Shown piece after piece: positions 1-64,000 of a DNA stretch of 64,000 nt. Under the pieces are notes generated by a model. That model was not told where the DNA came from and searched no databases. It worked only from the letters and a program-made list of their open reading frames with translations. Positions within the stretch are counted from its first letter, which is position 1. Every line of letters begins with the position of its first letter. The DNA is from Rickettsiales bacterium (GTDB lineage Bacteria > Pseudomonadota > Alphaproteobacteria > Rickettsiales > UBA3002): NCBI GenBank assembly GCA_046154225.1, contig JBJXEM010000004.1, positions 102-64,101 on the forward strand, given 5' to 3'. The position numbers and the translations under genes are program-made.

Positions 1-152
1 GCCTTGCTCACATCGCGCATGCTGACGGCAACGACTTGCACGACCCGCCCGGCACGCGCTGAAATGAGCTCTGCATTACCCTGCAGCAATTGTAGCGTTC
101 CCTGCCCCACGGTGCCAAGGCCCGCAATACCAATGCGAAGAGTGCTGCTCAT
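1..152 (-). CDS. hom: homoserine dehydrogenase, N-terminal fragment (gene runs off the left edge)
   Basis: Reverse translation from the ATG (complement of 150-152) gives MSSTLRIGIAGLGTVGQGTLQLLQGNAELISARAGRVVQVVAV, a Hom-type GxGxxG N-terminus. It lies downstream of an aminotransferase, as in many alphaproteobacteria. It is absent from the ORF track because it is truncated. Confidence 0.7.
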   Translation of the reverse strand, partial: MSSTLRIGIAGLGTVGQGTLQLLQGNAELISARAGRVVQVVAVSMRDVSK

Positions 153-160
153 ATTTTATT

Positions 161-526
161 CTGTCATCCCGGTTTGCGCAGCAACACCGGGATCTAAAAT
201 AAGCTGGAATATAAATCGGCCCATGCAGAATTCATTTCTTTGATGGCGGTTATTTTTTTGGCGCGAGTCCATCGCTTGATTGATTTCTCGCGTCGGATTG
301 CCTGTTCAACTTCGTCGTGTATTTCATAATATACAAGTAGTTTCACGTGGTATTTTTTAGTGAATCCGTCTGCCATCCCGCGTTTATGTTGGTAAATCCT
401 GCCTATCAGATCGCTGGTGACCCCTACATAAAATACACCGTCTTTTTTTGAGGCGAGAATGTAGGTGTAGTAGGCCATCATGGCTCCCCAGATCCCGGCG
501 CTCACTACGTTCGGCCGGGATGACAG
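161..526 (-). mobile_element. GIY-YIG cassette 1: nuclease ORF between two hairpins with perfect 12-bp terminal inverted repeats
   Basis: The left end is CTGTCATCCCGG (161-172) and the right end is CCGGGATGACAG (515-526). Each end is part of a hairpin (161-194 and 491-526). The element fills almost the whole hom-aminotransferase spacer. Confidence 0.55.
194..481 (-). CDS. GIY-YIG nuclease family protein (UPF0213/COG2827-like)
   Basis: The ORF contains YYTYIL...GVFYVGVTSDL..R..QHK...FTKKY...LVYYE...AIRREK.IKRW, the GIY-YIG/URI domain signature. The start is taken at MMAYY, with GGGGAG upstream. Confidence 0.85.
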   Translation of the reverse strand: MMAYYTYILASKKDGVFYVGVTSDLIGRIYQHKRGMADGFTKKYHVKLLVYYEIHDEVEQAIRREKSIKRWTRAKKITAIKEMNSAWADLYSSLF

Positions 527-532
527 TGGTGG

Positions 533-1744
533 TTATTGGGCCTCGAGGAATTCTTTTTTCAGTTTCTCGGCATCCTTTGCCAAAAATGCTTTGATGTTGC
601 GCGCGGCCTGGCGCAGGCGTTGTTTGTTCTCCACGAGCGCGATGCGCACATGGGTGTCGCCATATTCGCCGAAACCGATGCCCGGGGCGACCGCGACCTC
701 GGCCTGGTCGAGCAGCAGCTTGCTGAACGCGAACGAGCCGAGTTCGGCGTATTGCGCCGGAAGTTTCGCCCAGATGAACATGCTGGCTTTGGGCGACTCC
801 ACCGGCCAGCCGGCGTCGCGCAGGCCCTTTACCAGCACGTCGCGGCGCTCTTTGTAAAGTTTACGCACGTCATCGACGCATTCCTGCGGGCCGTTGAGCG
901 CCGCTGTCGCCGCCACCTGAATGGGCGTGAACGTGCCGTAATCGAGGTAGGATTTAATACGCGTGAGCGCGTGAATGAGGGTTTTGTTGCCCGCCCCAAA
1001 GCCCACGCGCCAGCCCGCCATCGAATAGGTCTTTGATAATGTGGTAAACTCGATCGCGATGTCTTTCGCGCCGGGAATTTGCAGCACCGATGGCGGCGGG
1101 TTGCCGTCGAAATAAATTTCGCAATAGGCAAGGTCGGAAATGATGTAGACGCCGTATTGCTTGCACAGCGCCACGAGCTTTTCGTAGAAAGCAAGATCGA
1201 CCACTTCCGCCGTCGGGTTGCAGGGGTAATTGACAATGACGGCGACCGGCTGCGGCTGCACGTTTTTAATCGCGCGCTCGAGCTGTTCGAGGAAATTAGC
1301 GCCCTCGGTCATCGTTAAATATCGCACCGACGCGCCGGAGATAACGGGGCCGTACGCGTGAATGGGATAGCACGGATTCGGGGTGACGATGACATCGGCG
1401 GGGCCGGTGATGGCCTGCACTAAATTGGCAATGCCCTCTTTGCTGCCGATGGTCGAAATCACTTCCGTTTCCGGGTCGAGCGTGACACCGAAGCGACGTT
1501 TATAATAAGCGGCCTGCGCTTTGCGTAAACCCTGAATGCCGCGGCTGATGGAATAGCCGTGCGCGGTTTCATCGAGCGCGACGGAACGCAGTTTTTCGAC
1601 AATATGTTTCGGCGTTGGCGAATCGGGGTTGCCCATGCCAAGGTCGATAATGTCGCGGCCCGACGCGCGGTGCGCCGCCTTGATCTTGTTGACCTCGGCG
1701 AACACGTAAGGCGGCAGGCGTTGCAGGCGGTAAAATTCACTCAT
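533..1744 (-). CDS. class I/II PLP-dependent aminotransferase (aspartate/alanine aminotransferase-like)
   Basis: The 407-aa ORF contains LGMGNPD, NYPCNPT and the SKTYSMAGWRVG lysine motif. The start is taken at MSEFYRL, but the upstream M at 1756 is also possible. Confidence 0.85.
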   Translation of the reverse strand: MSEFYRLQRLPPYVFAEVNKIKAAHRASGRDIIDLGMGNPDSPTPKHIVEKLRSVALDETAHGYSISRGIQGLRKAQAAYYKRRFGVTLDPETEVISTIGSKEGIANLVQAITGPADVIVTPNPCYPIHAYGPVISGASVRYLTMTEGANFLEQLERAIKNVQPQPVAVIVNYPCNPTAEVVDLAFYEKLVALCKQYGVYIISDLAYCEIYFDGNPPPSVLQIPGAKDIAIEFTTLSKTYSMAGWRVGFGAGNKTLIHALTRIKSYLDYGTFTPIQVAATAALNGPQECVDDVRKLYKERRDVLVKGLRDAGWPVESPKASMFIWAKLPAQYAELGSFAFSKLLLDQAEVAVAPGIGFGEYGDTHVRIALVENKQRLRQAARNIKAFLAKDAEKLKKEFLEAQ

Positions 1745-1798
1745 GATGCGGCGCACTGTAACGGGGCCGCACGCCCTGTCAATCGGCGTCGCGCAGAA

Positions 1799-2770
1799 TC
1801 AACGCGTGTAGCGCGAGCTGGGCAGGAACCCCGCACCCGATGCGTAAGAACGCGACGGGTCGCCCGAAGCATTGGGGTTAAACCCACCGCCCGCAGGCAT
1901 CGCCCCCGACGGCGCATATTCCGGTGGCGCTTCGAATCGGCGAGGTGCCGCGGCCGCCGCTACCGGCGAACCCACGGGCGGGCGCAGTATAATTGGCTCG
2001 AGCCCAGCCACGCTGGGTGCGGGCGCGACTTGAATGGGTGGCGCAGCATTTGCCGGATTACCCGGCGCATATGCATAGCCACTGCCCACTGATGGTGGTG
2101 GCGGCGCAGGCATCAGTGGCACCGGCGCGATGAAGTTGTTGGAGACGGGGGCAGGTGCTGCAGTTGGTGGCGGCGAATAGGTGGGTTGCGAAGGCGCATT
2201 CCCGAGCGGCGCGAGCGGCACCGCAGGTGCAACGGGCACTGGCGTTGAACCCGGGTCCCTCAGCAGCGAGGGCTCGGCCGCCGCATCGGTCGCGAGCTGG
2301 CCATGTGCCGCTTGGGCTGCGGCCCGGTCGCGCTCGAGTTGTGCGCGCACCTGATTCAGTTGCGTTTCGGCGCTGGCATCTCCGTTCATGACGGGCCGTG
2401 GCGGAACATCGGTGAAAGCCGGGGCATTGCCCGCCACCTGCACCGAGCCGTTTTCAAGCGGCACCTGACGCGCCGCAATCACTTCGCTGGCACGGGCGCG
2501 GGTGGTGGCATCCACCGGGGGGAATGCGGGGTTGTCCGTAACCTGTACGAGTGCGGGCGGTGGCACTTCGGCCACGGCCACCTCGGGCAGGGGTGCCGCA
2601 TTTTGGCTTTCCTGCGGGTTGTTTTGCAACTGCTGTTGGTTCAGGGCAGGCACGTGGCGTTCGCCCTGCAGCGACGAGTAACGCGGGGCGCTGGGATTAT
2701 CGGGGATGAAATAGGTGCAGCCCGCAAGCGCGAGAACCGCGACGCAGCAGAAAACTGAGGAAAAACGCAT
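1799..2770 (-). CDS. Pro/Ala-rich lipoprotein, function unknown
   Basis: The N-terminus MRFSSVFCCVAVLALAGC has a lipobox. The rest is low-complexity and P/A-rich. Confidence 0.55.
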   Translation of the reverse strand: MRFSSVFCCVAVLALAGCTYFIPDNPSAPRYSSLQGERHVPALNQQQLQNNPQESQNAAPLPEVAVAEVPPPALVQVTDNPAFPPVDATTRARASEVIAARQVPLENGSVQVAGNAPAFTDVPPRPVMNGDASAETQLNQVRAQLERDRAAAQAAHGQLATDAAAEPSLLRDPGSTPVPVAPAVPLAPLGNAPSQPTYSPPPTAAPAPVSNNFIAPVPLMPAPPPPSVGSGYAYAPGNPANAAPPIQVAPAPSVAGLEPIILRPPVGSPVAAAAAPRRFEAPPEYAPSGAMPAGGGFNPNASGDPSRSYASGAGFLPSSRYTR

Positions 2771-2904
2771 GGCTTGCCTGATATTTTGATGTTGTTTTTA
2801 TTGATTGCGCTATGGCAATTTTTCTCACGCTATCGCCCACCGCGAAGTTTGTCCACGGGTTTTGTGATAGCATCCGCATTCAATTTACGCTAGATGCTGC
2901 GCCC

Positions 2905-4731
2905 ATGAAAAAACGCCCCGCATCTGCTAAAAAACAATCGTCCACTCCAGCCGCGGATGCCGAAGTCGATTCGCAGGCCTTCGCCGAGAATATGGGGCGC
3001 GCCGGAGAATTATGGCAACGCATTGTGCAAACCTCGCTCGCCCACCGCATGGCCAACCCACTCACGCTTGGCTCAACCGACCCGATGAGCCTGATGAGCT
3101 CGATGATGGATTCGGCGAAAAACCTGACGATGGACCCGAACGCTTTGGCCACCGCACAGCTGGGCTACGTGAACGACCATTTGAAATTATGGCAGTGGTG
3201 GACGGGCAAGCTGCTCGGCAAAAACACCGAGCCGTTTGTCGAATCCGCCACCCGCGATAAACGCTTCGCCGACAGCGCGTGGGTGAATTCGGCGTGGTTC
3301 GACCTTATTAAGCAGCAATATCTCGTGAACGCCCGCCACTTGCAGGCCATGGTCGGCCAAATCGACGGCATCGACGACCACACGAAGCGCAAACTCAATT
3401 TCTTCACCCGCCAATATGTCGACGCGCTGTCGCCCAGCAACTATGTGTTCACCAACCCCGAAGTGATGCGCGTGATGTTGGAGACCAACGGCGATAGCAT
3501 CGTGCAGGGCCTTACGCATTTACTGGGTGACCTGGAAAAAGGCGGCGGCGAACTGCGCATTTCCATGACCGACGAATCGGCCTTCGAGCTTGGCAAAAAC
3601 ATCGCCGCCACGCCCGGGCAGGTGATTTACGAAAATGAACTGATGCAACTGATTCAATACGCACCCGCGACCAAACAGGTGCATAAAATTCCGCTGCTAC
3701 TCACGCCTGCCTGGATCAACAAATACTATATTTTCGACCTCACCGCCGAGCGTTCGTTCATTCACTGGATGACGGAACAAGGCTTCACCGTGTTCGTGAT
3801 TTCATGGGTGAACCCCGACGAAAAACTCGGCCGTAAAAAGTTTGATGATTACTTGGCCGAAGGCCCACTCGCCGCGCTGGATGTCATCGAACGCATCACC
3901 GGCTCGAAGCAAACCGCTATGGTGGGCTATTGCCTCGGCGGCACACTCACCGCCATTACGCTGGCCTACCTGCGCGCCCATGGTGAGGAGCATCGTGTCG
4001 CATCGGCCACTTACCTCACCACACTGGTTGATTTCACCGAAGCGGGAGAATTGTCGATTTTCATCGACGATGGCCAGCTGGCCGCACTCGAAGAACGCAT
4101 GAGCGAAAAGGGGTTTTTGGAAGCCGCCGAAATGGGGGCCACCTTCAACATGCTGCGCGCTAACGACCTCATCTGGTCGTTCGTGGTGAACAATTATTTG
4201 CTGGGCAAACAGCCGTTCCCGTTCGATCTGCTGTACTGGAATTCCGACTCGACCCGTATGCCCGCCGCCATGCACAGCTTTTATTTGCGCAACATGTACC
4301 AGCGCAACGAACTCATCAAACCCGGCGGCATTACGCTGCTCGACACCCCTATCAACCTCAGCAAAATCAAAACGCCGACCTATATTCTGGCGACGCGCGA
4401 AGACCATATCGCGCCGTGGATGTCGACCTATGCCGCCACGCAAGTGTATGATGGCGAGGTGATGTTCACCCTCGCCGATTCGGGCCATGTGGCAGGCGTC
4501 GTCAACCCGCCCGCTAAAAAGAAATACGGCTATTGGGCCAGCACCCACCTGCCACCGAAACCGGAAGAGTGGTTTAAAAGCGTGAAGGAACATCCCGGCT
4601 CGTGGTGGCCGCACTGGGCTTTATGGCAAGCCAAAAAATGTGGGCCAATGGTCGCCGCCCGCAAACCCGGCAACGCCCGCTACAAACCCATTGAACCCGC
4701 CCCGGGTAGATACGCGAAGGTTAAAGGCTAA
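2905..4731 (+). CDS. phaC: class I poly(R)-hydroxyalkanoate synthase
   Basis: The protein has the lipase-box GYCLGGT and PhaC-like conserved blocks over about 600 aa. The start is placed at ATG 2905 (MKKRPASAKK). Confidence 0.9.
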   Translation: MKKRPASAKKQSSTPAADAEVDSQAFAENMGRAGELWQRIVQTSLAHRMANPLTLGSTDPMSLMSSMMDSAKNLTMDPNALATAQLGYVNDHLKLWQWWTGKLLGKNTEPFVESATRDKRFADSAWVNSAWFDLIKQQYLVNARHLQAMVGQIDGIDDHTKRKLNFFTRQYVDALSPSNYVFTNPEVMRVMLETNGDSIVQGLTHLLGDLEKGGGELRISMTDESAFELGKNIAATPGQVIYENELMQLIQYAPATKQVHKIPLLLTPAWINKYYIFDLTAERSFIHWMTEQGFTVFVISWVNPDEKLGRKKFDDYLAEGPLAALDVIERITGSKQTAMVGYCLGGTLTAITLAYLRAHGEEHRVASATYLTTLVDFTEAGELSIFIDDGQLAALEERMSEKGFLEAAEMGATFNMLRANDLIWSFVVNNYLLGKQPFPFDLLYWNSDSTRMPAAMHSFYLRNMYQRNELIKPGGITLLDTPINLSKIKTPTYILATREDHIAPWMSTYAATQVYDGEVMFTLADSGHVAGVVNPPAKKKYGYWASTHLPPKPEEWFKSVKEHPGSWWPHWALWQAKKCGPMVAARKPGNARYKPIEPAPGRYAKVKG

Positions 4732-4756
4732 GTTTCGCACGAGCCTCTAGGCGTAC

Positions 4757-4876
4757 GTCATCCCGAATTCATTTCGGGATCCATCAAAGCGCCGTCTGGC
4801 GCGGAACAACCTATTACAGCAATTATACCGTCGCTGATCGCGCCTTGGATGGATCCTGAAACAAGTTCAGGATGAC
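4757..4876. repeat. double-hairpin GTCAT...ATGAC element (E1), no gene
   Basis: The left hairpin is GTCATCCCGAATTCATTTCGGGATCC and the right hairpin is GGATCCTGAAACAAGTTCAGGATGAC. The ends are near-identical to the element at 13412-13526. Confidence 0.8.
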
Positions 4877-4892
4877 GCGGTGGCGAGATCAT

Positions 4893-4933
4893 ACGAAACA
4901 TCCCGCCCACACCGTAAGGTGCGAACGGGATGT
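4893..4933 (-). terminator. possible stem-loop terminator after the small membrane-protein gene
   Basis: ACATCCCG (4898-4905) pairs with CGGGATGT (4926-4933), with a nested CACC/GGTG stem. Only a short T run follows on the minus strand. Confidence 0.3.
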
Positions 4934-4944
4934 AACGGGTGTGA

Positions 4945-5262
4945 TCATTGGCTTAATTGCAAGACACCTATGATTACACCGATAACGAGAGTGATAAACA
5001 GCCCGTAGACTGCTCCAAAAAACGCTTGGTTTACAGGTGGGTCGTACGACCATCGATTCCGCATAAACCAAGTGATGGCTAGGGCCGCCATGTTTCCGAA
5101 GATTGCCCCGACCATCATGTTTTGACCCAAAAGAACGATTAGCCCTCCTATCAAAAAGGGCAGAATCATTCCACCCCACTGCCACCAAAGTTGTGCCCAT
5201 GTCAGCGGATATTTCCGCATCACATAGTCGACCCCTTCGACGCCAATCAAGTCATCGTTCAT
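4945..5262 (-). CDS. small multi-pass membrane protein, unknown function (low-GC orphan)
   Basis: The start ATG at 5262 is preceded by AAGGAGA. The protein has about 3 hydrophobic helices. GC is visibly lower than the surroundings. Confidence 0.55.
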   Translation of the reverse strand: MNDDLIGVEGVDYVMRKYPLTWAQLWWQWGGMILPFLIGGLIVLLGQNMMVGAIFGNMAALAITWFMRNRWSYDPPVNQAFFGAVYGLFITLVIGVIIGVLQLSQ

Positions 5263-5494
5263 CGTTTTTCTCCTTACCTTCTGGGCGAGATTGCCCACAA
5301 CACGACTTCGTAACGAAACATCCGAAGCCACATACTGTATGTCGCCCTTGGATTCATGGGTTCGAAAACACATGAAAAAAGGGCAGCAACGGCATCATTT
5401 TAACACACATAAGGGGGGGCAATATGAAGATTGGGTGACAAATGCACTTTAGGTGCGAGCTTTAGGCCTTACTCGTTAGCTTTGAACTTGTGCC

Positions 5495-5523
5495 TTGACA
5501 CCAGCCCGTACGCCCACTAGAAA
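5495..5523 (+). promoter_or_regulatory. candidate sigma70-type promoter for rplM-rpsI
   Basis: TTGACA (5495-5500), a 17-nt spacer, then TAGAAA (5518-5523), about 40 nt upstream of rplM. Confidence 0.3.
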
Positions 5524-5563
5524 GCCCAGCCTTATTGCAAAAAACTAACAAAAAGAGTGCGTA

Positions 5564-6025
5564 ATGAAAACGTTCTCGGCAAAGCCGAAAGACATTAAAA
5601 ACGAGTGGGTTATGATCGATGCCGAAGGTATCGTTCTGGGCCGCCTTGCGAGCTACGTAGCCAAAGTGCTGCGCGGCAAACACAAGCCCATGTTCACCCC
5701 TCACATGAACACGGGCGACCATGTCGTCATCGTCAACGCGGGCAAGGTGAAGCTCACCGGCCGTAAGCGTGGCAAGAAGGTGTATTACTACCACACCGGC
5801 TACGCGGGCGGCATTAAAGAGCGTTCGGCCGAGCATATTCTGTCGGGCGAACACCCCGAGCGCGTGCTGCACAAAGCGATCGAGCGCATGATGCCCAAAG
5901 ATTCGCCGCTCGCGCGCAGCCAAATGAAACAGCTGCATGTGTATAACGACGCCACCCACCCCCACGAAGCACAGAGCCCGAAAAAAGTGGACTTCGCTTC
6001 GTTCAACGAGAAAAACGCCCGCTAA
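5564..6025 (+). CDS. rplM: 50S ribosomal protein L13
   Basis: [28 protein letters not shown] is a canonical L13 sequence. Confidence 0.95.
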
Positions 6026-6031
6026 GGAATC

Positions 6032-6475
6032 ATGAACATGGCAAGCGCTGCTGATACCGCCGAAACCAAACAACCCAAACTCGACGCCAAAGGCCGCGCC
6101 TATGGCACTGGTCGCCGCAAAAACGCCATCGCCCGCGTGTGGCTGAAGCGTGGTTCGGGTAAAATCGAAATCAACGGCCGCGGCTTCGAGACCTATTTCG
6201 CACGCCCCGTGCTGCGCATGATCGTGAACCAGCCCTTCATCGATCTCGACATTCAAAACAAGTTCGACATCATGGTGACCGTAGTTGGCGGTGGCCTTTC
6301 CGGCCAAGCAGGCGCAGTGCGCCATGGCCTCAGCCGTGCACTTGATTTGTATGATCCCTCGTTCCGCCCGCAATTGCGCAAAGGCGGCTACCTCACCCGC
6401 GACAGCCGCGTGGTCGAGCGTAAGAAATACGGCAAAGCCAAAGCCCGCCGCAGCTTCCAGTTCAGCAAGCGCTAG
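6032..6475 (+). CDS. rpsI: 30S ribosomal protein S9
   Basis: The sequence contains [14 protein letters not shown] and ends ...[11 protein letters not shown], a canonical S9 C-terminus. Confidence 0.95.
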
Positions 6476-6483
6476 TATTGGTT

Positions 6484-6566
6484 GCTTCGCGAGATCGCCT
6501 GCTGGCGATCGCTACGCGAAGCTGTGCTGGCTCATGGCTGGCTTGCCCTGCTCGCTCACGCATCAC
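6484..6566. repeat. GC-rich dispersed repeat (family R3, copy a)
   Basis: The core GGCTCATGGCTGGCT.G.CCTGCT.GC..C.CGCAT..CAC recurs at 61101-61139. A hairpin at 6484-6522 precedes it. Confidence 0.55.
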
Positions 6567-6570
6567 AAAA

Positions 6571-6605
6571 CCTCGGAAATGCGAGAGCGCTTCCGGGGTT
6601 TTTTG
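6571..6605 (+). terminator. rho-independent terminator after rpsI
   Basis: CCTCGGAA (6571-6578) pairs with TTCCGGGG (6591-6598), followed by TTTTTT. Confidence 0.55.
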
Positions 6606-6630
6606 TGGGCAAGCTGCTCCCAAAAACTCC

Positions 6631-6774
6631 GTCATTGCGAGGCATGAACAAACCATTCACTTGCACAAACAGTGAAAACCCAAAGCAATCCATCGGCAAC
6701 ACGGCGTTGCAGATGGATTGCTTCGGCTTTTCAATCTTGATTGGGCGGATAGCCTGTTCATGCCTCGCAATGAC
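6631..6774. repeat. double-ended GTCAT...ATGAC element (E6), no gene
   Basis: GTCATTGCGAGGCATGAACA at the left is inverted as TGTTCATGCCTCGCAATGAC at the right. There is an internal hairpin AAGCAATCCATC...GATGGATTGCTT. Confidence 0.75.
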
Positions 6775-6827
6775 GACGCTTGTGTAGAAATGTTAGCCAA
6801 TCACCAAGGATAGCGATAAGAGGAATT

Positions 6828-7871
6828 ATGACCCAATCCATCTCCACCGTCATCCTAGGCGCATCGGGCTATACCGGTGCGGAATTGTTGCGGCTGCTGC
6901 GTGGGCACCCGGCGTTTAATATCGTGGCGCTGACGGGCGACAGCCAAGCGGGAAAACCCATCGAGCACGTCTATCCACATTTGCGCGGACAGAATTTGCC
7001 AACCCTCGTGAAGCACACGGAAGTCGACTTTACCGATGTGCAACTCGTGTTCTGCTGCCTGCCGCATGGCACTACGCAGGAGATTATCGCGGGCCTGCCT
7101 GCACATGTGCGCATTGTCGACCTGTCAGCCGATTTCCGGCTGCACGATGTGGCCGAATACGCCGCATGGTATGGCCACGAACACCGCGCGCCCCAGCTTC
7201 AGAATGACGCGGTGTACGGGCTTACTGAATTGAACAGAGAACGGATCAAGGCGTCACGCCTTGTGGCGAACCCTGGCTGTTACCCGACCAGCGTGCTGTT
7301 GCCCTTGGTACCGCTTACGCACGCCAAACTCATTGATCCCACCTGCTTGTTTATTGACTCACAATCCGGCGTCTCAGGCGCGGGCCGTAGCGTGAAGCAG
7401 GAGCTGTTATTCACCGAGCTCGAAGGCGGCGTTTCGGCCTACGGCATCGGCCACCACCGACACATGGCCGAGATGGAACAGGAGTTACGCGCCGCCAGCG
7501 GCGTGGCCGACCTCACCGTGTCGTTTACACCGCATTTGGTGCCCATCACCCGCGGCATGCTCAGCACGATTCATGTACGCCTTAGCGAAGGCGTGAGCGC
7601 CGACGATGCCCGCGCGCACCTGACACAACGCTTCGCGAACGAACCGTTTGTCACTGTCCTCACCACCGGTGCGGCCAGCACCCATCAGGTACGTGGCACC
7701 AACCAATGCGTAATGTCGGCGCATGTCGGGCGCACTGCGCGCGAACTGATACTCGTCTCGGTCATCGACAATCTCGTGAAGGGAGCATCCGGCCAAGCCC
7801 TGCAAAATGCGAATCTGATGTTCGGCTTACCCGAGACCACGAACCTCGAACTCACCGCGATTTTTCCGTGA
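6828..7871 (+). CDS. argC: N-acetyl-gamma-glutamyl-phosphate reductase
   Basis: The sequence contains ILGASGYTGAELLRLL and VANPGCYPT (active-site Cys). ATG 6828 is preceded by AAGAGGA. Confidence 0.9.
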   Translation: MTQSISTVILGASGYTGAELLRLLRGHPAFNIVALTGDSQAGKPIEHVYPHLRGQNLPTLVKHTEVDFTDVQLVFCCLPHGTTQEIIAGLPAHVRIVDLSADFRLHDVAEYAAWYGHEHRAPQLQNDAVYGLTELNRERIKASRLVANPGCYPTSVLLPLVPLTHAKLIDPTCLFIDSQSGVSGAGRSVKQELLFTELEGGVSAYGIGHHRHMAEMEQELRAASGVADLTVSFTPHLVPITRGMLSTIHVRLSEGVSADDARAHLTQRFANEPFVTVLTTGAASTHQVRGTNQCVMSAHVGRTARELILVSVIDNLVKGASGQALQNANLMFGLPETTNLELTAIFP

Positions 7872-7944
7872 GTGGTGAGTCGTGAGTTGTGAGTGGTGAA
7901 GAAATGCGATAATCACTACACACCACACACAACGCACCACTCAC
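7868..7944. repeat. inverted heptanucleotide arrays (H1, unit GTGAGTN)
   Basis: GTGAGTG GTGAGTC GTGAGTT GTGAGTG GTGAAGA faces CACTACA CACCACA CACAACG CACCACT CAC. The outer 10 bp are perfectly complementary and 25 of 31 positions pair overall. The array overlaps the argC stop and abuts the next ATG. Confidence 0.85.
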
Positions 7945-8463
7945 ATGCATCAGCCACTCATCCTCCCCTATCACGGCATTCTGCCCACCATCCATCCGGA
8001 TGCGTGGATCGCGCCGGGCGCGGTGGTGATTGGCGATGTGCATATCGGCGCGTTTTCCAATGTGTGGTTCGGCTGCGTGATTCGCGGTGATGTCAACACC
8101 ATCCGCATCGGCGAACGGACGAATATCCAAGACGGCACTATCGTGCATGTCACCCGTAAAACGGGGCCCACCAGCATCGGTTCCGGCATCACTATCGGCC
8201 ATCAGGCCCTCATTCACGCAGCCACGTTGATGGACGATTGTTTCATCGGCATGGGCGCGACCATCATCGACGGGGTGGTGGTGGAATCCGGCGCTTTTGT
8301 AGCCGCAGGGGCCGTCGTCACCCCCCATAAACGCGTGCCCACGGGCCAAATGTGGGGCGGCAACCCCGCTAAATACATGCGCGACCTGAAGCCCGAGGAA
8401 GCCGCGTTCATCTCCGTCAGCGCCCAGAATTATGTTGATTTATCTAGGGAATATAGGGTATAG
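7945..8463 (+). CDS. gamma-class carbonic anhydrase family protein (hexapeptide-repeat, YrdA/PaaY-like)
   Basis: The sequence reads IHPDAWIAPGAVVIGDVHIG..SNVWFGCVIRGD...IRIGERTNIQDG, a left-handed beta-helix pattern. Confidence 0.85.
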   Translation: MHQPLILPYHGILPTIHPDAWIAPGAVVIGDVHIGAFSNVWFGCVIRGDVNTIRIGERTNIQDGTIVHVTRKTGPTSIGSGITIGHQALIHAATLMDDCFIGMGATIIDGVVVESGAFVAAGAVVTPHKRVPTGQMWGGNPAKYMRDLKPEEAAFISVSAQNYVDLSREYRV

Positions 8464-8563
8464 GGTTTAGGGTATAGGGTATATAGTATAGGGTATTATT
8501 TATATAGTTTGGCCTCAATATAAAGCCATTTCTAAACCCTAAACCCTAAACCCTAACCCCTAT
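8445..8563. repeat. inverted heptanucleotide arrays (H2, unit T(A/T)TAGGG / CCCTAAA)
   Basis: Six units TATAGGG/TTTAGGG lie at 8452-8496. They face TAAACCC x3 plus TAACCCC (8533-8563) across an AT-rich spacer. Confidence 0.85.
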
Positions 8564-8635
8564 CTTCACCAAACCTTCACACTCCGCACCCGCTTAACCG
8601 GCTAGAATTAACGTGGATAATTCTTATGGGGACGC

Positions 8636-9643
8636 ATGCCGTTCGTGGATGACATTGGTGGATTTTTGCGCTGGCTGAAAGCCTATGCACTGGGCCGCGG
8701 CTTGCTGTCGACTGCGACGCTGGTTGCAACCGGCATCAGCGCAGCGCTCGGCTTTGGCATTATCATCCCGGCGGCAGTGGTGGCGGGCGGCGGTGCGGTG
8801 CTCAGCATTTTCAGCCGCATGACGCGCCAGAGCATTTACGAAGACCAGATGGTCGAACTCTACCGCGACGACATCGCGCTCGAGCTGGGCAAAGCCCCCG
8901 CCGACATCACCCGTGCGGATTTGAAAGAAGCCGCGAAAAGCAACGAAGTGCTCGAGCAGGCACTGGAGCGGCAGAAAAGCAAAACCCGCATTTCCATCGG
9001 CACGGCGCTGCTTTCGGCCGCCACTACCTTTGGCCTCGTCTATTTCTTCGGTGCAGCGGGTGGGCTGCACGACATGGCCGTGGGCGCGCTTGGCAAAGGT
9101 TTTGGGTTTGCGGCCAACCTTGTCGGCATCGGTACGGTGTCGGGCCTCACTAACCTTGTGCTGCATGACGGGCTACAAGCGGCCATCGGTTACAAAACCG
9201 GCGTCAGCAAGGCCGCGGCACACGACATGATTCTGGCCATCACCTACAATTTGCAGCGCGGCCATGGCGTCAGCGCCACACAGGTCTATGGTGTGCTGGT
9301 GGCAGGCGATCCGGCGCTCCGCCGCCGCATTGCGCAGCAATTCGGGCGCGACTACGCCAGCCTGCCGCCCTCCGTGCAGAGCAAAGTATTGGAGAAAATT
9401 GGCGTCGACGAAGTAATGCAGCAACTGGCCGACGACATCAACCACGGGGCCAGCCCCGGCCACCTCGCCTACCTCATCGGCGAGACTTTTCACGCGGCAC
9501 GCCCCGTGGCCAGTAATGATGAAGAACCTACCCGCACCAGCTTTGTCGAGCGGCTGGGCCTCGCGCCCCGCCACGCAACCACGCATGCCGAGCGGACGGA
9601 TGCCGCGCGCAGCAACGCACAAACCGCTGCGGGCATTGTCTGA
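8636..9643 (+). CDS. hypothetical membrane protein
   Basis: The 335-aa ORF has several Gly/Ala-rich hydrophobic segments. I recognise no family. Confidence 0.5.
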   Translation: MPFVDDIGGFLRWLKAYALGRGLLSTATLVATGISAALGFGIIIPAAVVAGGGAVLSIFSRMTRQSIYEDQMVELYRDDIALELGKAPADITRADLKEAAKSNEVLEQALERQKSKTRISIGTALLSAATTFGLVYFFGAAGGLHDMAVGALGKGFGFAANLVGIGTVSGLTNLVLHDGLQAAIGYKTGVSKAAAHDMILAITYNLQRGHGVSATQVYGVLVAGDPALRRRIAQQFGRDYASLPPSVQSKVLEKIGVDEVMQQLADDINHGASPGHLAYLIGETFHAARPVASNDEEPTRTSFVERLGLAPRHATTHAERTDAARSNAQTAAGIV

Positions 9644-10114
9644 TTATTCAGTAAACTTAAAACCCATGCCACCCAAAAATGCCTCGACGCCGCGGGCTTC
9701 GTGGCCAAGCGGCATGATGCATTGGCGGTAGAGCACGCGGCGGCCATGGGCGGTGGTGAATTCACCCTCATCGAGCACCGGCATCTGGGTTTCCATCACC
9801 CGCACGAATCGGCCTGAAAGCATGCTCGCGTTGGTGCTGACCAAAAAGCTTGAGCAATCATCGAGCTGGTTATCGCGGTAGGCGTCGACGATGGTTTTAC
9901 CAAGATAGGTGAAATTGTAATCCGTCGTGTTGGCCAAGTCACGTGTTTGCAGCACAAAGCAGCGTTCCCAGTCGGCACCCAGCACGTCGGGGTCGATGTC
10001 GTTTTCCTCGGGCATGGCGCGCTCGCCGCGGCATTCGTGCCAATAGCGCAGCAGGCGCTGCGCAAGGCGGCGCTCACCGTAGGGGTAGCGTTGGGAATTC
10101 TGAACAGTCATCAT
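9644..10114 (-). CDS. PAS_5 (DUF1457)-like PAS domain protein
   Basis: RLLRYWHECRGERAMPEENDIDPDVLG...CFVLQ matches the pattern of small alphaproteobacterial PAS_5 proteins. The start is taken at the MM at 10114/10111. Confidence 0.6.
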   Translation of the reverse strand: MMTVQNSQRYPYGERRLAQRLLRYWHECRGERAMPEENDIDPDVLGADWERCFVLQTRDLANTTDYNFTYLGKTIVDAYRDNQLDDCSSFLVSTNASMLSGRFVRVMETQMPVLDEGEFTTAHGRRVLYRQCIMPLGHEARGVEAFLGGMGFKFTE

Positions 10115-10295
10115 CACGGTGTGACGGGCCGACTGCGATGCGTCAAGTACCCGCTTAGGCTTTAGTGCGCACCGTTGCCATGCACCAGACGCAAGACCGC
10201 CCTGTTTCGAGCGGGAGCACAAAATTGTAGCGCCTACAGGCTGATGTGCTATTGCCTAGGCGAATTTGCATAAACCCCGTTTGAAAGTGCGCGCA

Positions 10296-10928
10296 ATGTT
10301 GCTGCAAAGACTCCTCCCCCAGGACAAAGTGTTCAACCAGAGCCTGTTCGAGATGGCGAAAATCGCCCATCAGAGCTGCCTGTCGCTGAGAACGTTGTTC
10401 GTCACCCGCGACGAGGCCGAAATCGCCCTACATTCGAAAAATATCCTTGAGGCGAAAAACCGCTCCAAACAAACCTTCGAAGCGATGACCACGGCGCTGT
10501 GCAACAGTTTCATCACGCCTTACGACCGCGAGGACATGCAGGAATTGGCCACCACGCTCTATAAAATCCCCAAACGCGCCAACAAAATCAAAAGCCGTGT
10601 CCTCGCCTACGATATCGCCCAGCACCGCGACAGTTTCCTGGTGTTTGTCGACATCGCACTGGAACAGGCAGCCGCGCTCAACCAGGTGGTCGAGGATTTC
10701 AACCAGCACCGCATGATGCGCGTGAACGAGGTGTGCCAGCGTATCCACGACCTCGAGGACAAAAGCGACGAGCTGCTCGCGCATCACCTCACTGCGCTGT
10801 CGGACGAGCAGATTGCGGTCAAGGATTTCATCCTGATGAAAAATATTTTCGACCTGCTGGAAAAAATGACCGACGCCTTCCGCGACGCCAGCGATGTCGC
10901 GCTGCGTATCATCCTAAAACACTCATAG
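10296..10928 (+). CDS. DUF47 (PhoU-like) family protein paired with Pit
   Basis: The protein is helical and about 210 aa, and lies immediately upstream of a PiT transporter, the classic DUF47-Pit pair. The start is taken at MLLQRLLP. Confidence 0.75.
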   Translation: MLLQRLLPQDKVFNQSLFEMAKIAHQSCLSLRTLFVTRDEAEIALHSKNILEAKNRSKQTFEAMTTALCNSFITPYDREDMQELATTLYKIPKRANKIKSRVLAYDIAQHRDSFLVFVDIALEQAAALNQVVEDFNQHRMMRVNEVCQRIHDLEDKSDELLAHHLTALSDEQIAVKDFILMKNIFDLLEKMTDAFRDASDVALRIILKHS

Positions 10929-10931
10929 GCC

Positions 10932-11936
10932 ATGCTGGAACCCGCTTTCATCCTGCTGGTGGTCGTGGTCGTGCTGGCGTTGGTGTTCGATTTCGTCAAT
11001 GGCTTCCACGATGCCGCAAATGCCATCGCGACGGTGGTCGCCACCCGTGCGCTGAGCACGCGCAACGCCGTTATCTTTGGGGCAACGCTGAATTTCGTTG
11101 GCGCCCTGCTCGGCACTGAAGTCGCCGCCACGATCGGTAGCGGGCTCGTGGAACAGACGCAGGTAACGATGCCGATTGTGGTGTGCACGCTCGTTTCGGC
11201 CATCGGCTGGAATCTGTTCACCTGGTATAAGGGACTACCAAGTAGCTCATCGCACGCCTTGATTGGCTCGCTGCTCGGTGCGGCGTATTTCGGCGATGCG
11301 GCGGGCAGTGGCGCGGTGCAATGGCATAATTTCTGGACGAAAGTGGTCGAGCCCATGCTGTTCTCGCCCGTCATCGGCTTCGTCTTCGCGTTTGCGCTGA
11401 TGTTCGGCCTCACCTGGCTGGTGCATCGTATGGCAGTCACGCGCATCAACCGCATTTTCGGTAAGCTGCAGATTTTCTCGGCCGGGGTCATGGCGCTAAG
11501 CCACGGCCATAACGACGCCCAGAAATCGATGGGCATCATCGCGCTGGCGCTCGTCGTCTATCATCCGCAGGAAGTCTTTTCCGTGCCGCTATGGGTGATT
11601 GTATGCTGCGCGGTCGCCATGGCGCTCGGCACCATGATGGGCGGCTGGCGGATCATCCGCACGCTCGGCACCAAAATGCTGACACTCAGGCCCATCCATG
11701 GTTTTGCCGCCGAAACCACGTCGGCAGCGCTTATCATGGGTGCTTCGCAATTCGGTATTCCGCTCTCCACCACACAGGTCATCACCTCCACCATCATGGG
11801 CGTTGGGGCAACGAAGCGCTTGTCAGCCGTGCGCTGGCCGGTCGTGATTCAGATTGTCTGGGCATGGCTGCTCACGCTGCCCGTGACCTTTGCACTGGCA
11901 GGGTTTATCGCCTATGTCGCACGGGTGGCGCTGTAA
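10932..11936 (+). CDS. pitA: inorganic phosphate transporter, PiT family
   Basis: The sequence contains FDFVNGFHDAANAIATVV and a second GHNDAQK motif, typical of PiT. Confidence 0.9.
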   Translation: MLEPAFILLVVVVVLALVFDFVNGFHDAANAIATVVATRALSTRNAVIFGATLNFVGALLGTEVAATIGSGLVEQTQVTMPIVVCTLVSAIGWNLFTWYKGLPSSSSHALIGSLLGAAYFGDAAGSGAVQWHNFWTKVVEPMLFSPVIGFVFAFALMFGLTWLVHRMAVTRINRIFGKLQIFSAGVMALSHGHNDAQKSMGIIALALVVYHPQEVFSVPLWVIVCCAVAMALGTMMGGWRIIRTLGTKMLTLRPIHGFAAETTSAALIMGASQFGIPLSTTQVITSTIMGVGATKRLSAVRWPVVIQIVWAWLLTLPVTFALAGFIAYVARVAL

Positions 11937-11948
11937 GCCGCCACGGCT

Positions 11949-13346
11949 TCAACTCTCGTAAATCGGCAGGAACACGGTGAATTGCGTGCCCTCGCCCACC
12001 ACGGAATCGACCACAATCGCGCCCCGGTGGCGCTGGATGATGCCCTTCACGATGGCGAGGCCCAGCCCCGTGCCACCCACTTGTCGCGTGCGGGCGGAAT
12101 CGACGCGGTAGAAACGCTCCATCAGGCGCGGCAAATGTTGTTTGGGAATGCCCTCGCCCTGGTCGCGCACGGAAAACGCGACCACGCGCGTGAGGTTGCG
12201 CATGTTCAAATCCTGCGGCAGATCGGTGCTGATTTTGAGCGACACCGTCACATCGGAATCGGCGTAGCCGTATTTAATCGCGTTGCTGATGAGGTTGTGC
12301 GCGACTTGCGCCAGCTCGTTGCCCTCGCCCTTCACCTGCGGTAAATTGTCGTGGCTGTTCAGCACCAGCCGAACGTTTTTCTCACCCGCCATGCGTTTGA
12401 AATTCTCGACTTCACGCGCCACCACGCGGCCTAAATCCACCGGCTCGGTCGGCACGGCGTGCACGTTCATTTCAATTTTGCTCAAGCTCAATAAGTCGCC
12501 GATGAGCTGCTGCATACGGTCGGATTGTTCGAGCATGATTTTTAAAAACTCGATGCGTGCCGGTTCGTCGTCGCGCGCGGGCCCAAGCAGCGTTTCGACA
12601 AACCCCTTAATGCTGGCCAGCGGCGTGCGCAGTTCGTGGCTGGCGTTGGCCACGAAGTCGGCGCGCATTTGCTCCACCGATTTCAGCTCGGTAATGTCGT
12701 TCATGGTAATGACGGTGGAAATACCCCCCGCCGTCGGCACCGGAAACCGCTCGATGATGGCCAGAAAATCGCGCACTACCGGGTCTTCGATGCGAAATTC
12801 CACCTCGCGGCCCTTCAAATCCTGAATCACCGAACCCAGCGCATCGAGCAGCGAGGGACTCGCGATGACTTCTTTCAGTTGCCGCCCCGCAAGGTTCTGA
12901 CCAAAAATGGCCCGCGCGGCGCGGTTGGTGCGCACCACTTTTTTCTCGTCATTCACCATGATGAGAATGTCGGGCAGCGTATCGACCAGAATTTCGCGCT
13001 CGGTGATGATGGTTTCCATCTGTTTCTTTTTCACGTCCCAGCTCGACTGCAGGCGCTTCAACGCTTCCGACAATTCCGCTGCCGAACCGATGAAACTAAG
13101 GTCGGGCGCCGCCACCCGCTTATCCTGCGCGATTTCATTCACGTAATGCGTCAGCGTCGAAACGTTTGACAAAAATGGGTAAATCAGCAGCCCCGAAGCC
13201 ACAAAAATAATCGCGAACGCATACAGCATTTGCGACAGGCTGAGCATGCCTAAAATGACATACACACTGAGCACCAGCAGCACCGGGCTGGTGACCACCA
13301 GCACCGACTTGAGCAACGTATTAAACGGCACAGCAGTTTTTTGCAT
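11949..13346 (-). CDS. phoR: PAS-containing sensor histidine kinase, PhoR-like
   Basis: It has two N-terminal TM segments, a PAS domain, the H-box [13 protein letters not shown], and N/G boxes (NAIKY, DQGEGI, GGTGLGLAI). Confidence 0.7.
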   Translation of the reverse strand: MQKTAVPFNTLLKSVLVVTSPVLLVLSVYVILGMLSLSQMLYAFAIIFVASGLLIYPFLSNVSTLTHYVNEIAQDKRVAAPDLSFIGSAAELSEALKRLQSSWDVKKKQMETIITEREILVDTLPDILIMVNDEKKVVRTNRAARAIFGQNLAGRQLKEVIASPSLLDALGSVIQDLKGREVEFRIEDPVVRDFLAIIERFPVPTAGGISTVITMNDITELKSVEQMRADFVANASHELRTPLASIKGFVETLLGPARDDEPARIEFLKIMLEQSDRMQQLIGDLLSLSKIEMNVHAVPTEPVDLGRVVAREVENFKRMAGEKNVRLVLNSHDNLPQVKGEGNELAQVAHNLISNAIKYGYADSDVTVSLKISTDLPQDLNMRNLTRVVAFSVRDQGEGIPKQHLPRLMERFYRVDSARTRQVGGTGLGLAIVKGIIQRHRGAIVVDSVVGEGTQFTVFLPIYES

Positions 13347-13411
13347 GGCACTGATTGAGCGGAATTACCGCGCGATTGCAAGTAATGAACGCACTATCTA
13401 TGGGCACACCC

Positions 13412-13526
13412 GTCATCCTGAATTTATTTCAGGATCCATCGAAGCGCCGTCTGGCGCTGATAGTCTTCTAATAGGTTATTCGGCAAAGACTTGCCGGGAT
13501 GGATCCTGAAACAAGTTCAGGATGAC
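13412..13526. repeat. double-hairpin GTCAT...ATGAC element (E2), no gene
   Basis: GTCATCCTGAATTTATTTCAGGATCC ... GGATCCTGAAACAAGTTCAGGATGAC. The ends match E1 and the centre differs. Confidence 0.8.
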
Positions 13527-13582
13527 GCCGAAGCATAGTTTTTCCCCAAGAAACTGCCGTTTAGCACCCGTTATGTTTACTA

Positions 13583-13610
13583 TTGACAGGGGCCGGGCCT
13601 TAAGTATAGT
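13583..13610 (+). promoter_or_regulatory. candidate promoter for rplU-rpmA
   Basis: TTGACA (13583-13588), a 16-nt spacer, then TATAGT (13605-13610), about 38 nt upstream of rplU. Confidence 0.45.
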
Positions 13611-13647
13611 CCCGCCTCCTTTTTAACCAGAACAAAAAGAGTACATC

Positions 13648-14112
13648 ATGTACGCAGTAGTAGTTACCGGTGGCAAGCAATACCGGGTCACCGCGGGTGA
13701 CACGATTGAAGTTGAAAAACTCGAAGGCGCAGCCGGCGACAGCGTGAAGCTGGAACAAGTGTTGGCCGTAACCGGCGACCGCCCGATGATTGGCACCCCG
13801 CATGTTTCAGGCGCTTTTGTGGAAGCCCAGATTGTGGCCCAAGGCAAAGGCGATAAAGTTCTGATTTTCAAGAAAAAACGCCGTCACAACTACCGCCGCA
13901 AAAACGGCCACCGCCAGATGATCACTACCTTGTTCATCACCGGCGTGTCGCTTGGCGGTAAGTCGCTCGCCGCGGCCACCCCGAAAACGCTGACCGCGAA
14001 AGCGGCCGCACCCGTGGTGAAAGCCCCGGCGAAAAAAGCAGCTGCCCCGAAAGCGGCGGCTGAAAAGAAAACCGCAACGAAGAGACCTGCGGCGAAGAAG
14101 GCCGCGAAATAG
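13648..14112 (+). CDS. rplU: 50S ribosomal protein L21 with Ala/Lys/Pro-rich C-terminal tail
   Basis: [18 protein letters not shown] is a canonical L21 N-terminus. The C-terminal ~55 aa are a [18 protein letters not shown]-type tail. Confidence 0.9.
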
Positions 14113-14180
14113 TTATTCGTTGTTCGTTGCTCGTTGTCCGCAGGACAGAACGAATAACGAACAACCAGAAACGAGAAACG
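14112..14180. repeat. inverted heptanucleotide arrays (H3, unit GTTNTTC)
   Basis: GTTATTC GTTGTTC GTTGCTC GTTGTCC, then gcag, then GACAGAA CGAATAA CGAACAA CCAGAAA CGAGAAA. The array fills the rplU-rpmA spacer. Confidence 0.8.
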
Positions 14181-14190
14181 GAGTTTAGTC

Positions 14191-14448
14191 ATGGCACATA
14201 AAAAAGCAGGCGGATCATCGCGCAACGGTCGCGACTCAGCGGGTCAGCGCCTCGGCGTGAAAAAATTCGGTGGCGAGCAAGTGGTGGCCGGTAACATCAT
14301 CATTCGTCAGCGTGGCACCACCTATCACCCGGGCCTCGGCGTGGGTTTGGGCCGCGATTACACCATCTTCGCCGTGATCGACGGCGTGGTGAAGTTCAGC
14401 AAAAAAGCCGGCGACAAAAATGTCGTGAGCGTGGTTGCTGCGGCGTAG
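14191..14448 (+). CDS. rpmA: 50S ribosomal protein L27
   Basis: [24 protein letters not shown] is a canonical L27 sequence. GGAG lies upstream. Confidence 0.95.
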
Positions 14449-14451
14449 ACC

Positions 14452-14540
14452 TGCCATCCCCGCGCAGGCGGGGATCCAGCCCTAAGCGTATCTCGCGGCG
14501 CCGACGCGCCGTACTGGATTCCCGCCTGCGCGGGAATGAC
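14452..14540. repeat. double-hairpin element (E3), no gene
   Basis: CCATCCCCGCGCAGGCGGGGATCC ... GGATTCCCGCCTGCGCGGGAATGAC. The right hairpin has the form ATTCCC-N8-GGGAAT. Confidence 0.75.
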
Positions 14541-14548
14541 AAAAAACG

Positions 14549-14575
14549 AAAAGCCGCTTTACGCGGCTTTTTTTC
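14549..14575. terminator. bidirectional stem-loop terminator between rpmA and the GT9 gene
   Basis: GCCGC (14553-57) pairs with GCGGC (14563-67), flanked by an A run and a T run. It overlaps the GT9 stop codon. Confidence 0.5.
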
Positions 14576-15533
14576 TACCCGCGAGAAACGCCGTCGTCGC
14601 CTGCATGACGGTATCCACCGCAAGCGACTGCATCATATTCGCTTCCGGCTCACGTACCCGCCGCGCCACCAGCTCCTGATGGCTCTCCGGCGTGCGCACC
14701 ACCACACTATGCTCGCCCCACGGCGCATACACCGCCTCATTCCCCGGCCCGAATAGGCCCACCGTTGGCGTGCCCATGGCCCCGGCCAAATGCATCAGGC
14801 CCGAATCGTTGCCCACGAATAACTGGCAGCGCCTGATGCAGGCCGCCGCCACCAGCATGTCGTGGCCCAGCGTGTCGAGGGTGCGTTCGGGCGGCAGTTT
14901 GGTGAGTAACGCCATCACTTTTTCACGCTCGTGCGGGGCGGCGATGACCAGCACGCAACCGCCCGCCAATGGGCCGCTCGGGGCTGTCAGGCGCTCGGCC
15001 AGTTCGGCGAATTTTTCAATCGGCCATTCTTTGCCTGCCCAGTTGGCAATCGGCCCCATGGCGACAATCGGGCGGCCCTCGGCGCGGGCCAGAAGCTGCG
15101 CGGCCGCCCCTTCCGCCGCCGCATCCAGCCAGATGCGCGGGGTGGGCGGCATGTGGGCCAGCCCCAGACACGCCGCGTTATCGACGATTTTATGCCGCCC
15201 CGAAGGCGGTTGCAAAAAGGCCCGCCGCCGCGCGCGAATGAGTCGCGAAACGGCACTGTTGCGCAGATCGACCACCATGTCCCAGCGCGTGCCCACGGTC
15301 ATTTTCCACAAATCGACCCAGTGGCCTTTGCGGCGTTTTTTCTTGAGGACGATAAGGCGCGCGAGCCGCGGCACGGCGCGGAATAAATCACGGGCTGCAG
15401 GCCCGCACACCACGGTAAACTGTGCCTCGGGCCGCGTATCAACCAAATGCGCCAGCACGCCCGCCGACATCACCGCATCGCCAATACTGTTGCTGGTGAT
15501 AAAGAGAATACGCTGTGTGCGAGCTGTAGCCAT
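14559..15533 (-). CDS. glycosyltransferase family 9 (heptosyltransferase-like)
   Basis: The sequence contains RILFITSNSIGDAVM and ...FVGNDSGLMHLAGAMGTPTVGLFGP, GT9 hallmarks. The start is taken at MATARTQ. Confidence 0.8.
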   Translation of the reverse strand: MATARTQRILFITSNSIGDAVMSAGVLAHLVDTRPEAQFTVVCGPAARDLFRAVPRLARLIVLKKKRRKGHWVDLWKMTVGTRWDMVVDLRNSAVSRLIRARRRAFLQPPSGRHKIVDNAACLGLAHMPPTPRIWLDAAAEGAAAQLLARAEGRPIVAMGPIANWAGKEWPIEKFAELAERLTAPSGPLAGGCVLVIAAPHEREKVMALLTKLPPERTLDTLGHDMLVAAACIRRCQLFVGNDSGLMHLAGAMGTPTVGLFGPGNEAVYAPWGEHSVVVRTPESHQELVARRVREPEANMMQSLAVDTVMQATTAFLAGRKKAA

Positions 15534-15609
15534 CAGCCAAAACCTAACCGCGAACGGCGCGAAGTTCAAGCGACGGCTGCAGCGTAAGCTCCCGCAAACA
15601 AAATAACGC

Positions 15610-15637
15610 AAAAGGGAGCCGCAGCACTCCCTTTTTA
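15610..15637 (-). terminator. stem-loop after the low-GC orphan gene
   Basis: GGGAG (15614-18) pairs with CTCCC (15627-31), flanked by A and T runs. Confidence 0.4.
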
Positions 15638-16213
15638 TTATCTTACACGCAGCCCATTTCCAGTGCCGGTAACTAAATCTACAAATGTAGCTTCTTGCTC
15701 TACAGGTTGGCGTTTATTTTGCTCTACCACCGGAATCTTGTCCTTCTCATTTGGCGTAAGTGCATTCACGCATAAAATAAGGTCGTTCAGCGTGCCAAAC
15801 GTCACTGCATGCTCATCGACTGTAGGCACTTTAGTCAGCTCATCGCGATGGAGTGCTAATCCTGCTCCAGCAATCGCGCCAAGTACACGTTCGCGGCGAC
15901 CTGTTAATTCTTGATTGGCTTCAACGTTTTTATAGAGCAGTTCGCCTTTGCTGTTAATGATAGGTAGAGTGCCACCTGTAACACTAACTTGAACATCACC
16001 TTCACGCGTACCCACAATGCTGATGGCCCCGGAATGCCCATCATAGCCGAATGTAAAATTATCAAAACACGCGCTGCCCGAGGGATCTATTTCATTAGCA
16101 ATTGCAATAATGCGATCATGAAGTTCACGACGAAGTTCTCTAGGAATCATTGCTTCCGCATCGTGAGCAGAAATGAATTTTCGCTTTTCGCCTGATTCAG
16201 TTTCTGATGTCAT
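15638..16213 (-). CDS. hypothetical protein (low-GC orphan)
   Basis: The 191-aa ORF has no motif I recognise. GC is clearly below that of the flanking genes. Confidence 0.5.
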   Translation of the reverse strand: MTSETESGEKRKFISAHDAEAMIPRELRRELHDRIIAIANEIDPSGSACFDNFTFGYDGHSGAISIVGTREGDVQVSVTGGTLPIINSKGELLYKNVEANQELTGRRERVLGAIAGAGLALHRDELTKVPTVDEHAVTFGTLNDLILCVNALTPNEKDKIPVVEQNKRQPVEQEATFVDLVTGTGNGLRVR

Positions 16214-16350
16214 AAGGCACTCCTATGCTGGTAATTCATTTTACCCATAGAACATATATTTGTGTTTGAATGTGACGATTATGTGACATCTGTTGGCATC
16301 TGGGGCGCTTTACCCTTTTGTTTTCCCTTATTTTCCTCTATGCAGCGCCC

Positions 16351-17403
16351 ATGAAATTCATCGACGAAGCAAAAATCTACGTGAAATCGGGTGACGGCGG
16401 CGAGGGCTGCATTTCGTTCCGGCGCGAAAAATTCATCCCCGAGGGCGGGCCCGATGGCGGCGATGGCGGGCGCGGCGGCAGCATTATCATGAAGGCGGTG
16501 TCTGGCCTCAACACCCTCGTCGATTACCGCTTCCAGCAACATTTTAAGGGCAAGCGTGGCGGCCACGGCATGGGTAGCCAGCGTTACGGCAAATCAGCCG
16601 AAGACATGCTACTGCTGGTGCCCGTCGGCACCCAGATTTTCGACGAAGACCGGGAAAGTTTGCTGGCCGACCTCACCAAAGCGGGCGACGAAGTGACCCT
16701 CGCCAAAGGCGGTCGCGGCGGCTTGGGCAACATCCATTTCAAATCCAGCACCAACCAGGCCCCGCGCCAAAGCGTGCCCGCCGGCAAAGGCGAGGAACGC
16801 ACGCTGTGGCTCAAATTGAAATTGCTGTCCGACGCCGGGCTACTCGGCCTGCCTAACGCCGGAAAATCGACATTTCTGGGCGCCGTGAGCGCTGCGCGGC
16901 CTAAAATCGCCGACTATCCGTTCACCACCTTGCACCCGCAACTGGGTGTGGTGGGCGTGGGCGACGCCGAATTTGTGCTCGCCGACATTCCGGGCCTCAT
17001 CGAGGGTGCCGCCGATGGCAAAGGGCTCGGCCTTAAATTTCTGGGTCATGTGGAACGCTGCGGCGTATTGCTGCATTTGATCGACGGCACCGCCGACGAT
17101 GTGGCGGCCGCCTACCAGACCGTGCGCCATGAAATTGAAACCTTCGACGCGGAACTGGCCGACAAACCCGAACTGGTCGCGCTGAATAAATGCGACGCCC
17201 TCACCCCCGCCGAAATCAAAAAGAAAAAAGCGGCGCTGAAAAAAGCGAGCGGCAAAAAAGACATCTACACTATTTCCGCCGCCGCGCGCACCGACCTCGA
17301 GCCGCTGCTCGTCGACATGCTGCGTACCATCACCGACTACCGCGAAGAGCAAGCTCCCCCCGGTCTGCCCGACTATTTGCGCGGCCGCGACCCGGCGGAA
17401 TAG
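16351..17403 (+). CDS. obgE: GTPase ObgE/CgtA
   Basis: [19 protein letters not shown] is the Obg fold N-terminus. The G-motifs GLPNAGKST and DIPGLIEGA are present. Confidence 0.92.
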
Positions 17404-17446
17404 ATTCGCACTTTCGCCGCCTTGCGCTTTCGCTTATAGCCATTGC

Positions 17447-18568
17447 ATGCACCCCACTCCTTCCATTTCTGCCGCCAAACGTGTTGTCATCAAAATCGGC
17501 TCGAGCCTGATTGCCGATAGCACGAGTGCGCAACTACGCACCGCGTGGCTGGCCACCATGGCCGAAGACATTGCGCAGTTACATGCGGCGGGCAAGGAAG
17601 TGATTCTGGTATCGTCCGGCGCAGTGGCGCTGGGGCGACCACGGGTTGGGCTGGGACTTGGTGCGCTCAGCCTCGAAGAAAAACAAGCCGCCGCTGCTGC
17701 GGGCCAGCCTTTGCTGATTCAGGCATGGCAGCGCGCGTTCGACGCGCACGGCATCAATGTCGCGCAGCTATTGTTGACACTCGACGATACCGAACGCCGC
17801 CGCCGTTACCTGAACGGCCGCGCGACGTTTGCCACCTTGCTATCGCACCGGCTTATTCCCATCGTGAACGAGAACGACACGGTGGCGACGGCCGAGCTGA
17901 AATTCGGAGACAACGACCGCCTCGCCGCGCGCGTCGCGGCCATGGCCGGGGCCGACCTGCTGGTGCTGTTTTCCGACATCGAAGGGCTGTATGACAAAAA
18001 CCCGCACACCCATGCCGACGCCAAACACATCCCCCGCATCGAGTCGCTAACACCCGACATGCTCGCCATGGCGGAAGGGCCCGCGACCGCCTTCAGTAAC
18101 GGCGGCATGAAAACCAAACTCGAGGCCGCAAAAATCGCACTCGATGCGGGCTGCCACATGGCCATCGCGAGCGGCCTGGCCGACCATGCGTTGCAGCAAT
18201 TGCACGCAGGTGGAAAAGCCAGTTGGTTCGTGGCGGGCACCAAGCCTCAGTTGGCGCGTAAACATTGGATTGCTAGTGCCATGCATCTGCCGGGCAGCGT
18301 GGTGATCGACGACGGCGCGGCGAAAGCATTAGCCCAAGGCAAAAGCCTGCTGCCTGCTGGTGTAAAACGCATCGAGGGACGGTTCGACCGTGGCGACACG
18401 GTGGGGGTGAAAAGCGAAACGGACACATTGCTGGCCAAAGGCATCAGCGGCTTTACCTCGGAAGAAGCGACCGCCATCGCCGGAAAAAAGACCGATGCAC
18501 TCGCATCGATTTTAGGTTATGCATGCCGTGACACTCTTATTCATCGTGACGATCTGGTGATGCTATGA
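17447..18568 (+). CDS. proB: glutamate 5-kinase
   Basis: The sequence contains RVVIKIGSS, ILVSSGAVA and a C-terminal PUA-like region. Confidence 0.92.
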   Translation: MHPTPSISAAKRVVIKIGSSLIADSTSAQLRTAWLATMAEDIAQLHAAGKEVILVSSGAVALGRPRVGLGLGALSLEEKQAAAAAGQPLLIQAWQRAFDAHGINVAQLLLTLDDTERRRRYLNGRATFATLLSHRLIPIVNENDTVATAELKFGDNDRLAARVAAMAGADLLVLFSDIEGLYDKNPHTHADAKHIPRIESLTPDMLAMAEGPATAFSNGGMKTKLEAAKIALDAGCHMAIASGLADHALQQLHAGGKASWFVAGTKPQLARKHWIASAMHLPGSVVIDDGAAKALAQGKSLLPAGVKRIEGRFDRGDTVGVKSETDTLLAKGISGFTSEEATAIAGKKTDALASILGYACRDTLIHRDDLVML

Positions 18569-19026
18569 CCCCTCGCTTTCAGTATGCCGGACGGTTGGAA
18601 CGCCTGTTCGCCAACCTGCTCGACACGTTGTTTCTGATGGCGCCGAATCTGCTGCTGGTGAAGTTTTTCGGCGATGGCGGGGTGTCGCTCGTCGCCGGGT
18701 TTTTATGCTACGCGGCCTACTACACTTTTTTTACCGCGTCGGACTGGCAAGCGACGCCGGGCAAGCGGCTGCTGAATATTTTCGTCATCATGCGCAACGG
18801 CCGTAAGCCGGATATGACCGAATCGTTCGAGCGTTTTATCGTCTACCTGTTGCCCACGCTGCCGCTTTACACCAGCGTGCTGTCACCCTGGATGGCGCAA
18901 ACCTTGTTTGTGTGGATGAGCATTTTCTGGTTCGCGCCCATTCTCACCACCCCCGAACGCCGCGGCATCCACGACACACTGGTGGGCACGCGGGTGATGG
19001 CCGGACGCGCAGGAGGCACGCAATGA
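18565..19026 (+). CDS. RDD family membrane protein
   Basis: It shows the YAGRLERLFANLLDTL.. and ..RRGIHDTLVGTRV pattern. ATGA overlaps occur at both ends, with proB and with proA. Confidence 0.7.
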   Translation: MTPRFQYAGRLERLFANLLDTLFLMAPNLLLVKFFGDGGVSLVAGFLCYAAYYTFFTASDWQATPGKRLLNIFVIMRNGRKPDMTESFERFIVYLLPTLPLYTSVLSPWMAQTLFVWMSIFWFAPILTTPERRGIHDTLVGTRVMAGRAGGTQ

Positions 19027-20285
19027 GTATCGTTGGCCAAATGGCAGAAATAGGGGCTGCCGCACGAGCCGCCAGCCGCGTGCTGGCGCAGGCACCCACC
19101 GCACAAAAAAACCGCGCACTGGTGAGTGCTGCCGACGCCATTCGTGCGCGCCGCGCTGAAATTCTCACCGCCAATAAAATGGACATGAATGAGGCCGACG
19201 CGTTAAGCCAGCCCATGCGCGACCGGCTGCTATTGAACGACGCGCGCATCGAGGCCATGGCCGCAGGTGTCGCGCGCGTGGCCGAACTGCCCGACCCCGT
19301 GGGCCGCGTGCTCGAAAGCTGGAACGTAAGCAGCAACGGGCTGCATTTTGAAAAAGTGGCGATTCCGCTCGGCGTCATCGGCATGATTTACGAATCGCGC
19401 CCGAACGTAACCGCCGACGCGGCAGCGATTGCCCTGAAAAGCGGCAACGCCGTTATCCTGCGCGGCGGGTCGGAGAGCCTGGCCTCCAACCGCGTCATCC
19501 TCGCCGCTATGCGCGACGGTTTTCGCGACGCGGGTTTGCCGGAAACAGCCGCGCAACTGGTACCCACCGTCGACCGCGCCGCGGTAGAAATCATGCTGCA
19601 GATGCACGACGTGCTCGACGTGCTGATTCCGCGCGGCGGCAAATCGCTCACCGAACGCGTGCAGCGCGACGCCCGCGTGCCGACATTGCTGCATCTTGAT
19701 GGCAACTGCCATATTTACCTGCACGGCAATGCCGACGCAGCGAAAGCCCGCAGCATTGTGCTCAACGCCAAAATGCGCCGCACGGGTGTCTGCGGCGCGC
19801 TTGAGTCGCTGCTCATCGACCGCGCGGCGTTGATAACCGCTCCGTCCGTACTGCGCGCGCTGCTTGAAGCGGGCTGCGAAATCCGTGGCGATGTGCCGAC
19901 CCAGGCGTTCGACGCACGCATCGTGGCGGCAAGCGAAGAAGATTGGGGCACGGAATATTTGGCCCCCATTCTCTCCGTCAAAATCGTCGACGGGCTCGAA
20001 GCCGCGATCGCCCATATCAACCAATACGGTTCGCACCACACTGACGCCATCATCACCGAAGACGCGGCCGCCGGCGCGCAATTCACCCGCGAGGTGGATA
20101 GTACCATCGTGCTGGTCAATGCCAGCACCCAGTTTGCCGATGGTGGCGAGTTCGGTTTCGGGGCCGAAATCGGCATCGCCACGGGCCGTTTGCACGCACG
20201 CGGGCCGGTGGGCGTGGCGCAGCTTACCACCTATAAGTATATCGTCACCACCCGCCGCCCCGACGGCGCGATCCGGGCAGGCTGA
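19023..20285 (+). CDS. proA: glutamate-5-semialdehyde dehydrogenase
   Basis: The sequence contains IYESRPNVT and NASTQFADGGEFG, ProA motifs. The start is at MSIVGQMAEIG. Confidence 0.92.
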   Translation: MSIVGQMAEIGAAARAASRVLAQAPTAQKNRALVSAADAIRARRAEILTANKMDMNEADALSQPMRDRLLLNDARIEAMAAGVARVAELPDPVGRVLESWNVSSNGLHFEKVAIPLGVIGMIYESRPNVTADAAAIALKSGNAVILRGGSESLASNRVILAAMRDGFRDAGLPETAAQLVPTVDRAAVEIMLQMHDVLDVLIPRGGKSLTERVQRDARVPTLLHLDGNCHIYLHGNADAAKARSIVLNAKMRRTGVCGALESLLIDRAALITAPSVLRALLEAGCEIRGDVPTQAFDARIVAASEEDWGTEYLAPILSVKIVDGLEAAIAHINQYGSHHTDAIITEDAAAGAQFTREVDSTIVLVNASTQFADGGEFGFGAEIGIATGRLHARGPVGVAQLTTYKYIVTTRRPDGAIRAG

Positions 20286-20872
20286 TGCGACGGATCGGCT
20301 TGCTCGGCGGCTCGTTCAACCCGGCCCATGCGGGACATCTGCATATCTCGCTCGAAGCCATGAAGCGCCTCGGCCTCGATGAAATCTGGTGGCTGGTGTC
20401 GCCGCAAAATCCGCTGAAATCATCAGCCGAACTGGGCGATTATGCGTTGCGGTTGGCGCATGCGCACTCACTCGCGAAGCACCCGCGCATTCATGTGCTC
20501 GACCTCGAAGCGCGCCATGGCTTGCGCTACAGCATCGACACGCTGCGCTTCTTGCAGGCTCATCATCCACGCACGCAATTTGTGTGGCTGATGGGAGCCG
20601 ATAACCTGACAAATTTCCACCGCTGGCGCGATTGGCGCGCGATTGCGGCGCGCGTGCCTATTGCCGTGCTCGACCGCGCGCCTTATGGGCTGAAGGCGCT
20701 GCATGGCAAATTTGCCCTCTCGCATCGGCGCGCACGATTGCTGCAGCGCAATATGGCCGGAGTTGCAATGCAGGCTGTGGGTTGGATGTATCTGAGCATT
20801 CCCCGCCACCCGCTTTCGGCGACGTTTTTGCGGAAAACACTTGGAGCGAAAGCGTTTCTCGGCCATAATTAG
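20285..20872 (+). CDS. nadD: nicotinate-nucleotide adenylyltransferase
   Basis: The sequence contains GLLGGSFNPAHAGH and ...SATFLR. Confidence 0.9.
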   Translation: MRRIGLLGGSFNPAHAGHLHISLEAMKRLGLDEIWWLVSPQNPLKSSAELGDYALRLAHAHSLAKHPRIHVLDLEARHGLRYSIDTLRFLQAHHPRTQFVWLMGADNLTNFHRWRDWRAIAARVPIAVLDRAPYGLKALHGKFALSHRRARLLQRNMAGVAMQAVGWMYLSIPRHPLSATFLRKTLGAKAFLGHN

Positions 20873-21004
20873 CCTGTCTCATGGTGAAGGAGAGCCCCTA
20901 TTCCAACCAAGCGCCCAACCAAATCCGCGCCCGCAAGCCGTTCAAAAGCTGCGGCGAAGCCCAAGGCCAAAAAATCTGCCGCTATTAAAGCGCCTGCTAA
21001 AAAA

Positions 21005-21427
21005 GTGGTCGCCAAAAAAACCGTAGCGAAAAAAGCTCCGGTGAAAAAAACCGCGACGAAAAAAGCACCGGTTGCTAAAAAGCAGGCCAGCGACGCCATC
21101 AGCCCGCTGTGCAAAACACTCGGCGCGATCCTCGACGACAACAAGGCCGAGGATATCACCATGCTGAACCTCAAGGACAAATGCAGCTTCGCCGACTTCA
21201 TGATTGTGGCGTCAGGCCGCAGTTCACGCCACGTGTCGGCCCTCGCGCATTACGTAGTGGATGGCTTGAAAAAAGCAGGCCAGCAGCCCATGTCCGTCGA
21301 AGGCCGCGAAACCGGCGACTGGGTGTTGATCGATGCGGGCAACATTGTGGTGCATGTGTTCCGCCCGGAAATCCGACAGTTTTATAACATCGAAAAAATG
21401 TGGGCCCTGCCCGCTATTTCCGGCTAG
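21005..21427 (+). CDS. rsfS: ribosome silencing factor RsfS with Lys/Ala/Pro-rich N-terminal extension (true start probably further upstream, see findings)
   Basis: The core reads KAEDITMLNLKDKCSFADFMIVASGRSSRHV...DWVLIDAGNIVVHVF. The listed start is GTG 21005 from the ORF track. Confidence 0.8.
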   Translation: MVAKKTVAKKAPVKKTATKKAPVAKKQASDAISPLCKTLGAILDDNKAEDITMLNLKDKCSFADFMIVASGRSSRHVSALAHYVVDGLKKAGQQPMSVEGRETGDWVLIDAGNIVVHVFRPEIRQFYNIEKMWALPAISG

Positions 21428-21891
21428 TGCGCATTACCATCGCGGCTGTCGGCCGCGCCAAGCGCGGGCCGGAAGCGGAACTCATCGCCCATTACCTCAA
21501 GCAAATCCGCTGGGACGTAAGCGTCAAAGAAATCGCCGACGCACCTGCAAATCTATCGCCCGATAACCGCAAAGACCGCGAGGCAAAGACCATTTTAGCC
21601 CTTCTTGGCGCTACGGATTTACTGGTCGCGATGGACTCCACCGGTAAAAACCTGACCAGCCCCGAGCTGGCAACACTCATTCAAAAAGCGCAGAAGAACG
21701 CAACGAAACACATCGTCTTCGCCATCGGCGGGCAGGACGGATTAGCGCCGGAACTCTTACGCCGCGCCAAACACACGCTGGCATTCGGGGCCGCCACCTG
21801 GCCCCACCAGTTGCTGCGCGCCATGCTAATGGAGCAGCTTTTTCGTGCCTACAGCATTACGATTGGGCATCCGTATCATGTGGGGCATTGA
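21427..21891 (+). CDS. rlmH: 23S rRNA (pseudouridine1915-N3)-methyltransferase
   Basis: The sequence begins VRITIAAVGRAK and contains ...FAIGGQDG...LAFGAATWPHQL. GTG 21427 overlaps the rsfS stop. The length of 155 aa is typical. Confidence 0.88.
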   Translation: MRITIAAVGRAKRGPEAELIAHYLKQIRWDVSVKEIADAPANLSPDNRKDREAKTILALLGATDLLVAMDSTGKNLTSPELATLIQKAQKNATKHIVFAIGGQDGLAPELLRRAKHTLAFGAATWPHQLLRAMLMEQLFRAYSITIGHPYHVGH

Positions 21892-21903
21892 GTTTTGCAG
21901 TGC

Positions 21904-21997
21904 GTGGTGAGTAGTGGGTAGTGGGTTGTGAAGCACAAAACCTCATGCTAGGCATTCCTCACCATCCACCATCCACCACTCACCACCCACCACTCAC
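21904..21997. repeat. inverted heptanucleotide arrays (H4, unit GTGGTGA / NNCCACC)
   Basis: GTGGTGA GTAGTGG GTAGTGG GTTGTGA (21904-21933) faces CCTCACC ATCCACC ATCCACC ACTCACC ACCCACC ACTCAC (21957-21997). Of 30 positions, 24 are complementary. The array ends at the gpmI ATG. Confidence 0.85.
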
Positions 21998-23515
21998 ATG
22001 AAAAAACCCATCGTTCTTTGCATCCTCGACGGCTGGGGCGAAAGCGCCGAGCAGGCGCACAACGCCATTGCCCAAGCGCGCACGCCGCACTGGGATTCCT
22101 TGCGCGCACGCTGGCCGTTTGGGGTGCTTCACGCCTCGGAATCGCACGTGGGTCTACCTGCCGGGCAAATGGGCAATTCCGAAGTGGGCCACATGAATAT
22201 CGGCGCGGGCCGCATCGTGATGCAGGATTTGCCGCGCATCGACGCGGCCATTGCCGATGGCACCCTCGCCCAGAATGCAGCGCTACTTGATTATATTGCG
22301 GCACTTAAACAATCCGGCGGCACATGCCATTTGCTGGGATTGCTGAGCGACGGCGGCGTGCATTCGCATATCCATCATGTCATGACGCTGGCGAATGTCG
22401 TAGCGGAAGCCGGTGTCGCCGTCGCCATTCACGCCTTCACCGACGGGCGCGACGTGGCCCCAAAATCAGCGCAGCAATTTTTCGAAATGCTGCAGCAAAA
22501 TCTGCACAAAAATGCGCGCATCGTCACCATCAGCGGACGCTATTTCGCCATGGACCGTGACCAGCGTTGGGAGCGTGTCGAGCGGGCATTTCGTGCCATC
22601 GTCTGTCCGTCAGGTGAACATGCCGCAACCGCGCGTGACGCAGTGAACCAAGCCTACGCCGCAAACCTGACAGACGAATTTATCCGCCCCACGGTGATTG
22701 GCGATTATGCAGGTGTCAACACGGGCGACGGTCTGCTGATGGCGAACTTTCGTGCCGACCGCGCGCGGCAATTGCTGCACACGTTGCTCGATGCAACGTT
22801 CGACGGTTTTGCGCGAGAACACGCGCCCAAATGGGCGGCCACGCTGGGACTAGTGGAATACAGCGCGGCGCTCAATCCGCTCATTCCTTCCATGTTCCGA
22901 CCGCAAGCGCTTGCCCATAATCTGGGTGAGTGGGTGGCGCAGCATGGGCTGCAGCAATTGCGCATTGCCGAAACAGAAAAATACGCGCATGTGACGTTCT
23001 TTTTCAATGGTGGGTGCGAGGAGCCGTTCGTGGGTGAATCGCGTATTTTAGTACCGAGCCCGAAAGTCGCGACCTATGATTTGCAGCCGGAAATGAGTGC
23101 GCCGGAAGTGACGGATAAACTTGTCGCGGCCATTGCATCCGGCCAGTTCGATTTCATCGTGGTGAATTACGCCAACACCGACATGGTGGGCCATAGCGGC
23201 GATTTAGCGGCGGCGATGCAAGCGGTCGAGGCAGTGGATGCGTGCCTAGGGCGTGTGAGCGACGCAGTGCTGAACGCAGGCGGCGCCATGCTGATTACCG
23301 CCGACCATGGCAACGCCGAATGCCTGCACGACGACGATTCCGGTCAGGCGCATACGGCGCACACGCTGAACCCTGTGCCGTGCGTTTTGGTCGGCGTCGA
23401 TGGGCCGAAAAGCCTGCGTACCGGCATTCTGGCCGATATCGCGCCGACTTTGTGCCAGTTGCTGCACATCACCCCGCCGCCGGAAATGACCGGCAAAAGC
23501 CTGCGCGATGCGTAA
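21998..23515 (+). CDS. gpmI: 2,3-bisphosphoglycerate-independent phosphoglycerate mutase
   Basis: The sequence contains ILDGWG, NSEVGHMNIGAGR and ADHGNAE. Confidence 0.95.
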   Translation: MKKPIVLCILDGWGESAEQAHNAIAQARTPHWDSLRARWPFGVLHASESHVGLPAGQMGNSEVGHMNIGAGRIVMQDLPRIDAAIADGTLAQNAALLDYIAALKQSGGTCHLLGLLSDGGVHSHIHHVMTLANVVAEAGVAVAIHAFTDGRDVAPKSAQQFFEMLQQNLHKNARIVTISGRYFAMDRDQRWERVERAFRAIVCPSGEHAATARDAVNQAYAANLTDEFIRPTVIGDYAGVNTGDGLLMANFRADRARQLLHTLLDATFDGFAREHAPKWAATLGLVEYSAALNPLIPSMFRPQALAHNLGEWVAQHGLQQLRIAETEKYAHVTFFFNGGCEEPFVGESRILVPSPKVATYDLQPEMSAPEVTDKLVAAIASGQFDFIVVNYANTDMVGHSGDLAAAMQAVEAVDACLGRVSDAVLNAGGAMLITADHGNAECLHDDDSGQAHTAHTLNPVPCVLVGVDGPKSLRTGILADIAPTLCQLLHITPPPEMTGKSLRDA

Positions 23516-24653
23516 GCGTGCCGCTGCGCTTGTACTTATGCTTGCAGCCTTGCCAGCCCTTGCCGCCAGCCCGCCGCGCGAACAACTGAATACCACGCTT
23601 GAGACTCTGGAATCGCGAAAACACGAAGCCGCGCAGCTGCAACAAAAAGCCGCCCTTAACCAGCAACAATTGGCTGAAACGCAGCAACGCGCGGCCAGCC
23701 TTGCCGAGCGGTTGCAAGTGAGCGAGCGTCGCGTCAGCAAGCAAGAAGACGCCCTCGCCGACACTACGCGCAAGCTGGCCGACACACAGGCGCAATTCGA
23801 CACTCGTAAACAAGAATACGCTGCGACCGTCGTGAATTTGCTGCGCATGCATGCGGTGCCGCCCACGGCGGTATTTACCGACACGCGCGATATTCACGCT
23901 CTCATGCAGGCCGCTTCGGTGTTGCAAAACACCAACGGCGCACTGGCCAAACAGGCGCTGAAACTGAAGGCACAAATGCAGCAATTGCGCGATTTGCGAC
24001 GCGAAGCCAGCACGCGCGAAGCTTCCACCCGCACCGAGCGCGCCGCCCTTCAGCTCGAGCAGCAAAAACTGGCGCAGGAAGTGAAATTGCGCCAGCAGGC
24101 CCAGGCGAAACTAAGCGCCGACCAGGCCGAGGCGGAAGCTGCCGTCGCCACCCTGTCGCGTGAATCGGCCAACTTGCAGGAGCTGATTGGCAAGCTGGAG
24201 GAGGAGCGCAAAAGCCGCCCCACGCCCGCAAAGCCCGCGCGCAAACCCACCGGCACGACAAGCGCCGGTGGTTTGCGCGCGGCGGTTGCGGGCGAGATCA
24301 CCCACCGCTTCGGCGAACATAAAAACGCCAACGAAAACTGGCGCGGCGTGGTGGTGCGCACGCGTGCTAAAGCCACCGTAGTCTCGCCCGCCGATGGCGA
24401 AATTGTGTTCACCGGCCCTTTTCGCGACTATGGCACGATGGTACTTATTAAGCACCGCTCGGGGTTGATTTCGCTGATTGCGGGCCTGGGCGAAGTGCGC
24501 GCCAGCCTCAATCAGCAGGTATTGCGCGGCGAGCCGGTGGGCACGATGCCCGAAGGGCGCGCGCCCGAGGCTTACATCGAATTAAGGGATAGGGATTCCA
24601 AGCCTATTGACCCGGGCGGTGGGTTCGCTAATCTCGACGGCAATCACGCGTAG
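23508..24653 (+). CDS. murein hydrolase activator EnvC-like (coiled coil plus M23/LytM domain)
   Basis: It has a signal peptide, a long Q/A/E-rich coiled coil, and a C-terminal M23-like domain (VVSPADGEIVFTGPFRDYG..VLIKH). Confidence 0.8.
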   Translation: MRKRAAALVLMLAALPALAASPPREQLNTTLETLESRKHEAAQLQQKAALNQQQLAETQQRAASLAERLQVSERRVSKQEDALADTTRKLADTQAQFDTRKQEYAATVVNLLRMHAVPPTAVFTDTRDIHALMQAASVLQNTNGALAKQALKLKAQMQQLRDLRREASTREASTRTERAALQLEQQKLAQEVKLRQQAQAKLSADQAEAEAAVATLSRESANLQELIGKLEEERKSRPTPAKPARKPTGTTSAGGLRAAVAGEITHRFGEHKNANENWRGVVVRTRAKATVVSPADGEIVFTGPFRDYGTMVLIKHRSGLISLIAGLGEVRASLNQQVLRGEPVGTMPEGRAPEAYIELRDRDSKPIDPGGGFANLDGNHA

Positions 24654-24692
24654 TGTTTTTGCCGCGCTTCACCTTTTATCCACGGATTGTTC

Positions 24693-26147
24693 ATGCGCCA
24701 TCGTTCCAGCTTCATCGCCCTCGCCCTGCTCACCAGTATGGCGTTTGTTGTGCCACCGGCGATGGCGAAAGACACGCCGCCCGCGCCCGCCAATTCCGGC
24801 AGCTCGACCTATGAACTGCTGAACCTGTTTGGCGAAGTGTTCGACCGCGTGCGCACCGACTATGTCGAGCCGGTGGCCGACGACAAACTGATTGAGTCGG
24901 CGTTGAACGGCATGCTCACTTCGCTCGACCCGCATTCGAGCTACATGAACGAAAAACAATTCGCCGACATGCGCATCACCACCAAAGGCGAATTCGGCGG
25001 CCTCGGCATCGAAGTGACGATGGAAAACGGGCTGGTGAAAGTGGTCTCGCCGATCGACGACACACCCGCGGCCAAAGCGGGCGTGAAGCCGAACGATTTC
25101 ATCAGCGAAATCGACGGCACGCCGGTGATGGGCCTGTCGCTGTCGGACGCGGTAGAGAAAATGCGTGGGCCGGTTGGCACCACGGTGAAAATTTCCATCC
25201 TGCGCGAAGGCCTCAAGGAGCCTTTGAAAATCGCCCTCAAGCGCGACACGATTAAAATCCAGTCGGTGCGCAGCCGCTCGGAAAACGACGTGATTTACCT
25301 GCGCGTCAGCTCGTTCTCGGAGAATACGTCGGACGCGATGAAAGCGGCGTTTGAGAAAGAAAAGAAAAATATCGGCGCGAAACTGAAAGGCGTCGTGCTC
25401 GATTTGCGTAACAACCCGGGCGGCCTGCTCGACCAGGCGATTGCCGTGTCGGATGCATTCCTTGACCATGGCGAAATCGTCTCGACCCGCAGTCGCAAGC
25501 CCGACGATTCGCGCCGCTACAGCGCCACAAGCGGCGACATCGCCAATGGTTTGCCTATCGTGGTGCTCATCAACGAAGGCTCGGCGAGCGCTTCGGAAAT
25601 TGTCGCAGGTGCCCTGAAAGACCATAAACGCGCTGTCGCACTTGGCACCAAAACCTTCGGTAAAGGCTCGGTGCAAACGGTGATCCCGATTGATGGGCAC
25701 GGAGCGATTCGCCTGACCACGGCACGTTATTACACGCCGTCCGGCACCTCGATTCAGGCGACCGGCATTACCCCTGATATTCAGGTGCAGCAGGCGAAAG
25801 TGGAAGCGCTGAAAGGCGACCGCACCAGCTTCTCGGAAGCCAACCTGCCGGGTCATTTGAACAACGACCAGCAACCGGTGCCCGCAGGCGCTCCGGCGGC
25901 CGACGCCGACGTAACGCCCGATAGTAAAGACACCAAAAAAGACGGCAAAAAGGACGACAGCGCGAGCGACTACCAGCTTAGCCGCGCGCTCGACCTGATC
26001 CGTGCGGTGTCGATCTATCAGCGGGTGAATAGTGGCGACGACGGAGCTGCCGCGACGCCAGCGGCGGCGGACGGCAAAGCTGCGGCAGAAACACCGCAAA
26101 TTGTGCCCGCCGAGAAGCCCAGCAGTTCGCGTAAGCCTAAAAAGTAA
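24693..26147 (+). CDS. ctpA: carboxy-terminal processing peptidase S41
   Basis: It has a PDZ region (GLGIEV...VVSPIDDTPAAKAGV), LDLRNNPGG and NEGSASASEIVAGAL. Confidence 0.9.
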   Translation: MRHRSSFIALALLTSMAFVVPPAMAKDTPPAPANSGSSTYELLNLFGEVFDRVRTDYVEPVADDKLIESALNGMLTSLDPHSSYMNEKQFADMRITTKGEFGGLGIEVTMENGLVKVVSPIDDTPAAKAGVKPNDFISEIDGTPVMGLSLSDAVEKMRGPVGTTVKISILREGLKEPLKIALKRDTIKIQSVRSRSENDVIYLRVSSFSENTSDAMKAAFEKEKKNIGAKLKGVVLDLRNNPGGLLDQAIAVSDAFLDHGEIVSTRSRKPDDSRRYSATSGDIANGLPIVVLINEGSASASEIVAGALKDHKRAVALGTKTFGKGSVQTVIPIDGHGAIRLTTARYYTPSGTSIQATGITPDIQVQQAKVEALKGDRTSFSEANLPGHLNNDQQPVPAGAPAADADVTPDSKDTKKDGKKDDSASDYQLSRALDLIRAVSIYQRVNSGDDGAAATPAAADGKAAAETPQIVPAEKPSSSRKPKK

Positions 26148-26155
26148 GGACAGAC

Positions 26156-27499
26156 ATGGTGCGGCTCCCCCACCTGCCAGCACTTCGCACACAAGGGCCT
26201 TGGCTTTGGCTGGGCTTGTGTGTGCTGTTGACGCTTGGACTCCTGAGCACCGTGATGGACCTCGCCGCCGTGCCCAACACCGAAACGCGACGCGCCAATG
26301 CCAGTGAACAGCGTGTGATTATCGACCCCGCCACGGGGGTGGTAGCCGGGCTGAGCGAGGGTGACACCCCCGGACCCGAGCAGCCGTTTGACGTGGTACC
26401 TGACGTTCCGGGCGAACCGCCCGAACCCAACGCCGAAACGCCTGCCGAGGCAACACCGCCCGAAGCTACGCCGGAAGCCAGCGGTCTGCCGGAAGGCCTG
26501 CCGCTGCTTCGCAGTACAGCACCCGCTAGCGCTTCTGCCACCATTGCCCGCGACCGCAACAGCCTGATCAGCGCCCCCGCACCGGAGGTCACGGAAAAAC
26601 TCGCCGACGGCAGCAAACTACCCAAACGCGGCGATACCGATGCGACGCCCCTCTCGATTTATTCGCAGCCTTTCGTACGCAAACCCGAACAGCAGCGAGT
26701 CGCGATTGTGATACTCGATGCGGGACTCAATGCCAGCAGCCTGCCCCTGCTCACCAGCCTGCCCCGGCAGGTCAGCGTTGCGGTCTCGCCCTACACCCGC
26801 CACGCCGACGCGGTGATTACCCAACTGCGCAACCGTGGCCAGGAAACCTGGGCCATGCTGCCCGTCATGACCGAACGCTACCCCGAAGCCGATCCGGGCC
26901 CATTGGGCCTCATCGCCAACATGCCGCGCGACGAGCAATTGCGCCGCCTGCGCGCGGCCATGAGCGCCACGCTCGGCAGCGTCGGTTTCGTGCTACCGAT
27001 GGATGAAAGCTACAGCCTGAAAAAAGAGGCCTTCGCCGCCACGCTGAAGGAAATCGACGCGCGGGGCATGGTGGTGCTGAGCACGAACGCAAGCCGCAGC
27101 GTCGAGCAACTCACGGCTGATAAAAACCTGCAATCCGTCATTCGCCGCGCCGATTTAGTGATCGACGCCACACCGAACGAAGCGGTGATTCGCAGCACGC
27201 TCGCGGGGTTGGCCGCCACCATCAAAGGTAAAAGCGACACGATTATTCTGGCCAGCGCCCGCCCGCAAACGCTGCTGATTCTCGATGAATGGCTGCAGCA
27301 AAACAGCTTAGCCCCCGCCGAACTGGCACCGCTGAGCGCCATTTACCTGCCCGACCCGGTGCCGGTGGAAGCCCCGGCCGAAAGCGGTGGCCATGGCGAA
27401 GCGCCCGCGCACGGGGCCGAAGCCGCCAAAGACGCCAAACCCGAAGCCCCTAAAGCAGCCGAAAAAGCCGAAAAACCGGCCGCTGCCGGGCACCATTAA
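26156..27499 (+). CDS. divergent polysaccharide deacetylase family protein (YibQ-like) with Pro-rich N-terminal region
   Basis: The central region VAIVILDAGLN...VSVAVSPYT.. matches the YibQ pattern. Its position after ctpA is conserved in alphaproteobacteria. Confidence 0.7.
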   Translation: MVRLPHLPALRTQGPWLWLGLCVLLTLGLLSTVMDLAAVPNTETRRANASEQRVIIDPATGVVAGLSEGDTPGPEQPFDVVPDVPGEPPEPNAETPAEATPPEATPEASGLPEGLPLLRSTAPASASATIARDRNSLISAPAPEVTEKLADGSKLPKRGDTDATPLSIYSQPFVRKPEQQRVAIVILDAGLNASSLPLLTSLPRQVSVAVSPYTRHADAVITQLRNRGQETWAMLPVMTERYPEADPGPLGLIANMPRDEQLRRLRAAMSATLGSVGFVLPMDESYSLKKEAFAATLKEIDARGMVVLSTNASRSVEQLTADKNLQSVIRRADLVIDATPNEAVIRSTLAGLAATIKGKSDTIILASARPQTLLILDEWLQQNSLAPAELAPLSAIYLPDPVPVEAPAESGGHGEAPAHGAEAAKDAKPEAPKAAEKAEKPAAAGHH

Positions 27500-27984
27500 T
27501 GGGCCAGTTTTCGCACCTGCCCTTCCGCCGCGGCGTGGGTATCATGCTGTTTAACACAGAAGGCAAAGTGTTCGCGGCCAAGCGGCTCGACATGATTTCC
27601 GACGCCTGGCAAATGCCGCAAGGCGGTATCGACGACGACGAGCCGCCACGGGCGGCAGCGTTACGTGAATTACAGGAAGAAACCGGCATTCCAGCCGAAA
27701 GCGTCAGTTTCCTCGCCGAATATCCCGGCTGGCTGGATTACGATTTGCCGGATGACTTGCAGCCCCTCATCTGGAAAGGCAAGTTCCGCGGCCAGACGCA
27801 AAAATGGTTCGCCCTGCGCCTGAACGGCGGCGACGCCCTCATCAACATCAACGCCTACGAAACCCCCGAATTTTCGGAATGGAAATGGGTCGACATCCAC
27901 GCATTGCCCGACCTCATCGTCCCCTTCAAACGCGCGCTGTATGCGAAGCTGGTGGCAGAGTTTGTTGATTGTGCCAATGGCTGA
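27499..27984 (+). CDS. rppH: RNA pyrophosphohydrolase (NUDIX)
   Basis: The sequence contains YRRGVGIMLFN, WQMPQGGID and the Nudix box AALRELQEETGI. Confidence 0.88.
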   Translation: MGQFSHLPFRRGVGIMLFNTEGKVFAAKRLDMISDAWQMPQGGIDDDEPPRAAALRELQEETGIPAESVSFLAEYPGWLDYDLPDDLQPLIWKGKFRGQTQKWFALRLNGGDALININAYETPEFSEWKWVDIHALPDLIVPFKRALYAKLVAEFVDCANG

Positions 27985-28009
27985 GTTATGCTAGCATTCT
28001 TACCTATGA

Positions 28010-28846
28010 GCCGACACCCGACACCCGATACCCGACACCCGCCTCGGCTTTAGCCTCGTCGAACTCTCCATTGTTTTGGTCATTCTTGGCCTGCTGACGG
28101 GCGGCATCCTCGCCGGCCAGTCGCTCATCCGCGCGGCACAACTACGATCTGTCAGTACAGAGTATTCACGTTATTACACTGCCACACAGACCTTCCGCGA
28201 TAAATACATGGCCCTTCCTGGAGATATGACAAACGCTACGAAGTTTTGGGGGTTACAAGCTGGGTGTGCTGGTAACTGCCTTACGGTTCCATCAGGTACC
28301 GAGACATTCGACGGGAATGGCGACGGCACGATTCAGTGCATAGGTTGCGATTTAAGCACTACTGGTAATGAAACCTATCGTTTTTGGCAGCAACTTGCGA
28401 ATGCGGGGCTTATTGAGGGCCAATATACAGGCGTACCTGCCGCCGCCCCGGCTTTACCAGAATGGGGGTGGGCATCAAAACTTGGTGTCAATGTCCCAAC
28501 AAGTCGCTTCTCCAACTCGGGATGGAGCATTTTTTGGATCGCCCCCAAGGATATCTCTGATGTTAATTGGTTTGAAGGTGATTACGGTAATATGATGATT
28601 TTTGGTGGTGCGGACAGTACTGGACTGACATGGGTTCCGATGCTTACTCCTGAAGATGCATGGAACATCGATACCAAGTTAGATGATGGAAAGCCTGCAA
28701 CTGGCCGGGTCGTGACCAATGAAAATCAAGGAGGCCAGTGTAGTGATTTAGCGGCCTCTGCTGCTGCATCGCTTGCCGCATCACAATATAAACTGACCAA
28801 TGCTACTATCAGCTGCACACTCGTAATGAAAAGTTCCGCAAATTAA
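28010..28846 (+). CDS. type IV pilin / T2SS pseudopilin-like protein (prepilin N-terminal methylation motif); no in-frame canonical start as sequenced
   Basis: G|FSLVELSIVLVILGLLTGGILAGQSLI at 28046 onward is the class III signal and hydrophobic helix. The only ATGs (27988 and 28006) are in another frame and terminate at TAG 28051-53. GC is lower than in neighbouring genes. Confidence 0.7.
   Translation, partial: ADTRHPIPDTRLGFSLVELSIVLVILGLLTGGILAGQSLIRAAQLRSVSTEYSRYYTATQTFRDKYMALPGDMTNATKFWGLQAGCAGNCLTVPSGTETFDGNGDGTIQCIGCDLSTTGNETYRFWQQLANAGLIEGQYTGVPAAAPALPEWGWASKLGVNVPTSRFSNSGWSIFWIAPKDISDVNWFEGDYGNMMIFGGADSTGLTWVPMLTPEDAWNIDTKLDDGKPATGRVVTNENQGGQCSDLAASAAASLAASQYKLTNATISCTLVMKSSAN
28011..28045 (+). 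repeat. heptanucleotide tandem array (H5, CCGACAC x2, CCGATAC, CCGACAC, degenerate CCGCCTC) inside the pilin leader region
   Basis: Read directly from the sequence. It lies between ATG 28006 and the GFSLVE motif. Confidence 0.85.
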
Positions 28847-28938
28847 AATGCGTATCGTCAAAATGCGATTTCTACAGCCGAAGAATTGAACGTTAACGGC
28901 TCTGGCCCTACGCCCGAATCATCGTGCTTATGGTACTT

Positions 28939-29292
28939 TGTCATCCCGGCGCATGCCGGGATCCGCGCCCCATTAAATTATTTGCTCGTAGAGGTCGACC
29001 CAGTCCGGATTCATCCGGCAGATGGCCTGATATTTGATCGCACGACTCCACCGTTTAATGAGTTTTTCACGGCGTATTGCTTCGGTGATATCGGCATGCA
29101 CTTCGTAATAGACGAGGGTTTTGATACCGTATTTCTTGGTGAAACCTTGAACCAGCCCCTGTTTATGCTCATAGACACGACGCACTAAGTCATTCGTCAC
29201 GCCCACATAGAACGTGCCGTTGCGGCCTGTCGTTAAGATATAAACATAGTAGTTCATTTCAGGCGCGGGCCCCGGCATGCGCCGGGGTGACA
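28939..29292 (-). mobile_element. GIY-YIG cassette 2: nuclease ORF between hairpin-forming terminal inverted repeats
   Basis: TGTCATCCCGGCGCATGCCGGG (28939-28960) matches the reverse complement of 29271-29292 (TGTCACCCCGGCGCATGCCGGG) at 21 of 22 positions. Confidence 0.6.
28973..29257 (-). CDS. GIY-YIG nuclease family protein (second copy)
   Basis: MNYYVYILTTGRNGTFYVGVTNDL..R..EHK...FTKKY...LVYYE...AIRREK.IKRW. By hand alignment, 53 of 92 residues are identical to the copy at 194-481. Confidence 0.85.
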   Translation of the reverse strand: MNYYVYILTTGRNGTFYVGVTNDLVRRVYEHKQGLVQGFTKKYGIKTLVYYEVHADITEAIRREKLIKRWSRAIKYQAICRMNPDWVDLYEQII

Positions 29293-29337
29293 GTTGGTGT
29301 TACAACGACAAACGCATGCTCTTTTTCTTTGGCGCAG

Positions 29338-29361
29338 ACCCCGGCATCCGCCGGGGTGACA
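29338..29361. repeat. solo hairpin of the cassette-2 type
   Basis: ACCCCGGCATCCGCCGGGGTGACA, about 45 bp beyond the right end of cassette 2. Confidence 0.7.
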
Positions 29362-29380
29362 TTTTCTTTTTCAACTAACC

Positions 29381-30286
29381 TTAAGCCCGAATCATCGTGC
29401 TCGCGCCGTGTTCGGTGAAGGTTTCAATGAGCAATACATGAGGGATGCGGCCGTCGAGGATGTGGGCTTGGCTCACGCCTGCTTTCAGGGCATGCACGCA
29501 GGTTTCGACCTTGGGGATCATACCGCCGGTGATGGTGCCGTCGGCAAGCAGCGCGTCGATTTCCGCCGCATCAATCGCGCTGATGAGTTGTTTGTCTTTG
29601 GTTAAAATCCCCGCCACGTCGGTCAGCATCATCAGCTTGGTCGCACCCAATGCGCTCGCGATGGCGCCGGCGGCGGTGTCGGCGTTGATATTATAAGTTT
29701 CGCCGTTCGGGCCCATGCCGATAGGGGCGATGACGGGGATCATGCCGCTCGCCATAATGTTTTGAATCGCCGCGGGGTTGATTTTGGTGGGCTCGCCCAC
29801 GAAGCCTAAATCAAGCACACGCTCGATGTTGCTGTCGGGGTCCTTCTTGGTGCGGCGTAATTGCTGCGCCTCGATGAGGTTGCCGTCCTTGCCGGAAATA
29901 CCAATCGCGGTGCCACCCATTTGGTTGATGGCGGTGACGATTTGTTTGTTGATGCTGCCAGATAATACCATCTCAACAATGTCGACCGCTTCTTCATCCG
30001 TCACGCGCAGTCCGTCGATAAATTCGGATTTGATTTTCAGCCGCTCGAGCATCGCGCCGATTTGCGGTCCGCCACCATGAACCACCACCGGGTTGATGCC
30101 CACGGTTTTTAAAATCACGATGTCGCGCGCGAAAGTTTCCGCCGTGCGGTCATTCCCCATGGCGTTGCCGCCGTATTTGATGACGAACGTGTGGCCCGCA
30201 AACCGCTGGATATAGGGCAGCGCTTCGCTCACCGTTTTGGCGGTGCGCAGTAGCAGTTCCTTGGTTTTTATTGTCTTTATTTCCAT
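29381..30286 (-). CDS. argB: acetylglutamate kinase
   Basis: The sequence contains ALPYIQRF.GHTFVIKYGGNAM and VVHGGGPQI. Confidence 0.95.
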   Translation of the reverse strand: MEIKTIKTKELLLRTAKTVSEALPYIQRFAGHTFVIKYGGNAMGNDRTAETFARDIVILKTVGINPVVVHGGGPQIGAMLERLKIKSEFIDGLRVTDEEAVDIVEMVLSGSINKQIVTAINQMGGTAIGISGKDGNLIEAQQLRRTKKDPDSNIERVLDLGFVGEPTKINPAAIQNIMASGMIPVIAPIGMGPNGETYNINADTAAGAIASALGATKLMMLTDVAGILTKDKQLISAIDAAEIDALLADGTITGGMIPKVETCVHALKAGVSQAHILDGRIPHVLLIETFTEHGASTMIRA

Positions 30287-30292
30287 GAGGGT

Positions 30293-30362
30293 AGCCTACA
30301 GCTTACAGCCCACAGCTTACAGCTTAGCACAAGGGTGCTGTTGGCTGTCGGCTGTTGGCTAC
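30293..30362. repeat. inverted heptanucleotide arrays (H6, unit AGCYTAC / NGGCTGT)
   Basis: AGCCTAC AGCTTAC AGCCCAC AGCTTAC AGCTTAG CAC, then aagg, then GTGCTGT TGGCTGT CGGCTGT TGGCTAC. It overlaps the engB stop and ends 6 nt from the argB start. Confidence 0.8.
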
Positions 30363-30982
30363 TTTCCTATCAACGCCTCAATAACAGCATCGCGTAATTC
30401 GTCAATGCCCTGCTTCGCGCTGGCGCTGGTGCTCACCAAGCCGGGGTGGGCCGCCGGGCGGGCACGGGCGGCCTCCAGCGTGCGGGCTTGCACTTGCGCC
30501 AGTTCGGCGGCGGTGACTTTGTCGATTTTGGTGAGTACGAACTGGTACGACACCGCCGCATCGTCGAGCATTTTGAACATTTCGTCGTCGGCTTTTTTCA
30601 CGCCGTGGCGGGCGTCGACCAGTACAAACGCGCGCGCCAGCTGGCGGCGGCCACGCAGGTAATCGAACAGCAGTCCCTGCCATTTCGCCACGTCGGTTTT
30701 TGAAGCTTTGGCGTAGCCGTAGCCCGGCACGTCGACGAGGTGAAACATATCGCTGAGGTTGAAGAAATTCAGCTGCCGCGTGGCCCCCGGCGTCTGGCTG
30801 GTGCGCGCCAGCGAGCCGTGATTGACGAGCGCGTTGATGAGGCTGGATTTGCCCACATTGCTACGGCCAATCAGCGCCACTTCCGGCAGGTTGAGTTCGG
30901 GGAACTGTTCAAGCGTCGCCACCCCCGCCACGAAATGCACGGGCTTCAAAAACAAGGCGCGGGTGAGCTCGCGCGTTTCCAT
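30359..30982 (-). CDS. engB: ribosome biogenesis GTP-binding protein YihA/EngB
   Basis: The sequence contains GRSNVGKSSLINAL and DVPGYGYA. Confidence 0.9.
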   Translation of the reverse strand: METRELTRALFLKPVHFVAGVATLEQFPELNLPEVALIGRSNVGKSSLINALVNHGSLARTSQTPGATRQLNFFNLSDMFHLVDVPGYGYAKASKTDVAKWQGLLFDYLRGRRQLARAFVLVDARHGVKKADDEMFKMLDDAAVSYQFVLTKIDKVTAAELAQVQARTLEAARARPAAHPGLVSTSASAKQGIDELRDAVIEALIGK

Positions 30983-30986
30983 GCCG

Positions 30987-32699
30987 CTACCGCAAACCCT
31001 TCTTGGTCAGGCCGCGATTGATGTAGAGCTGTTGCAGGATGGTGAGCGTGTTGTTCCACGCCCAGTAAATCACGAGGCCCGCGGGGAAACCTGCGAACAG
31101 GAACAGGAACATGAACGGCATGTAGTTCATCACCATGGCCTGCACTTCGTCGGCCGGTTTGGGGTTGAGGCGCTGCTGGATGACCATGGTAACGCACATC
31201 ACCATGGGCCAGATGCCTAAGTGCAGGAAATGCGGTGCGTCCCACGGAATCAGGCCGAATACGGTGAAAATATTGGTCGGGTCCGGCGCCGACAAATCAT
31301 GAATCCAGCCAAAAAACGGCGCCTGGCGCATTTCGATGGTGACGAACAACACGCGGTAGAGCGCCAGAAACACCGGGATCTGCAGCAGCAGCGGCAGGCA
31401 GCCGGCGGCCGGGTTCACCTTCTCGCGCTTATACAGCGCCATGATTTCCTGGTTCATTTTCATTTTGTCTTTGCCGTAACGCTCGCGCAGTTCGGTGACT
31501 TTCGGCATCAGCTGCTTGGTGCGCGCCATGCTGGTGAGCGATTTGTTGGCCAGCGGAAACAAAACCAGCTTCACGCAGATGGTAAGCAGCAAAATAGCGA
31601 TGCCGAAATTGCCAAACAGCGAGTGGAAGTAATTGAGCGCCAGAAAGAACGGCTTTGTTAGAAAGTACAATGAACCAAAATCCACCGCGCGATCAAACAG
31701 CGGGATGTTGAATTGTGCGCGGTACGCGTCGAGCAGTTTTACTTCCTTGGCGCCCGCGAACAGATGCATGGTGAAATCGGTGGTGGTGCCCGGTGCGATT
31801 TCCAGCGGTTCGCCGCGCAGGTCGCTTTGGTAGGCATCATGCTCGCCGCGCTTGAAATGCTTGAAGCCCGCGTCGAAACTTTCCTTCTCGGGAATAACGG
31901 CTGCCAGCCAGTATTTATCGGTCATGCCGATCCAGCCTGGCGTGTTCTCGAATTTCTGCGGGCCGTCTTCGCGCAATTTTTTGTAGGTGATGTCTTCCAG
32001 CGCATTACGCACCACGCCGAGCGGACCTTCATGCATGAAGTAGGTGTGTGAGCCCGTATCGGTGTAGTTACGGCTGACGAGTGCGTAGGGGTACAACGTC
32101 ACCGCTTTCGCGCCCGTGTTTTTCACCGTGGTGGTGATGGTGAATAAATAATGCGTGTCGAGCGCGATTTTTTTCTCGAACGTCAGGCCCGCACCGTTAT
32201 TCCAGCGGAGGGTGACGGGGCGCTCGGGCGTCAGTTCGGTGCTGTCGCTTTGCCATTGGGTGTTGGCATCCGGCACGCGCACGTCTGTGTCAGCGGGGAG
32301 CACGCCGATTTCACTGAAATACGCCGTGTCGGCCGTCGCCGGGCTGAGCAGGCGCACTTCGGGCGAAGCGGGCTCGGTGGTTTCGTGATACTGGGCGAGG
32401 GTTAAATCGTCGAACCGCGCGCCATGCAGGGCGATGCTGCCATGCAATGCCGCACTGTTGATGCGAATGCGCGGGCCGGTGGGTTCCGTGGCCGTATCGG
32501 TATGGGCGGGTGGCGCTACGGGCGTCACTTCCGCCTTGTGCGACGCTTCTAACTTGGCCGCGGCTTTCTGTGCAACGGCCACCGCCTGCAGGCGCGGGCG
32601 TTCGTAAAAATACTGCCAGCCGAGCATGATGATGGTGGCGGCACCAATCGCGATAATCAGGTTACGTAAATCGGGGGCATTGGGTGTTTGGGGCTGCAT
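30987..32699 (-). CDS. yidC: membrane protein insertase YidC
   Basis: It has an N-terminal TM segment, a large periplasmic domain, and a conserved C-terminal 5-TM core (GCLPLLLQIPVFLALY). The start is taken at MQPQTPN. Confidence 0.92.
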   Translation of the reverse strand: MQPQTPNAPDLRNLIIAIGAATIIMLGWQYFYERPRLQAVAVAQKAAAKLEASHKAEVTPVAPPAHTDTATEPTGPRIRINSAALHGSIALHGARFDDLTLAQYHETTEPASPEVRLLSPATADTAYFSEIGVLPADTDVRVPDANTQWQSDSTELTPERPVTLRWNNGAGLTFEKKIALDTHYLFTITTTVKNTGAKAVTLYPYALVSRNYTDTGSHTYFMHEGPLGVVRNALEDITYKKLREDGPQKFENTPGWIGMTDKYWLAAVIPEKESFDAGFKHFKRGEHDAYQSDLRGEPLEIAPGTTTDFTMHLFAGAKEVKLLDAYRAQFNIPLFDRAVDFGSLYFLTKPFFLALNYFHSLFGNFGIAILLLTICVKLVLFPLANKSLTSMARTKQLMPKVTELRERYGKDKMKMNQEIMALYKREKVNPAAGCLPLLLQIPVFLALYRVLFVTIEMRQAPFFGWIHDLSAPDPTNIFTVFGLIPWDAPHFLHLGIWPMVMCVTMVIQQRLNPKPADEVQAMVMNYMPFMFLFLFAGFPAGLVIYWAWNNTLTILQQLYINRGLTKKGLR

Positions 32700-32703
32700 G
32701 GAC

Positions 32704-32943
32704 TCACTTTTCGGGTAGCTTTTCGGGCACGGGATCGTGGCCCGAACCACCGCCGGGGCGGCAACGGGCAAGGCGTTTTAGGGTAAGCGCGCCGCCCGCG
32801 CAAGCCCCATGTCGGGCGATAGCTTCCACGGCATAATCCGAGCAGCTGGGCAGGTAGCGGCACGCGCGCGGCAGCCAGGGCGACAGCAGCAATTGATACG
32901 CGCGAATCAGCCCCAGTAGCACGGATGTGACCAGCCGTTTCAC
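32704..32943 (-). CDS. yidD: membrane protein insertion efficiency factor YidD
   Basis: The sequence reads [33 protein letters not shown]. Confidence 0.85.
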
Positions 32944-33302
32944 GGGTGCTTTCCCGCATAGTCCAGCGCTTCACGCATCGTGGTGCGCAACAGGTCGAAC
33001 GGCACATGTTCCACCTGCGATTTCTCAAGCGCGATAAAAATGTAATCGTAGCCTGCACTTGCTAGCCCGGGGAACAGCTCGCGCACCAGCGCCCTCAGGC
33101 GCCGCTTGATGCGGTTGCGCACCACCGCATTGCCGCATTTAGTAGTAACGGTGTAACCCACACGCGCGCCGGGATTGGGTACATTCGAAGGTGCATAACG
33201 CAGGATAAAAAAAGGGCTGACAAATTTCCGCCCACGGCGCAGGCGCAGGAAGTCCGCGCGATTCTTAAGCGTTGTCAGGGGGATGCTGGGCGCGAGCGCC
33301 AT
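32940..33302 (-). CDS. rnpA: ribonuclease P protein component
   Basis: It contains the [17 protein letters not shown] motif and lies between rpmH and yidD. Confidence 0.85.
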
Positions 33303-33317
33303 GCGCTCAATTCGCGG

Positions 33318-33452
33318 CTAGGCGCTGAGGACCTTACGGCCCTTGGCGCGGCGCGAGGCGATAACCTTGCGGCCGCCGACGGTGGCCATACGGGCGCGGA
33401 AGCCATGACGGCGCTTGCGAACGATTTTGCTGGGCTGGTACGTGCGTTTCAT
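33318..33452 (-). CDS. rpmH: 50S ribosomal protein L34
   Basis: [30 protein letters not shown] is a canonical L34 sequence of 44 aa. Confidence 0.95.
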
Positions 33453-33486
33453 CACGCGCTCCTTAGTGTTTTTGTAAAGAACGGGG

Positions 33487-33515
33487 CTTGTAAGCCCCCC
33501 GGGCGTGCCTGTCAA
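33487..33515 (-). promoter_or_regulatory. candidate promoter for rpmH-rnpA
   Basis: On the minus strand, TTGACA (33515-33510), a 17-nt spacer, then TACAAG (33492-33487). Confidence 0.3.
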
Positions 33516-33618
33516 GCGCCGGATGCAAGAACGCCACGGGGGATGTATTCTGCAAGCCTTTGGCCTTGGGGCAAAGACATTGCTTTATCTTCACACGGTG
33601 CCCGAGTAATATCGCTTT

Positions 33619-35091
33619 ATGTTCTCGTATTTACGCTATTTCGCGTTAATTAGCTTGCTGTTGGTGATCGTGGGATCGCTGACACTCAGTATCTATTTTC
33701 GCCAGGTAAAAGAGCGCGAATTGCTGGAACTTACCAGCGCGCAGGCCGTCGCCACCACCGCAAGCTACGCCAACACTGTCTGGGCGCGCTATGCGGGCGA
33801 TTTACTCAGCGGCCGCATCGGGGCGATGGACCCGGCCTTCACCGGCGAAACGCAAAAATTCTTTCAGGGCCAGCCGATCAGTAAAATCACCATTTTTTCG
33901 CCCGACGTCACCCGGCTGTATTATGGCTCAACCGCCGTCAATGTCATGAGTGAGGGGATTCGCGTCGGCCTGTTCGATATCCAGAGCCTGAGTCAGGGCA
34001 AAGCGACCAGCCGGTTGCTCAAGGACGTGTATTTTGCCGCGGGTGAAAACGCCAGCGAACCGCGCGTGATGGTGCAGGTACTGGTTCCCATCCTGCATCC
34101 CGGCACCAAAACGCCGGACGCGGATGTCGAACTTTACGTTGATATCGGGCCACAATGGGATGAACTGCAATTCACCCAATACCTCATCATCGGCATTATG
34201 GTGGGCACGTTTGCGGTGCTGATTACGGTACTCACCTTCACCGCCAGCCGCGCCGAGGCCATCATCGCCAAGCAGCACGAAGTCAATCTCGAACTGATTG
34301 CAGCGGCCGCTCAGGCCGAGGCACAAAGCCGTGACAAGTCCCAGTTCCTCGCCAGCGTCAGCCACGAGCTGCGAACGCCACTGAACGCCATCATCGGATT
34401 TTCCGAAATCATCAAGGCCGAGGCGAAACAGAAGCTTGAGAAGGTGTATCAGGATTACATCGAGGATATTTATGCCTCGGGCAAGCACCTGCTCAGCTTG
34501 ATCAACGACATTCTCGATTTCTCGAAGGCGGAAGCGGGCAAACTGCAAATCGAGTGGGCGGAAACCGACGCGAGCAAAGTCATTCGCAATAGCTTGCGCA
34601 TGGTGCTGCCGCGCGCCGAGGCAGGCCAGATCACACTGGTTGAAGATATTCCAACGCAGCATTTGGTGATTGTCACCGATGCAAAAAAACTTAAGCAGGT
34701 GCTGCTCAATCTGCTCAGCAATGCGGTGAAATTTACCCCGGCCGGTGGCGAAGTGCGCTGCCACGCCTGGACCGATGTGGTAACGCACGCATTGGCGATT
34801 CAGGTGAAAGATACCGGCATCGGCATCGCACCCAAAGACATCAGCCGGGTGATGACGCCGTTCGGCCAGGTCGATTCCGCCTTGTCGCGCAAATATGAAG
34901 GCACCGGCCTGGGCTTGCCACTGGCCAAGAAATTCGTCGAGTCGATGGGCGGCACATTCATCATTGAATCCGAATTGCATGTTGGCACTTCGGTCACGAT
35001 TATGATACCCAAAGCGCCCCCGAACTGGGGGCAGCAACCACAGGAGACCGCGCATGTCGCATCAGACAACACCGGCGACCAAGCCGCGTAG
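33619..35091 (+). CDS. membrane sensor histidine kinase
   Basis: It has two TM segments, the H-box [16 protein letters not shown], and N/G boxes ([20 protein letters not shown]). Confidence 0.8.
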
Positions 35092-35890
35092 CATCCCCGA
35101 AATCCGCGCCGCCAAAGGCCGTGAGAAAATCGTCGTCCTCACCGCCTATACCGCGCCAATGGCCGAATTACTCGACGCGCATTGCGACATGCTGATGGTC
35201 GGCGATTCGCTCGGCATGGTGGTGTATGGGTTCGATTCCACCCTGCCCGTCACGCTCGAGCTGATGATCGCGCATGGCGCGGCAGTCGTCCGCCGCGCCC
35301 GCCACGCCGTGGTAATTGTGGATTTACCCTTTGGCTCGTATCAGGCTTCGCCGGAGCAAGCGTTTATGAGTGCCAGCCGGGTGCTGAAGGAAACCGGTGC
35401 CGCCTGTGTGAAGCTGGAGGGCGGGGCCGAAATGGCCGACACCATCGCCTATCTCAGCGCGCGCGGCATTCCCGTGATGGCCCATGTGGGGTTGATGCCG
35501 CAGCATTTTAACCAGCAAGGCGGCTTCAAAACCCAGGGGCGCGAGTTATCTAGCCACGCCCGCATCCTGAAAGACGCGCGCGCCGTAGCCGAGGCGGGCG
35601 CATTCGCCGTGGTGCTTGAAGGCGTGGTTGAATCGCTTGCAGCTGAAATCACCCGTACCATTTCCATCCCCACCATCGGCATTGGCGCTTCGGCCGAGTG
35701 CGACGGGCAGGTGCTCGTGGTCGACGACATGCTGGGCATGTTCGAACGCAGCCCGCGCTTTGTGAAACAGTATGCGAATCTGCGTGAAACCATCTCCGAC
35801 GCTGCGGCGCGTTACGCCGCCGAAGTGCGCACAGGCGTATTCCCGGGTGAGGCGCACACCTACGGCACGGCGAAAAAATCGAGCGCGTAG
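35054..35890 (+). CDS. panB: 3-methyl-2-oxobutanoate hydroxymethyltransferase
   Basis: The sequence contains [19 protein letters not shown] and VKLEGG. Confidence 0.92.
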
Positions 35891-35891
35891 G

Positions 35892-36713
35892 CTATTGAGG
35901 AATGCCCGGAGCAGTCGGCGCGCCCACATCCGACGGCGGGCCGTTTGGGCGTTCGACATCCGGCTTGGTTGCTTTTTCGGCGGCGATGGCGTCGAGTTCT
36001 TTTTGTACCTTGTCGAGCTTGCCTAAGCGTTCGTCGATAAAGTAGCGCATGAAGTTCAGCTCACCCTTGGAGTAGGTTTCGGGGTGCTTTACGATGTCTT
36101 CGATGATGCCGAGCGCATCGCCGAACTCGCCGCGCTCTTCGTGAATGAAGGCAGGCATTTGCTGCGCCCAGATGGGAATATCGCGCTGGCCCACGAGTCG
36201 CTGCGAAAGCGCAAGCGCGCGATCGAGGTCGTGCATTTTATGCTGCGCCAAATAAATGGCCTGCACCACCCACCACCATTTCTCGCGTCCACGGCCATCG
36301 GTATATTCGTCGAGAAAATCGACCACATAGCGCACGTCGGCGGGGTTTTGTGTCTGGCTGAAATAATAGCTCGCCATGGCCGGCAGGTAATTCGACTGGT
36401 CGTCGAGCCGGGTGAGCAAATGAAACCAGTGATAGAGTTTATTGAAATCGTATTTATACAGCGCCGTGAATCGGCCGAACGTATCGCCGAAGGTTTGGAT
36501 GTTCAGCGACAGCAGGCGGAAAAACGCTTCTTCGTCGCCGAACGACAACGCGCGCACGGTGCGTTCGCCCGGCACGTCGGCCACAATGCCCATTTGCGGC
36601 ATCACGTCGCGGCTGTGGTTCCAGAAGAGGCCTTGCAGTCCTAGAAACAATGCGAACACGCCGATGGCGGCGCGAAATCCGGGACGGCTACCTATGGAAG
36701 TGGCCGTCGCCAT
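35892..36713 (-). CDS. hypothetical membrane-anchored protein, last gene of the pilD-secretin cluster
   Basis: It has one N-terminal TM segment and a helical repeat-like body. I recognise no family. Confidence 0.5.
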   Translation of the reverse strand: MATATSIGSRPGFRAAIGVFALFLGLQGLFWNHSRDVMPQMGIVADVPGERTVRALSFGDEEAFFRLLSLNIQTFGDTFGRFTALYKYDFNKLYHWFHLLTRLDDQSNYLPAMASYYFSQTQNPADVRYVVDFLDEYTDGRGREKWWWVVQAIYLAQHKMHDLDRALALSQRLVGQRDIPIWAQQMPAFIHEERGEFGDALGIIEDIVKHPETYSKGELNFMRYFIDERLGKLDKVQKELDAIAAEKATKPDVERPNGPPSDVGAPTAPGIPQ

Positions 36714-36714
36714 G

Positions 36715-37479
36715 TCAGAACTGCTTGCGCTGAAAATCGATCACCGAAGCGGCGACCAGTAACGGGATGAACACCGCCGATTGCAGCAGGAACAGGTTCA
36801 AATCGTCAAACGACTTGGCACCGTAAATCAGCCAGTTGCTTTTGGCGTAAAAGTCGAGGCGCGGCACGACGACGGAGATAATTTTCATCGCCCAGCGGGC
36901 GCCGAAGTTAATTTCGGCGGATTGAAACAGACTGCCGGTATTGGTCGTGGCGATAAAAAATCCCATCATCCGCGACAGGGTGTAAATCGCCAGCGACGAC
37001 AGCACCGTGCCCACCCCACTGCGCATGGTAAGTGCTGCAAACAACGCGATGGAGACCACCAGCCACGACTCGAGCAGCAAGCTGACACTCCACAAATAAA
37101 ACCCGGTGGTGTTCAACGTGCCAAGGATGGCGACCAGTATCACCGTGGGCAGCACCAGCAACGTGGCGACGGCCGCGAACCCGAACCAATAAGACAGCAC
37201 CAGCGTGGTGCGCGAAATCGGACGCGACAGTAGCACGTCGATCTCACGCGCGTCGAACGCGTTGCGCATGTGAAAGCCGATAAACACAATCATCCCGACC
37301 ATGAGGATGACCCGGGCCGATGCGGCGGTGAACGACAGCGTCATCTGCTCCGGCTCGAGCATGGCGGTCGAACCCAGCACGCTCGAGATATACGCCGCCG
37401 CAAGCACCCCCACCACCAGCCCGAAGAACAGCCGGTCGCGGGTGGCGGTCAACAGGACGTAGCGAATATTGCTGAGCAT
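36715..37479 (-). CDS. polytopic membrane protein, ABC-2-type permease-like
   Basis: It has about 6 TM helices and a layout resembling ABC-2/NosY-type permeases. No ATPase gene is adjacent. Confidence 0.5.
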   Translation of the reverse strand: MLSNIRYVLLTATRDRLFFGLVVGVLAAAYISSVLGSTAMLEPEQMTLSFTAASARVILMVGMIVFIGFHMRNAFDAREIDVLLSRPISRTTLVLSYWFGFAAVATLLVLPTVILVAILGTLNTTGFYLWSVSLLLESWLVVSIALFAALTMRSGVGTVLSSLAIYTLSRMMGFFIATTNTGSLFQSAEINFGARWAMKIISVVVPRLDFYAKSNWLIYGAKSFDDLNLFLLQSAVFIPLLVAASVIDFQRKQF

Positions 37480-37488
37480 AGTTCGGGC

Positions 37489-39453
37489 TTACTTTTTCGG
37501 GAAAATGGGGCGCGGGTCGGTACTGTATTTTTGATAGATTGCACGGTCAACCGCTGTGGCGCTGCCATCGGGATTGACGATGGTGGCTTTGATGAACACA
37601 ATCAGCTCCGACTTACGGGAGTTTTCACTGCGGGCTTTGAACAAATTGCCAAATATTGGCGCTTCGGAAAGGCCGGGAACTCCGTCGTCCTGATTGCGGC
37701 TGGTATCTTCCATCAGGCCACCGATGACCATCACGCCGCCCGAACGTACCTTCATCACGGAATCAAGCTCGCGTACTTCAATCACCGGCACCGTAATATC
37801 GGGGATGGTAATGTTCGAAGTGGCTGCTGAGTTGGCAATCAGCGAGCGGATATAACCCGTTTCAGGATTGACCGCCGTGTCGACCTGGCGGGTAAGCGTA
37901 GGCCGCACACTTAAAGTAATCTCCTGCGTGTCGAGATTCACCGACGGCAGGATACTCAGAATAATGCCGATCGGCACCGTGTTCTGGTTACAGTCCACTG
38001 TCGGTTGCGTATCCACAGTGCTGTTGCCGCCCGTACCTACACTTTGCTGCGTGGGCGGTGTGGCGGTACAGTTAAAGAATACCACGTTACGGGCAAAAGT
38101 GAGTACTGCCTGCTGGTTATTAATGGCCGACAAACGCGGGCTGGACAGGGTGCGGGTAGTGCCAAAGCGTTGGGTGAGCGACAGCACGGCATCGAGATCG
38201 CCGCCTTCGAGGCCGAACGAGATGGCGTTGCTCGAGTCCGATCCGCCATTAATCCCGGTGGCGCTAAGCGCCAGTGTTTCAAGGCCAAGCGGCTGGAAAT
38301 TGCCCAAACGCAAACGGTTTCCGCCGACGTCGCCGATCAGTTTGGACCAGTTGATGCCCGACAAAAACTGGTCCGATAGCGCCACCTCAACAATTTTTGC
38401 TTCAATCAACACTTGCGCCGAGGAGTTGCGGCTCATCAACGACAGGAAGCGCTTGATCATTTCATGCTGGCGCTCGGTAGCGTTCACCGACAAAACACCC
38501 GCCTGACGGTTGATGACGAGGCCTGAAGACGCACCGCCTGCCCCCGCCGCACCTGCTGCACCTACTGCGCCTGTAGCACCAACCGCGGCTGCAGCAGGCG
38601 CACCCGCTGCCCCTGACGCGCTCGCAGTAGCAGCGCCGCCGGTTTGGGCCAGAATTTCGCTCACCGATGCTTCAAGGGACGACCACAAGTCGCTCTCTGC
38701 TTGGCTCGTGATATTGCTGCTCGAGTTGGAGGTTCCCACCCCGCCGCCACCGCCGCCACCTGCAGCTCCACCAGCCGCACCGCCGCCACCAGCCGCACCG
38801 CCGCCAGCAGCTGCGCCGCCACCGCCGCCACCACCACCGCCACCACCGCCCGACAGAATCCCGGTCTGGAGCGAGTAGGTTGAGGTGCTGGAGCGCACCA
38901 GATTCAGAAAGTCGAGCGAGTAGTTTTTAATATAGGGGGTGTCGCGCTCAACACGGATGGAATCGCCCTTCACGCTGTAGCGCAAACCGCCGAGATCGGC
39001 GATGCGCTCAATCACTTCGTTGAATGGCTGGTCCGTCGCGCGCAGATTGATGCCGGTTTTATCGAGCCCACTGCCAACCTCAATGTCTACCTTGGCCAAA
39101 CGGCCCAGCTCGAACAGCACATCGCGCAAGGGCACATCTTCGGTTACAGCGAGGGTGACGAGTTTGGCATTTGCAACCTTCGGCGGTCGCGGGGCGGCGA
39201 GGACTTGGGCCAGATCTGGCAGCGGCGGGGCGCCCAATACGGCGGTGGTTTTTACCGGCGCTTTTTCGTCGAGCAGTTTATCGGCGTTGTTCAGGTCACG
39301 GAAATCATCGGTGGTGAGGCCCTGTTGGCGGTCGATGACGTCACTTTTGGCATCTTTTTTCGGCACGAACGAGTCGAAAAATGAACAGGACGAAAGCGCC
39401 AAGGCGGCCACAGTCAGGACCATCATTTTCCCAACGTTCAGCGTCCGTCGCAT
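37489..39453 (-). CDS. secretin-family lipoprotein (MshL/PilQ-like) with internal Gly/Ala low-complexity tract
   Basis: It has the lipobox LALSSC. The C-terminal secretin domain reads VRSGGVMVIGGLMED...GVPGLSEAPIFGNLFK...ELIVFIKATIV. Confidence 0.85.
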   Translation of the reverse strand: MRRTLNVGKMMVLTVAALALSSCSFFDSFVPKKDAKSDVIDRQQGLTTDDFRDLNNADKLLDEKAPVKTTAVLGAPPLPDLAQVLAAPRPPKVANAKLVTLAVTEDVPLRDVLFELGRLAKVDIEVGSGLDKTGINLRATDQPFNEVIERIADLGGLRYSVKGDSIRVERDTPYIKNYSLDFLNLVRSSTSTYSLQTGILSGGGGGGGGGGGGAAAGGGAAGGGGAAGGAAGGGGGGGVGTSNSSSNITSQAESDLWSSLEASVSEILAQTGGAATASASGAAGAPAAAAVGATGAVGAAGAAGAGGASSGLVINRQAGVLSVNATERQHEMIKRFLSLMSRNSSAQVLIEAKIVEVALSDQFLSGINWSKLIGDVGGNRLRLGNFQPLGLETLALSATGINGGSDSSNAISFGLEGGDLDAVLSLTQRFGTTRTLSSPRLSAINNQQAVLTFARNVVFFNCTATPPTQQSVGTGGNSTVDTQPTVDCNQNTVPIGIILSILPSVNLDTQEITLSVRPTLTRQVDTAVNPETGYIRSLIANSAATSNITIPDITVPVIEVRELDSVMKVRSGGVMVIGGLMEDTSRNQDDGVPGLSEAPIFGNLFKARSENSRKSELIVFIKATIVNPDGSATAVDRAIYQKYSTDPRPIFPKK

Positions 39454-39564
39454 TGATCCCCCATATGGCGTAACTATCTATTGGTGGTAACAACAACGCT
39501 TTGCCACCACAAGATGTTTGTCTCCGTCATCCACCGTCGCGTGCGATTTTCGCGCAGTGCAACT

Positions 39565-40347
39565 TTAACGCAACAGCCCATAAAGTTGCCAAAATCCTGC
39601 CGCAGTTTGTGGCGACACTACGCATAACAGGAGCGACGCGGCGAGTGCCGGACCGAACGGGAATCGTGCATTGTCGGTGAGCCGTTGCCACACCGTTCCA
39701 AAAACAATGCCCATGAGCCCGGAATAAAACAGGAACGGAATAAAATTTGCCGCACTGGCCAGCCAGACACCAGCGACAAAGAGAAATTTTACATCGCCGA
39801 GCCCCAGCCCGTCCTTGTTGCGTAAGTACAAAAAGCCATATTTTAACGTCAGCCCAATCGCCGCTCCAGCGCATGCGGCTATCGCCGCGTCGGCCGCATC
39901 CACATTGCGTGCATATCCATACAAAACACCAAACACGCCGATGCTGATTTGCACCTCGTCGAGGATGATGTAATTCTCGAGGTCGGTCACGGTGAGCGCC
40001 ACGATCGACCACCATAACCCGGCGATAGCAAGCGCTTCCAGCGTCGGGCCATAATGGATGACGACGAATAGGCCACCCAGCGCGCAGGCCAACTCCGTCA
40101 GCGGATAACGGGCACTCACTTTTACCTGGCAATGCCGGCAACGACCGCGGGCAAGCACCCACGACAGCACCGGAAATAAATCGCGTACGCCCAGTGTGGT
40201 GAAGCAGGCCGGGCAGCGCGACCGCGTCATGCCCACCGGCTCGTCGCGCGGCAGGCGGTAAGTAATCAAGGTGATGAACGAGCCAATCGCGGCCCCCACG
40301 ATCGTCACCAACCCATAGAGCAGCGGCGTCGGCATTTGCTGCAACAT
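39565..40347 (-). CDS. pilD: prepilin peptidase (A24 family)
   Basis: It has the CPxC...CxxC zinc motif (CPACFT...CRHCQ) and a polytopic layout with conserved Asp regions (LGLGDVKF). Confidence 0.88.
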   Translation of the reverse strand: MLQQMPTPLLYGLVTIVGAAIGSFITLITYRLPRDEPVGMTRSRCPACFTTLGVRDLFPVLSWVLARGRCRHCQVKVSARYPLTELACALGGLFVVIHYGPTLEALAIAGLWWSIVALTVTDLENYIILDEVQISIGVFGVLYGYARNVDAADAAIAACAGAAIGLTLKYGFLYLRNKDGLGLGDVKFLFVAGVWLASAANFIPFLFYSGLMGIVFGTVWQRLTDNARFPFGPALAASLLLCVVSPQTAAGFWQLYGLLR

Positions 40348-40483
40348 GCAGAGGATTCCTTAGGTTTGCGGTTGCTTTGCTTGGCCTTTCATGGCATGAC
40401 ACGCCTACCTTACTACTAGATGTAGTAGGTCGACGCTATCCAATAAGGTGGCGCGTGATGAAAAATGCATCGGTTGGGTTTGA

Positions 40484-40915
40484 ATGAATGCAGTTGTGGC
40501 ACTGGCGAACGACCATGCCGGCTTCGCGCTGAAAAACGCGCTGCTGGAAGTGGTGGCCGCGTGCGGCTTCACCCCGCTCGATTTAGGCACGAACCAGCCC
40601 GACGCCGTCGACTACCCCGATTACGGCCACCTCATCGCCAAAGCCGTGCACGATGGGCGCGCGCAATTCGGCATCGCCATCTGCGGCTCCGGCATCGGCA
40701 TCTCCATCGCCGCCAACCGTCACGCCGGCATCCGCGCCGCTTTGTGCAGCAGCGGCCTTGCCGCCGAGCTGTCGCGCGCGCACAACAACGCGAATATTCT
40801 CTGCCTCGGTGCACGCCTCATCGGTGAGCTCGAAGCAAAAGAATGCGTGCAGCGGTTTTTAACCACCAAATTCGAAGGCGGGCGGCATGCCGCCCGTGTC
40901 GAGAAATTGGCATGA
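40484..40915 (+). CDS. rpiB: ribose 5-phosphate isomerase B
   Basis: The sequence contains DHAGFALK, ICGSGIGISIAANR and GRH..R. Confidence 0.9.
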   Translation: MNAVVALANDHAGFALKNALLEVVAACGFTPLDLGTNQPDAVDYPDYGHLIAKAVHDGRAQFGIAICGSGIGISIAANRHAGIRAALCSSGLAAELSRAHNNANILCLGARLIGELEAKECVQRFLTTKFEGGRHAARVEKLA

Positions 40916-40918
40916 ATC

Positions 40919-40979
40919 GTCATCCTGAACGAAGTGAAGGATCTCACGAAAAGAGATTCTTCGCTTCGCTGAGAATGAC
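40919..40979. repeat. double-hairpin GTCAT...ATGAC element (E4), compact form
   Basis: GTCATCCTGAACGAAGTGAAGGATC ... GATTCTTCGCTTCGCTGAGAATGAC, starting 3 nt after the rpiB stop. Confidence 0.75.
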
Positions 40980-40988
40980 AAAATTGAC

Positions 40989-41021
40989 TAACAACGAACA
41001 ACCAACAACGAGTGACCAGAA
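40989..41021. repeat. single heptanucleotide array (H7, unit NAACAAC)
   Basis: TAACAAC GAACAAC CAACAAC GAGTGAC CAGAA. It is related to the right arm of H3. Confidence 0.7.
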
Positions 41022-41054
41022 ATGACCAACACCGCCCGCAAAATTGAGGACATG

Positions 41055-42374
41055 ATGAACACCGGATTTTTCACCACGCCGCTTGCGAACGCCGATCGCG
41101 AATTATTCGCCGCGATGGAGCATGAGCTGGCGCGCCAGCAACACCAAATCGAACTCATCGCGAGTGAAAACATCGTCAGCCGCGCGGTGCTGGAAGCCCA
41201 AGGTTCCGTGCTCACCAACAAATACGCCGAAGGCTACCCCGGCAAGCGCTATTACGGCGGCTGCGAATATGTCGACGTGGCCGAGCAACTGGCGATCGAC
41301 CGCGCGAAAAAACTGTTCAACTGCGCCTATGTCAACGTGCAGCCCAACTCTGGCTCTCAGGCCAACCAAGGCGTGTTCAATGCTCTCATCAAACCCGGCG
41401 ACACGATTCTGGGCCAGAGCCTCGCTTCCGGCGGCCACCTCACCCATGGCGCGTCCGTCAACCAGTCGGGCAAAATTTACAACGCCGTGCAATATGGCGT
41501 GCGCGAAGACACCCATTTGCTCGATTACGACGCAATTGAGCTACTCGCGAAAGAACACAAACCTAAACTCATCATCGCTGGTTTCAGCGCCTATCCGCGC
41601 GTGGTGGACTGGGCACGTTTCCGTGCGATTGCCGACGCGGTGGGCGCCTATTTGCTGGTCGACATGGCGCATGTGGCGGGCCTTGTGGCCGGTGGTTCCT
41701 ACCCCTCGCCCCTGCCCCACGCGCATGTAGTAACGACCACGACGCACAAGACGCTGCGCGGTCCGCGCGGTGGCATGATCTTGTCCAACTGTCCCGAACT
41801 GATCGTCGGTAAAACCATGATGGGCAAAGACCAAACGCTCGAGATGGCCATCAACGGCGCGATTTTCCCGGGCATTCAAGGCGGCCCGCTGATGCATGTG
41901 ATTGCGGGTAAAGCCACCGCGTTCAAGGAAGCGCTCGAGCCCGGCTTCAAAATTTACGCGCAGGCCGTGGTTGATAACGCACGCGCGCTGGCGGCAGTAT
42001 TGAAAGCACGCGGCCTGAATATCGTATCGGGCGGCACCGACAATCACCTCGTGCTGGTCGATTTGCGCCCCAAAAACCTCACCGGTAAAGCGGCGGAAGC
42101 GAGCCTCGAGCGCGCGGGCCTCACCTGCAACAAAAACGCCATTCCGTTTGACCCCGCAAGCCCGTTCGTAACCAGCGGCGTGCGTCTCGGCACGCCCGCC
42201 GGCACCACGCGCGGCTTCGGCACAAGCGAGTTCGAAACCGTCGGCCAACTCATCGGCGACGTGCTCGATGGTCTTTCAAAAAACCCGGAAGATGTCGCCG
42301 CGAATGCTGCGGTTGAAGCCACCACCAAAGCGAAAGTCCGCGCGCTGACGGACCAGTTTCCGATTTATAGCTAA
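41055..42374 (+). CDS. glyA: serine hydroxymethyltransferase
   Basis: The sequence contains [36 protein letters not shown] and [14 protein letters not shown]. The start is placed at MNTGFF (GAGGA upstream). The ORF is open from 41022. Confidence 0.93.
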
Positions 42375-42423
42375 CAGCAGATAGGCCGCAGATGAGAGCT
42401 TTAGAAACTATGCTTATCACACT

Positions 42424-42513
42424 GTCATGCCAGCGAATGCTGGCATCCAGCTTCTTTAAAAAATCTTGCGATGCAGACGCATCGCACTGGATGCCAGCAT
42501 TCGCTGGCATGAC
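42424..42513. repeat. double-hairpin GTCAT...ATGAC element (E5), no gene
   Basis: GTCATGCCAGCGAATGCTGGCATCC ... GGATGCCAGCATTCGCTGGCATGAC, with a central hairpin TGCGATGCagacGCATCGCA. Confidence 0.8.
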
Positions 42514-42568
42514 AAAACTGGTTTTTCTGACAACGCTTAAACCTGAAACCTGTAACCTATAGGCTCTC

Positions 42569-43012
42569 ATGCATTGTCCTTTCTGTAATCACGAAGACAC
42601 GCAAGTGAAAGACAGCCGTCCGAGTGAGGACGGTTCGTCGATTCGACGTCGGCGTTTTTGTCCCGAGTGCAACTCGCGTTTCACCACGTTCGAGCGTGTG
42701 CAGTTGCGCGAACTCACGGTAGTGAAATCGACTGGCGAGAAAAAACTGTTCGACCGCGAGAAAATCGCCAAATCGATGGCGATTGCCCTGCGCAAACGCC
42801 CGGTGGATGCCGACATGGTGGAAATGGCCATCAACCGCATTGTGCAAAAACTGGAAAGCGAAGGCGAGTCCGACATCCCCACGCAACGCATCGGTTCGCT
42901 GGTGATGGCCGAGCTGAAAAAACTCGATGCCGTCGGCTACATCCGCTACGCCAGCGTCTACCGCGCCTTCTCGGATGCTGAGGATTTCGAGAAGTTCGTA
43001 GATAAACTTTAA
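42569..43012 (+). CDS. nrdR: transcriptional repressor NrdR
   Basis: MHCPFCNHEDTQVKDSR...RRRRFCPECNSRFTTFE is the zinc ribbon, followed by an ATP-cone. Confidence 0.95.
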   Translation: MHCPFCNHEDTQVKDSRPSEDGSSIRRRRFCPECNSRFTTFERVQLRELTVVKSTGEKKLFDREKIAKSMAIALRKRPVDADMVEMAINRIVQKLESEGESDIPTQRIGSLVMAELKKLDAVGYIRYASVYRAFSDAEDFEKFVDKL

Positions 43013-43128
43013 GTGCACCTGCGGTGCGATGGGGGCACAAGTCCCCCCATGCCCCCTCGCTTCGCTAACGCTCGCGGCTCGCGCCGTAAAGCGCTACGCA
43101 CCGATAGTACGATCACTCTGAAATAGGC

Positions 43129-44244
43129 ATGACCCAGACAACCGACCATCGCTTCCTTCTCCACGCGCAACGCATGGCCAGCCGCGGCCTTGGCCGCACA
43201 TGGCCCAATCCATCGGTCGGCTGCGTGCTAGTGAAAAACGGAGTGGTGATTGCCGTCGCCCACACGGCGGACGGCGGCCGCCCCCATGCGGAAACGCAGA
43301 CGCTCGCACTCGCGGGCGATGCGGCACGCGGGGCCACGGCTTATGTCACGCTTGAACCCTGCGCCCATCACGGCCACACCCCGCCTTGCGCGCAGGCGCT
43401 GATTGATGCAGGTGTGACGCGGGTCGTGTTTGGGTACGAGGACCCCGACCTGCGTGTTAACGGTCGCGGCGCGGCGATGCTAAAAGCAGCGGGTGTGGAA
43501 ACTACACCACCCACCACCCACCACTCACCACTCACATCTCTCTATCGCGGTTTCTTCCGCCGCGTGCGCCATGGCTTGCCGGAAGTGTCGCTGAAAATCG
43601 CGACCTCGCGCGATAACCATATTGCCGACCCTGCTGGAGTGCATCGCTGGCTGACCGGCGAACAAGCGCGCGCCCATGGGCACATGCTGCGTGCCACGCA
43701 TGATGCGGTGGTCACCGGCATCGGCACCGTGCTCGCTGACGACCCGCTTTACACCGTGCGGTTACTGGGCATCACGCGCCCCAACCTCATACGCGTTGTC
43801 GTCGATCGCAATCTGCAACTGCCGCTACATTGCCAACTCGTGCGCACGGCGGAACAACATCCGCTCTGGTTGCTCACCACCGCCGAGGCGGTGGAGCACA
43901 ACGCCAGCCACGCCACCGAACTTCGCGAACGCGGCGTGGTGCTCCAGGTGGTGGAAACCTTGGCTGACCCGCGCGCCATCCTCACCTTACTCGCAGCACA
44001 AGGCCTCAACCGTGTGCTGGTTGAAGCCGGGGCAGCACTCACGGCGGCATTCATGGGGGCGCGCTGTGTCGACACGCTGCATTGGTACCGCGCGCCGATG
44101 CGTTTTGGAAATACTGGCCAAGCCGCGCCGATTGCACTAGATACGGCGCTGCAAGCGGTTCAGCCTTTGGGTTTGGTGCATCACCAGCCCCTCGGCTCCG
44201 ATATGTATGAACGTTACGAGTTAAAATCATGTTTACCGGACTAA
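43129..44244 (+). CDS. ribD: bifunctional diaminohydroxyphosphoribosylaminopyrimidine deaminase / 5-amino-6-(5-phosphoribosylamino)uracil reductase
   Basis: It has the deaminase zinc motifs HAE and PCxxxxxxPPC (TLEPCAHHGHTPPC), followed by a reductase domain. Confidence 0.92.
   Translation: MTQTTDHRFLLHAQRMASRGLGRTWPNPSVGCVLVKNGVVIAVAHTADGGRPHAETQTLALAGDAARGATAYVTLEPCAHHGHTPPCAQALIDAGVTRVVFGYEDPDLRVNGRGAAMLKAAGVETTPPTTHHSPLTSLYRGFFRRVRHGLPEVSLKIATSRDNHIADPAGVHRWLTGEQARAHGHMLRATHDAVVTGIGTVLADDPLYTVRLLGITRPNLIRVVVDRNLQLPLHCQLVRTAEQHPLWLLTTAEAVEHNASHATELRERGVVLQVVETLADPRAILTLLAAQGLNRVLVEAGAALTAAFMGARCVDTLHWYRAPMRFGNTGQAAPIALDTALQAVQPLGLVHHQPLGSDMYERYELKSCLPD
43505..43535 (+). repeat. heptanucleotide array (H8, CACCACC x2, CACCACT x2) inside the ribD coding sequence
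   Basis: It belongs to the same unit family as the right arm of H4. It is translated in frame as TPPTTHHSPLT. Confidence 0.75.
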
Positions 44245-44816
44245 TCCGCACCCAGGGCGAAATCCGCCGCGTCGACCAACGCGGCGACCGCATTTTTGCG
44301 ATTGCCATGGCCGAGCCGTTTGCAGTTGAAATTGGCGACTCCATCGCCTGCAACGGCATTTGCCTGACGGCCATCAAACTCGCGGGCCACGAATTTAAAG
44401 TCAGCGTGTCGGAAGAAACCCTGCGCTGCAGTAACGCGGGTGATTGGAAAGTGGGCACACGCCTCAACCTTGAGCCGTCACTGAAAATCGGCGATTCGCT
44501 CGGCGGCCATTTTGTTTCGGGCCATGTTGACGGGCTGGCGCGCGCCGCTGCCCAAGCGCCCGAAGGCGATTCGGTGCGCTGGGATTTTGAAGTGCCCCCG
44601 GGCCTCGCCAAATTCATCGCGCCCAAAGGCTCGGTCACGCTTGATGGTGTGTCGCTCACGGTGAATCAAGTGACGATGAACCGCTTCAGCGTGAACATCA
44701 TTCCCCACACCCAGAAGGAAACCGGCTTCAGCCAACTGCAAGTGGGCGAGCGGGTCAATCTCGAAGTCGATTTGCTAGCACGCTATGTGGCGCGGCTGAC
44801 GGAGAAAACCGCGTGA
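44229..44816 (+). CDS. ribE: riboflavin synthase
   Basis: The sequence begins MFTGLI and contains G.S.A.NG.CLT, a pattern duplicated in the second half (GVSLTV). Confidence 0.9.
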   Translation: MFTGLIRTQGEIRRVDQRGDRIFAIAMAEPFAVEIGDSIACNGICLTAIKLAGHEFKVSVSEETLRCSNAGDWKVGTRLNLEPSLKIGDSLGGHFVSGHVDGLARAAAQAPEGDSVRWDFEVPPGLAKFIAPKGSVTLDGVSLTVNQVTMNRFSVNIIPHTQKETGFSQLQVGERVNLEVDLLARYVARLTEKTA

Positions 44817-45913
44817 CAGAGCTTTCGCCCATCGAGGACATCATCGCCGATGCGAAGCTAGGCCGCATGGTCGTGCTGGTCGATGACGAAGACCGCGAGA
44901 ACGAGGGCGACCTTGTAATCCCCGCCCAGTTCGCCGACGCAGATGCGGTGAATTTCATGGCGAAATTCGCACGTGGATTAATTTGCCTCGCGCTCGAAAA
45001 ATCGCAGGTTGAGCGCCTCGGCCTGCCCCCGATGGCGCGCCACAACGCGAGCCGCCACGCCACGGCTTTCACCGTGTCGATCGAAGCGCGCGAAGGCGTT
45101 ACCACCGGCATTTCCGCCGCCGACCGCGCGCGCACCATTGCAGCCGCCAGCAACCCCACCGCGCTTGCGTCGGACATCGGCAGCCCAGGACATATTTTTC
45201 CACTCGAAGCACGCGCGGGCGGCGTGCTGGTACGCGCCGGGCATACCGAAGCGGCGGTGGATATTGCGCGGCTTGCGGGCCTGACCCCTGCGGGCGTGAT
45301 TTGCGAAATCATGAACGACGACGGCACCATGGCGCGCCTGCCGGATTTGTTGCAATTCGCAGCCGAGCACGATCTCAAAATCGGCACGATCGCCGACCTC
45401 ATCAGCTACCGCCGCCGCGCCGAAAAGCTGGTGACCCGCATCGTGGAGAGCACACTCTCCACCCGCCACGCCGGCGATTGGCACTGCATCGCCTACGCGC
45501 AGAGCCCGGGCTACGCCGAGCATTTAGCACTCATCAAAAACACTATTGGGGCCGAGGGCCCTGCCCTGGTGCGCATGCATGCGATGGATGTGTTGCACGA
45601 TGTGCTGGGCGATATTTCGCATGGGCGTGGCGGCGTGCTGCATCAGGCAATGCGAATGATTGATCGCGCCGGTTCCGGCGTGGTGGTGCTGCTGCGCGAA
45701 CCGCGTGCGACGGCGGCGTCCGACGGACTGAAGCTCAAGCGCGGTGAACCGCCATCGTCGCCCATTTTACGCGATTACGGCATTGGCGCACAAATTCTGG
45801 TCGATCTCGGCGTGCGCGACATGACATTGCTGACGAATACGCCAAAAATGATTGTCGGTTTGGAAGCCTATGGGCTACAGATCGCCGGGCATATTCCCAT
45901 CGAGGTGGCATGA
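44813..45913 (+). CDS. ribBA: 3,4-dihydroxy-2-butanone-4-phosphate synthase fused to a GTP cyclohydrolase II-like domain
   Basis: The sequence contains DDEDRENEGDLV and RAGHTEA. The C-terminal domain is GCH-II-like. Confidence 0.88.
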   Translation: MTELSPIEDIIADAKLGRMVVLVDDEDRENEGDLVIPAQFADADAVNFMAKFARGLICLALEKSQVERLGLPPMARHNASRHATAFTVSIEAREGVTTGISAADRARTIAAASNPTALASDIGSPGHIFPLEARAGGVLVRAGHTEAAVDIARLAGLTPAGVICEIMNDDGTMARLPDLLQFAAEHDLKIGTIADLISYRRRAEKLVTRIVESTLSTRHAGDWHCIAYAQSPGYAEHLALIKNTIGAEGPALVRMHAMDVLHDVLGDISHGRGGVLHQAMRMIDRAGSGVVVLLREPRATAASDGLKLKRGEPPSSPILRDYGIGAQILVDLGVRDMTLLTNTPKMIVGLEAYGLQIAGHIPIEVA

Positions 45914-46344
45914 AACCGATTCTACTCGTCGTCGCGCCTTATTATCAGGCGATCACCGAAACGCTGGTGAGCGGTGCGACGGCTGCGATTTACGCGGCGG
46001 GCTTTACGGCAGAAATGATTACCGTGCCCGGCTGCTTTGAAATTCCGGGCGCCATTTCCATGGCCGCAACGGCCGAACGCTACAGCGCTTACGTGGCGCT
46101 CGGCTGCGTGATTCGCGGCGAGACCTCGCACTACGATTATGTCTGCGGCGAATCGGCGCGCGGGTTGCAGGACCTCGCCGTACAAAAACATCTCGCCATC
46201 GGTTACGGCATTCTCACCTGCGAAACGCTTGAACAGGCGCAACTGCGTGCTGATTTGGCGCAAGGCAACAAGGGCGGCGAGGCTGCAAGCGCGGCCCTGC
46301 GCATGCTGGAACTGCGCCGCGCTTTTGCATTGGAAACCACATGA
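45910..46344 (+). CDS. ribH: 6,7-dimethyl-8-ribityllumazine synthase
   Basis: The sequence contains VPGCFEIP, ALGCVIRGETSHYDYV and NKG.EAA. Confidence 0.92.
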   Translation: MKPILLVVAPYYQAITETLVSGATAAIYAAGFTAEMITVPGCFEIPGAISMAATAERYSAYVALGCVIRGETSHYDYVCGESARGLQDLAVQKHLAIGYGILTCETLEQAQLRADLAQGNKGGEAASAALRMLELRRAFALETT

Positions 46345-46823
46345 ACACCACCGCCGCCCCCCGCACTTCGCTGCTACGCAAACGCGCTTCGCGCTTAGCC
46401 GCCGCCCAGGCCCTGTATTCCGAAGCGTTGATGGAGCAAAAAACCATTCCGGCCATTTTGGCGCAACGCCTGCTGCAAAGCTGGGCCGACAGCCGTGCCA
46501 ATCAGGTCGATGATTTGCCGAACGTGATTCAGCCCGAGCAGGCGCTGCTCAACGCCCTCATCGAATCGGCGCAGGAACATGCCGAGCGGATTGAAACCGT
46601 GATCGACACCATGATTTTACCGCACTGGAAAAAGTCGCGCATGAGTTTGCCGCTGCTTTCTACCTTACGCGCCTGCGCGGCGGAGTCACTCGCCTACCCC
46701 ACCCGCAAACGCGCCACGCTGGTCGAGGAATATACCGAAGTCGCCGCCCAAATCACCACCGACGAAGAAGTGGCCTACGCGCACAAAGCCTTCAACCTGC
46801 TGCTCGACGCGCTGCATGGCTGA
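46341..46823 (+). CDS. nusB: transcription antitermination factor NusB
   Basis: Its size and position after ribH fit NusB. The sequence contains RLAAAQALY and has a helical pattern. Confidence 0.85.
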   Translation: MNTTAAPRTSLLRKRASRLAAAQALYSEALMEQKTIPAILAQRLLQSWADSRANQVDDLPNVIQPEQALLNALIESAQEHAERIETVIDTMILPHWKKSRMSLPLLSTLRACAAESLAYPTRKRATLVEEYTEVAAQITTDEEVAYAHKAFNLLLDALHG

Positions 46824-47748
46824 GCGGGCGCGCATCGCGCGTTACTTCGCGCCGCTCACGGCAGGCGAACCCGGAAGTTTCCATTTGCACGACGACGCGG
46901 CTGCGCTCGATGTCCCACCCGGCAAAAAACTCATCGTCACTACCGACAGCGTTATCGTCGGCACGCATATTGTAGCCGGGGCGAAGCCCACGCAAATTGC
47001 TACAAAACTGATGCGCCGCAATTTGTCGGACCTTGCCGCCATGGGAGCAGCACCGTGGCGCTATACCCTGAACGCCCACACCATCCCCGGCCTGCCGGAT
47101 GCGTGGTTTGCAGATTTTGCGGCAGCGCTCGCGGTGGAACAATCGCGCTACGGGCTGGTGCTGGTGGGCGGCGATTCGACCAGTGGCCCCGGCCCCATTC
47201 ACATGGGCATGACCTGTTTTGGTCTCGCCGAGAAAATTCTGCTGCAAAGCGGTGCGCGGATGGGCGATGCACTCTATGTCAGTGGCACCATTGGCGACGC
47301 TTCGCTGGCATTCCATCATGGCAAACTTGCGAACGGTTTTCTCAGCGAGCGTTATTTTGCGCCCGAGCCGCGGCTGGCGCTGGGCCAAGCACTGCACGGC
47401 GTCGCCTCCGCCGCCATCGACATTTCTGACGGACTGTTTGCCGACGCGGTGCAACTGGCGGGTAACAGCGACGTGGCGCTTGAAATATCCGCCGAGGCTA
47501 TTCCGCTATCAGCCGAAGCAATGCCCTACCGCGACCACCCGGATTTTTGGAATCACCTCGGCGGCGGCGACGATTACGAGCTGCTGTTCACCGCCCCTAA
47601 GGACGCCGAACAAACGCTGCAGCAACTATCGCAAAATCTGGGTGTCGCTATTTCACGCATTGGGCACGTGACAGTAGGTTCTGGCGTCACGCTACGCGAC
47701 GCCGCGGGGGCCATGATGCCGTTGCCCGCCGGCTTCGAGCACGCTTAG
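46816..47748 (+). CDS. thiL: thiamine-monophosphate kinase
   Basis: The sequence contains DDAA, NLSDLAAMGA, GGD.T and DISDGL. Confidence 0.9.
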   Translation: MAERARIARYFAPLTAGEPGSFHLHDDAAALDVPPGKKLIVTTDSVIVGTHIVAGAKPTQIATKLMRRNLSDLAAMGAAPWRYTLNAHTIPGLPDAWFADFAAALAVEQSRYGLVLVGGDSTSGPGPIHMGMTCFGLAEKILLQSGARMGDALYVSGTIGDASLAFHHGKLANGFLSERYFAPEPRLALGQALHGVASAAIDISDGLFADAVQLAGNSDVALEISAEAIPLSAEAMPYRDHPDFWNHLGGGDDYELLFTAPKDAEQTLQQLSQNLGVAISRIGHVTVGSGVTLRDAAGAMMPLPAGFEHA

Positions 47749-48215
47749 CGGCCTAAATCGCGCGGGTCGATGCCGCGGCCAGGGGTGCCGAAGCGGCCGA
47801 AATTGCCCAGCAGCTGTTCGAAAAAGCCCAGATGCTGCCCCTCACTCGGCGTTTCTTTGTTCACGATCTGCACTTCCTTGCCGTCTTCCCGCGTGTACTC
47901 TTTCACTTCCGCCACGGTTTTTTTATCGTCGAAACGAATTTCCGTCACATGCTGTTCGGTCACTTCGACCGCGAGAACGCCCCGCCGCTCTTTCTTCTGC
48001 GTGATATAGTACCACGTAGGGTCGCCAAAACTCGATTGGGCGCTGGGGCTGCCAAACAGCGCACGCACGTCGTCTTGCTGGGTTTGGCCGGGAATTACCT
48101 GGCTGAAATCGGCGTCTTCGGTACCGTGGCCACGCACATCGACAATCGGCGAGCAGCTTGCGAGGCAGGCCGCAATGCTGCTAAGAAGAAGGCAACGAAC
48201 GAAAGAAGGCACCAT
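47745..48215 (-). CDS. bamE: outer membrane protein assembly factor BamE (SmpA/OmlA)
   Basis: It has the lipobox LASC and the SmpA_OmlA motif (Q.DV.ALFGSPS....FGDPTWYY). The start is taken at MVPSFVRC. Confidence 0.78.
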   Translation of the reverse strand: MVPSFVRCLLLSSIAACLASCSPIVDVRGHGTEDADFSQVIPGQTQQDDVRALFGSPSAQSSFGDPTWYYITQKKERRGVLAVEVTEQHVTEIRFDDKKTVAEVKEYTREDGKEVQIVNKETPSEGQHLGFFEQLLGNFGRFGTPGRGIDPRDLGR

Positions 48216-48750
48216 GCTCCGCGCACTAAAAAAATTGTTACCCGCCGCCCCTAATCCGGCCGCGTCCGTCACCTATATAGCATTGGTGGCGCAGGCGCGA
48301 CATCCCTTTTTCTATGAAACATTAGCGGTGCCCGATACGCTCGATGGCCGCTTTGAAATGATCGTGCTGCATTTGTTTTTGCTGCAATACCGCCTGCGGC
48401 TCGACGCGCCGGAATTTGCGCGGGGTCTAAGCGAAATTTTCATTGCCGACATGGACCGCAGTTTGCGCGAAATCGGCGTGTCGGACACCGGCGTGAGCAA
48501 GCGCATGAAAGCGATGGGCCGCGCCTATCATGGGCGCTTGCAGGCTTACAGCCTCGTGACTGAGCGGGTGGCACTCGAAGCCGCACTCGCGCGCAACCTG
48601 TATGGCACGGTGGCTGACGGCAACGTGGCGCACTTAAAAACCATGGCTAATTATGTGGAAGCGATGAAAACAACGCTGGCTGAAATCCCTGCTCCCGAAC
48701 TCACCAGCGGCGCTTATGTGTGGGTGTCGCCGGAAACACTGGCGCGATAA
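48214..48750 (+). CDS. ubiquinol-cytochrome c chaperone (Cbp3-like) family protein
   Basis: The sequence reads Y.ALVAQARHPFFY..L.VPDTLDGRFEMIVLHLFLL. The start is ATG 48214, with AGAAGG upstream. Confidence 0.7.
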   Translation: MLRALKKLLPAAPNPAASVTYIALVAQARHPFFYETLAVPDTLDGRFEMIVLHLFLLQYRLRLDAPEFARGLSEIFIADMDRSLREIGVSDTGVSKRMKAMGRAYHGRLQAYSLVTERVALEAALARNLYGTVADGNVAHLKTMANYVEAMKTTLAEIPAPELTSGAYVWVSPETLAR

Positions 48751-49715
48751 AACTGCGCTTTCAGTTTCACCAGCGAATAAAGCGCGTTGAGATACGGCGT
48801 TGATTCCTCCATCCACTTGCCGATTTCGCGCACGGCGCCCACGATGGCTTCAATTTCGCACGCGCGCCCCTGTTCTAAATCCACCAGCATCGAGGTTTTG
48901 TGACCGCGCATTTTGGCGGCGGCAGCCACCCGGCTTTTGGTGGTTTGCGCAAGTGTAATGCCCAGTTTATCGGCGATGTTGCGCGCTTCGTTCATCACCG
49001 AAGTGAGCAGGTCGATGTCGTTGTAGTCCTCGGCGAGTTGGTCGATGGTACCATGCGTGAGGGCGCTGATGGGGTTGAACGCGATGTTGCCCCATAATTT
49101 ATGCCACATCGGCTCGCGGATGTTGGGCGTAACCACGGGGGCAAACCCCGCATCGCCAAGCATCGCCGCCAGGCGCTCAACGCGTGCACTCGTGGTGCCG
49201 TCAATTTCGCCCAGCGCTAAACGCCGCTCGAGCTCGGGCACGTAATGCACGTAGCCCGGGCGAATCAACGTGCCCGCGAGGTAATTGACACAACCGACGA
49301 TATGATGCGGTGCGATCGCTGCCGCGATGGCGCCAGTGGGGTCGAGGCTTTCCAGCCGCCGCCCGTCAAACTCACCGCCATGATTCTGAAAGTACCACCA
49401 TGGCAAGCCATTCACCGCGGGCACCACCATTGTGTCGGGCCCGAGTAACGGCGCTAGAAGCGGCATCATGCCTTCCAGCTGGTTGGCTTTGCAGGTCAGA
49501 ATCACCGTGTCCTGAGCCCCAAGCGATGCCGTATCACCCGTCGCACTCACGGGGCCTTGCCAGCGCTCGTTGGGGCTTTCTAGTGTCAGCCCGCTTTGCT
49601 GCAGCGCCGCCAACTGCGCGCCGCGCGCCACGAATGTGACGGGGTGGCCTGCCGCCACCATGCGCCCGCCAATCAGGCAACCCATAGCGCCCGCACCTAG
49701 AATCGTGATTTTCAT
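48714..49715 (-). CDS. panE: 2-dehydropantoate 2-reductase (ApbA/PanE family)
   Basis: MKITILGAGAMGCLIGG is a Rossmann N-terminus. KTSML.D...GR..EI lies in the C-terminal domain. Confidence 0.78.
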   Translation of the reverse strand: MKITILGAGAMGCLIGGRMVAAGHPVTFVARGAQLAALQQSGLTLESPNERWQGPVSATGDTASLGAQDTVILTCKANQLEGMMPLLAPLLGPDTMVVPAVNGLPWWYFQNHGGEFDGRRLESLDPTGAIAAAIAPHHIVGCVNYLAGTLIRPGYVHYVPELERRLALGEIDGTTSARVERLAAMLGDAGFAPVVTPNIREPMWHKLWGNIAFNPISALTHGTIDQLAEDYNDIDLLTSVMNEARNIADKLGITLAQTTKSRVAAAAKMRGHKTSMLVDLEQGRACEIEAIVGAVREIGKWMEESTPYLNALYSLVKLKAQFYRASVSGDTHT

Positions 49716-49764
49716 GAAACGCATTTAGCGTGAATCGGCAGACAAACGCAATGCGCTTAGCGCC

Positions 49765-50400
49765 TTAACCAACCACGAACAGGTTGGTCGCCGGCCCGTC
49801 ATTGCGGATATTGGCGATGCGGTAGGCTTCGGGCCCGGTGGAATCGGCAAGGCCGGGTTTACGCACTACATTATTCACGCGCGGTGCGGGCGAAAGCAGC
49901 GAAGCGGGCGATGGTGCCGCAGGTTGCGACAGCGCGGCGGTGTTGATACGAATCGGCTGCGCGGCCAAGGATGCCGGGCTGGGTGCGGCAGGCGGCGTCG
50001 CGGCAGGCGTGGTGTTGTTTGCCGGAGAAGGCGCATCGCCCCGGGCCTGGCGCAGCGTGTCGATGAATGCTCTTGCTTCGCTTTCAGGCGCGGGTGGTGG
50101 CGGTGGCGGTGGGTTGAAAATGGCAAGCGTTTCGTCGTCATTCGCGGCGTCCTGCGCAATAAACTGCGCGGCAAGCGGGCTCGCGGCTGCGTTCGTGGCA
50201 CCACGAATCACCGGTTTGGGTGGCTGTGCAATGTTGGCGGAAAAAGCTTGGCTGGCGACCGGGCCCGTCACGGCCTGTGGCAGAATCAATCGGGCGACAG
50301 AGACATTTTGCCCCGGCAGCGCCGTCGACGCGGCTGCAGGCGCGGCCTGTGGCAGGCTGCTGGCCGTGTTGACGGGCAGTCCGGTGGCAAGAATCGCCAT
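49765..50400 (-). CDS. hypothetical Pro/Ala-rich protein
   Basis: The 211-aa ORF is largely low-complexity. Whether it is coding is uncertain. Confidence 0.4.
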   Translation of the reverse strand: MAILATGLPVNTASSLPQAAPAAASTALPGQNVSVARLILPQAVTGPVASQAFSANIAQPPKPVIRGATNAAASPLAAQFIAQDAANDDETLAIFNPPPPPPPAPESEARAFIDTLRQARGDAPSPANNTTPAATPPAAPSPASLAAQPIRINTAALSQPAAPSPASLLSPAPRVNNVVRKPGLADSTGPEAYRIANIRNDGPATNLFVVG

Positions 50401-50552
50401 AAATCATCTAGCTCAAACGTTTTTTATTTTCGCGAATTGTAACATGAAACCGAGGCATTGCCTAGTGTTTTTAAGAATGCTTAACGTCTGTTAAAGAAGT
50501 TGTCATCGTAGTTTCATTTTACTTGGAGCGCAGACGGGTCTAGCAGCAGCGC

Positions 50553-51143
50553 ATGAACAAAATTCTTGGCTCGTGGATTTTCTCGGTACTCGCCCTTGTG
50601 GTGCTGGTCGCGTGGATTGGCAGCGGCTCGCTGCACCGTAACACCGACCAGGGCGAGCGCGGGCTGTTCGATACAAGCTTTAGCCTGCAATCGGCAAAAG
50701 GCCCCGTCACCGAAAAAAACTATGCGGGCAAATATATGCTGGTCTATTTCGGCTTCACGCACTGCCCCGACATTTGCCCAACCACCTTGCTGCTGGTGCA
50801 AAATGTGCTGGGCATGATGGACGATAAAGCCGCGCGCGTGGTGCCCATCTTCATCACCGTCGACCCCGAGCGCGACACGCCCAAAATCATGGCCGACTAC
50901 GCGGCGCATTTTGGCCCGGGCGTGGTGGGCCTCAGTGGCACCCCCGCACAAATTAAAACCGCAGCCGACCATTACAAAGTCTATTACAGCAAGGTCGAAG
51001 ACAAAAAATCGGCGCTGGGTTACAGCATGGACCATTCCGGCTTCCTCTACCTCGTCGCGCCCGATGGCACCTACCTCACCCATTTCGGCGCGAACATCAC
51101 CGAGCAAGCATTACTCGAAGGGCTGAATAACTATGTCAAATAA
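50553..51143 (+). CDS. SCO1/SenC family copper chaperone
   Basis: It has a thioredoxin fold with FTHCPDICP (CxxxC) and a downstream His (MDHSG). Confidence 0.88.
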   Translation: MNKILGSWIFSVLALVVLVAWIGSGSLHRNTDQGERGLFDTSFSLQSAKGPVTEKNYAGKYMLVYFGFTHCPDICPTTLLLVQNVLGMMDDKAARVVPIFITVDPERDTPKIMADYAAHFGPGVVGLSGTPAQIKTAADHYKVYYSKVEDKKSALGYSMDHSGFLYLVAPDGTYLTHFGANITEQALLEGLNNYVK

Positions 51144-51546
51144 GCTGCGCATGTGTACCGTGTTGCTACTGGCACTGCTTGTCAGTAACGCAGCCGTTGC
51201 CCGCGTTACCATCACGCAAGCGTGGTCGCCCGTGCGCCCCACTAGCACGGGTGTCGCGTACTTTACCGCCGTCAGCGACCGCGACGATGCCATTATTTCT
51301 GCCAGTTCGGATTGCTGCGCCGCTGTGGAGTTGCACGAGCATACCATGGACGGCGACGTGATGCGCATGCGGCAAGTCGAGGCGGTAGAGCTGCCCGCAG
51401 GCAAGCCCGTCACCTTCGCGCCGCACGGGTTGCATGTCATGCTGATCGGCATGAAAACCACGCCCGCGATTGGCGACACCATCCCGGTGACGCTCACGTT
51501 TAAGCACGCCGCAGCGCAGCAGATTCGCATCACGGTGCGCAAGTAA
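51133..51546 (+). CDS. periplasmic copper chaperone PCu(A)C (DUF461)
   Basis: It has a signal peptide and the H-x-M ... M-x-M ... H-x-M pattern (ELHEHTMDGDVMRMR...HGLHVML). Confidence 0.85.
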   Translation: MSNKLRMCTVLLLALLVSNAAVARVTITQAWSPVRPTSTGVAYFTAVSDRDDAIISASSDCCAAVELHEHTMDGDVMRMRQVEAVELPAGKPVTFAPHGLHVMLIGMKTTPAIGDTIPVTLTFKHAAAQQIRITVRK

Positions 51547-51615
51547 TCCACGGCCTCCCGCCCAAGCCTACAAAAAATACTACCACTCGGCGCGCTGCTG
51601 CTTTACCCTCCCTGC

Positions 51616-52257
51616 ATGAATGACCTGTCGATACGCGGGGCCCGGCGTGGGCTGATGTTTGTGCTGTCTTCACCTTCGGGTGCGGGCAAAACCACCATGT
51701 CGCGCAAATTACTGGCGGCCGAGAAAAACGTGGCGATGTCGGTGTCCGTCACCACCCGCCCCATGCGCCCGGGCGAAGTCGAGGGCGTCGATTACCATTT
51801 TATCGACGAGGCAGAATTCCAGCGATTGGTCGCGGCCGGCGAATTGCTCGAACATGCGACCGTGTTCGACCATCATTACGGCACCCCAAAAACCGCCGTC
51901 ATGCAGGCGCTTGAATCCGGCCGCGACGTCCTGTTCGACATCGACTGGCAGGGCACGCGCCAGTTGGCGCAACGCTGCCGCGATGATTTAGTGAGCGTGT
52001 TTATTTTGCCGCCCACACTCGACGAGCTGGAGCGCCGCCTGCGTTCGCGCGCGCAGGACAGCGACGCCGTGGTGCGCGCCCGCATGGCAAAAGCCACCCA
52101 GGAAATTTCGCACTGGGAGGAATATGACTACGTGGTCATCAACCAGGACCTCGACGCGGCCATCACCCACATCCAAAAAATCCTGCATGCTGAACGCTTT
52201 CGCCGCATCCGCCAACGCGAACTCGGCCAGTTCGTGCGCGTGCTATGCGGAGATTAA
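51616..52257 (+). CDS. gmk: guanylate kinase
   Basis: The sequence contains LSSPSGAGKTT, TTR.MRPGEV.G.DY.F and FDIDWQG. Confidence 0.93.
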   Translation: MNDLSIRGARRGLMFVLSSPSGAGKTTMSRKLLAAEKNVAMSVSVTTRPMRPGEVEGVDYHFIDEAEFQRLVAAGELLEHATVFDHHYGTPKTAVMQALESGRDVLFDIDWQGTRQLAQRCRDDLVSVFILPPTLDELERRLRSRAQDSDAVVRARMAKATQEISHWEEYDYVVINQDLDAAITHIQKILHAERFRRIRQRELGQFVRVLCGD

Positions 52258-52274
52258 TATTGTTTTGCTTGCGC

Positions 52275-52341
52275 CATCGGCATACCGCCTAACCCTGCGC
52301 GCCACTTCATGGGCTTAAGGCTAGCTCGCCCGGCTCGCGGC
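52275..52341. repeat. GC-rich dispersed repeat (family R3, weaker copy c)
   Basis: CATCGGCATACCGCCT matches 61064-61079 (CATCGGCATACTGCCT). Similarity is looser after that. Confidence 0.4.
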
Positions 52342-52349
52342 TACAGCAG

Positions 52350-53234
52350 CTACTCCTTTTGTAGCTTAATGAACTCCCGCGTCAGGCGTGCGAACATGGC
52401 CAAATCGCATTGTTCGGCGCGGTGGGTTTCGGGGATGTTCGTCGCGGCACAAAGCGCAATCGCATCGACCCCGAGCGACTTCAGCGACTGGCGTAGCATT
52501 TTTCGGCGGTTATTGAACGCCGCCGCCACCACACGCTCGAGCATGCGCAGCGGCACATCTTCGCGTGGGCGTTGTAAAACCCGCGCGTGCAATACGGCCG
52601 ACGTCACCTTTGGCGGTGGCGAAAACGCACTGGCTGGCACTTCAAACATCAAACTCGCGTCGGTAAATTGGTGCAGCAAAATCGACAGCCGCCCATAGGC
52701 CGAATCTCCCACTTGCGCCGTCATGCGCTCGGCCACTTCTTTTTGCAGCAACACGGTGAAACTCTGTAACAGTCCGGCTCCATGTTGCGCAATTTGTTGC
52801 ACCCATTCAACCACCATGGCCGTGCCCACATTATAGGGCAGGTTGGCGATAATGCTGCGCGGCGCCTGTCCCATCGCGGCGAGGTCAAGCCCCAGCGCAT
52901 CGCGTTCAATGACCGAAAAATGCTGCGGGTAGATTTGCTGCAATGAGGCCAGTGCCGCAATGCAGCGCGCGTCTTTCTCGATGGCGATTAAATGGCGTGG
53001 CCCCGCCGCCAGAATCGCCCGTGTGAGCCCGCCGGGGCCGGGGCCGATTTCAATAATCTGTTGTGCGCTGATGTCGCCTGCCGCGCGCACAATGCGTGCC
53101 AGTAAATTCCCATCAAGCAGGAAATGCTGCCCCAGCGATTTTTTAGGCGCGAGGCCGAAGGTCGCGATCACCTCGCTAAGCGGCGGCAGCGTGTCAGGAT
53201 TTATCATCGGTCTTGATGTCGATAAAGGCGTCAC
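52350..53234 (-). CDS. rsmA: 16S rRNA (adenine1518/1519-N6)-dimethyltransferase
   Basis: The sequence contains KKSLGQHFL, EIGPGPGGLT and ANLPYNV. The start is GTG 53234 or ATG 53207. Confidence 0.9.
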   Translation of the reverse strand: MTPLSTSRPMINPDTLPPLSEVIATFGLAPKKSLGQHFLLDGNLLARIVRAAGDISAQQIIEIGPGPGGLTRAILAAGPRHLIAIEKDARCIAALASLQQIYPQHFSVIERDALGLDLAAMGQAPRSIIANLPYNVGTAMVVEWVQQIAQHGAGLLQSFTVLLQKEVAERMTAQVGDSAYGRLSILLHQFTDASLMFEVPASAFSPPPKVTSAVLHARVLQRPREDVPLRMLERVVAAAFNNRRKMLRQSLKSLGVDAIALCAATNIPETHRAEQCDLAMFARLTREFIKLQKE

Positions 53235-54456
53235 GCTTCAAATCGCGCAGTAATTTTTGCGCTTCGAGCTCCAGTTTCTCGGTGTAAAGCTGCTGGCGCA
53301 CGGTCTCGGCGTCGGGCAAGTTGCCGGCGGGCTCGATTTTCTCACAGAGCAGCACCAGTTGCACCGACTGGGGTGCAAAAATTGGGTCGCTCACATCGCC
53401 TACGTCCAGATGCCCGATGATCGCGCGTTGTTGCGGCGACAGCAGCCCCACTTTGGTGCGGGCATATTTTACTTCCGCCTTAATCGGTGTCGGAGCCAGC
53501 ACTTCGTCGGTGCAATTACCGGGATTTTTTTGCAGCGTGGCCACGCTGTTCTGCAGCTTTACCAACGCCTCTTTATCGCGTGCATCGGGCACATTAATCG
53601 CGATTTGCTTCAAAGCGATTTCCGTGTTCTCGGGCGGCATTTTGACAATTTGCCGATCGAGTAGCTGAACAATCTGAATGCTGGTGGCGCTACGCAGCGG
53701 CGGCGTGATTTCGCCGGGCTTTAGTGCGTGTACCGCCTGTTGCAACTGCGGCGACAATGTTTCTTCCGCAAGCCACGAAGGTGGGTTGAACTGCGCCAGC
53801 TTTTGCGTTGCAACATCGTTGGCGACCTGAATAGCGCTGATGCCCTGTTTTAGTTGCTGCACGATTTCATCGGCAAACTTACTGGCTTGCGCCGCTTTTG
53901 ATGGATCGGCAATCGGCACGAGAAAAGCCGCGATACGAATTTCCGAGGTTCCGGGTCCGGTGGCAACCGCAAGCTGTGCGCGGGCGATTTCGTCTTGCGA
54001 GATACTCACGTTGCGCCGCAATTTATGCTGCACCACTTTATTCCAGGCGAGCTGCGCGCGCAGCTGATTTTCGAGTGAATGTATGGACAGGTTTTTATCG
54101 CGCACGCTTTGGCGCAACGAACCCGGTGCACCACCACGCGTGGCCGACATGGTAGACAATGCCTTTTCCAGTTCGTCATCGGACACCACCTGCGATTGGC
54201 GTTTTGCCTCTTGCAGTTCCAGCTGTTCCTCGATCAGCGCTTGCAGCGCGCGGGCCGATACTTTTTCAACATTCTCAGGCGTCGGGGGTAAATTGTTCAT
54301 GGTCATGACCAGGTCGCGCCGGTCGGCCACGTCGCCGCTGGTGATCGCGTCGTCGTTCACCACGGCCGCAATACCCACGCGCGCGGCCTGTGCCATAGTC
54401 GCACTCGCCAGCAGCAGGCCCAGCACCAGCAGGCCATTGCGCAGGTTAGCGCCCAC
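53194..54456 (-). CDS. surA: SurA-like periplasmic chaperone / peptidyl-prolyl isomerase
   Basis: It has a signal peptide and the SurA N-domain pattern (AAVVNDDAIT..D). It lies between lptD and rsmA. Confidence 0.8.
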   Translation of the reverse strand: MGANLRNGLLVLGLLLASATMAQAARVGIAAVVNDDAITSGDVADRRDLVMTMNNLPPTPENVEKVSARALQALIEEQLELQEAKRQSQVVSDDELEKALSTMSATRGGAPGSLRQSVRDKNLSIHSLENQLRAQLAWNKVVQHKLRRNVSISQDEIARAQLAVATGPGTSEIRIAAFLVPIADPSKAAQASKFADEIVQQLKQGISAIQVANDVATQKLAQFNPPSWLAEETLSPQLQQAVHALKPGEITPPLRSATSIQIVQLLDRQIVKMPPENTEIALKQIAINVPDARDKEALVKLQNSVATLQKNPGNCTDEVLAPTPIKAEVKYARTKVGLLSPQQRAIIGHLDVGDVSDPIFAPQSVQLVLLCEKIEPAGNLPDAETVRQQLYTEKLELEAQKLLRDLKRDAFIDIKTDDKS

Positions 54457-56644
54457 CGAATTCTCCCAGGTTTTTAAATCCGACCGTCACGGTATACGCG
54501 GTGCTAGGCTGCAAATCGCGGTCGATGGAGAAGATGCGGGAAGTATCGAACATCAGGTTGAAACACTCATTTTTATAGATAATGCCGCCGCGGGCATAGG
54601 TCATCCGGTTAAGCACGAAATCGCGACGTGCGCCCCCATAGATACTCCAGCTATCCGAGAACGGCAGCACGCCATTGATAACCCCCTCTTCGCTATTGGT
54701 CAAATAGCGGTTATTGTCCAGTGAGCGATAGGCAATGTCGAGCACATAACCACCTGTATTGGCGTACGTCGCCCCCAGTTCGGTGCGGTTGAGGTTGAGG
54801 TTGCGATTGTCGAGCGCAAAGCGGTACGTCAAGGTGAGTGGCGCCACGCGATACGCCAAGCGTCCGATGTAATCCGAGAAATTGCCGCCGGGGGTTGTGG
54901 AATTTGGAAACGGCGTGTTGCCCGTGAAGTTATAATTCTGGCCGAACAACAGATCGATGGAACTGCTGTCGGCAAATAAATACTGGCTGCGCAGGCCGTA
55001 GGCCACTCGGCTGCCGCTATCGACCTGGTCGAGCCCGGGTTGGCGCTCAAGGCTGAACAGGTTGCTGTCGGTGAGTTCGATCAGTCGGTTGTCTTCGTTG
55101 GAGATGGTTTGCGGGTTATTGCCGTTGGTTTGGCCAACGACGAGGGCCATGGGCTCCACCGTCCATGCATCGGTGCCCAGCTGATTGATCAGCGGGTAGC
55201 GCCACTCCAGCGCCAGTTGCGGCAGCGCACGATACGTATCGCCGCTGAAATTGCGCGTTCCGTTATCGATCAGAATATCTTCGGTGTGGTAAATATCCTG
55301 GCGCAGGTTGGCCGTGGCGGTGACGACCACGCCGCTCTCGTCGACATACGGAATACTGGCACCGAAGCTGCCCGAGAAGCGCTGCTGGTTCACGCCCTGA
55401 TCGCGCGTGAGCGACTGGGCATCGGCGCTCGCATGGAAGCGCAGGCCGGAATCTAGCGGGTCGGTCTCGTAATAGCCGCGCAGCGATGGCAGTACTAGCG
55501 GCGTGGTGGCGGGGTCGTCGGTGAGACGCAGGCCCTGAATCGCGAGCGCCTGCACAAGCGCAAAATTGCGGTTTTGTGCCGCTTCGAAATAGGCGCGGCT
55601 GAATAACGCTTGCTGGTCGCCAAAGCGATAGCGTCGCAGGTAGGTATCGTCGGTCGAGCGCTGGATTTTGAAACCGATGCGACTATAATCGGTAAGATTC
55701 TCCACTCCGTCGGCGAACACATGCCCGCGGAAATCGTTGCCCGAAATCCGGTTGCCATTCGCGTCGAGCTGGGTAGGGTCCGTGCCCGAACCTCTGAAAT
55801 GGTACTCACCGCTATCGGTGAACTGGCGGTAATCAAGCTCGAGCAGCGGCCCCAAATTATTGCCCACATACCAAGGCGTAATGCGTAAATCTTTGTCGGG
55901 GGCAATGCGCCAGTAGTAGGGCACTTTCACCAACGTCCCTAGGTTGCCGTCATTGCTGTATTGGGGCGTCAGGAAGCCGCTTTTTGCCACCGTGTCGGAA
56001 AGGGGATGAACGAGGAACGGCGTATAGGCGACCGGCACGCCCAGGATGTCGAGGGTTGCATTATCGTAGCTGACTTCGTTATCGATCGTATTGAGCGTGA
56101 TGCTATCGGCGTTGAGCTGCCAGAAGGGATGCGTGTATTGACACAACGAGCAAGGCGTATACGACGCATCGTCGAGCTTGGTGACTGCCGCATTCAGTCG
56201 TCTGCCTTGCGAACTGACCAGCACCGAATTATCGGCCAGGCGGATTTTCAGGGCTTCCGCCGTACCGCGCTTGAACGATTGCTGCAGCGTAATGGTGTCG
56301 GCGAAATACACGTCGCCGCTGGGCTCGAGAATGCTCACATTGCCCTCGGCCACGACCAGGTCGCTTTTCTGGTAATAGGTGAGCTGGTCGGCGGTTAGAA
56401 TCGTCGCCGATTGCAGCAGTTGCACATGGCCGCGCGCCACCACAATGGCATGGTCCTGGTCGTAGCCCACTTCGTCGGCTTCGAGGGTTACCGGGTCGTC
56501 GGACGAGCGCTTCACTTCGCGGCCCACCACCGCACCGGGGTCGTCGAGATAGAGGCCCGGGCGATTTTTTTGCAGCGCCGCTGCCTGCAGCCCCACGAGT
56601 GGGCACAGACACGCGCATGCAAGAATAAAAAACCGCGTGCGCAT
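54446..56644 (-). CDS. lptD: LPS assembly outer-membrane protein LptD
   Basis: The 732-aa protein has a signal peptide, an OstA-like N-domain and a large beta-barrel. It is syntenic with surA. Confidence 0.9.
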   Translation of the reverse strand: MRTRFFILACACLCPLVGLQAAALQKNRPGLYLDDPGAVVGREVKRSSDDPVTLEADEVGYDQDHAIVVARGHVQLLQSATILTADQLTYYQKSDLVVAEGNVSILEPSGDVYFADTITLQQSFKRGTAEALKIRLADNSVLVSSQGRRLNAAVTKLDDASYTPCSLCQYTHPFWQLNADSITLNTIDNEVSYDNATLDILGVPVAYTPFLVHPLSDTVAKSGFLTPQYSNDGNLGTLVKVPYYWRIAPDKDLRITPWYVGNNLGPLLELDYRQFTDSGEYHFRGSGTDPTQLDANGNRISGNDFRGHVFADGVENLTDYSRIGFKIQRSTDDTYLRRYRFGDQQALFSRAYFEAAQNRNFALVQALAIQGLRLTDDPATTPLVLPSLRGYYETDPLDSGLRFHASADAQSLTRDQGVNQQRFSGSFGASIPYVDESGVVVTATANLRQDIYHTEDILIDNGTRNFSGDTYRALPQLALEWRYPLINQLGTDAWTVEPMALVVGQTNGNNPQTISNEDNRLIELTDSNLFSLERQPGLDQVDSGSRVAYGLRSQYLFADSSSIDLLFGQNYNFTGNTPFPNSTTPGGNFSDYIGRLAYRVAPLTLTYRFALDNRNLNLNRTELGATYANTGGYVLDIAYRSLDNNRYLTNSEEGVINGVLPFSDSWSIYGGARRDFVLNRMTYARGGIIYKNECFNLMFDTSRIFSIDRDLQPSTAYTVTVGFKNLGEFGGR

Positions 56645-57768
56645 TAGCCATCTTCCAAATGCAACAGGGCGGCGGCCGCGAACATCGTCACCACCAGCGA
56701 GGGAGCCCAGGCAGCAAGCACTACCGGCAGGCTGCCCGACGCACCTAGCGTGTAAATCACGTTCGCGGCGAAATAGAAGAGGTAACCCGCCACCATGCCC
56801 ACCACCACGATCGCACCCGTGCGACCGCGACGCGCGCTGCGCATCGAGAACACCGCCGAAAGCATGAGCATACCCGCCAACAGCACCGGCAGGGCCATCA
56901 GGCTGTGGAAATGCAACTTGTGCTGCAGTGCCGAGAACCCCGCTTTTTCGAGCACCTCGATAAAGGCAGGCAATTGCCAGAACGAAAACGTCTCCGGTGC
57001 CGAGAAACTGTCTTGAATCTGGCTAAGCGTGAGCTGCGTTGTCATCACGTATTCCGGCACCGATTGTGGCACCATTTCGGGTGCCGACAATACTGCGTTA
57101 TGCACTGTCCAGCGGCCGGTGGAGAGATTGGCGGTCGGCGCATCGATGCGCACGAGAAAACGGTGATTCGCATCGAACAGGAAAATAATCACCTGGTCGA
57201 GCTCAAGGCTTGACTGGTCCATGCGCATGGCGTGCAGGATGTATTCCGGCGCGTTCGTGCCATGAAAGCTGATGCCTTTTTCACCCACCTGCCGCAACCA
57301 CAGGCCCGAGGGTGAAATCGACAGCAGGCTTGCCTTGCCGGTGATGTATTTGCCCTCGACCTTGTCATATTGCGACACCATGCTGGCCGCGATGGGGTTG
57401 ATGATCGTGACGATGACCACGCCGATTGCGAGGGCCATCACGATACCCGGCATCAGGAACTGCCACACCGACACCCCGGCGGCGCGCATGATCACCAGCT
57501 CGCTGTTGCGGGTGAGTTTGGTCAGCGCCACCATGCCGCCAATCAGGAACGCGAACGGATAAATTTTTTCCGCGTCGGTGGGCAGCTTCAGCAGCGCCAG
57601 TTCAATCACCACGTAAAACGGCACGCCTTTGGCCACCGACGACGCACGCCGAATCAGCTCCAGTAAATCAACGAGTCCTAAAATAAGCAGCATGACAAGC
57701 CCGCTGATCAGCACCGCGAACAAAAACTGGCGGCCGATGTAAAGCGACAGAATGAGCGGCAGGCGCAT
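56644..57768 (-). CDS. lptG: LPS export ABC transporter permease LptG
   Basis: It belongs to the YjgP/YjgQ family (LSLYIGRQF...). The start is at MRLPLIL. Its start shares one nucleotide with the lptF stop. Confidence 0.88.
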   Translation of the reverse strand: MRLPLILSLYIGRQFLFAVLISGLVMLLILGLVDLLELIRRASSVAKGVPFYVVIELALLKLPTDAEKIYPFAFLIGGMVALTKLTRNSELVIMRAAGVSVWQFLMPGIVMALAIGVVIVTIINPIAASMVSQYDKVEGKYITGKASLLSISPSGLWLRQVGEKGISFHGTNAPEYILHAMRMDQSSLELDQVIIFLFDANHRFLVRIDAPTANLSTGRWTVHNAVLSAPEMVPQSVPEYVMTTQLTLSQIQDSFSAPETFSFWQLPAFIEVLEKAGFSALQHKLHFHSLMALPVLLAGMLMLSAVFSMRSARRGRTGAIVVVGMVAGYLFYFAANVIYTLGASGSLPVVLAAWAPSLVVTMFAAAALLHLEDG

Positions 57769-58871
57769 CAGGCAGCCCCCTTCATCCGTAAAGGTCGCCG
57801 CGCTATCAAGCGACGGCCATGCAACACCAAAAAGGCCGCCGCAAGCGGCCCCAGCACCGCCAAATAAATCAGCGGCGTGAGCCACGCAAATTTCATGCTC
57901 AGGTTGCGCAAGCCGAAATAAACCATCACCAGCAGCGCCATGCCGATGCCGGCACTCGTGATGCGCCGCCATTGCCCACGGCGATTAAACTCACTCGAGA
58001 ATAAAATGGAAAGCGCCGCCAGCGGCAAAGCGAGGCAGAATAACGGCCAGCTCAGGCGCTGGTGCCCCTCAGCCCGGAAGGCCGCACGTTGCTTGGGCGT
58101 GCCGGATTCGGGGTGGAATAATTGCGGCAGCGTCATTTCATCGGGGTCGGGCGTACGCGGGGCGTCCTGCCCGTAGAACGCGATGTCGATGGCGTAATCG
58201 TCGAACGCCAGCCAGCTGACGCGGCCTTTCTCAAGCGTCTGACGCACGCCTTGCTGCAGGTAAAAGCGTGGGCCCGATGCGGTTTGTTCCACCCGGCCGC
58301 GATCGGCCATCATGGTGATGGTCTGTTTTTCGTCGCGGCTGTCATGCAGCAAAATGCCTGACAAATTATTGCGGTCGTCGCGCTCGCGAATGAACACTGT
58401 CATGCCGTCCACGGGATTGTTGAACACCTGTTCTTCAAGCAGCACCGACGCATATTTGTCGCGAAAAAAGCTACGAATATCGCGGAATTTATGGTTGGCC
58501 AGCGGCATCAGGTACAGCGCCAGCAGGTAGCACACCAGCGTGCAGGCCACCCCCATCACCAGCGCCGGCCGCGCCAGTTGCCAACGGCTCACGCCGACGG
58601 CCGACAGCACCACCAGTTCGCTCTCCAGCGTGAGTTTGTTGTAGCTGAACAGCACCGCAATCGTGAGGCTGATGGGAATGAGGATGAGCAGCATGCTGGG
58701 GAGCAGCAGGCCGGTGAGGTACAAAAAGTCGCCAAGCCCAAGGCCGCGATTGAGCACGAAATCGAGAAAGCGCAACGCTTGCGTCAACCACACAATGCCG
58801 GTCAGGCTCGCGGTCACCAATACGGTAGGCCACAGCAAATTGGTCAGCAGGTAGCGTTCGTATTGGCGCAT
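57768..58871 (-). CDS. lptF: LPS export ABC transporter permease LptF
   Basis: It belongs to the YjgP/YjgQ family (MRQYERYLLTNLLWP...). Confidence 0.88.
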   Translation of the reverse strand: MRQYERYLLTNLLWPTVLVTASLTGIVWLTQALRFLDFVLNRGLGLGDFLYLTGLLLPSMLLILIPISLTIAVLFSYNKLTLESELVVLSAVGVSRWQLARPALVMGVACTLVCYLLALYLMPLANHKFRDIRSFFRDKYASVLLEEQVFNNPVDGMTVFIRERDDRNNLSGILLHDSRDEKQTITMMADRGRVEQTASGPRFYLQQGVRQTLEKGRVSWLAFDDYAIDIAFYGQDAPRTPDPDEMTLPQLFHPESGTPKQRAAFRAEGHQRLSWPLFCLALPLAALSILFSSEFNRRGQWRRITSAGIGMALLVMVYFGLRNLSMKFAWLTPLIYLAVLGPLAAAFLVLHGRRLIARRPLRMKGAA

Positions 58872-59038
58872 GGGCCCGTTATATGCTCGCGCGCGCGAGG
58901 GCGCAACATTCGGCGGCGGCCTACCCCCAAGCAAACGCCGCATTTTGCCGTGGGCGTGAATCTTGCCACACGCCGCCACTTGTGCCACCGTGTGGCGCCC
59001 GCTATATCCCATGCATCCACCCACGCGATGAGGTCTCC

Positions 59039-60526
59039 ATGATTACCGTCAGCTTTACCCCTGCCACCACCGCCAAAGCCGGAAGCGGCGTTGCCCTTTT
59101 GGTCGGCGACGACCTCACGTTCGACAAAGCCGCACTCGGTGGCGCGAGCGCCTACGTGACGCAAGCCATCGCCGCCGCGCATTTCACCGGCAAAAAAGGC
59201 GCGACGCTTAACCTCATTTACCCCGGAAAAACGGCGCAGCATTTGTTCGTCATCGGCACGGGCCCTGCGAAAAACTTCACATCACTCATCGCCGAAGAAA
59301 GCGGTGCGCTGGCGGTTGCTGCAGCCTTTGCAGCAAAAGTGACGCATCTCGACATCGTCGCCCACGCCGGAAAAGCCAAGCTGGATGGGGCAGAACTGGC
59401 CGCCCATCTGGGTTATGGCGCACGCCTGCGCGCCTACCGTTTCGACAAATACCGCACCAAAGAAAAAGCCGAAGACAAACCGAAATTGAAAAGCGTGTCA
59501 GTCATCAGCCGCGCCGCCGATAAAGCAAAAAAACTGTTCACGCCGCTTTTGGGCATCGCCGATTCGGTGCATTTCAGCCGTGATCTGGTGAGCGAACCGG
59601 CAAACATCATCTACCCTGAAACCCTTGCCGCCGAGTGCAAAAAACTCGCCAAGCTCGGGGTGAAAGTCGAAGTGCTGGGCGAAGCGGCGATGAAAAAACT
59701 TGGGCTAGGGGCGCTGCTCGGCGTCGGCCAAGGAAGCGTCCGCGAAAGCCAACTCGTGGTGATGCAATGGTACGGCGGCAAAGCCGGGCAAAAACCCGTG
59801 GCACTCGTAGGCAAAGGCGTCACGTTCGACACGGGCGGCATCAGCATCAAACCCGCAAACGGCATGGAGGAAATGAAGTGGGACATGGGGGGTTCGGCCG
59901 CTGTCATCGGCACCATGCGCGCACTCGCCGCGCGTAACGCAAAAGTGAATGTGGTCGGCATCGTCGGCCTCGTGGAAAACATGCCCGACGGCAACGCACA
60001 ACGCCCGGGCGATGTGGTGAAATCCATGTCCGGCCAAACCATCGAAGTCATCAATACCGATGCGGAAGGCCGCCTCGTGCTGGCCGATGCATTGTGGTAC
60101 TGCCAAGACCGTTTCAAGCCGCAATGCATGGTCGATCTCGCCACGCTGACCGGCGCGATTATTGTCTCGCTCGGTTCGCACCGCGCAGGCCTGTTCAGCA
60201 ATAGCGACGCGATGGCCAAAGCGCTCGACGACGCGGGCGAACGTACGGGTGAACGCTTATGGCGCATGCCACTCGGGCCCGAGTACGACAAAATGATCAA
60301 TTGCGACATCGCCGACATGCAGAATGTGGGCGAAGGCCGCGAAGCAGGCTCAACGACCGCCGCACAATTCCTGCAGCGTTTCGTGAACGACACCCCGTGG
60401 GTGCATCTCGACATCGCAGGCGTAGCGTGGGCCAACAAACCGCATTCGCCACTCTACCCCAAGGGAGCGGTAGGCTGGGGCGTGCGGTTGCTGAATGATT
60501 GGATTAAAACTAACTATGAAAAATAG
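59039..60526 (+). CDS. pepA: leucyl aminopeptidase (M17)
   Basis: The sequence contains VGKGVTFDTGGISIKP and NTDAEGRLVLADAL. It is divergent from lptFG, as in many proteobacteria. Confidence 0.93.
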   Translation: MITVSFTPATTAKAGSGVALLVGDDLTFDKAALGGASAYVTQAIAAAHFTGKKGATLNLIYPGKTAQHLFVIGTGPAKNFTSLIAEESGALAVAAAFAAKVTHLDIVAHAGKAKLDGAELAAHLGYGARLRAYRFDKYRTKEKAEDKPKLKSVSVISRAADKAKKLFTPLLGIADSVHFSRDLVSEPANIIYPETLAAECKKLAKLGVKVEVLGEAAMKKLGLGALLGVGQGSVRESQLVVMQWYGGKAGQKPVALVGKGVTFDTGGISIKPANGMEEMKWDMGGSAAVIGTMRALAARNAKVNVVGIVGLVENMPDGNAQRPGDVVKSMSGQTIEVINTDAEGRLVLADALWYCQDRFKPQCMVDLATLTGAIIVSLGSHRAGLFSNSDAMAKALDDAGERTGERLWRMPLGPEYDKMINCDIADMQNVGEGREAGSTTAAQFLQRFVNDTPWVHLDIAGVAWANKPHSPLYPKGAVGWGVRLLNDWIKTNYEK

Positions 60527-60587
60527 CCGACAGCCGACAGCCGACAGCCTAGAGCTGTTAGCTGTTAGCTGTCAGCTCTAGGCTGAC
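60524..60587. repeat. inverted heptanucleotide arrays (H9, unit AGCCGAC / GCTGTTA)
   Basis: AGCCGAC x3 and AGCCTAG, then GCTGTTA GCTGTTA GCTGTCA. There is a perfect 13-bp stem, CAGCCTAGAGCTG (60544-56) with CAGCTCTAGGCTG (60573-85). The array overlaps the pepA stop and abuts the holC ATG. Confidence 0.85.
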
Positions 60588-61046
60588 ATGACCACGATCC
60601 AATTCTACCACTTGCTCTCCACCACGCCGGAACGGGCGGTGCCGAAATTAATGGAAAAGGCGCTGGCCGGGAATCACCGCGTAGTCATGCTGCTGCGCGA
60701 CGCCGAGGCGCTCAAACGCATGAGCGATACGTTGTGGAGTGCCGACGCATCGAGCTTTTTACCCCATGGTAGCTCCAAAGAAGGTCGCGCAGCCGACCAG
60801 CCGATTTATCTCACCACGGCGGATGAAAATCCCAACCACGCCGACCTGCTATGCATCCTGAACGCCAGCGCACCCGCGGGTCTTGTCGAGTATGCGCGGG
60901 TGCTCGACATGTTCGATGGCAGCAACGAGTCCGAAGTGGCCCTCGCCCGCGAACGCTGGAGCGCGCACAAAGCAGCGGGCCACACGCTGCAATACATCAA
61001 GCAACAACCCGGCGGCGGCTGGAAAATCGAGGCCGAAGCGGCTTAG
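60588..61046 (+). CDS. holC: DNA polymerase III subunit chi
   Basis: It starts MTTIQFYHL. Its size and its position after pepA are the classic pepA-holC pair. Confidence 0.82.
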   Translation: MTTIQFYHLLSTTPERAVPKLMEKALAGNHRVVMLLRDAEALKRMSDTLWSADASSFLPHGSSKEGRAADQPIYLTTADENPNHADLLCILNASAPAGLVEYARVLDMFDGSNESEVALARERWSAHKAAGHTLQYIKQQPGGGWKIEAEAA

Positions 61047-61063
61047 TTTTTAAATGCTCCGCA

Positions 61064-61139
61064 CATCGGCATACTGCCTAGTGCTTCGCGCCGCTTCGCG
61101 GGCTCATGGCTGGCTCGGCCTGCTTGCCTCGCATATCAC
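61064..61139. repeat. GC-rich dispersed repeat (family R3, copy b)
   Basis: GGCTCATGGCTGGCT (61101-15) is identical to 6529-6543, and the following ~24 nt are similar. Confidence 0.55.
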
Positions 61140-61147
61140 TGCATTCT

Positions 61148-61792
61148 TCACTTCAACCGCGCCACTGTCAGCCCCTCAGGCGTCGGCAATAACACGCTTT
61201 CAAACCGCTCGGCGTTCGCGAGTGCAGCATTAAATTGCTGCATGGATTGCTGCGCAGCATTTTTGGGTTCCTGCATGGTCGCGAGCTCACCGAACAGCAG
61301 CGTGTTATCGCCGATGATCCAACCGCGTGGAGTGAGCAACGGCAGCGCCGCATCAAGATAGCGTGCGTAGCCCGCCTTCTCGGCGTCGATAAACACCATG
61401 TCGAACTGCGGAGTTTGTGGCTGTGCGGCGAGCCACGCATGGGCATCGGTATGGTGCACGGTGATACGCGCTGCATGTGGTGATTGCGCGAAATGCTGCT
61501 GCGCTTGTGCGGCATGGTCGGCCGCGAACTCAAGCGCTGTGATGTGCCCGCTCTCGGTTAAGCCGTCAGCCATCCACAAAGTCGAGCAACCCATGAACGT
61601 GCCGATTTCCAGAATGCGCCGTGCGCCACTGACACTCACTAGCCAGCGCAATAAATGCCCTTCATACGGCGACACCTGCATGCCCGGGTGGCGGCGTTCG
61701 CCTTCGGCGCGGGCGCTTGAAAGCCAGTCCGGTTCGCGCACAAAAGTGCGTTGGATATAGTCGAGTGTGGGGCCTGCGGCGCGGCTTTGCAT
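61148..61792 (-). CDS. class I SAM-dependent O-methyltransferase (family 3, caffeoyl-CoA OMT-like)
   Basis: The sequence contains ILEIGTFMGCSTLWMA and FDMVFIDAEK.GY..Y. Confidence 0.8.
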   Translation of the reverse strand: MQSRAAGPTLDYIQRTFVREPDWLSSARAEGERRHPGMQVSPYEGHLLRWLVSVSGARRILEIGTFMGCSTLWMADGLTESGHITALEFAADHAAQAQQHFAQSPHAARITVHHTDAHAWLAAQPQTPQFDMVFIDAEKAGYARYLDAALPLLTPRGWIIGDNTLLFGELATMQEPKNAAQQSMQQFNAALANAERFESVLLPTPEGLTVARLK

Positions 61793-62505
61793 CAGAATAG
61801 CTCCAGTTGGCTGGGCTGCGTGAGGCGCAGCATGGGCCCGTTTTCCTCGAACAATACTCCGCGTGCCCGTACATGGCTGCCTTCTTTCAAGCCCTCAAGC
61901 GCCGTAATCGCCCGACGGCTGCGGCCCACAATGCTGATGGAAAAATCGGTTTTCCAGTCGTCCCCGAAATTCACGTAGGTGGCGTTGCGCGCGCGGTAGA
62001 TGCGGCGCACGGTGCCTTCAACGACATGAAATTCCTGAAGATGCTGCGCGGTCTGTTCAGGTGTCAGCACAAAGTCCGGGTTCGCCCATACGCCGCGTTT
62101 GGCCGCGCGGGCCTGCGCTTCAGCGTTTAGTAGCGCGGCTTGCATGGGGCCTTCGCCGTAAGCCACGGCCACGCCGTCACGCAACAATGCAGCTTCGATG
62201 TCGGCAGTAATTAGCGTGCGACCATAACGGTCGGTGCCACGTGGAGTGAAAGTAAGTGTTTGCTGCAATAGGTGCGCAGCGAGCCAGTTTTGGGCGAGTT
62301 CGGCGTCGGAGAAATAGCTGCGGGCCAGCACGGCTTGACCGGTTTGCGTGAGCGTGATTGTCTGGTCGGCGGCGATGGCCACGACTTGCTCTTGCCCCAA
62401 TTCGGCGGGGGCGGCTGTGACGGCGGGCGCACAAAAAATAAGCAAAAGCGCCGCGAATCGGCGGAGAATACGAAAACCGTTGCAGCGGCGCGTGAATCTG
62501 TTCAT
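61792..62505 (-). CDS. thermonuclease (SNase-like) family protein
   Basis: It has a signal peptide and the pattern DRYGRTL...LLRDGVAVAY. Confidence 0.65.
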   Translation of the reverse strand: MNRFTRRCNGFRILRRFAALLLIFCAPAVTAAPAELGQEQVVAIAADQTITLTQTGQAVLARSYFSDAELAQNWLAAHLLQQTLTFTPRGTDRYGRTLITADIEAALLRDGVAVAYGEGPMQAALLNAEAQARAAKRGVWANPDFVLTPEQTAQHLQEFHVVEGTVRRIYRARNATYVNFGDDWKTDFSISIVGRSRRAITALEGLKEGSHVRARGVLFEENGPMLRLTQPSQLELF

Positions 62506-62541
62506 ATGGCGCTAATGAATCAAATTTTTGAAGGACACGCC

Positions 62542-63021
62542 ATGCGTATTTTCGCCGCCGCCGCTGCCGCCACACTTGCCCTCAGCACGCCAGCCTTTGC
62601 GGGCGATCTTGCGGTGTATGGCGGCCAGTTCTCGATTTTCGACAATTCCGGGCAGGACGGCACCGAAATGTTCGGCCTCGAATATCGCGTGAAAGACCAG
62701 TTCAACGGCCTGCGCCCTACGGTGGGTGGGTTTTATACCACTAACGGCGGCTACTTTGCCTATGCCGGCGCCTACTGGGATTTACCGCTGAACACCGCGC
62801 CGTTTGTCATCACCCCCGGCTTCGCGGCGGGCTATTACAGCCGTGGCGGCGGTAAGGAACTGGGCTATGACCTCGAGTTCCGCTCGACGTTTGAGGTGAG
62901 CTACCAGTTCGATAACGGTCAGCGTTTGGGTGCGCAAATCAGCCATCTCAGCAACGCCAGCCTCGGCACCGACAATCCCGGCGTGGAGACCATTCAGGCC
63001 GTGTACAGCCACCCGTTCTAG
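62542..63021 (+). CDS. acyloxyacyl hydrolase / lipid A 3-O-deacylase (PagL-like) outer-membrane protein
   Basis: It has the signal peptide MRIFAAAAAATLALSTPAFA, a small beta-barrel pattern, the HLSNA catalytic-type motif and a C-terminal F. Confidence 0.7.
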   Translation: MRIFAAAAAATLALSTPAFAGDLAVYGGQFSIFDNSGQDGTEMFGLEYRVKDQFNGLRPTVGGFYTTNGGYFAYAGAYWDLPLNTAPFVITPGFAAGYYSRGGGKELGYDLEFRSTFEVSYQFDNGQRLGAQISHLSNASLGTDNPGVETIQAVYSHPF

Positions 63022-63024
63022 TCG

Positions 63025-64000
63025 TTACTTCCCGAGCACTTCATACGCCGGAAGCGTCAGGAATTCGCTGTAGTTCGGATCGAGGGTGAGTTGCATCAGC
63101 AGCGTTTCAGCTTGAGTGTACGGCGTGGCCGCAAAGGTTTCATGGCCCACGGAGTCGCGGATTTTGTGCATTTCCTCGGCGCTTAGTTTCGCTAATAACG
63201 GCGGATCAATAAGACGCCCATCATCCAGCTTCGCGTTGTGATGCAGCCATTGCCATAATTGCGAGCGCGAGATTTCAGCGGTCGCCGCGTCTTCCATCAG
63301 GTTGAACAGCGGTACGCAACCAAGGCCATTCAGCCATTGCGCGGTGTATTGAATCGCCACGCTGATATTGTTGCGCAAACCCGCTTCGGTGATGCTGCCG
63401 GTGGGTAGGCTCACCAATTCCGCCGCGCTCACCCGCACATCTTCGCGCTTATTGTCACGCTGGTTGGGCGTGGGCATCAGCCGGTCGAACACTTCCATCG
63501 CAACAGGAATGAGGCCTGGATGCGCCACCCATGTGCCGTCATGGCCGTTGCCGGCTTCGCGTTCCTTGTCGGCGCGTACGCTAGCGAAGGCTTTGTCGTT
63601 CGCAGCCGCGTCGTTTTTTACTGGAATGAACGCCGACATGCCGCCCATCGCGAACGCATTGCGCTTATGGCAGGTTTGGATGAGTAGTTGCGAATACGCG
63701 CTAAGAAACGGTGTCGCCATGGTAATCTGCGAACGGTCGGGCAACATGCAGTCAGGTCGCGCATGAAATTTCTTGATGACCGAGAAAATATAATCCCAGC
63801 GGCCGCAATTTAAGCCCACCGCGTAATCCTTCAGCGCGTGCAGAATTTCATGCATTTCAAACGTCGCGGTAATCACTTCGATCAGCACGGTCGCCTTGAT
63901 ACTACCATGCGCGATGCCCAAATATTCTTCGCTGAAGGCAAACACATCGGCCCAGAGTTGCGCTTCCTGGTGGCTTTCGGTTTTGGGTAAATAGAAATAG
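63025..64000 (-). CDS. aceB: malate synthase A, C-terminal part (gene runs off the right edge)
   Basis: The sequence contains GLNCGRWDYIFS, GGMSAFIP, GHDGTWVAHPGL and FLTLPAYE. Confidence 0.85.
   Translation of the reverse strand, partial: YFYLPKTESHQEAQLWADVFAFSEEYLGIAHGSIKATVLIEVITATFEMHEILHALKDYAVGLNCGRWDYIFSVIKKFHARPDCMLPDRSQITMATPFLSAYSQLLIQTCHKRNAFAMGGMSAFIPVKNDAAANDKAFASVRADKEREAGNGHDGTWVAHPGLIPVAMEVFDRLMPTPNQRDNKREDVRVSAAELVSLPTGSITEAGLRNNISVAIQYTAQWLNGLGCVPLFNLMEDAATAEISRSQLWQWLHHNAKLDDGRLIDPPLLAKLSAEEMHKIRDSVGHETFAATPYTQAETLLMQLTLDPNYSEFLTLPAYEVLGK

Follow-up and report, generated by a model that had tools for sequence, protein, structure and literature searches.

How does a small cassette that encodes a nuclease and no recombinase come to lie between two copies of the same gene end? 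The question is raised by the 3′ end of argB, which encodes acetylglutamate kinase, in the 64,000-nucleotide stretch of DNA analysed here (hereafter referred to as the window). The last six codons of the gene and its stop codon are written twice, and the 452 nucleotides (nt) between the two copies hold a GIY-YIG open reading frame (ORF), a pair of inverted hairpin arms and a third hairpin unit. Ssn proteins are site-specific single-stranded DNA (ssDNA) nucleases that are accompanied by NTS/SRM hairpins in an ‘NTS-ssnA-NTS’ layout (Chenal et al., Nat Commun 2025, PMC11893778). The features of the argB locus (cassette 2) are listed below with a second unit of the window (cassette 1); L164 denotes a second lineage with a cassette at argB, and L004 a relative without one.

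29381–30286, minus strand: argB, 301 amino acids, ending ...GASTMIRA-stop (TIGR00761 argB, E 2e-81, and PF00696); 86–93% identical to ArgB of related MAGs.
29381–29401, minus strand: near (proximal) copy, TTAAGCCCGAATCATCGTGCT, contiguous with the argB body and forming its working last six codons and TAA stop; the repeat reaches 29379–29401.
29362–29380: 19-nt spacer from the argB stop to H1; the L164 spacer is equal in length, with 9/19 nt identical.
29331–29361, minus strand: H1, an extra SRM-type hairpin unit found with the repeat finder, TGTCACCCCGGCGGATGCCGGGGTCTGCGCC on the minus strand, which fits the NTS/SRM pattern of PMC11893778.
29262–29292, minus strand: H2, the SRM hairpin directly upstream of the nuclease gene, forming an inverted pair with H3 (31 nt, 90% complementary).
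28973–29278, minus strand: ssn-type GIY-YIG nuclease gene (PF01541, E 1e-15, residues 9–83), an ORF of 94–101 amino acids.
28939–28969, plus strand: H3, the SRM hairpin that follows the nuclease gene (plus-strand sequence, TGTCATCCCGGCGCATGCCGGGATCCGCGCC); 30/31 nt identical to its L164 counterpart.
28929–28938: 10-nt spacer from H3 to the far copy; the L164 spacer is equal in length, with 4/10 nt identical.
28908–28928, minus strand: far (distal) copy, CTACGCCCGAATCATCGTGCT (minus strand, AGCACGATGATTCGGGCGTAG), now non-coding; the repeat reaches 28906–28928.
28043–28846, plus strand: convergent pilin-like gene downstream of the far copy, with the prepilin-type N-terminus GFSLVELSIVLVILG; homologue of the gene after argB in L004 (tblastn, 45% identity, E 9e-44).
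163–525, minus strand: cassette 1, a second SRM–ssn–SRM unit, whose nuclease is 58% identical to that of cassette 2.

The near and far copies are identical at 19 of 21 nt, 17 of them consecutive (exact core, GCCCGAATCATCGTGCT), and the pair delimited by the repeat finder is 23 nt long, at 91% identity. On the minus strand, both copies read AGC ACG ATG ATT CGG GC(T/G) TA(A/G), or S-T-M-I-R-A-stop, and their only differences in the window, GCT/GCG and TAA/TAG, are synonymous or exchange one stop for another. The preliminary description of this DNA had reported this pair of 21-mers, with both copies encoding the same peptide and a stop, and the sequence bears it out as written. That description had also considered that the 17-mer might belong to a longer dispersed repeat, an origin that is ruled out because, at up to two mismatches, the 17-mer occurs at two sites only in the 64-kb window. 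A duplication extending deeper into argB is likewise ruled out in the window, since past the repeat agreement drops to 2 of 10 nt; in L164, there is slight additional similarity past the repeat, into argB. Hand translation revealed no conserved ORF over the far copy in the two lineages, and we rejected the idea that this copy is still translated. Chance similarity or an assembly chimera is effectively refuted as the source of the pair: none of 100 shuffles contained a match to the 17-mer, the region is 100% identical in three independently assembled contigs from three sequencing runs, and the duplication is conserved in L164.

An ORF listing and a profile search identified the GIY-YIG gene as the only credible ORF between the repeats, in line with the earlier observation that this nuclease is the only enzyme on board, and we detected no recombinase gene in or beside cassette 2. 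The nuclease probably starts at the ATG at 29257, which gives 94 residues (MNYYVYIL...); the longer ORF begins within H2. The preliminary description had placed a cassette and one extra hairpin in the roughly 450 bp between the copies, and this content stands with revised extents: the arms pair over 31 nt at 90%, rather than at 21 of 22 positions of a shorter stretch, and the third hairpin spans 29331–29361 rather than 29338–29361. No known RNA family, terminator or promoter was found in the region, with nothing above noise in Rfam; H1 scores as a terminator-like hairpin on the plus strand only.

Judged by its sequence, cassette 2 consists of a gene for a predicted ssDNA nuclease of the Ssn family, set between the hairpins (SRM/NTS) that serve such enzymes as binding repeats. 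The protein, a single GIY-YIG domain of about 94 residues as in the Ssn family, aligns without gaps to Neisseria gonorrhoeae SsnA (translated from L202) at 49% identity (BLASTP, E 1e-34). Residues Y6, Y17, R27 and E64 are invariant in an alignment of 25 sequences, among them Neisseria SsnA and the two proteins of the window; Y6, Y17 and E64 are the catalytic residues mutated in the SsnA study (PMC11893778). The three hairpins (28939–28969, 29262–29292 and 29331–29361) read TGTCA(C/T)CCCGGCG(C/G)ATGCCGGG(G/A)(T/C)C, comparable to the NTS CGTCATTCCCGCGMAVGCGGGAATCYRG (PMC11893778), and agree with the NTS consensus CGTCATTCCCGCG..GCGGGAATC. As in the Ssn family, hairpins of the form (C/T)GTCA-stem-loop-stem-TC flank the gene in inverted orientation, and further hairpin units without a gene are dispersed in the genome; a near-exact NTS-like unit lies at 14519–14540 of the window. 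The GIY-YIG nuclease and flanking hairpins of the earlier ‘GIY-YIG cassette’ are confirmed; that description had not identified the cassette as an example of the already published Ssn nuclease/SRM hairpin unit.

Ssn binds its hairpin solely as ssDNA and cuts a few nucleotides upstream of it; the enzyme has been demonstrated as a hydrolytic ssDNA nuclease only, and no role in the movement of its own gene has been demonstrated (PMC11893778). The layout of gene plus hairpins was likened to an insertion sequence, whether and how the unit moves was left open, and the text nowhere mentions target-site duplication and reports no insertion footprints (PMC11893778). Apart from that study, we found no bacterial literature on GIY-YIG proteins with MITEs, REPs or intergenic mosaic elements. 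The presence of an Ssn cassette inside the last six codons of argB is, as we read it, rare sequence evidence of cassette insertion into genomes, and it supplies concrete insertion junctions for units described only in 2025 (PMC11893778).

Relatives without the cassette indicate what the site probably looked like before insertion. In L001, L002, L003, L004 and L084, whose ArgB proteins are 86–93% identical, there is no cassette and one argB end each, abutting or near the next gene (L084, from a metagenome scan, was the only close relative among the matches listed there). The possibility, raised in the preliminary description, that cassette-free relatives keep both copies does not hold, as the end is single in five of five. 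At the native junction, the stop codons of argB and rppH overlap in L002 and lie 2 nt apart in L084. L164 has the order argB end, 19 nt, H1, 39 nt, H2, ssn, H3, 10 nt, second argB end (16 contigs of this type were read, and the nine fetched were all identical), and 2 nt separate its far copy from the rppH stop. Since this geometry equals that of the native junction in L002 and L084, the far copy in L164 is the displaced original terminus. By the same comparison, the far copy of the window is read as the displaced native terminus on native downstream DNA, and the near copy is the one that now completes the protein. A third lineage, L174, carries a homologous cassette (nuclease 84–85% identical) at the same junction, without the duplication and without H1.

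We found no empty site from the same species: every contig retrieved with the exact ArgB and nuclease proteins was 100% identical to the window. The exact pre-insertion sequence can therefore only be inferred, with a predicted junction in which the argB end is followed directly by ...GGCCAGAGCCGTTAACG. Every contig of this strain has the cassette, and no excision product or circular junction occurs in any contig. At third codon positions, the window and L164 are 55% identical in the nuclease gene and 60% in argB; by this measure, the argB insertion is old rather than recent. That the cassette recently passed horizontally between the two lineages is unsupported, as the nuclease gene has diverged like argB at these positions. 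Since the cassettes have diverged to the same degree as the genomes that carry them, the data are equally compatible with one ancient insertion that was inherited vertically and lost precisely several times.

The far copies of the window and L164 agree at 17 of 21 nt, whereas the spacers nearby agree at 29 of 68 (Fisher p = 0.002). All four copies, two from each lineage, share an unchanged 13-nt core, CGATGATTCGGGC; in lineages that lack the cassette, 1–4 of the 13 positions deviate from it. The non-coding 13-nt relic has remained unchanged though the adjoining spacers have lost more than half of their identity. Conservation of this kind would fit a genuine att site, with the 13–17-nt core as the crossover point for a site-specific recombinase encoded elsewhere in the genome and the cassette cycling between integrated and circular states; the patchy occurrence of the cassette among lineages and the direct target repeats around it, single-copy at unoccupied sites, would fit as well. 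We nevertheless regard an att site as most improbable, given that no recombinase gene lies in or beside the cassette, that the core lacks the inverted-repeat arms usual for integrase cores, that circular junctions are absent from the contigs, and that L176 has a comparable duplication whose length and mismatches set it apart from an att core.

The differences between the copies bear on which of them came with the element. In L164, the far copy has GCT TAA, as in its closest relative L002, and the near copy has GCG; in the window, the far copy has GCG, as in L003 and L084, and the near copy has GCT. These comparisons comprise one or two sites per lineage, and no tree can be built on as few as 21 nt, but the single sites favour a native far copy, and a foreign origin of the near copy is suggested. 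At the 5′ end of the L164 far copy, AACG also replaces AGCA, two non-synonymous changes that look like decay of a relic. L164 argB carries the ...TAGGA variant, as in L002 and L004, right up to the repeat; it is thus native up to that point, and any imported tract would be at most about 25 nt.

A second gene shows the same pattern in mirror image. In L176, codons 1–15 of an iscU-like gene occur on either side of a different cassette, and the two copies differ at five positions, all of them third codon positions and four of the five synonymous; the restriction to third positions likewise points to the far copy as native. Each L176 copy differs from L200, the duplication-free counterpart of the iscU case, at six positions by hand comparison, which is uninformative on which copy is foreign. 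Among about 37 distinct cassette loci, duplicated gene ends were thus found in two locus types, argB (window and L164; 21–23 nt) and iscU (L176; about 45–65 nt). No flanking gene-end duplication was found at cassette 1, which lies 7 nt past an aminotransferase stop and 9 nt ahead of the next start codon, at L173, L174, L177, L178, L188, L194–198, L200 or L227, or at the IMG/VR loci with sequence on either side; nor was a 2–5-nt duplication at the hairpin ends seen by eye at cassette 1, L173 and L227. In keeping with mobility of the family, nuclease genes 80–83% identical to one another occupy differing loci, iscS|iscU (L200), iscU′|iscU (L176) and kdsA|eno (L227). Identical nuclease copies at multiple loci, a sign of current activity, were not found, and each exact protein occurs in one genomic context.

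This survey bears directly on classical target-site duplication, in which nicks staggered by about 21–23 nt in the argB end would have been filled in, leaving two native copies that later drifted. GIY-YIG endonucleases of Penelope-like retroelements generate variable-length duplications, the repeat directly flanks the whole composite, and both the native argB of L164 up to the repeat and the decay-like changes in its far copy would be accommodated. The absence of duplications at about 35 other ssn loci, including short ones where hairpin ends were inspected, argues against a routine target-site duplication and makes an obligatory one at ssn cassettes unlikely; the junctions suggest that the target is normally not duplicated on insertion. 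Moreover, the lengths vary widely between argB and iscU, all five L176 differences fall at third positions (P ~0.03 by a rough estimate if one copy had drifted neutrally), and Ssn cleaves ssDNA next to its own hairpin rather than a hairpin-free target. We therefore consider staggered nicking an unlikely origin of the argB repeats.

Alternatively, the cassette may first have entered between argB and the next gene, and slippage, repair or rearrangement may later have copied the argB end, perhaps together with H1. L174, with a cassette at the same junction and neither duplication nor H1, and L200, its equivalent for iscU, could represent the earlier state, and in the window a 45-nt stretch made up of H1 and 14 further nt matches the equivalent stretch at H2 at 82%. 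In L164, however, the flanks of H1 and H2 are dissimilar, and the far copy occupies its native place beside rppH, which puts the cassette within the former argB and not beyond it. A secondary local duplication would also require a like event at two unrelated genes, and we find it highly doubtful.

We hold with moderate confidence that the pair of 21-mers was left behind when, long ago, an SRM–ssn–SRM unit inserted into the last six codons of argB, with the terminus borne by the element and joined through host recombination. The earlier proposal that an element entered the argB 3′ end and brought or regenerated its terminus is supported by the single-copy relatives and by the L164 far copy beside rppH. 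How the duplication arose we infer, and host recombination across an element-borne gene end is our best guess. The cassette would have arrived carrying a short copy of the argB end, and host recombination would have integrated it across the 17–23 nt of identity, either in a Campbell-like manner or, equivalently, by a double crossover in which both copies acted as minimal arms of homology; cleavage of ssDNA by Ssn beside the hairpins may have supplied recombinogenic ends. Such a route would make an integrase unnecessary, would differ from a transposase-type target-site duplication, and would resemble, in outline, that of fungal mitochondrial mobile ORFs. The junctions also show that insertion into coding sequence is survivable when a replacement gene end comes along. 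Counting against host recombination, RecA-dependent exchange is usually efficient only with homologies at least as long as these 17–23 nt.

More tentatively, SRM–ssn–SRM units might be nuclease-only mobile elements that can bring along a short, recoded copy of the end of a host gene and use it as a movable arm of homology, which would act like an att site that needs no integrase. If so, such cassettes could enter the coding ends of essential genes in related genomes and keep the gene intact, and selection on the element would maintain the 13–17-nt core on both of its sides. The mitochondrial mobile ORFs would then have a first counterpart on a bacterial chromosome, and how Ssn units move would be directly evidenced for the first time.

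A comparison with known systems places the argB cassette among several types of element. Integrase islands at tRNA or gene 3′ ends share with it the direct repeats of the target 3′ end (attL/attR), an element-side copy that keeps the gene intact, and patchy occupancy, whereas the element here is about 450 nt long, lacks a tyrosine or serine recombinase and has an imperfect repeat. REP/BIME sequences with RAYT (Y1, HUH) and IS200/IS605 likewise combine a small nuclease gene with flanking hairpins bound as ssDNA, the hairpins are multiplied in intergenic DNA, and most copies lack a target-site duplication. By contrast, the enzyme here has the hydrolytic GIY-YIG fold and chemistry, with no covalent intermediate known, and since a strand of the cassette carries its hairpins in inverted, not direct, orientation, two cuts cannot excise one strand. 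In homology-facilitated illegitimate recombination, naturally transformable bacteria integrate foreign DNA using little homology, with short duplications or deletions near the joint; L164 argB differs in showing no long donor tract. Compared with the Ssn units described so far, the present one, with its predicted nuclease activity, is caught within a gene end, with the terminus regenerated and with relatives that retain single-copy sites.

The closest analogue is the ‘mobile ORFs’ (mORFs) of fungal mitochondria, which bring a replacement gene C-terminus and are found in Allomyces atp6 and in Glomus atp6, atp9, cox2 and nad3 (PMC3630166). In both cases, an endonuclease gene (GIY-YIG in Glomus atp9) lies at the end of a conserved gene, and the copies differ mostly synonymously (PMC3630166). 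As at argB in the window and L164, the inserted terminus completes the gene and the native one is displaced downstream, with iscU in L176 as the mirror image at a 5′ end. The mORFs encode multi-domain, double-strand homing enzymes, and their duplications measure 50–300 nt and are clearly foreign by phylogeny (PMC3630166), whereas the cassette encodes a tiny predicted ssDNA nuclease that would recognize its own flanking hairpins, and its duplications measure 21 nt, or 45–65 nt at iscU. Because Ssn cuts ssDNA beside its own hairpin, classical homing is unlikely for the cassette. The argB locus thereby ties a bacterial element to a phenomenon so far known from fungal mitochondria.

Two copies of the argB 3′ end flank a GIY-YIG nuclease cassette at the positions reported in the preliminary description: a near copy, which forms the working last six codons and stop of argB, and a distal far copy. 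The two 21-mers are identical at 19 of 21 nt, 17 of which form an uninterrupted core, and both do encode S-T-M-I-R-A-stop on the minus strand, differing only in GCT/GCG and TAA/TAG. A repeat finder lengthened the pair to 23 nt (91% identity), and a search for the 17-mer with up to two mismatches returned only these two sites in the 64-kb window and no match in any of 100 shuffles. An assembly artefact is excluded, since three contigs, independently assembled from three sequencing runs, match the window exactly at the argB–cassette region. The window contains the following features:

29381..30286, minus strand: argB, a 301-aa ORF (TIGR00761, E 2e-81), ending in the near copy (29381-29401)
29331-29361: third hairpin unit (H1), between the two repeat copies
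29262-29292 and 28939-28969: inverted hairpin arms (H2 and H3), 31 nt each, 90% complementary
28973..29278, minus strand: GIY-YIG ORF (PF01541, E 1e-15), between the two repeat copies; with H2 and H3, cassette 2
28908-28928: far copy
163-525: cassette 1, a second Ssn/SRM unit, whose nuclease is 58% identical to that of cassette 2
4756-4877, 13411-13527, 14452-14541 and 42423-42514: four gene-less inverted SRM-type hairpin pairs, 90-120 nt end to end

A 100-aa ORF antisense to the nuclease gene (28886-29188, plus strand) spans the far copy; it is probably spurious, because it lacks a counterpart in the related locus L164, which has stops there in all frames.

The Ssn family consists of GIY-YIG proteins with a single domain and about 94 aa, which target an oriented hairpin repeat, the NTS (CGTCATTCCCGCGMAVGCGGGAATCYRG), generically named SRM; they bind the hairpin only in single-stranded DNA, on one strand only, and cut a few nucleotides upstream of it (Chenal et al. 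2025, PMC11893778). Repeats lie on both sides of 42% of Ssn homologues, and the authors pointed out the likeness of this gene-plus-repeats layout to an insertion sequence; their text gives no insertion footprints and does not mention target-site duplication (PMC11893778). The window nuclease is 49% identical to Neisseria SsnA over its full length (E 1e-34), and retains Y6, Y17 and E64; its homologues number more than 7,800 at E <= 1e-10, and the cassette 2 hairpins fit the NTS pattern. Judged from sequence, what had been described as a GIY-YIG cassette with TIRs belongs to a type already known, being a predicted Ssn/SRM unit in function and family. The same kind of hairpin lies beside homologues in Rhizobium, Sinorhizobium, Shinella, Azospirillum and Novosphingobium replicons; a scripted scan found no flanking hairpins at the Rhizobium tumorigenes locus (L198). 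The gene-less hairpin pairs of the window resemble miniature cassettes, and the hairpin unit at 14519-14540 (TGTCATTCCCGCGCAGGCGGGAATCCAG) is nearly the Neisseria NTS consensus.

The window's clade comprises uncultured bacteria labelled Rickettsiales, across which ArgB is 86-93% identical and the third codon positions of argB are only 50-62% identical; its lineages are therefore deep and roughly star-like. Cassette-free relatives in five lineages carry the single argB-end copy that the preliminary description expected of an empty site. The argB stop codon overlaps that of rppH, the downstream NUDIX gene, in L002 and is separated from it by 2 nt in L084, whereas argB is followed by a homologue of the window's pilin-like gene in L004 (TAG stop), by a different gene in L001, and by other small repeats and one solo hairpin in L003. 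The composite found in the window (H1 and the H2–ssn–H3 cassette between two argB-end copies) recurs in the L164-L172 lineage (16 contigs read; nine fetched, identical to each other), with a nuclease 91% identical to the window's. The order in L164 is argB ...AGCACGATGATTCGGGCGTAA, 19 nt, H1, 39 nt, H2, ssn, H3, 10 nt, AACGCGATGATTCGGGCTTAA, 2 nt and the rppH stop. Because the far copy lies against rppH, as the native end does in L084, it is the displaced original argB end, and the insertion therefore occurred inside argB, 21 nt before the stop. This position, together with the single-copy relatives, supports the proposal that the cassette entered the argB 3′ end: it inserted inside the coding end, the terminus was regenerated and the native end was retained. 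In L174/L175, a homologous cassette (nuclease 84-85% identical) lies between argB and rppH without the duplication and without H1. The rppH ORF reads through hairpin H3 in L174 (675-1196; 173 aa vs 159) and through the solo hairpin in L003 (5040-5573); in both, the normal stop is lost and the SRM hairpin encodes 12-16 extra residues, giving the tails ...PINNMSSRRMPGSAPA (L174) and ...IQLDSRLRGNDK (L003). An SRM insertion of some kind occupies this tight convergent junction in four of eight lineages, each accommodated differently.

Among about 37 distinct cassette loci whose flanks we inspected (fetched contigs repeating a locus not counted), gene-end duplication occurs only at argB (window, L164) and iscU (L176). 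L176, whose nuclease is 76% identical to the window's, is a second and independent case: its cassette lies between two copies of an iscU-like gene start. Over codons 1-15 these copies differ at five sites; each is a third position, and four are synonymous. The upstream iscU′ copy ends 3-4 nt short of the hairpin, and the truncated iscU′ ORF (2894-3004, 36 codons) runs through the left hairpin to a TGA stop that overlaps the nuclease ATG (ATGA), suggesting that nuclease translation is coupled to the start signals of the host gene. A ribosome-binding site of its own serves the downstream copy, which leads into the genuine iscU-like gene. Related cassettes are present in L200 (81% identical), upstream of iscU and with no duplication, and in L227 (83% identical), between kdsA and eno; nuclease genes whose similarity is roughly that of the two iscU-locus copies thus occupy different loci. 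Duplication of a gene end happens occasionally and is not the rule. A transposase-type target-site duplication, a rival explanation of the paired gene ends, is expected at every cassette copy but is absent at most loci inspected; by eye, no 2-5-nt duplication was found at the hairpin ends of three simple cassettes. The nuclease gene is co-oriented with the upstream gene in the 16 loci with both genes called or annotated (nine metagenome loci, L200, L227 and five replicon loci).

Many more distant loci carry 70-106-nt direct repeats of hairpin-pair modules on both cassette sides. Such repeats surround ssn in L195 (S. meliloti; 440-1200), L204, L205, L225 and L226; in L195, ssn is directly preceded by the 3′ end of another ssn copy, in tandem. 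This would fit cassette duplication by staggered nicks and then fill-in. Direct repeats of about 29-45 nt (ACGTCCGCTA....GTCGTGTCCTGACAG) at 469-497 and 1079-1107 flank the L199 cassette (Novosphingobium pNL2); the left one is separated from its hairpin by about 135 nt and the right one by about 25 nt. They represent either a target duplication or another repeat family.

Heptamer repeats also occur near argB. The only upstream ATG (28007) of the pilin-like gene is shifted by +1 relative to the reading frame of the gene body (GFSLVELSIVLVILG...), and four tandem heptamers (CCGACAC; 28011-28038) lie between the two (28007-28046); since loss of one heptamer would restore the frame, the gene is either phase-variable or a pseudogene. 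In L004, the homologue begins with MQRGFSL... and lacks such repeats. The argB/engB spacer (30293-30356) is heptamer-periodic (AGCCTAC, AGCTTAC, AGCCCAC, AGCTTAC, then the partly complementary GCTGTTGGCTGTCGGCTGTTGGC), with the set at 30339-30353 complementary to 28009-28023. A similar run lies at 60547-60592, and L176 has a comparable palindrome (GTGGCCGGTGGCCAGTGA...TCACCGGCCACTGACCAC).

Between the window and L164, third-position identity is 55% for the nuclease gene and 60% for argB, which makes both cassettes as old as the split of their hosts. The three non-coding spacers inside the composite are identical at 29 of 68 nt, hairpins H1, H2 and H3 at 28-30 of 31 each, and the far, non-coding argB-end copy at 17 of 21, including all 13 positions of a core (CGATGATTCGGGC); the far copy is thus conserved above the spacers (Fisher one-sided p = 0.002). 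The core is common to all four copies, and the other six lineages deviate from it at 1-4 positions. Possibly, the far copies lost their coding role only recently in each lineage, by separate insertions; alternatively, the two copies may have been kept alike through exchange, or the core may be functional for the element. A comparison of window 29262-29361 with L164 2919-3018 revealed that the upstream hairpin variants (H1, GGAT/GGGGTC and H2, GCAT/GGGGCC in the window) are reversed in L164, and the G/T difference of the argB-end copies is likewise swapped, a hint of exchange between repeats. The outer spacers, which separate each repeat copy from the outer hairpin next to it (window 28929-28938 and 29362-29380; L164 2898-2916 and 3341-3350), keep lengths of 19 and 10 nt in both lineages, with only 13 of 29 nt identical. 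IS608 cleaves at offsets of 19 and 10 nt from its end hairpins, a match that may be coincidence.

We favour a mechanism in which the cassette would arrive with a short copy of the gene end and be integrated by host recombination across it, either by a single crossover involving a circular form or by a pair of crossovers located in the two copies; speculatively, Ssn nicks in single-stranded DNA beside the hairpins could supply recombinogenic ends. An element-borne gene end is favoured because the copies differ at synonymous positions in the window and L176, a pattern that coding evolution of both copies in separate genomes would be expected to produce; by our estimate, relic-like drift of one copy would give the L176 third-position pattern with P ~0.03. 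It is also favoured because, in both lineages, the far-copy Ala codon matches the nearest relatives and the near-copy codon does not (a comparison of one variable codon), and because argB in L164 matches the type of its clade as far as the repeat. An exchange, if there was one, was therefore confined to about 25 nt, as either crossover scheme would predict. The age of the event, the very few informative sites and the short homology weigh against the recombination reading. As far as the literature searched shows, the regenerated gene terminus beside an Ssn cassette is new, the cassette type being known, and it provides a useful clue to how Ssn/SRM units insert.

By outcome, the closest described phenomenon is that of fungal mitochondrial mobile ORFs. 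These endonuclease ORFs come with a replacement C-terminus, and the native terminus is left downstream, as in Allomyces atp6 and Glomus atp6, atp9, cox2 and nad3 (PMC3630166). The likeness of the argB cassette to integrase islands at gene 3′ ends is limited to the flanking repeats. REP/RAYT and IS200/IS605 elements resemble the Ssn cassette in pairing a nuclease gene with hairpins, usually without target duplication, but differ from it in enzyme type.
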